Below are positions 1 through 20,000 of a DNA stretch of 20,000 bases, in pieces. Position 1 is the stretch's first letter; every line of letters starts with the position of its first letter. The translations under genes were made by a program, and so were the position numbers. The notes beneath the pieces are model-generated. The model ran no database searches. It saw only the letters and a program-made list of their open reading frames with translations, and was not told where the DNA came from. This DNA is from an uncultured virus (IMG/VR IMGVR_UViG_2660238005_000005) (Duplodnaviria > Heunggongvirae > Uroviricota > Caudoviricetes), in IMG/VR virus record IMGVR_UViG_2660238005_000005; one strand, written 5' to 3'.

Positions 1-1
1 G

Positions 2-1102
2 TCGTCCAGAGTCGGACACGTAGACCAGAGCATTGGATGATGCATCCAGGAGAACCGCCTGCGGCTGGGCGAGCGCCTGCGGCAGTTGCCGCAGATCGGC
101 CAGCGTCAGTCCAGCGAGCGCGTCATCTACCTCTGGCTCGGCCGGCGCCGCCTTGATCAGCGGCACCAACTGCTCGTCGCGCATGCTGATCAGCGCGGTC
201 TGTGGCGTGACGCCCGCCCGCTGCATGCCCGCGACCGTCTCGGGGCTCAGCGTGCCCACGTTGCGAGCGCTGCCACGCACCACCGGCTCGGCCACGACCT
301 CATCCAGCCAGCTTGTCCAGGAGCGCTGCAGCGCCTCCTCGACACGCTGCTCGTCCAGCAGTTGCCTGTTCATGCGTGCCGCCGGTTCGGCCGGCAGCGG
401 CGCGGTCTTCTCCAGGGTCAGTTGCACCTGGTTCTCGAAGGCGGCTCGACCGGGTGCGTAGTTCCAGCCCGGATCGATGCCCTCCGGCACCTGGACCATC
501 TCGCCGTGGAAAACGATGTTGCGCATGCGGCCAGGCGGTGGTTCGTCTGGTCCCGACTTCCCCATCGCCTGCAGCTCATCCAGGCTGTAGGCCGTGACGT
601 AGCACTCGCAGCCGAATCCACTGGGCGGATAGTGCGTCTGCCACCAGGGGTTGTCGGCGTGGATCACCAGGCCGTCCCAGGCCAGGTGCAGCTCGCGCGG
701 GTGCTCGACAGCGTCACTGTGGTGATAGCCCCAGTACGGCCGCGTTGCCTTCACTGCCTGCAACTGGGCGTAGCGGCCGGCTGCGTAGCTGGTACGCAGG
801 TTGGTGCGGTAGATCACCTGCGCGCGCCAGGCGCGACCGCCGGCCGGCTCCCAGCCGTAGTTGTCCAGGACGGCGTAGTAGTCCTTCTGGAACTCCTCCA
901 GGGTTAAGCCATCGCGGATCGCCTGACGCACCACTGCGTAGAGATCTGCGACCAGGTCCGCACGATGGGCGCCTGCGCTCACAAACGACTGGTCATGGGC
1001 GGCACCGCGCACCGTGGCGTAGTTGACCGAGGGGTTCTTCGCCTCAAAGAAAGCGATCTGCTCGCGAAACGAGAGGCTGCCGTACGTCGCCGCGGTAGCC
1101 AT
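2..1102 (-). CDS. MuF / Mu gp30-like minor head morphogenesis protein, runs off the left edge of the window
   Basis: Not in the ORF track; translated by hand. ATG at 1102 overlaps the portal stop (TGATG). MATAATYGSLSFREQIAFFEAK...IYRTNLRTSYAAGRY...HPRELHLAWDGLVIHADNPWWQTHYPPSGFGCECYV...PEGIDPGWNYAPG are MuF motifs; frame stays open to the edge. Confidence 0.93.
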   Translation of the reverse strand, partial: MATAATYGSLSFREQIAFFEAKNPSVNYATVRGAAHDQSFVSAGAHRADLVADLYAVVRQAIRDGLTLEEFQKDYYAVLDNYGWEPAGGRAWRAQVIYRTNLRTSYAAGRYAQLQAVKATRPYWGYHHSDAVEHPRELHLAWDGLVIHADNPWWQTHYPPSGFGCECYVTAYSLDELQAMGKSGPDEPPPGRMRNIVFHGEMVQVPEGIDPGWNYAPGRAAFENQVQLTLEKTAPLPAEPAARMNRQLLDEQRVEEALQRSWTSWLDEVVAEPVVRGSARNVGTLSPETVAGMQRAGVTPQTALISMRDEQLVPLIKAAPAEPEVDDALAGLTLADLRQLPQALAQPQAVLLDASSNALVYVSDSGR

Positions 1103-2580
1103 CAGGCACTACCTCGCGCGGCCAGATCGTCCTGGACGTCAGTACGCCCAGCCAGGTTCGCTGCCTGCAGGCCGACCGCCATGGCGGCCGCGTATTGATC
1201 CAGGCTCAGCTCGGGAGCAAGTTGCAGCAGTTGCTCCTGCAACTCGTCGAGGCTGGTGGCATTGTCGACCAGAGCGCGGAGTTGCTCGCTCCAGTCCTTT
1301 ACCGCCGGCTGCATGGCCTTGGCCAACTGGTCCGTCATCGCCGCGGCCGGATCGCTTCCCCCGGCACGTTCGGCAAACTCGGCGGCAGGTGAGGGGCCAG
1401 TTGGCTGACCTTGCTCCTGTTTCTGATCCTGCTCCTGGACCTCAATTCCATAGGTCTCCTGGACGTAACCCAAGGTGGGCTTGAAGCCGGAGAACCGCAC
1501 TACCTTCTCGTCTCGACTGGCCTTGGCGTCCATGTCCTCGGGTTCTTCGACGACCCGGTAAACGCATGGCGGCTCAGCGCCGGGGAAGTTCCACTCGGTC
1601 AGCCAACGCGCGGGGCCCTGGTTGAAGCTCTCACAGATCAGGTCGGCGTCGGCTTTCACAAGGTCGAGGCGCACGTCGGCCTGCAGATCGTCGTTGCCCA
1701 GGCGGCCGGGAGTGCCCTGGCTCGACGCCACCTGGCCCAGCGTTACCTTGGCGATGGTCTCATCCATGGTGTCGTGCAGGATCTTGTAGTCGGCCGTGCC
1801 AGAGCGCGAGGCCTCCAGCAGTTCCACCAACATGTCCTCCGGCATGATGACACCGGTATCGGTCTGAATCGCCTGGGTGGCGGCCAGCAGCTTGGCCTTC
1901 TCCTCTGGCGTGGCGTTCTTCCCGAATTTGCCGACGGCCGTGGGCATACCGAACTTGTCCAGGAACGTGAGCCAGAACTTCAGTCCGTTGCGCTTGAAAT
2001 ACACCGGCCAGTACAGCCAATGGGCCAGTCCGAGGCCATAGGGCTCGTCGTCGTTGTCGGCGCCGGTCGAGAAGTGCCAAAAGTACGGCGAAGGGCACGG
2101 CTCACCCTCGAACATGTTGTTCGGCGTCAGCAAGCGCAGGCCACCCTGCAGGTCGTAACGGAAGCGGCGGCGGTTGCGCACCTTGACCGCCTGCAGGGTG
2201 ATGTAGCGGTCGTCGCGGCCGTAGATCAGTTCGGACACGGCGTGGCCGTAGTACACCCCATAGAGCATGCCGTTGGTGATCCGGTCCCAGCCAACGTTCT
2301 GCAGCTGCTGCTTCAGGTGCTCAGCTGCGGCCTTGTCGATCCGGCGGTCGCCGCCGGCATCGACCTGCCATTCCTTGCTGACGACGGCCAGCTGCCGCTG
2401 GCCCCAGGTCGCCTTGACCTGGGCGTCGCGCAGCACTTCCTCGTAGATGCGCAGGTCGTTGCCGCCCCGGCGCTGCAGGATGTAGTCGCTCGGTTGCTGC
2501 AGGCCGGAGAGGAATGGACGGGTAATATCGCGGCCGTCGCCCGTGGTGGCGATCTCCTGGCCGAGCTTGGGCGGGTGCAT
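1102..2580 (-). CDS. Portal protein (DUF935 / Mu gp29 family)
   Basis: 492 aa; PYGLGLAHWLYWPVYFKRNGLKFWLTFLDKFGMP motif; lies between terminase and MuF; TGATG coupling at both ends. Confidence 0.93.
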   Translation of the reverse strand: MHPPKLGQEIATTGDGRDITRPFLSGLQQPSDYILQRRGGNDLRIYEEVLRDAQVKATWGQRQLAVVSKEWQVDAGGDRRIDKAAAEHLKQQLQNVGWDRITNGMLYGVYYGHAVSELIYGRDDRYITLQAVKVRNRRRFRYDLQGGLRLLTPNNMFEGEPCPSPYFWHFSTGADNDDEPYGLGLAHWLYWPVYFKRNGLKFWLTFLDKFGMPTAVGKFGKNATPEEKAKLLAATQAIQTDTGVIMPEDMLVELLEASRSGTADYKILHDTMDETIAKVTLGQVASSQGTPGRLGNDDLQADVRLDLVKADADLICESFNQGPARWLTEWNFPGAEPPCVYRVVEEPEDMDAKASRDEKVVRFSGFKPTLGYVQETYGIEVQEQDQKQEQGQPTGPSPAAEFAERAGGSDPAAAMTDQLAKAMQPAVKDWSEQLRALVDNATSLDELQEQLLQLAPELSLDQYAAAMAVGLQAANLAGRTDVQDDLAARGSA

Positions 2581-4283
2581 CAGTAGCCTCCGAGGTCGGT
2601 GCGGCCGGCGACGGTGCCCCAGCCGCGGTTGGTGGTGTTACGGGTACCGGCAAGGTCTTGTTGTGCGGAGGCCCGGCGCCCAGCCGACTGGCACTCGATA
2701 GGCTGCTTGCGGCCAGCCATGTAGCTTGCTCGCACGGCCATGACCAGGCTCACGGCGCTGTCGCCATGACGCTTTGCCTTACCGCCCGCCGATTCCAGAT
2801 CAGCCTTGCGGCCTTTATCGATCACTGGAATGCCGTTCTCGACCTTGATCGAGAGAAGATCGTCCAGCGTGCTTTGGTGCCTGGACAGCTCGATGTTGAA
2901 GGCCTCGAACTCCCCTTTGAGCTTGGGCATCCACTCGGCGTACCAGGCAAGGTTGAGGCTGACCTGCTCGACCACCGCTGGGCCATACCGCAGCGCCGCC
3001 TGTTCCGCGAGGTATCCGCCGTTGCCGGTGGCATCGAAGGCCATGCCCACGACACGCGGCAGGCGATCGCAGATGAAGAACATGATGTCGCGCTGCGCTT
3101 CGTAGGTCAGGTTGCGCAGCTCGACCCGGAACGCCTCCCGCTTGCGTAGGGTCGGCGAGATCTGCAGCGGGGTGAACACGGTCAGGTCGCCACGGCGCGC
3201 GAAGTCTTCGCCGAAGCTGTGGGTGTTCTCCGGGTCCAGCCTGGCCAGCTCTGGCAGAAGGTTTTCTTCGCACCAGGTGCGGATCTCGTCTTCCCGCATC
3301 TGTGGTGTCCAGCCTTCGAAACCTTCCGGCGCCTCGTACCGGTAGATACGGATCGAATGGTCCTGGACCATCGCCTGCTCGATGAGCACGCGAGAGAGGT
3401 AGGCGCCGCCGGACTTCTTCGGGATGCAGCCGTATTCCTCGTCGGCGGACTCGGTATTGGGGGCGTTCTTGTACAACCCATCGCGCCACGCCTTCTCGGC
3501 CTCGGGCGACCACTCCTGGCCGGTGACGAAGCAGATTCGCTTGTACAGTCCTTCGACGATCGCATCATCCAGGGTGATGCGGTGAACGCTGTAATCCTTG
3601 CGGCCCTCGCGGGCATCCTGGATGTACTGGTTGAACGGGTTGTCGACGCCGTTGTGGGTGCTGATCAGGCGGACCTTGTTACCCCACATCGTCAGCGCCA
3701 GGGCGGCCTTCAGCAGCTCCTCCAGGGACTCATGGAACGCCGCCTCGTCGATCACCACATCGCCCTGCAGGCCGCGCAGGTTGCTCGGCCGGCTACTCAA
3801 GGCCTGGATCTTCCGCCCCGACTTCGGGAAGCGGATCATGTAGGTCAGGATCTCTTCCTTCTTCCCTTCGTCCCAGAAGGTCTGCTCGTAGACGTCAGCC
3901 TCGGCCAGCTCGTTGAAGGCGCGGGCGAACAACGCGCAGGCGGCGATGTACTCCAGCGCCATCTCCTGCTTGCTGCCGACGTAGAAGGTGTTGCAGCCAC
4001 CTCGGCGCCGCGGCTTGGCGGCATTGATCACGTTGCGCCCGGCTTCGGCCCAGGTCAGGCCGGTGCGGCGAGACTTCTCCGCGATCATGATCGGACTCTC
4101 GTCCTCGAACCAGCGCTGCTGGTAGCCCAGGAAGACGGCGTCGTTGGATGGAATCGCCTCGGAGATCTCCTGCGGCACATCGACGCCATGCAACGCCATC
4201 TCCTCGGCCAGGTCGATCTTGCGCGGCGCGCTGGTGGCCTTGAGCTTGGAGCCCAGGTTATCGGACGTTGCGTGCATGGCCAT
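2580..4283 (-). CDS. Terminase large subunit (Mu gp28-like)
   Basis: 567 aa; YQQRW, EKSRRTGLTW (Walker A-like), VVIDEAAF (Walker B), ISTHNG coupling motif, nuclease motifs GEDFARRGD, DATGNG and HGD. Confidence 0.95.
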   Translation of the reverse strand: MAMHATSDNLGSKLKATSAPRKIDLAEEMALHGVDVPQEISEAIPSNDAVFLGYQQRWFEDESPIMIAEKSRRTGLTWAEAGRNVINAAKPRRRGGCNTFYVGSKQEMALEYIAACALFARAFNELAEADVYEQTFWDEGKKEEILTYMIRFPKSGRKIQALSSRPSNLRGLQGDVVIDEAAFHESLEELLKAALALTMWGNKVRLISTHNGVDNPFNQYIQDAREGRKDYSVHRITLDDAIVEGLYKRICFVTGQEWSPEAEKAWRDGLYKNAPNTESADEEYGCIPKKSGGAYLSRVLIEQAMVQDHSIRIYRYEAPEGFEGWTPQMREDEIRTWCEENLLPELARLDPENTHSFGEDFARRGDLTVFTPLQISPTLRKREAFRVELRNLTYEAQRDIMFFICDRLPRVVGMAFDATGNGGYLAEQAALRYGPAVVEQVSLNLAWYAEWMPKLKGEFEAFNIELSRHQSTLDDLLSIKVENGIPVIDKGRKADLESAGGKAKRHGDSAVSLVMAVRASYMAGRKQPIECQSAGRRASAQQDLAGTRNTTNRGWGTVAGRTDLGGY

Positions 4284-4284
4284 G

Positions 4285-4860
4285 TCAGGCTTTCCCCAGC
4301 AGGATGTCCCGGATACGTTGTTCGAGCTGCTCGCTCATGCCGTCGCTGCCACGCATCTCTTCCAGGCGCTGCTCCTGTTCCTGGAGCTGTTTCTCGCGGC
4401 CCCGCTGCTCAGCCTCTGCCTGGAACTTCTTCAGCGTGACGCTGGAGCGCGTCAGCGTCGCGATGTTCTTTGCCGCTGACGCCAGCAGTCCGACACGATC
4501 AGCCGGGTCCATCTCTTCATCACCAGCCTCCTGCAAAGAGATGATCGACTCGAACAGCTCGGACTGGATCATCGCCGTCAGCGCCTCGCTGCGTGCGTCC
4601 AGGTCGTCGCCGGCCTGGGCACGGATCAGCTTGGCCGCCTCGGTGCTGGCACGAATTGCCGCCAGCCGCCGCTCCAGCTTCTGGCCGTAGCGATGCACGG
4701 CTGCCCGGCTGGGCAGCTCGCCGGCCTCGGCCTGGCTCGGGAACTGCGCCTGCAGGTCCGCGATCAGCTCGTCCAGGGTCATCCGGCCATCGGCCAGGCG
4801 CCCCTCGATGTAGGCCCGGACTTGGTCCGGTAGCCGGGAGATCGATGATTTCCGCCCCAT
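4285..4860 (-). CDS. DUF3486 / Mu gp27-like protein (putative small terminase)
   Basis: MGRKSSISRLP...PSRAAVHRYG signature; directly upstream of the large terminase. Confidence 0.88.
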   Translation of the reverse strand: MGRKSSISRLPDQVRAYIEGRLADGRMTLDELIADLQAQFPSQAEAGELPSRAAVHRYGQKLERRLAAIRASTEAAKLIRAQAGDDLDARSEALTAMIQSELFESIISLQEAGDEEMDPADRVGLLASAAKNIATLTRSSVTLKKFQAEAEQRGREKQLQEQEQRLEEMRGSDGMSEQLEQRIRDILLGKA

Positions 4861-4866
4861 TGTTCG

Positions 4867-5175
4867 TCACCAGTACTTCTTGGGGCGGGCGATGCCGGGT
4901 TCGCAGTCGATGGTGTACTCGGCGACGTCGGTGCCGTACCGGGTCAAATCGGCGAACCACTTGCCAGACGGTTCCTTGACCAGGGTCACCAGGTCACGGT
5001 CGGCCAAGTAGTCCAGCTCGCGACGGATCTCCAGCGGTGTGGCGTCGGGGTACTCGCTCTGTGCGACCGAGAGGACCGGCCCCTCGTAGGCGCCCACCGG
5101 CCGAGCATTGTTCAGGGTCAGCAGAATCAGCCAGCGCAGGGCTTCGCGCCGGGTCTTGGCCAGGTCAATTTGCAT
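4867..5175 (-). CDS. Mu gp26-like winged-helix protein
   Basis: 102 aa; RWLILLTL...IRRELDYLADRDLV...ADLTRYGTDVAE...PGIARP; syntenic with Mu gp26. Confidence 0.75.
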   Translation of the reverse strand: MQIDLAKTRREALRWLILLTLNNARPVGAYEGPVLSVAQSEYPDATPLEIRRELDYLADRDLVTLVKEPSGKWFADLTRYGTDVAEYTIDCEPGIARPKKYW

Positions 5176-5554
5176 TTTTTGCTCCCATCAGACTGCGCAG
5201 CTGCGCGTTTTCCAGCTTCACGGCCAAACCGTCGAGCTTCGCCTCGATCACACTCTGGCCGCGGATATAGTCCTCGCGGCGGACGTACTGGATCGGCAGC
5301 TCCGCCTTCAGGCTCATCAGTTCTCGTTCAACGCGCTGCCACTGGTTGGTTTCTTCCCGCGCGGCCTGCTCGATGGCGTCCAGCCGGTAGGAGAGCTGTT
5401 CATGGTTCGCCAGGCGTGCCTGGTCTTGGCTTGCGAATCGCGAATCCAGGCTTTTCTGGATCTGGTTGAGCAGCAGCTTGCCGCCGCCCGCGCAGGCACC
5501 GAGGAAGGTCAGCAGCAGAGTGATCAACTGCCACAGTTCCAGCTCGACCTTCAT
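5165..5554 (-). CDS. N-terminal TM / coiled-coil protein in the Mu gp25 position
   Basis: 129 aa; hydrophobic N-terminus, heptad-rich body, LPIQYVRREDY motif; start overlaps the o-spanin stop (ATGA). Confidence 0.72.
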   Translation of the reverse strand: MKVELELWQLITLLLTFLGACAGGGKLLLNQIQKSLDSRFASQDQARLANHEQLSYRLDAIEQAAREETNQWQRVERELMSLKAELPIQYVRREDYIRGQSVIEAKLDGLAVKLENAQLRSLMGAKNAN

Positions 5555-5859
5555 TCCCTATTCCCCTTGTTCCAGTAGTGCGTTGAGCTGAGCGAGATTG
5601 CGAAGAGACCAGGCCCCGTAGTCCTGGGCAAAGGCCAGGATGTCCGCCGGAGTGACGCCGCTTTCCAGTAGCTCGGCGTCAGAACCGGCGGCGGGCCAGG
5701 TCGCTGTTTGAGCGCCGGCGGAATCGGCGCGCGCTCCTGCGGCGGGCAAACCGGCGCCGAGGGCGGTGTTGAAGTCGCGCACCCAGCCGCGAGTGAAGAC
5801 ACAGCGAGGGATAGCAATAGGCGCAGCACCAGGTGCCGCTCGGTAGGCGGTCGATACAT
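5551..5859 (-). CDS. Putative o-spanin (Rz1-like lipoprotein) overlapping the i-spanin in another frame
   Basis: Hydrophobic signal LLLSLAVSS, lipobox LAAG-C, Pro-rich mature part; start is ATG 5859 or GTG 5829. Confidence 0.7.
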   Translation of the reverse strand: MYRPPTERHLVLRLLLSLAVSSLAAGCATSTPPSAPVCPPQERAPIPPALKQRPGPPPVLTPSYWKAASLRRTSWPLPRTTGPGLFAISLSSTHYWNKGNRE

Positions 5860-6169
5860 GGGCGATTCGCTCCTGGAGTTGGTGTCGGGTGTCGGTCAGT
5901 TGCTGCTGTACCTGCAGCAGGTGCTCCTCGGCCTGGTTGGCGCGCGCGACCTGCTGCTTGTACTGGACCAGGGCGTCCTGAAGGGCCTGGGCGCGTTCGT
6001 TGGTGTGCTGCAGCTGCAGGTTGAGCAGCGCAGCGTCACCCTCGGCGCGGCCGGTGGCGTACCCACGGTCGTAGCTTGCGGAGCCGTGGATTACTACGGC
6101 TGCGCCGCACAGCACTGCGCTCAGCACGAGCCAGAACGTACTGGTGCGTAGGAGGCTAAGGACGGCCAT
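5558..6169 (-). CDS. Putative i-spanin (Rz-like)
   Basis: Start moved to ATG 6169 (RBS GGAGA); N-terminal TM FWLVLSAVLCGAAVVI followed by an Ala/Gln coiled coil; lies downstream of the endolysin and carries the nested lipoprotein. Confidence 0.8.
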   Translation of the reverse strand: MAVLSLLRTSTFWLVLSAVLCGAAVVIHGSASYDRGYATGRAEGDAALLNLQLQHTNERAQALQDALVQYKQQVARANQAEEHLLQVQQQLTDTRHQLQERIAHVSTAYRAAPGAAPIAIPRCVFTRGWVRDFNTALGAGLPAAGARADSAGAQTATWPAAGSDAELLESGVTPADILAFAQDYGAWSLRNLAQLNALLEQGE

Positions 6170-6368
6170 GATTTCTCCGCTTGTACTTGCGAGCCTTACG
6201 TTTCGCCCGAGCCACACCGGACTTACCATGCCGCTCGCGCGGCACTGGCGAGCAATACAGCTCAGGTGCCGGTAGGAAGTCGCGACTGCCTGCGAACAGT
6301 CGCTGGATCACCGCCAGGTCGAGGTAGGTAACGTTCAGAGCCAAGGTGATGCTGGAGGACAGTCTCAC
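6156..6368 (-). CDS. Small basic protein of the lysis cassette (70 aa)
   Basis: GTG 6368 overlaps the endolysin stop (GTGA) with GGAGAGG upstream; C-terminus HGKSGVARAKRKARKYKRR. Confidence 0.65.
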   Translation of the reverse strand: MRLSSSITLALNVTYLDLAVIQRLFAGSRDFLPAPELYCSPVPRERHGKSGVARAKRKARKYKRRNHGRP

Positions 6369-6994
6369 AGGGTGTACCTCTCCCCGCACACGCCGTCGCC
6401 CCACTGCAGGTAGATCCGCTCATAGCGAAGCAGGATGAGGCGCGGGTAGTTGCGGTTCTCGCGAAAGTTGGCGGCAGAGCGCCCGGCGTTGAAGCGCTCG
6501 ACGGAATCGAACCAGGCCAGCTGGTCGGCGCCGGATGCCGAGGCCAGCCTACGGTCGCGAATTACCCACCCCTGACCGCCGTTGTAAGCGGACAGTACGA
6601 ATGCCCAGCGATCACACTCGCTGGAGGCCTGGTTTCGGTCGTAGAGCCAACGGTCGTAGGTAACCAGCGCTCGCAGTGCCCAGCCAGGATTGAACGGCTG
6701 ATTGGTGCCGAGGGCGGCCGGATACAGGCCGGCGATCCACTCCGCGGTTCCGGGCATGAACTGCGCCAGACCCTGGGCACCAACAGGCGAGCGGGCATCA
6801 GCACGCCAACGGCTTTCCTGGTGAACCTGTGCGGCAAAGGTGGCGATCGGCGCCGACAGGCCCCATTCGGCATGGGCGCTGCGCACCAGGGTGCGCCGGT
6901 ATTGCTCGGCGGCAGTGGGGATGCGATCCGTCGCGAAGGCCGGCTGGCAGACGCTCAGCAGGCCGATCAGGCCGAGGGTGAGCAGGCGCTTCAT
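6365..6994 (-). CDS. Endolysin, soluble lytic transglycosylase (SLT) family, with N-terminal export signal
   Basis: Start moved to ATG 6994 (ATGA overlap); QVHQES catalytic Glu, GAQGLAQFMPGTA, AYNGG and ENRNY motifs; N-terminus MKRLLTLGLIGLLSVCQPAFA. Confidence 0.93.
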   Translation of the reverse strand: MKRLLTLGLIGLLSVCQPAFATDRIPTAAEQYRRTLVRSAHAEWGLSAPIATFAAQVHQESRWRADARSPVGAQGLAQFMPGTAEWIAGLYPAALGTNQPFNPGWALRALVTYDRWLYDRNQASSECDRWAFVLSAYNGGQGWVIRDRRLASASGADQLAWFDSVERFNAGRSAANFRENRNYPRLILLRYERIYLQWGDGVCGERYTL

Positions 6995-7149
6995 CCGAAG
7001 AAGCCTCCCCACCACACCAGGGCCGTCATCGCGATCACGTCGAACACGCGCTGCTTGAAGCTGATCACGTTGGTGAGGCCATCGCACGCATAGGACGTAA
7101 CCAGGACCACAGCGGCCAGCACGATCCAGATGATTTGCGGGGCGCCCAT
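6991..7149 (-). CDS. Small two-TM membrane protein (52 aa), possible antiholin or holin partner
   Basis: MGAPQIIWIVLAAVVLVTSY...VIAMTALVWWGGFFG; fills the gap between holin and endolysin. Confidence 0.7.
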   Translation of the reverse strand: MGAPQIIWIVLAAVVLVTSYACDGLTNVISFKQRVFDVIAMTALVWWGGFFG

Positions 7150-7151
7150 GG

Positions 7152-7448
7152 TCAGAGCCCCAGCGTCAGGCCGAGGATGCAGGCCAGCACGATCAGCCCG
7201 CGGCGCAGCCAGGCACCCACGACCACCAGGTTGGCCGAGCATTCGTGCGGGCGGGCCACGTACGGAAACAGGCTGCGGTCGATCCAGTAGCCGGCCACTG
7301 CGCCCAGCGTCACCAGGACCAGCTTATAGGCGACGACCTGGAGCTGCTCCGGGCGAATGGCGGCGAGGATGATCAGCAGGACGAGGGTGACCAGCGTCCA
7401 GCTGGTCATACGCGGCGCGCGGCGGCGCCGGGGTTGCGGCGATGACAT
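7152..7448 (-). CDS. Holin (2/3-TM putative holin family)
   Basis: Start ATG 7448 with GGGAG RBS; three hydrophobic segments; GYWIDRSLFPY and RRGLIV motifs; first gene of the late operon. Confidence 0.85.
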   Translation of the reverse strand: MSSPQPRRRRAPRMTSWTLVTLVLLIILAAIRPEQLQVVAYKLVLVTLGAVAGYWIDRSLFPYVARPHECSANLVVVGAWLRRGLIVLACILGLTLGL

Positions 7449-7519
7449 GACGATGCTCCCGATGGGGTGGCCATCCCTGGCCAACTGATGGGCATCCTGC
7501 TCCTGCAGGACGCCCGGAC

Positions 7520-7591
7520 ATCATCGTCACGCGCGCGCGAAGGCTCTTTTTGGGTACCGAACAATCAATCGATAGGGCGACGGATCAGCAT
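7520..7591. promoter_or_regulatory. Candidate bidirectional Mor/C-activated promoter
   Basis: Imperfect dyad TTTTTGGGTACCGAACAA (7547-7564, centre 7555.5); -10-like GATGAT (minus, 7525-7520) and CAGCAT (plus, 7586-7591) each start 30.5 bp from the centre; no good -35 on either side. Confidence 0.55.
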
Positions 7592-7621
7592 TGGATCTCC
7601 ATCACCGAGGAGACCACCACC

Positions 7622-8521
7622 ATGTCCAGGCATGAAGACCTGTTGCTGCAACTCATCCAGCGTGAGCCCGACAAGATCAGGAGCATCCTGGGGCTGCCCG
7701 CTCCAAAGCCAGACCTGTCCTGGTACGAAGGAGCAGACGTCTGGATCGAAGCTGGACACCGTAGCGACAGGGGCGCGGAACTACGCATAGCCTTCGGGGG
7801 GCCACTCCCGCATGGCTATGCCGATTTCTGGATACCGTTCAGCGGACCGGATGGCAACGCGCTGGGCTGGCTGCGCTTCAGCTACATCACCACGGTACGG
7901 GAGAAGTCTCTGTTCACCGCCTCTGAATGGCGCTCCGCAGGCGAACCTGCCCCGGCCGAAGAGAGCCGGCTGGATCTGCCGATGGACCCGCTGCCGGGAG
8001 GTTTCGCACCCGTGTCCAACAAGGGCGCGAGTGACGGTGCCGATCAGCACTCTGTAGCGCACAGAGCGAGCAAAGGGATCGATGAGCACCTCTTGGTGGC
8101 AATGGCAGATCCCAACGTGATAGCAGCAATCATGCAAGCAGCACGGGCCAAGCGGTTTGCAAAGCTCGCCCCCTTAACCACTCAGGAGTGGGCGGCTGAA
8201 ACAGAGCGAATGAAGGCTCAGCTTTCGCCTCCTGCGCAGGCGCTGGAGGCCGAAGAGCCGGCCAAACCGGGGCCCCTGCATCACATCGGGTTTTCAGGGC
8301 CTCAGCGTGTCCTGCTGGACCAGTTGGCGCAGTACTGGCTCAGGATCGCCGCAGTGTCGAAGCGCGAGGCTGAGGCGAACCCCAACCCGGACCGGAAGCG
8401 CGGGCTGGAGATGAGGTACATGGCGCACTACAACTGCGCGGCAGAATTACAGAATCTGCTCCAGACCGGGGAGCTTCCGGGCCATCTCGGTTTTCAGGTA
8501 CTCGCGCAAAAGCCCGAATGA
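7622..8521 (+). CDS. Hypothetical protein (299 aa), divergent from the late operon
   Basis: Strong RBS GAGGAG before ATG 7622; long open frame; no family recognised; last 75 nt overlap the DUF2513 gene antisense. Confidence 0.75.
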   Translation: MSRHEDLLLQLIQREPDKIRSILGLPAPKPDLSWYEGADVWIEAGHRSDRGAELRIAFGGPLPHGYADFWIPFSGPDGNALGWLRFSYITTVREKSLFTASEWRSAGEPAPAEESRLDLPMDPLPGGFAPVSNKGASDGADQHSVAHRASKGIDEHLLVAMADPNVIAAIMQAARAKRFAKLAPLTTQEWAAETERMKAQLSPPAQALEAEEPAKPGPLHHIGFSGPQRVLLDQLAQYWLRIAAVSKREAEANPNPDRKRGLEMRYMAHYNCAAELQNLLQTGELPGHLGFQVLAQKPE

Positions 8522-8815
8522 CCAAGAGGCCGAGGGCTTCAGAATGACGTCCTTGGCCTTCTTCCACAGCGTCTCCTCACGAATGGTCGCGGCAAAATCG
8601 AAACCTTCCCAGGTTAGACGCCAGAGCTGTGCGCTTGCCGGATATCCCCTGTTCTTCGACCCCAGCGCACCTTCGGCTAGGCCCGCTTCAAGTAGCAGTT
8701 GCGCGTGGAAGCAAAAAACATCTTTGTCCATGCCATCCACTCCTGTGAGCAGGAGTACTCCGTCTTCATCCAGCGCTAGCAGTATCTGCCGTATCACATC
8801 CATATCACGCTTCAT
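8447..8815 (-). CDS. DUF2513-family protein (122 aa)
   Basis: MKRDMDVIRQILL...HAQLLLEAGL...RLTWEGFDFAATIREETLWKKAK signature; RBS AGGAG before ATG 8815. Confidence 0.85.
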   Translation of the reverse strand: MKRDMDVIRQILLALDEDGVLLLTGVDGMDKDVFCFHAQLLLEAGLAEGALGSKNRGYPASAQLWRLTWEGFDFAATIREETLWKKAKDVILKPSASWSFGLLREYLKTEMARKLPGLEQIL

Positions 8816-8867
8816 TCCACTCTCCTGCAACTATCCGCCAGCCGCGATGTAGTCTCTGCGGCGAGGC

Positions 8868-9347
8868 TTAACGCGGCATATCCTGCTTGGCGCGGTCCAG
8901 AACCTCTCGAATTCCATCGAGGTCGCTTGAGCTGATCTCGCCTTCCACGCCACAAACTTTGAATTCAACTTTTTTAGCTGCCGCCAAGATTGGGAGCATG
9001 GCTTCAGGTTTGGCCAGCTCAAAGTATTCCAGCTCGCCGGAACGTGAGTACGTCGTCTGAATTTCGGGAGCACGGCGGCCATCGATCAGCCATTGAGTGT
9101 GATTGCAAGTAGCAAACCCCGGCTGGCCATAAGTGAACAGGTAGCCGTAGTACTGCCGTGCTTCCACCTTTTCAGGAACCAAAACCGTCGTTTTGAAGGC
9201 GAACGTGTTCGCACGAGCAGGCATAGTCAGCCACTCAATCGAGCGCAAGCCATTAAATCTATCAACCTCGTCCTTCAATGCCGAAGCCTGAGCCGAACCA
9301 GCCCCTACAAGAAGTACAGCAAGCCCAAGCACTAATTTGATATCCAT
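8868..9347 (-). CDS. Secreted / periplasmic accessory protein (159 aa)
   Basis: ATG 9347 with AAGGGG RBS; Sec signal MDIKLVLGLAVLLVGAGSAQA; two Cys; visibly lower GC than flanks; 17 nt downstream of the repressor stop. Confidence 0.8.
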   Translation of the reverse strand: MDIKLVLGLAVLLVGAGSAQASALKDEVDRFNGLRSIEWLTMPARANTFAFKTTVLVPEKVEARQYYGYLFTYGQPGFATCNHTQWLIDGRRAPEIQTTYSRSGELEYFELAKPEAMLPILAAAKKVEFKVCGVEGEISSSDLDGIREVLDRAKQDMPR

Positions 9348-9364
9348 TCGTTTCCCCTTATTCA

Positions 9365-9709
9365 TCATCCTGCTTTCTTACCAGTGCGACGCGCGAACGC
9401 ATCGCTCGTCGCCTTGAGTGCGGCCTGAGCGTCGGGCGGGCTATGCCGGTAGTTGTCCAGCAGGATGCGTTCGTCGGGGGCTAGTGGCGCCGATTGGACC
9501 TGCCGCATCCCTGTCAAGATGAAAACCAGATCAAGGCCTTTTCGGGCTAAGGCTTCGAAAACAGCAGCGCCCGGCGCCGCCACACCTCGCTCGTACTTGC
9601 TCCACATTTCCCGCCGTACACCAGCCTCATCCGCCATCTGCTGCTGTGTCAGCCCTGCGTTCTCACGTTCTTCACGCAGCCGCTCACCAGAATGCGCATC
9701 AAAAGACAC
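9365..9709 (-). CDS. Phage immunity repressor, XRE-type HTH (114 aa)
   Basis: GERLREERENAGLTQQQMADEAGVRREMWSKYERGVAAP HTH; GTG 9709 preceded by AAGGAG; divergent from the ner-like gene; no S24 peptidase domain. Confidence 0.9.
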   Translation of the reverse strand: MSFDAHSGERLREERENAGLTQQQMADEAGVRREMWSKYERGVAAPGAAVFEALARKGLDLVFILTGMRQVQSAPLAPDERILLDNYRHSPPDAQAALKATSDAFARRTGKKAG

Positions 9710-9745
9710 ATTCTCTCCTTGAATATGTGCATCAAAGTGCACATA
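9692..9745. promoter_or_regulatory. Two repressor operator candidates
   Basis: Perfect TATGTGCA-TCAAAG-TGCACATA (9724-9745) and degenerate ATGCGCA-TCAAAA-GACACAT (9692-9711); extra half-site TGCACAT at 9766-9772. Confidence 0.8.
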
Positions 9746-9747
9746 CT
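9719..9747 (+). promoter_or_regulatory. Early sigma70 promoter candidate (Pe)
   Basis: TTGAAT (9719-9724), 17-bp spacer, CATACT (9742-9747); the perfect operator spans the spacer. Confidence 0.7.
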
Positions 9748-9815
9748 TCATTCACACCAAAGCACTGCACATGCATTGGTTTATTAGCAATCTTTCAGCA
9801 GATAGGAACCCCGTC

Positions 9816-10046
9816 ATGAACGTCCCGTATCCGCTCCCCACTCGCACGCCGTACACCGGCGAGCGCGTCAAGGAACTCTTCCGCGCCGCCGGTATAACGA
9901 TCTCGGCCTGGGCCGAGGCCAACGGCTATCCCCGTCACCAGGTGTACATGGTCATCAACGGCCAGTTCAAAGGCCGCCGCGGCACCTCCCATGAAATCGC
10001 CCTGAAGCTCGGCATGAAGCTCTCCGTCGAGCAGCTCGCCGCCTGA
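9816..10046 (+). CDS. Ner/Cro-like DNA-binding protein (BcepMu gp16 family)
   Basis: ATG 9816 (AGGAA RBS); VKELFRAAGITISAWAEANGY...GRRGTSHEIALKLGMK; first early gene. Confidence 0.88.
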   Translation: MNVPYPLPTRTPYTGERVKELFRAAGITISAWAEANGYPRHQVYMVINGQFKGRRGTSHEIALKLGMKLSVEQLAA

Positions 10047-10059
10047 GAGGAGTACAGCC

Positions 10060-10551
10060 ATGCCTCGCTTTCAGCCGCCGGTCGAGCACATCGACCTGAC
10101 TCCCGCTCCGATGGACACCTGGCGCGCCGCGCTCGATGCTCTGATCGCCTGCGCCCCTGGTGATACTTCGGACATCGCCTGGCACCTGGCCGATGCTCAC
10201 CAGAGCAGCCTCCTGTTGGTGGACCGGACCGTAGCATCGCCAGGCGCCGAGCGCCTGATCGATCGCCTGATGCTCATCAGCGCAGGTCGGCTGCTCAACC
10301 ATCGCATGGGCCGCGAAGAGGCCCATCAGATCAGCTTCCGCCTGCTTGAGCACGCTCGGCGACATACCGCAGCACACCAGCCAGATCCCGATGCGGCATC
10401 TGCCATGTCTCGCCCGACTGCGCGTCAGCCAGCGTCTCCAGATCACAGGCAAGACCTTGCAGGTCAAGGCCGTGATCAATCGCCAGACGGCGGGCCAGAG
10501 CAACAAACGCCGAGCGCATCGACGCATCAAGAACCAGGTGATCGGGGGTAG
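10060..10551 (+). CDS. Hypothetical early protein (163 aa) with helical N-terminal part and low-complexity tail
   Basis: GAGGAG RBS directly after the ner-like stop; operon continuity. Confidence 0.75.
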   Translation: MPRFQPPVEHIDLTPAPMDTWRAALDALIACAPGDTSDIAWHLADAHQSSLLLVDRTVASPGAERLIDRLMLISAGRLLNHRMGREEAHQISFRLLEHARRHTAAHQPDPDAASAMSRPTARQPASPDHRQDLAGQGRDQSPDGGPEQQTPSASTHQEPGDRG

Positions 10552-10555
10552 TCAT
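10331..10555 (-). CDS. Small antisense accessory protein (74 aa)
   Basis: GGAGAG RBS before ATG 10555; amphipathic helical sequence; overlaps the low-complexity tail of the plus-strand gene. Confidence 0.65.
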   Translation of the reverse strand: MTTPDHLVLDASMRSAFVALARRLAIDHGLDLQGLACDLETLADAQSGETWQMPHRDLAGVLRYVAERAQAGGS

Positions 10556-10678
10556 GTCTGTCTCTCCGACGGGGATGAATGTACCCCATCAGGCTGACGT
10601 TGTCGCAATAGCTTTGCCAATGGTGAAAACAGCTATTTGTTTGGACGACGACTACCGGGGCTTCTGGAGTGCCATCCA

Positions 10679-11167
10679 ATGAAGCGCCGGAATTGGAAGC
10701 ACTGGGTGCCGCGCTCGCCAGCCGACGCGCTGGACGGCTGTGCGCAGTTGGCCATGCAGCGCTACAACCGAGGCATCGAACGCCTGGCCTGTGATCACCT
10801 GGGCCAGAACAACCACAGCTCTCTCTATAAGTGGATCGGCAACGGACGCCTGCCACTGAGCCTGATCCTTCCGCTGGAGCACGCCTGCGGCCTGCCGCTG
10901 ATCACCCGTTACCTGGCCGCCGCTCACGGCAAGCTCCTGGTCGACATCCCGGTTGGCAAGGCCTGCAACGCCAGCGACCTGCAGCAGCTGCAGGGCGTGC
11001 TGCACAACGCCACCGGCGCGCTGATGGCCTTCTACGACGGCAAACAAACCGCCGAACAGACCCTGGACGCCATCCGCGCCGGCCTCGAATCCCTCGCTTG
11101 GCACCACGGCAACGTCGCCCAGGCAGAAACCCCTCAACTGGACTTTGGAGTGGCTGACGATGAGTGA
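10679..11167 (+). CDS. Phage regulatory protein, HTH / CII-like (162 aa)
   Basis: ATG 10679 with GGAG RBS; IERLA...SLYKWIGNGRLP...LEHACG pattern. Confidence 0.7.
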   Translation: MKRRNWKHWVPRSPADALDGCAQLAMQRYNRGIERLACDHLGQNNHSSLYKWIGNGRLPLSLILPLEHACGLPLITRYLAAAHGKLLVDIPVGKACNASDLQQLQGVLHNATGALMAFYDGKQTAEQTLDAIRAGLESLAWHHGNVAQAETPQLDFGVADDE

Positions 11168-11420
11168 GTCCATCAACCTGCAGGCGCTGCTGCAGCGCCT
11201 GGACGAGCAAGCCTATGAGCAGCTCTGCATCGAAGCTGCGCGCCTTGCCGAAGAGAACGAGCACCTGCGCACCGAGCTGGCCCGCATGGAGGAATGTGCC
11301 GAAGGGTGGTGCAACGAGGCTCAGCATCTCCACCAGCAACTGGCGGAGGCCACCGGTGGCCAAGCCGCTATCACCCAGTCCGGCGCCTTGGTCGTCATCC
11401 CGATGGAGCGCTGCGCATGA
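11160..11420 (+). CDS. Hypothetical coiled-coil protein (86 aa)
   Basis: GGAG RBS, ATG 11160, overlap-coupled to both neighbours. Confidence 0.75.
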   Translation: MSESINLQALLQRLDEQAYEQLCIEAARLAEENEHLRTELARMEECAEGWCNEAQHLHQQLAEATGGQAAITQSGALVVIPMERCA

Positions 11421-11731
11421 GTACCGAGAAATACCGCTCCGAGCAGGTCCAGCGAACCCTGCGGGTCATGCTGGCCCTCGCCGCCAACGAATTCCGGGGG
11501 CTGCTGCTGAAGGAGGTGGCGGTCGCCGCCGAGTGCGACGCCAGCGCCGCCCTGCGCGCCCTGGAAAACCTGCGCATCGCCGGTCTGGCTGACCGCAGCC
11601 CGCATGACGACAAGCGCTGGCTGCTCGGACCGCGCCTGGTCCAGGTGGCCTTTGGCTTCGACGAAGCCCTGCGCCGCAGCCAGGACGAACTCAACGAGCG
11701 TCGCCAACGCTACACCCGTCTCCCGAACTAA
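11417..11731 (+). CDS. IclR-like winged HTH protein (104 aa)
   Basis: ATGA coupling; VQRTLRVMLALA...GLLLKEVAVA...ALRALENLRIAGLA...WLLGPRL. Confidence 0.8.
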   Translation: MSTEKYRSEQVQRTLRVMLALAANEFRGLLLKEVAVAAECDASAALRALENLRIAGLADRSPHDDKRWLLGPRLVQVAFGFDEALRRSQDELNERRQRYTRLPN

Positions 11732-11740
11732 GGAAATCCC

Positions 11741-12718
11741 ATGGCCCGTAAAGCATCCCCCGTGAAAGTGGAACCCATACCTGAAGTCAACCAGCAGGCG
11801 TACCAGGCTGAGGCAGGCGCGCTGACCATGCTGGGCGACATTGCCCAGGGCATGCATGAGGAGCGCGACCTGGTCAACCAACTGCTCGGCCAAGCGCAGA
11901 TGGCAGAGGCATTCACCCAATTTTCCCTGACCGTCAGGACTTCTAAGCTCGCCTATGTGAAAGAAACCAAGCTGTACAGGGCGCTCAAGGGCAAGAAAAG
12001 TCCTGACGGTCAGGACTTTTTGTCTGGCACCTGGGAGGAGTTCTGCCTCCTACTAGGTCGCTCAGTAGCGCAAGTGGATGAGGATATCGCCAACCTCCGC
12101 GCGCTCGGCGAAGAAGCCCTGGAATCCATGTCCCGCATGGGCATCGGCTACCGCGAGCTGCGCCAGTGGCGAAAGCTGCCCGATGATGCCCGTAGCGCCC
12201 TGATCGAAGCGGCTAAGCAGGGCAACAAGGACGCCGTCGAGTACCTGGCCGAGGAGCTGATCGCCACCCACACCAAGGAAAAGGCTGCCCTGGAGAAGCA
12301 GGTCGAGGACCTGCGGGCGGACAACGAAGCCCTGGGCGAGCGCATGGCGCGCAAGTCCCGCGAGCTGGACGAAACCGTCCACGAACTGGAAAAGACCAAG
12401 CGGCGCATCCAAACCATGAAGGCGGATGAGGCCGAGAAAGAGCTTCGCCAGGAAGCAACGGCGATCGCCTTCGAGGCCGAGGCCGACATCAGCGGCAAGC
12501 TGCGCGAAGCCTTCTCCGTCATGCTCGACCACGCCGAAAAGACCGGTACCGACCCCCGCACCTTCCAGGCTGGTCTGGTGCGCCACCTCGAAAAACTGCT
12601 CCTGCAGATTCGCGAAGAGTTCCAGTTGCCCGACGGCGAAGCCCCCGATGACATCAGCGAATTCGGCTGGATCGAGCAAATGGGCAAGTCCCAGCCTGCA
12701 GGCGCGGCTGAGGACTGA
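11741..12718 (+). CDS. DUF3102-like HTH plus coiled-coil protein (325 aa)
   Basis: AAGGA RBS; GTWEEFCLLLGRSVAQVDEDIANL HTH-like segment; long coiled coil; 3 nt upstream of the transposase. Confidence 0.75.
   Translation: MARKASPVKVEPIPEVNQQAYQAEAGALTMLGDIAQGMHEERDLVNQLLGQAQMAEAFTQFSLTVRTSKLAYVKETKLYRALKGKKSPDGQDFLSGTWEEFCLLLGRSVAQVDEDIANLRALGEEALESMSRMGIGYRELRQWRKLPDDARSALIEAAKQGNKDAVEYLAEELIATHTKEKAALEKQVEDLRADNEALGERMARKSRELDETVHELEKTKRRIQTMKADEAEKELRQEATAIAFEAEADISGKLREAFSVMLDHAEKTGTDPRTFQAGLVRHLEKLLLQIREEFQLPDGEAPDDISEFGWIEQMGKSQPAGAAED
11926..12020. repeat. Two related intragenic palindromes that also form a 17-bp inverted repeat
   Basis: CCTGAC-C-GTCAGG-ACTT (11926-11942) and perfect AAAAGTCCTGAC-G-GTCAGGACTTTT (11996-12020); 11926-11942 is the exact reverse complement of 11998-12014. 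Confidence 0.95.
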
Positions 12719-12721
12719 GCC

Positions 12722-14506
12722 ATGAGCGCCGTCATTACTCAAGCCCTAGTCGATCTGGAGCGCGCCCTTCGCGCCGCCCCACGCGGGCAGCGCGTAGAGA
12801 TTGCCCAGTCGACGGCCCAGCGGCTCGACATGTCACTCGCCACGCTTTACCGCAAGCTGAGGGAGGTCACCGCAGACAGCAAGCCCCGCAAACGCCGGAG
12901 TGACGCCGGCACCAGTGCCCTGAGCCGGGAAGATGCCCTGACCATCAGTAGCGCGCTGATGGAGAGTGCGCGCCGCAACGAAAAGCGTCTGTATAGCCTG
13001 GAGGATGCGGTGGAAGCGCTACGGGCCAGTAAGATGATCCGGGCGGACGTCATTGACGAGGACACGGGCGAGATTCGGCCGCTGTCCATCAGCGCGATAT
13101 CCAGGGCTCTCTACAGCTTCGGGGTTCATCCCCAGCAATTGCTGCAGCCTGCTCCGGTAACGGAGCTGGGCAGTTGCCACCCCAACCACGTTTGGCAGAT
13201 CGATGCCTCGCTGTGTGTTCTTTATTACCTCAAGCCCGGCACCGACGAGCACGGTAACGGCCTGCGCGTCATGGAGCATGACCGGTTCTACAAGAACAAG
13301 CCGAAGAACGTGGCCCGCATCGCCTCCAACCGGGTCTGGTCGTACGAGATCACCGAGCACGCCAGTGGCTGGATTTACCTGAAGTACGTCATGGGGGCCG
13401 AGAGCGGCGAGAACCTGTGTGATGTGCTGATCGACGCCATGCAGGAGCGCGGTGGCAACGACATTCTGCACGGCGTGCCGAAGATTCTGATGATGGACCC
13501 AGGTTCTGCCAACACCTCGGCCATGGCCAGGAACCTTTGCCGTGCGCTGCGCATCCGCGTCATCGTTCACAAGCCCGGTGCCGCGCGGGTGACTGGCCAG
13601 GTGGAGAACGCCCGGAACCTCATCGAGCGCAAGTTCGAAGCGGGACTGCGCTTCCAGCCTGTCGCCGATCTGGACGAACTGAACGCTGCCGCCAAGACCT
13701 GGCGCGCGTGGTTCAACGCCGCGAAGAAGCACTCCCGCCATGGGATGACCCGCTCGGAGGCCTGGATGCGCATCCGTGAGCACCAGTTGGTGAAAGCGCC
13801 CAGCGTCGAAGTATGCCGCCAGTTGGCAATCGCCGAGCCGGAGAGCCGCAAGGTCACCAGCAAGCTGCGCGTCAGCTTCCAGGGAACTGAATACGACGTC
13901 TCGGTCGTACCTGGCGTGATGATCGGCGAGAAGCTGATGATCACCCGCAACCCCTGGCAAAGCGATGCCGCCCAGGCGATCACTTTCGACCAGGACGGCC
14001 ATGAAGTCTTCCACGTCATTCCGAGGATCGAGGAAGACGAGTTCGGCTTCGACGTGCGCGCACCCATGATTGGCGAGGATTTCCGGCAGCATGCGGAGAC
14101 GCCTGCGCAGAAAGCCCGCAAGGAAGCGGCCCGGCTGGCCATGGGCGTCGATACCGATGCCGAAGAGCAGGCCGCACGCAAGGCCAAGGCCATTCCGTTC
14201 GGCGGGAGGCTCAAGCCCTACCAGCATATCGAAGACGCTCAGTTGCCGACCTTCATGCCACGCAAGGGCAGCGAGCTGCAGCTCGACGTGACACTGCCCA
14301 CCGTCGAGAGCAAGCCACTGAGTCACCCGGCAGCCGCCAAGATCCTCCGGGCACGCCTGGATGGCGTCTGGAGTCCCGAGTCGATGCTCTGGCTCAAGTC
14401 CAACTACCCCGACGGGGTGCTGGAGGACCAGCTCGACAGCATCGTCGAGCAGTTGCAGGCGGCGCCCAGCCGGCCCGCGCTGCGCGTTGTGGGAGGTAAC
14501 TCGTAA
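12722..14506 (+). CDS. DDE transposase (transposase A, B3/BcepMu type)
   Basis: 594 aa; N-terminal HTH (LDMSLATLYRKL), RKRRSDAG, WQIDAS, LMMDPGS and GQVENARN catalytic motifs. Confidence 0.95.
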   Translation: MSAVITQALVDLERALRAAPRGQRVEIAQSTAQRLDMSLATLYRKLREVTADSKPRKRRSDAGTSALSREDALTISSALMESARRNEKRLYSLEDAVEALRASKMIRADVIDEDTGEIRPLSISAISRALYSFGVHPQQLLQPAPVTELGSCHPNHVWQIDASLCVLYYLKPGTDEHGNGLRVMEHDRFYKNKPKNVARIASNRVWSYEITEHASGWIYLKYVMGAESGENLCDVLIDAMQERGGNDILHGVPKILMMDPGSANTSAMARNLCRALRIRVIVHKPGAARVTGQVENARNLIERKFEAGLRFQPVADLDELNAAAKTWRAWFNAAKKHSRHGMTRSEAWMRIREHQLVKAPSVEVCRQLAIAEPESRKVTSKLRVSFQGTEYDVSVVPGVMIGEKLMITRNPWQSDAAQAITFDQDGHEVFHVIPRIEEDEFGFDVRAPMIGEDFRQHAETPAQKARKEAARLAMGVDTDAEEQAARKAKAIPFGGRLKPYQHIEDAQLPTFMPRKGSELQLDVTLPTVESKPLSHPAAAKILRARLDGVWSPESMLWLKSNYPDGVLEDQLDSIVEQLQAAPSRPALRVVGGNS

Positions 14507-15672
14507 TGCTGAAGCTCAAGGAAGTCCTGGCCAGCCTCGGCAAGCCGCAGACCGATCTGGCCCGTGCGGTCGATCTCAGTCCGGCGACGATCGCTCAACT
14601 GATCAACCACAGCCAGTGGCCGAAATCGCTGGACCAGCAGCAACTGGCCTGGCGGATCACCGAATACCTGATGGCTCAGGGCGCGCAGTTCGACACCGTG
14701 CGCCAGGCCTTCGACGAAGTGGGGCCCCGGCGCGCCAACGCCGGGGCCCCTGCAACCCCCGAAGACGCTCAAGAAAACGAGGAGTGCGAACCCATGCTAA
14801 TGCGCAAACAGGTATTGCTGCCAGCCACGAAGAAGGCTTTCGACATCCGCCGAGATCCCTTCGACGAGTTGCAGAGTGCTGACGACATCTTCATCAACGC
14901 TGATATCCGCTATGTCCGCGAGGCGATGCACCAGGTCGCCATGCACGATGGTTTTCTGGCGGTGATCGGGGAGTCCGGGGCGGGCAAGTCCACCTTGCGC
15001 CGAGATCTGGAGCATCGACTGGAAGGCACCCCAGTGACGGTCATTCAGCCATACGTGCTGGGGATGGAAGACAACGACACCAAGGGCAAGCCCCTCAAGA
15101 GCGAGCATATCGCCGAGGCCATCCTGGCGGAGATCGCGCCAGACCAAACGCCGCGGAACAGCTCGCAGGCCCGCTGGGCGCAACTGCACAAGGCTCTGAA
15201 GGCCAGCCACACCGCAGGCTCGCGCCACCTGCTGATCATCGAGGAGGCACACAGCCTATCGACCCCGACGATCAAGCACCTCAAGCGCTACCGCGAACTC
15301 GAACTGGGCTACACGAAGCTGGTGTCGATCATCCTGATCGGTCAGCCCGAACTGCTCATCAAGTTGTCGCCGCGCAACGGCGAAGTCCGAGAGGTGGCCC
15401 AGCGCATCGAGATCGTCGAGTTGCCGCCGCTCACGGTCGGCGGACTGGAACAGCACCTGGCGTTTCGTTTCGAGCGGGTTGGCAAGGCACTGAGCGATGT
15501 GATCGATGCATCCGGCCTGCAGGCCATCATCGAGAGGCTGGGGGGCGTCAAGGAAAACAAGCCCAGCCTGCTCTATCCGCTGGCCATCGGCAACCTGGTG
15601 AAGGCCGCTATGAACTATGCCGCGCTCGTCGGCGAGCCGCGCGTCACTGCTGACGTGGTTCGGGAGGCCTGA
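14506..15672 (+). CDS. Transposition AAA+ ATPase (MuB-equivalent, ExeA-like) with N-terminal HTH
   Basis: GESGAGKS Walker A, LLIIEEAH Walker B, LIGQPEL sensor, QR finger; N-terminal QTDLARAVDLSPATIAQLIN HTH; TAATG coupling to the transposase. Confidence 0.93.
   Translation: MLKLKEVLASLGKPQTDLARAVDLSPATIAQLINHSQWPKSLDQQQLAWRITEYLMAQGAQFDTVRQAFDEVGPRRANAGAPATPEDAQENEECEPMLMRKQVLLPATKKAFDIRRDPFDELQSADDIFINADIRYVREAMHQVAMHDGFLAVIGESGAGKSTLRRDLEHRLEGTPVTVIQPYVLGMEDNDTKGKPLKSEHIAEAILAEIAPDQTPRNSSQARWAQLHKALKASHTAGSRHLLIIEEAHSLSTPTIKHLKRYRELELGYTKLVSIILIGQPELLIKLSPRNGEVREVAQRIEIVELPPLTVGGLEQHLAFRFERVGKALSDVIDASGLQAIIERLGGVKENKPSLLYPLAIGNLVKAAMNYAALVGEPRVTADVVREA
14721..14750 (+). repeat. Perfect 12-bp GC hairpin in the ATPase interdomain linker
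   Basis: GGGGCCCCGGCG-CGCCAA-CGCCGGGGCCCC. Confidence 0.9.
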
Positions 15673-15673
15673 C

Positions 15674-16015
15674 ATGAACGTCGTACCGATCACTGGCCGC
15701 CTCCCTGAAGAGCAGCCGAAAGCTACCCATCTGCCGCTCTGCACAGTACTGACGCCAGAGCTGGCCCGCTGCCTGGAAGCAGTCAACAGCGCCACCCGCA
15801 CCTTGCGCCAGGCCGGCATTCCGATTGAGCAGACGTCGGTGCTCGATCGCCGCCTGTTCATCCGCGAAGAGGATTCGCTGCGGCTGCACCGCCGCTTCCG
15901 CAACGCCATCCGTGGCATTCGCCAGACCACTCACGGGAAGGTCACCGTCCATGTCGTCAGCCTGCTCGGTGTTGACGTGGCCTGGACGACCCCGGTGAAG
16001 GAGCAAGACCAATGA
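15674..16015 (+). CDS. Hypothetical protein (113 aa)
   Basis: GGGAGG RBS, ATG 15674, ATGA coupling downstream. Confidence 0.78.
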   Translation: MNVVPITGRLPEEQPKATHLPLCTVLTPELARCLEAVNSATRTLRQAGIPIEQTSVLDRRLFIREEDSLRLHRRFRNAIRGIRQTTHGKVTVHVVSLLGVDVAWTTPVKEQDQ

Positions 16016-16317
16016 CCGTCATCACCCATGCTTACACCCCGCTGATGGACGTTGATGCCATGAGCGAGGAGGACTGCCGCCTGGCCCTGAAGGATGTTCT
16101 GCGCGATGGGTTCGCGAAGGACCAGCAAATGGTCGAGCTGAAGACCATCAACCACACGTTGAATCAGCAGCTCAATCACGCGAACAACATCTTGATCAAG
16201 CTGGCGGAGTTGAAGCTGGCCTATCAACACGAGGCGTATGAAGCCGAGCTGGAGCAGTTGGCCGCTTACTACCTGCACCTCAAGGCCGAGCAGCAGACTG
16301 CTGGGAGGGTGCACTGA
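16012..16317 (+). CDS. Hypothetical coiled-coil protein (101 aa)
   Basis: AAGGAG RBS; overlap-coupled to both neighbours. Confidence 0.8.
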   Translation: MTVITHAYTPLMDVDAMSEEDCRLALKDVLRDGFAKDQQMVELKTINHTLNQQLNHANNILIKLAELKLAYQHEAYEAELEQLAAYYLHLKAEQQTAGRVH

Positions 16318-16928
16318 TGAACAACGGCACAAAGCGGAACCAGTGCGACGGCTGCCAGGCCGGCGTGCCGCTGGAGAACGGCAAGCACCGAATGGGACGT
16401 CCTGGTGGCTACCCCGACCTCATGAGCTGCACAGCCCATCTCTATGGGGCGCCGCAAGTACAGCCTGTGGCATGGGCCATTTTCGACGGCGCCTGGATCT
16501 CGGACCACACGGCTGATCCAAACCGAGCGGAGCAATGGGCTGAGGATGGCAAGAACGTGATCGCTCTTTTCGCGATGCCGGTCCAGCAGCCGGTATCTGC
16601 TTTCGCTCGGGATGTGCTGGCAGAACGGCAGCGACAGATCCGACAGGAAGGCTTCAGCCCCGACCATGACGCTGAGCACCGAGGCGGTGAACTAGCGCTG
16701 GCTGCTACCTGCTACGCCGACGAAGCCGTTACGCAGATCTGCCAGCCAGAACGAGAACCGTGCCTGACGCAACTGGTGCCGGGCTGGTGGCCGTTCGAGC
16801 CATCCTGGTGGAAACCCAGCCTGGACGCTCGAAAGAACCTAGTGAAGGCCACGGCGCTGCTCCTCGCACAGGGTGACGCGCTCGACCTGCAGATTGATAC
16901 CGAGCTGGAGGGACGTCCCCATGGCTGA
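16317..16928 (+). CDS. Composite hypothetical protein (203 aa) with a common phage helical C-terminal domain
   Basis: CDGC N-terminal module; C-terminal ARDVLAERQRQIRQEGF...HD...GELALAATCYA...WWKPS...RKNLVKATALL. Confidence 0.8.
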   Translation: MNNGTKRNQCDGCQAGVPLENGKHRMGRPGGYPDLMSCTAHLYGAPQVQPVAWAIFDGAWISDHTADPNRAEQWAEDGKNVIALFAMPVQQPVSAFARDVLAERQRQIRQEGFSPDHDAEHRGGELALAATCYADEAVTQICQPEREPCLTQLVPGWWPFEPSWWKPSLDARKNLVKATALLLAQGDALDLQIDTELEGRPHG

Positions 16929-17121
16929 TGTTCTGGAAATCGACTGCCCCGCGTGCAGCACTCCGTACCCCGAAATCACCGCAGGCTCTGCAGCTCATGA
17001 CCCGAGCCTGATCGAGCTGGTGATCACCTGCAGCAACTGCGGACACATCCTGAATGCGTTCGTCTCCCTGGCTGAGATGAGCGTTGTACCGAATCCCGAA
17101 GAGGAAACCTCCCATGGCTGA
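16921..17121 (+). CDS. Small zinc-ribbon protein (66 aa)
   Basis: GGAGG RBS; CPAC and CSNC pairs. Confidence 0.78.
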   Translation: MADVLEIDCPACSTPYPEITAGSAAHDPSLIELVITCSNCGHILNAFVSLAEMSVVPNPEEETSHG

Positions 17122-17737
17122 ACAAGCAGTGCATGTTCCCGCCGGGTACCGCATGGACGCCAAGGGGCGCCTGGTACCTGAAGAAATGATCAAGCCCATT
17201 GACCTGGAGCGCGACCGCCTTGTGCAGGAGATCGTTGCCAAGGGGAAGGCTCTGAACAAGGCGTTGCTGGATTTCAAACTGGCGACATTCGGCGATATCG
17301 AAGCCTTCATCACACTGTCGGCCGAGCAGTACCAGGCGAAGGTAGGTGGCAAGAAGGGCAACGCCTCCCTGGTCAGCTTCGACGGTCGCTACAAGGTCAT
17401 TCGGGCCATGGCCGACAACATCGCCTTCGACGAGCGCCTGCAGGCGGCCAAGGCGTTGATCGACGAGTGCCTCCACGAATGGACAGAAGGCGCTCGCGCG
17501 GAGGTCATCACGCTGATCAACGATGCGTTCCGCGTGGACCAAGCAGGGAACATCCGTACCGGCAGCGTGCTTGCCCTGCGCCGCCTGCAGATCGATGACG
17601 AACGTTGGCAGCGTGCAATGCAGGCCATCGGCGAGGCTGTCCAGGTCGTGAGCACCAAGGCGTACGTGCGTATCCAGGAGCGGGTCGGGGACACCGACCA
17701 GTACCGCTCCATTCCTCTTGATATCGCGGGGGTGTGA
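17114..17737 (+). CDS. DUF3164-family protein
   Basis: GAGG RBS; PAGYRMDAKGRLVPE...KPID...GGKKGN...SFDG...FDERLQAAKALIDECL...IPLDIA. Confidence 0.9.
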   Translation: MAEQAVHVPAGYRMDAKGRLVPEEMIKPIDLERDRLVQEIVAKGKALNKALLDFKLATFGDIEAFITLSAEQYQAKVGGKKGNASLVSFDGRYKVIRAMADNIAFDERLQAAKALIDECLHEWTEGARAEVITLINDAFRVDQAGNIRTGSVLALRRLQIDDERWQRAMQAIGEAVQVVSTKAYVRIQERVGDTDQYRSIPLDIAGV

Positions 17738-17738
17738 C

Positions 17739-18428
17739 ATGGACCAGGACCGTATCCTCGACAAGATCAAGAAGTGCCTGGAAATGGCCAAGGGGCGGGG
17801 TTCCAACCCGAACGAGGCCGAGATCGCGCTGCGTCATGCCCACAAGCTGATGGAAGCCTACAACCTGGAGATGGGCGACGTGCTAGCCAGCATGGCTGGC
17901 GAAGCCAGGGTTCCCGCCGGCTCGGATGGAAAACCGCCGGCCTGGCGGGTGCGCCTCGCTCAAGTGTGCTGCCATGCCTTCGGCACGCACCTGATCATCT
18001 GCACCTCCTATTTCGAAAGCGCTTCGTTCCTGTTCGTCGGCTGCGCGGCGGCGCCGGAGCTGACCGGCTACGCCTACCAGGTGCTGGAGCGACAGCTGCA
18101 GAAGGCGCGCAAGGACTTCCTGAGCACGCAGAAACGCTGCAAGCGATCCACCAAGGTAGCCCGTGGAGATGCCTTCGCGCATGGATGGATCGAGGCCGTG
18201 TACGCCAAGGTCGACCAGTTCGCGGGCGTCGACGACAACATCGCCGACGCGATCCAGGCGTACATGGCGAAGCACCACGCTGACGTCGGCAAGTTCGAGA
18301 TGAAGCGCCGCAAGCTCAAGGCACGTGACGAAGTGGCCAGTGAGGCGGGGTACGCCGCGGGCAAGCGCGCGCGGCTGCACCAGGGGATCGGGCACCAGGC
18401 CGTGGCTCGGCTTACTCAGGGGGTATGA
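17739..18428 (+). CDS. DUF2786-domain protein
   Basis: ILDKIKKCLEMA...NPNEAEIALRHAHKLMEAYNL N-terminal signature. Confidence 0.88.
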   Translation: MDQDRILDKIKKCLEMAKGRGSNPNEAEIALRHAHKLMEAYNLEMGDVLASMAGEARVPAGSDGKPPAWRVRLAQVCCHAFGTHLIICTSYFESASFLFVGCAAAPELTGYAYQVLERQLQKARKDFLSTQKRCKRSTKVARGDAFAHGWIEAVYAKVDQFAGVDDNIADAIQAYMAKHHADVGKFEMKRRKLKARDEVASEAGYAAGKRARLHQGIGHQAVARLTQGV

Positions 18429-18429
18429 G

Positions 18430-18621
18430 ATGTCGCAATCCAATCCGTTCATCCGTCCTGACAAGGACTACGGTGCAGTGAGTGCTGATGATCGGCTGCG
18501 CGCTCTGGAAAGCTTCGATCTAGAGCAATGCCGTGCTGCGCTCTCGGTACCCGGTCTGCAGAAGACCGTCGAGAAGAAGCTGCACAGCCGCATTCGACAG
18601 CTAAACAAGGAGGCCAGGTGA
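18430..18621 (+). CDS. Hypothetical protein (63 aa)
   Basis: AGGGG RBS, ATG 18430, TGATG coupling downstream. Confidence 0.75.
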   Translation: MSQSNPFIRPDKDYGAVSADDRLRALESFDLEQCRAALSVPGLQKTVEKKLHSRIRQLNKEAR

Positions 18622-19088
18622 TGGAGCGCTACCACTCAACTGCCGGCGATCCGCCTCGGCGTGATGCTGACGTAAAGCGACAGGAGGCCCAGGAACTGGA
18701 CGAGCTGGTTCAGCAGTTCTTGGCCAGCGGCGGGCAGATCGAGAAGGTCGGGTACAAGATGCGCGAACTGCCGGACACTTTCGTCATCAACCCCATGAAG
18801 ACGCCGGTATACAACGGAGCCCTGGCCGAGAATTCGTCGCTCAAAGCGAAGCCTGCCGCACCGCGCGCGCAATCCAAGACCGAGCCTCAACGCTCACCAG
18901 CGCCCGTGCCGGCTTTGCAGCCGGCTCCTGGCGTGAACCCGAAGGTCTGGTTGAGCCGGATGATCGCCGCCCAGGCGCTGCTGGCCGCGCAGACGGCCAG
19001 GCTCGCTCGCGAACTGGGCGTCAGCGATGCTGAGCTGCGCCGGCTGGGTCGTCGGCATGGCATGGAGGTGTTCCATGGCACTCGCTAG
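18621..19088 (+). CDS. Putative transcription regulator with SutA-like N-terminal motif and C-terminal HTH (155 aa)
   Basis: AAGGAGG RBS; ELDELVQQFLASGGQIEKVG; Pro/Ala linker; ARLARELGVSDAELRRL. Confidence 0.72.
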   Translation: MERYHSTAGDPPRRDADVKRQEAQELDELVQQFLASGGQIEKVGYKMRELPDTFVINPMKTPVYNGALAENSSLKAKPAAPRAQSKTEPQRSPAPVPALQPAPGVNPKVWLSRMIAAQALLAAQTARLARELGVSDAELRRLGRRHGMEVFHGTR

Positions 19089-19638
19089 GGGGCTGCTCAG
19101 CAAGATCCACATCGCTCGTCAGCAGCTCGGCCTGCAGGACGATGTCTATCGGCAGAAGCTGCAGGCGATGTTCGGCAAGGGGTCGGCGCGGGATCTGAAC
19201 CTGCGCCAGGCCGAGCAGTTGCTGACGGAGTTCAAGCGCCTGGGCTGGCAACCACAGCCCAGCAAGCGAGCAGCCGGCAAGCCGCATAACTTCAGCCAGT
19301 TGCCCGCCGAGGTCCAGGTCATCGAGGCGCAGCTGGCCGAGATGAGGCTGCCCTGGAGCTATGCCGATAAGATCGCCAAGCAGATGTTCGGCGTGGCCAA
19401 GGTCGCCTGGCTGAAGAAGCCAGATCAGCTCACGGCAATCCTGGCAGCGCTGCATGTCGAGCAGGAGAAGCGGTACCTCCTCGCCGAAGTGGATCGGCTC
19501 TGCCAGGGCCTGGGCATCGAGCATCCAGAACAGGCGGCCGGCCTGGAACAGCTGCCGAAAGGATGGCGGCGGCAGCGTCCAATCCTCAAGGCCCTGGTGG
19601 AAACGCTCCAGGCGGCCGCAGATAGCAAGCGGAGGTAA
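19075..19638 (+). CDS. gemA: GemA / Mu gp16 (DUF1018) family protein
   Basis: GGAGG RBS; LSKIHIARQQLGLQDDVYRQKL...GKGSARDL signature; precedes mor. Confidence 0.9.
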   Translation: MALARGLLSKIHIARQQLGLQDDVYRQKLQAMFGKGSARDLNLRQAEQLLTEFKRLGWQPQPSKRAAGKPHNFSQLPAEVQVIEAQLAEMRLPWSYADKIAKQMFGVAKVAWLKKPDQLTAILAALHVEQEKRYLLAEVDRLCQGLGIEHPEQAAGLEQLPKGWRRQRPILKALVETLQAAADSKRR

Positions 19639-19640
19639 TA

Positions 19641-20000
19641 ATGAAGGAGATCCGTTCGCAGCAGATCCGCCGCCGGAACAACATGCTCAGCGAGCTGGCC
19701 GAACTGATCGTCGAAGCGTTCGTGCGCAACGGGATTCCTCGGGAGAAGGCGGTGCCCGAGTCGGAAGAGGTGGCGTTCCAGCTGCATCGGCGCTGGGCCG
19801 GTTTGACATTTGTTTTCCCGGTTAAGGATGACCTGGCCCGCAAGCGTCTGGAGTTGCACATCCTGCAGCGCTACGATGGATCGAACGCCGACAAGCTGGT
19901 CCAGGAGTTCGGAATTTCAGAAGGGCTGATCTACGAAATCGTCAGGAAGCACCGCAGGCAGCGAAAGGATCAGATGACGCTTTTTGACCCGGCCGAATGA
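19641..20000 (+). CDS. mor: Mor/C-family transcription activator
   Basis: GGAGG RBS; WAGLTFVFP, YDGSNADKLVQEFGISEGLIYEIV HTH; follows gemA as in Mu. Confidence 0.9.
   Translation: MKEIRSQQIRRRNNMLSELAELIVEAFVRNGIPREKAVPESEEVAFQLHRRWAGLTFVFPVKDDLARKRLELHILQRYDGSNADKLVQEFGISEGLIYEIVRKHRRQRKDQMTLFDPAE

Follow-up and report, generated by a model that had tools for sequence, protein, structure and literature searches.

Twin palindromes in the gene before the transposase of a B3-like transposable phage covary with a predicted recognition helix encoded beside them

In a B3-like transposable prophage (Pseudomonas), the gene that immediately precedes that of the transposase carries two perfect palindromes within its own codons, and comparison with relatives makes it likely that its 325-aa product is a sequence-specific DNA-binding protein that occupies these twin sites as a dimer. 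The aligned sequences directly show the two sites, that they are unique and change in concert, and that they covary with amino acid residues. In the window (the whole 20,000-nucleotide stretch that was analysed), the gene runs from 11741 to 12718 on the plus strand in the ORF listing, and its product combines a predicted DNA-binding domain at the N terminus with a long coiled coil in the C-terminal half. Three nucleotides past its stop codon begins tnpA (12722-14506, plus strand), encoding a 594-aa DDE/rve transposase (Pfam rve, E 8.6e-8; transposase A in relatives), followed by a tnpB-like gene for an AAA+ transposition ATPase (14506-15672, plus strand; Pfam AAA_22, E 1.4e-19), annotated in relatives as transposase B or DNA transposition protein. 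The 325-aa protein belongs to PHROG phrog_4623 (E 7.7e-141), the PHROGs families matched being all of unknown function, and to no Pfam family at E<=0.01. It matched 57 phage records, 35 of them over its full length (>=80% of the query covered), and its relatives are annotated as hypothetical protein or ATPase. The position directly before tnpA was invariable in the relatives examined, and the excerpted KS10 gene table has the same placement before the transposase (PMC2628397). In phage Fc02, the available part of the report describes the early operon as a single transcription unit, with most of its ORFs lacking an assigned function (PMC9936078).

Site 1 is a 13-bp perfect palindrome, CCTGAC-C-GTCAGG (CCTGACCGTCAGG at 11926-11938, assigned to neither strand, centre C at 11932), which covers codons 62-66 and has a conserved 3' flank, ACTT, reaching to 11942. 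Site 2 is a 25-bp perfect palindrome (AAAAGTCCTGACGGTCAGGACTTTT at 11996-12020, likewise strandless, centre G at 12008), which covers codons 86-93 and has the core CCTGAC-G-GTCAGG at 12002-12014. Their centres are 76 bp apart and both lie 700-800 bp upstream of tnpA. A first-pass annotation of this DNA had described the pair, with its shared core and 76-bp centre distance, and the peptides that the sites encode in frame upstream of the HTH codons (S62-L-T-V-R-T67 for site 1, K86-S-P-D-G-Q-D-F93 for site 2); both descriptions are borne out at these coordinates in ORF 11741-12718, with the HTH-like codons (12029-12094) downstream of both sites. The repeat listing gives the pair both as direct repeats of 17 nt (94% identity, spacing 76) and as inverted repeats of 17 nt (100% complementary).

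Odd palindromes with arms of at least 12 bp occurred in 1 of 300 mononucleotide shuffles of the window. Those with arms of at least 6 bp number 13 in the window against a shuffle mean of 7.1, so a palindrome with 6-bp arms is ordinary in itself; site 1 stands out in that its sequence recurs as the core of the long palindrome at site 2. Exact matches to CCTGACNGTCAGG in the 20 kb are confined to the two sites, and with up to two mismatches there are four matches, compared with 1.30 expected, a number reached in 7 of 200 shuffles. The two-mismatch matches at 9424 and 12937 are at the same level as those of control arm types. Two other long palindromes of the window, at 10978-10994 and 11181-11201, are built of CTG/CAG codons. 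The cognate 13-mer occurs exactly twice, both times inside the gene, in the window and in all four complete phage genomes, and none of these has a further copy at 1 mismatch, so that phage ends and promoters of the four genomes carry no extra site at 0-1 mismatch. Whether the sites arose by chance is settled by the comparison with relatives.

We compared 168 sequences, 88 from phages or IMG/VR and 80 from genome loci. Two perfect palindromes at the same codons are present in 147 of them (arms >=5; 82/88 phage or IMG/VR sequences and 65/80 genome loci), and in 144 of the 147 (81 and 63, respectively) both sites share an identical half-site. The arms themselves vary, with at least 18 types of the general form nnnnAC-S-GTnnnn. 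The 76-bp spacing is kept in 87 of the 88 phage or IMG/VR sequences and in all 80 genome loci. Site 2 arms in relatives range from 5 to 12 bp around the same core as site 1 of that phage, the extensions of 7-12 bp being specific to each site within one phage and still self-complementary, and symmetry over +-6 is perfect in 182 of 222 distinct 25-mers. The gap between AC and GT deviates to 0 nt at site 1 in six loci and to 2 nt at site 2 in three or four. Synonymous positions are also constrained: in the flank of site 1, F61 is TTT in 67/72 and T67 is ACT in 50/50, and at site 2, G90 is GGT in 70/71, K86 is AAA in 49/53 and S87 is AGT in 25/28. The centre of site 1 is the wobble base of Thr64, whose codon is ACG in 53 and ACC in 20 of 73 sequences and never ends in A or T; at Thr97 all four Thr codons are in use. 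At the centre of a two-fold symmetric duplex, G and C amount to a single base pair, and the Thr64 wobble base is restricted to these two.

Arm type goes together with particular residues of the protein. In pairs less than 75% identical (263 of the same type and 2135 of different type, from 72 unique proteins), large identity differences were found only at the site-encoded residues 63, 66, 88, 89 and 91 and at 107, 109, 110, 111 and 114; the signal was weaker at 56, 59, 112, 113, 117 and 122, and about zero at variable positions that flank the sites or separate them (72, 76, 81, 83, 85-87, 103). The dyad is kept in 147 of 168 sequences while its sequence runs through at least 18 arm types, and changes in the arms covary with recognition-helix residues at 107-114, the two outcomes that the first-pass annotation had proposed looking for. 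Residues 107-114 (12059-12082, plus strand) are our proposed specificity residues. The TnpA N-terminus and the upstream regulator were rejected as readers of the sites, as neither covaries: 1 of 300 columns rose above 0.4 for the first 300 aa of TnpA, and 2 of 144 for the regulator ORF. Coupling of arm type to the immunity region was also ruled out, arm type reassorting with the repressor-region cluster among 21 close relatives.

The pairings, derived from 32 units with 150 of 167 loci used, are rather specific. E114 goes with G at base -3 in 13/13 units, R114 with C in 2/2, and A, I, L, M, Q or T at 114 with A in 17/17; K111 likewise accompanies A at -3 in 17/17, G at -4 accompanies D110 in 12/13, and R109 accompanies G at -6 in 8/8. 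Mutual information for the code pairings is 1.26, 1.30 and 0.83 bits, values each reached by none of 20000 shuffles. These sequences indicate a residue-base relation that is modular and partly combinatorial, and would amount to a readable code in which residue 109 specifies base -6, residue 110 bases -5/-4, and residues 111 and 114 base -3. Minimal pairs illustrate it: CCGGAC/..VDEDI and CCGCAC/..VDRDI, GGTGAC/..VDEDI and GGTCAC/..VDRDI, CGTGAC/RSVE.. and GGTGAC/RSRE.., and CCGAAC/SVDK and GCGAAC/SRDK, indicating that single switches arise in parallel in different sequence backgrounds. In B-DNA contacts Arg pairs with G, Asp or Glu with C, and aliphatic side chains with the T methyl group, and we count the fit of the pairings to this chemistry in favour of direct reading of the bases. 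Rules drawn from IMG/VR loci held on a later set of genome contigs from many genera. The code is not one-to-one, since CCTGAC is paired with two unrelated helices, RSVAQVDED and KSSQHIDEE. Site and helix lie 45-150 bp apart within one mobile cassette, so that many sequences of the same type go back to a single origin, and it is the roughly 18-23 arm types, not the 168 loci, that count as independent events.

That cassette is a hypervariable segment of 167 bp (11915-12081, plus strand; codons 59-114), which holds site 1, site 2 and the specificity residues. Against six close relatives it shows 13-27 differences per 60 nt inside and mostly 0-4 outside, its flanks being about 98-99% identical among close relatives; in some comparisons a few bins upstream of it are higher than 0-4. 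Contigs from three of four sequencing runs (four studies) join window position 11914 to 12082 through 164 other letters, and in the fourth run contigs end at both cassette borders, with loose ends of the cassette type. These are assemblies of RNA libraries, 40-56 kb long, which may represent DNA, and what they show is a relative with another cassette. Near-identical phages thus diverge only within 11915-12081, which upholds the earlier proposal that site and recognition helix are inherited together as one short cassette.

In the AF2 model the HTH-like unit (codons 97-118, 12029-12094, plus strand) consists of a helix at 98-104, a turn at 105-108 with the motif L-G-x-S and a helix at 109-117, with pLDDT 88-97, and Gly106 of the turn is nearly invariant (at least 90%). 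The helical, predicted coiled-coil C-terminal half (aa 163-293, 12227-12619, plus strand) has modelled helices at 163-225, 228-268 and 273-293. It is 98-99% identical in close relatives, compared with 87-94% for the whole protein, and is kept across branches whose DNA-binding domains differ. Searches with the models or sequence returned no known fold: Foldseek against pdb, with the full-length and aa 40-165 models, gave no match at E<=0.001 and only long-helix or coiled-coil look-alikes, which neither point to a family nor rule one out; VIA-align (wide) with the aa 40-165 model gave a best Z of 6.3, resting on the long helices; and a PDB sequence search with a profile gave a best E of 0.38 and no known HTH family. 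In the Protein Atlas, aa 160-325 scored at best 0.84-0.86, below lead level, one row carrying DUF3102 on 47% of its members.

The label DUF3102-like, attached to the protein in the first-pass annotation, stands as homology and not as a Pfam assignment. DUF3102 (PF11300) is absent from the Pfam matches of the window protein even at E<=10, whereas B3 ORF13 does match it (E 8.3e-6, 26.5 bits against a cut-off of 24.4, aa 65-172), and in hhalign the window group (53 sequences) and the B3 ORF13 group (21) align over 273 columns with probability 99.3 and E 1.3e-20. This alignment pairs SGTWEEFC..LGRS with HGDFTQIV..LGIH, its score coming mostly from the C-terminal half; in tblastn, aa 184-325 are similar to B3 ORF13, BcepMu gp10 and phiE255 gp41. 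B3 ORF13, BcepMu gp10 and KS10 gp15 (DUF3102, PF11300) likewise stand directly before the transposase gene, share a homologous C-terminal half and HTH segment, and have a palindrome that covaries with HTH residues. They differ in having one even palindrome of 26-30 bp and another N-terminal region, where the window gene has two odd palindromes. In the B3 branch the gene contains a single 26-bp perfect palindrome, which occurs once in the B3 genome and whose inner bases change with the HTH residues; BcepMu gp10 has one of 30 bp in its gene. The palindromes of this group are placed after the HTH codons, whereas the window sites come before them. Sequence comparison thus indicates that the design of a palindrome within the reader's own gene recurs with another DNA-binding domain.

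Binding, dimer formation and groove geometry we infer as follows. The helix after the conserved Gly turn (about 107-117) would enter the major groove and read the outer four bases of nnnnAC, and two subunits, joined by the long helices, would fill each nnnnAC-S-GTnnnn palindrome. The only two cognate palindromes of the phage would thereby sit in their reader's own codons, 76 bp apart. Sites and reading residues lie in the same gene and therefore form one 167-bp cassette that is inherited or exchanged together, and this cassette would have diversified into at least 18 private specificities. The covariation of arms and helix thus supports the earlier suggestion that the protein probably binds sites in its own gene. 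As for its role, we tentatively propose that the protein, bound at both sites, forms a complex that marks the phage's own genome in cis and privately. Through the conserved coiled-coil half this complex would help the conserved TnpA/TnpB machinery to assemble there, comparable in this to the transposition enhancer of Mu with MuA subdomain I-alpha bound to it, and private specificities would stop related prophages in the same cell from exploiting or blocking one another. We counted in favour of such an enhancer-like role the position of the gene before tnpA, the retention of the C-terminal half, the short TnpA N-terminus and the reassortment of arm type with the repressor region. A broader reading, which we think less likely than not, is that of a kin-recognition module for replicative transposition in B3/BcepMu-like phages, which would license only the genome encoding it and would exist in dozens of orthogonal specificities; it would combine a separate enhancer-binding protein, twin sites in that protein's codons and radiation under conflict between co-resident prophages.

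To our knowledge, no enhancer is known for B3-like phages. Excerpts of the Mu literature describe an enhancer (IAS) that likewise acts in cis from inside a transposable phage genome, close to the early region, and that is read by a dedicated winged-HTH module, MuA I-alpha, and needed for transpososome assembly (PMC3362531, PMC5977238). Mu differs in that the transposase itself contains the reader and the operators between c and ner overlap the site, whereas here a separate protein would read a site in its own gene; the transposition proteins of B3-like phages are, in the part of the source available, described as different from those of Mu (PMC5977238). The first catalytic Asp of TnpA is D161, preceded by only about 160 aa, and that of MuA is D269, with aa 1-76 binding the enhancer, according to the portion of the report available (PMC3362531). 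No Mu DNA-binding family was matched in Pfam by the window protein or TnpA, and a sequence search of solved structures at E<=0.01 gave only one weak match, to a non-Mu chain.

Simple autoregulation would account for binding just as well as an enhancer-like mark. The protein on its own-gene sites would then be a transcriptional roadblock or loop that throttles read-through into tnpA/tnpB, a role we regard as possible rather than probable. Within one operon, the sites do lie between the start codon of the gene and tnpA, the lack of any other cognate site in four of four phage genomes leaves no other target, and in E. coli an operator inside the coding sequence of purR acts as a roadblock on its own regulator's gene. 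Fc02, whose early operon is one transcription unit in the available part of its report (PMC9936078), speaks for the same arrangement. Such a roadblock, however, would not need about 160 aa of conserved coiled coil common to the branches, and would require neither a fixed 76-bp site pair nor dozens of private specificities; cross-talk among the autoregulators of co-resident phages would be mild, and the B3 and BcepMu branches have one site and not two. We favour an enhancer-like transposition licence over an autoregulatory roadblock. The form in which the arms are read is a separate matter. Against a rigid dimer on linear duplex stand the AC-GT gaps of 0-2 nt, which such a dimer on B-DNA should resist, a symmetry stricter than that of usual operators, and 7-12-bp arms that would suit a hairpin or cruciform too. 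The protein might accordingly read the arms as a DNA hairpin or cruciform formed from supercoiled or single-stranded DNA, with one subunit per stem and the conserved AC-S-GT as loop, which we think improbable. Near-perfect symmetry (182/222 distinct 25-mers), self-complementary extensions of 7-12 bp that differ between the two sites of a phage, tolerance of gaps of 0, 1 or 2 nt and the 26-30-bp perfect palindromes of the B3 and BcepMu branches agree with it, and since the stem duplex is the half-site sequence, the covariation fits equally well. But 13-bp palindromes with a 1-nt centre extrude poorly, a G/C-only centre at site 1 suits a symmetric duplex better than a loop base, and Pfam finds no structure-specific nuclease or junction-binding domain in the protein.

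An element in mRNA is less probable again. Two hairpins, or a duplex between site 1 and site 2, would control translation, stability or termination before tnpA, and the protein might bind the element as RNA, much as phage N proteins read boxB RNA. The first-pass annotation had judged an RNA stem the poorer fit because a one-base centre cannot close a loop without opening the innermost pairs, a weak argument, as those pairs can open; when 11900-12050 is folded as RNA, the two sites join in a duplex of 16+ bp (-60.5 kcal/mol, z -3.85, with none of 200 shuffles as stable). Compensatory arm change is typical of RNA stems, and TTTTT follows site 2 in the window. Among about 20 internal single mismatches, however, 4 are of the G-T type, no more than mutation alone gives; an inter-site duplex does not need each site to be palindromic, and both centres are G in most relatives, hence mismatched in that duplex; and aliphatic-A/T and Arg-G/C pairings suit the B-DNA major groove. 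A terminator at site 2 was ruled out, with the T-run missing in whole groups such as the CCGCAC type and no plus-strand terminator detected in a scan of 11926-12020. It is very improbable that the helix is not the reader, with another factor or none reading the palindromes and residues 107-114 merely compensating for the site-forced residues 63, 66, 88, 89 and 91. Those residues are indeed fixed by arm type and share a small domain with the helix, but compensation would bring like charges together (E114 with D89, R114 with H89; codons GAC and CAC) where base contacts make chemical sense, no other nearby protein covaries with arm type, and the B3 branch is equally coupled though its palindrome follows the HTH codons. 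To an artefact of chance or codon usage we give a negligible probability: CTG (Leu) and CAG (Gln) are reverse complements that readily make palindromes in this genome, as at 10978-10994 and 11181-11201, and the window arms contain both, yet 147 of 168 sequences keep perfect palindromes at both positions, each in a different reading frame, with at least 18 arm types, most of them without CTG/CAG. Conserved perfect palindromes with varied arms in relatives refute it.

The protein that we take to bind its own twin sites gives a function-level handle on a conserved pre-transposase gene annotated only as hypothetical, ATPase or DUF3102, which is found across a large set of transposable phages whose hosts include Pseudomonas, Burkholderia and Enterobacterales. 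In the literature on DUF3102, B3-like phages, Mu-like enhancers and BcepMu gp10, mostly outside subscription journals, we found no mention of the palindromes, and for DUF3102 no functional study. The at least 18 natural, matched protein/operator pairs that are predicted would make up a series for the evolution of specificity and a source of orthogonal parts, and at some codons of the gene the amino acid would be set by the very DNA site that the encoded protein reads. Should the transposition role be true, the cassette would supply the cis element so far missing from B3-like phages, as an enhancer or private licence, and related prophages in one cell would have a new way of competing; if kin recognition were involved, the cassette would be an incompatibility determinant for transposable phages.

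Among known systems, lambda O and ori-lambda offer a likeness. Dyad-symmetric iterons lie inside the O coding sequence, the O N-terminal domain sets specificity, the C-terminal part meets conserved machinery, and related phages carry different matched O/site pairs. Shared with the window gene are dyad sites in the reader's own gene, and site and reader as a travelling cassette; lambda, however, has four iterons, an AT-rich region and theta replication, whereas the window phage has two sites and replicates by transposition, and the window protein has no Pfam match to an O-type N-terminal domain. ParB-parS had been invoked in the first-pass annotation, and serves as an analogy: parS can sit inside or beside parB, so that here too a palindromic site lies in or next to its reader's gene, with a specificity private to each replicon. 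The likeness does not extend to the protein, which lacks a ParB/CTPase domain in Pfam (E<=10) and has no ParA partner nearby; spreading is not in evidence here, and an integrated prophage has nothing to partition. The operators of purR, gal OI and lac O2 are intragenic and act by roadblock or looping, and resemble the window sites in lying in coding sequence, in pairs tens of bp apart, with a dimeric or tetrameric reader. Their specificity is fixed, their symmetry imperfect and their partner operator promoter-proximal, whereas the two sites of the window are both intragenic, perfect and hypervariable.

The twin palindromes described in the first-pass annotation were confirmed to the base. Site 1 (CCTGACCGTCAGG, 11926-11938) shares its sequence with the core (12002-12014) of site 2, a perfect 25-bp palindrome at 11996-12020. 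The sites lie 76 bp apart, centre to centre, and are the only occurrences of the exact 13-mer pattern in the window; an odd palindrome with 12-bp arms arose in 1/300 window shuffles. As also claimed, both are in frame and encode different peptides, their codon phases differing. The gene that carries them (11741-12718) stops 3 nt before the tnpA start and encodes a 325-aa protein. Perfect palindromes were also seen in upstream early genes (10978-10994 and 11181-11201, with 8- and 10-bp arms); these are probably codon artefacts, because they are built of mutually reverse-complementary CTG/CAG (Leu/Gln) codons.

The window comes from a transposable prophage of B3-like (Beetrevirus) type, a kind known from Pseudomonas aeruginosa. 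The minus strand carries its head and lysis genes, and on it lie a Mu-type portal (1102-2580), a gp27-like gene (4285-4860), an SLT lysin (6365-7087) and a repressor-like HTH gene (9365-9751); the early operon is on the plus strand and ends with tnpA (12722-14506, with an rve domain) and a gene for a tnpB-like AAA+ ATPase (14506-15672). The 325-aa protein matched no Pfam family at E<=0.01 and was assigned to phrog_4623 (function unknown) in PHROGs. With it as query, tblastn found matches in 57 phage records, 35 of which were full length at 89-93% identity and came from P. aeruginosa phages (e.g. H72, JBD25, JBD67, JD18 and Fc02), where the annotation is 'hypothetical protein', 'ATPase' or similar; B3 ORF13, BcepMu gp10 and phiE255 gp41 matched over the C-terminal third only. 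The literature searched (among it PMC9936078 and PMC2628397, but not the first genome descriptions of B3 and BcepMu) gives no account of the palindromes or of the gene's function.

Sequences of nine GenBank phages were aligned over the 5′ third of the gene, and a further 80 loci from IMG/VR and 80 from bacterial genomes were compared. The 76-bp spacing was found in 87/88 sequences of the window and phage/IMG/VR set and in 80/80 of the genome set, two perfect sites (arms of at least 5) in 82/88 and 65/80, and an inner half-site common to both sites in 81 and 63, respectively. As the first-pass annotation had anticipated, the dyad persists while its sequence changes: both palindromes stay at the same codons in the window and its relatives, and the half-site nnnnAC of the palindrome nnnnAC-S-GTnnnn (the arm type) varies between phages, being CCTGAC in the window, CCGAAC in H72 and JD18, GGTCAC in JBD25, GAAGAC in SS2019XII and GGTGAC in Komp_PAO1_1. 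Loci with two perfect sites comprise 18 arm types, with about five more where one site is imperfect, and the AC-S-GT core is constant over them. One DNA word is kept in two reading frames with the encoded amino acids changing along, which places selection on the nucleic acid and not on a peptide repeat. About 20 sites have one-base defects. No base separates AC from GT at site 1 of L191, L193, L197 and L202-L204 (Comamonadaceae and Rhodocyclaceae), and two bases do so at site 2 of L053, L145, L187 and L189; these phages have the usual 1-nt gap at their other site.

Synonymous usage points to constraint on the nucleic acid as well. At the centre of site 1, 73/73 sequences have G or C, as predicted for a two-fold symmetric duplex, whereas Thr97 uses all four codons, and flank codons are fixed at synonymous positions (F61 TTT, T67 ACT, K86 AAA, S87 AGT, G90 GGT). 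Midway between the sites, codons 75-77 (11963-11971) are frozen synonymously among 73 distinct gene sequences (E75 GAA in 65/73, N76 AAC in 54/58, K77 AAG in 72/72), unlike Lys and Glu codons elsewhere in the gene, which vary.

Four complete genomes (H72, JBD25, SS2019XII, Komp_PAO1_1) and the window each contain exactly two copies of their own 13-mer, both inside the gene. One-mismatch copies are absent, as are perfect occurrences of other phages' arm types, leaving the protein without another evident target in the phage. Relative to six close relatives, differences in the window are concentrated at ~11894-12133 (13-27 per 60 nt) and elsewhere are mostly 0-4 per 60 nt, apart from a few upstream bins that are higher against some of the relatives; sequence around tnpA is largely conserved. 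Four public sequencing runs from four studies (X1, X2, X6, X11; RNA libraries) were compared over 11300-12900. Contigs of three connect window positions 11914 and 12082 through 164 unrelated letters, which hold CCGAAC sites and the matching helix (residues ~107-117), and those of the fourth end at the same borders. These joins and borders delimit a cassette of codons 59-114 and, with the divergence, bear out the earlier proposal that site and helix are inherited as one short unit. Among 21 close relatives, arm types and repressor regions occur in reassorted combinations. The RNA-library contigs of 40-56 kb come from a prophage that is ~98% identical and bears the CCGAAC cassette; their length suggests DNA carry-over, so they are uninformative on expression.

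Arm changes were found to covary with recognition-helix residues, as had been suggested. Among protein pairs <75% identical (263 same-type and 2135 different-type pairs from 72 unique sequences), same-type pairs were much more alike only at site-encoded residues 63, 66, 88, 89 and 91 and at 107, 109, 110, 111 and 114, with weaker arm-type signals at 56, 59, 112, 113, 117 and 122. Variable residues located between the sites, or separating site 2 from the helix (72, 76, 81, 83, 85-87, 103), had no arm-type association, and hence simple linkage does not explain the pattern. As candidate readers, neither TnpA (1/300 columns over its first 300 residues) nor the upstream regulator (2/144 columns) covaried.

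Measured on 32 distinct half-site/residue units from 150/167 loci (17 whose half-sites differed or had another register were dropped), the residue-base relation was modular. With bases numbered -6 to -1 toward the centre, E114 went with G at -3 in 13/13 units, R114 with C in 2/2, and A, I, L, M, Q or T at 114 with A in 17/17; K111 likewise accompanied A at -3 in 17/17, D110 was present in 12/13 units with G at -4, and R109 went with G at -6 in 8/8. For the pairs -3/114, -4/110 and -6/109 the observed information was reached by 0/20000 shuffles. Single switches recur in different contexts: CCGGAC with RSVDQVDED versus CCGCAC with RSVDQVDRD, GGTGAC with RSREQVDED versus GGTCAC with RSREQVDRD, and a change from C to G at -6 together with V109R in both CGTGAC/GGTGAC and CCGAAC/GCGAAC. 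Rules seen among the IMG/VR loci also applied to the genome loci, which were added later and span Pseudomonas, Serratia, Erwinia, Pectobacterium, Salmonella diarizonae, Gilliamella, Comamonadaceae, Rhodocyclaceae and Xanthomonadales; the new arm types found there (CGTAAC, GGCGAC, CAAGAC and CGTCAC) obey them. The pairings match major-groove contact chemistry, in which Arg contacts G, acidic residues C, and aliphatic residues the thymine methyl. The CCTGAC type goes with RSVAQVDED in Pseudomonas and with an unrelated helix, KSSQHIDEE, in Enterobacterales (L158, L206), a second solution for this site.

AF2 (53 sequences; mean pLDDT 73.9) predicted for the 325-aa protein a long helix at 18-76, a short hairpin over the site 2-encoded residues 86-93, two helices (98-104 and 109-117) joined by a turn whose Gly106 is near-invariant, and then long helices to 293; domain 40-165 alone gave pLDDT 87.7. 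PDB fold and sequence searches named no family for the protein, and the helix-turn-helix assignment thus draws on the order of predicted helices and turn, on the covariation and on a profile alignment with the B3 ORF13 group, to which hhalign relates the gene's family (probability 99.3, HTH-like segments aligned). Pfam DUF3102 matches B3 ORF13, with no such match for the window's protein.

What the protein does we infer from sequence throughout. The best-supported reading is that it probably binds its own gene at the twin sites as a symmetric oligomer, sites and reading residues forming a self-contained specificity cassette. That the sites instead act as hairpins or cruciforms seems improbable, even with their near-perfect symmetry, site-specific arm extensions and gap variants of 0-2 nt, which such structures would accommodate. 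An element acting as RNA is less likely still: a site 1:site 2 duplex is predicted, but G-U tolerance is lacking, each site is itself a palindrome, the two centres fail to match in most relatives, the T-run after site 2 lacks conservation and the contact chemistry fits DNA, not RNA.

As to the role of binding, our tentative preference is that the bound complex would be an enhancer-like, phage-private licence for transposition, since the gene always lies directly before tnpA and its large C-terminal half is conserved where specificity is not, as for an adaptor to conserved machinery. Diversifying private pairs of cis-site and reader typify replication and partition determinants, such as lambda O/ori and ParB/parS, which also favours this role, as does the short stretch of TnpA before its first catalytic Asp (only ~160 residues, compared with D269 in MuA). 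A further point for a licence is that MuA residues 1-76 read the Mu enhancer (PMC3362531). An autoregulatory roadblock, which we consider only slightly less likely, would explain binding equally well but leave the diversification and the conserved half unexplained.

Palindromes also occur in the B3 (DUF3102) branch of the family (33 IMG/VR loci, L094-L126), where the gene has one even, perfect 26-bp palindrome (nt 350-375) that follows the HTH codons and whose inner bases differ from phage to phage in step with HTH residues; that of B3 ORF13 lies at L004:2855-2880, and its core has one occurrence in the B3 genome. BcepMu gp10 has a perfect 30-bp palindrome at nt 375-404 of the gene (L207:2266-2295). 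A palindrome inside the pre-transposase gene is thus a family trait over two DNA-binding domain types. In the distant locus L003, from a record named Leptolyngbya phage Lsp-JY19 (cyanobacterial host assigned), the palindromes are even, of GACGTC type and at shifted places, and the B3-like early operon comprises regulators, the gene at 42% identity and a DDE transposase. Two further loci, L030 and L050, lie on one IMG/VR contig in opposite orientation, each with a partial gene (aa 1-244 and 166-325) and the L030 ORF extending to 534 aa, reflecting either rearrangement or misassembly at the gene.
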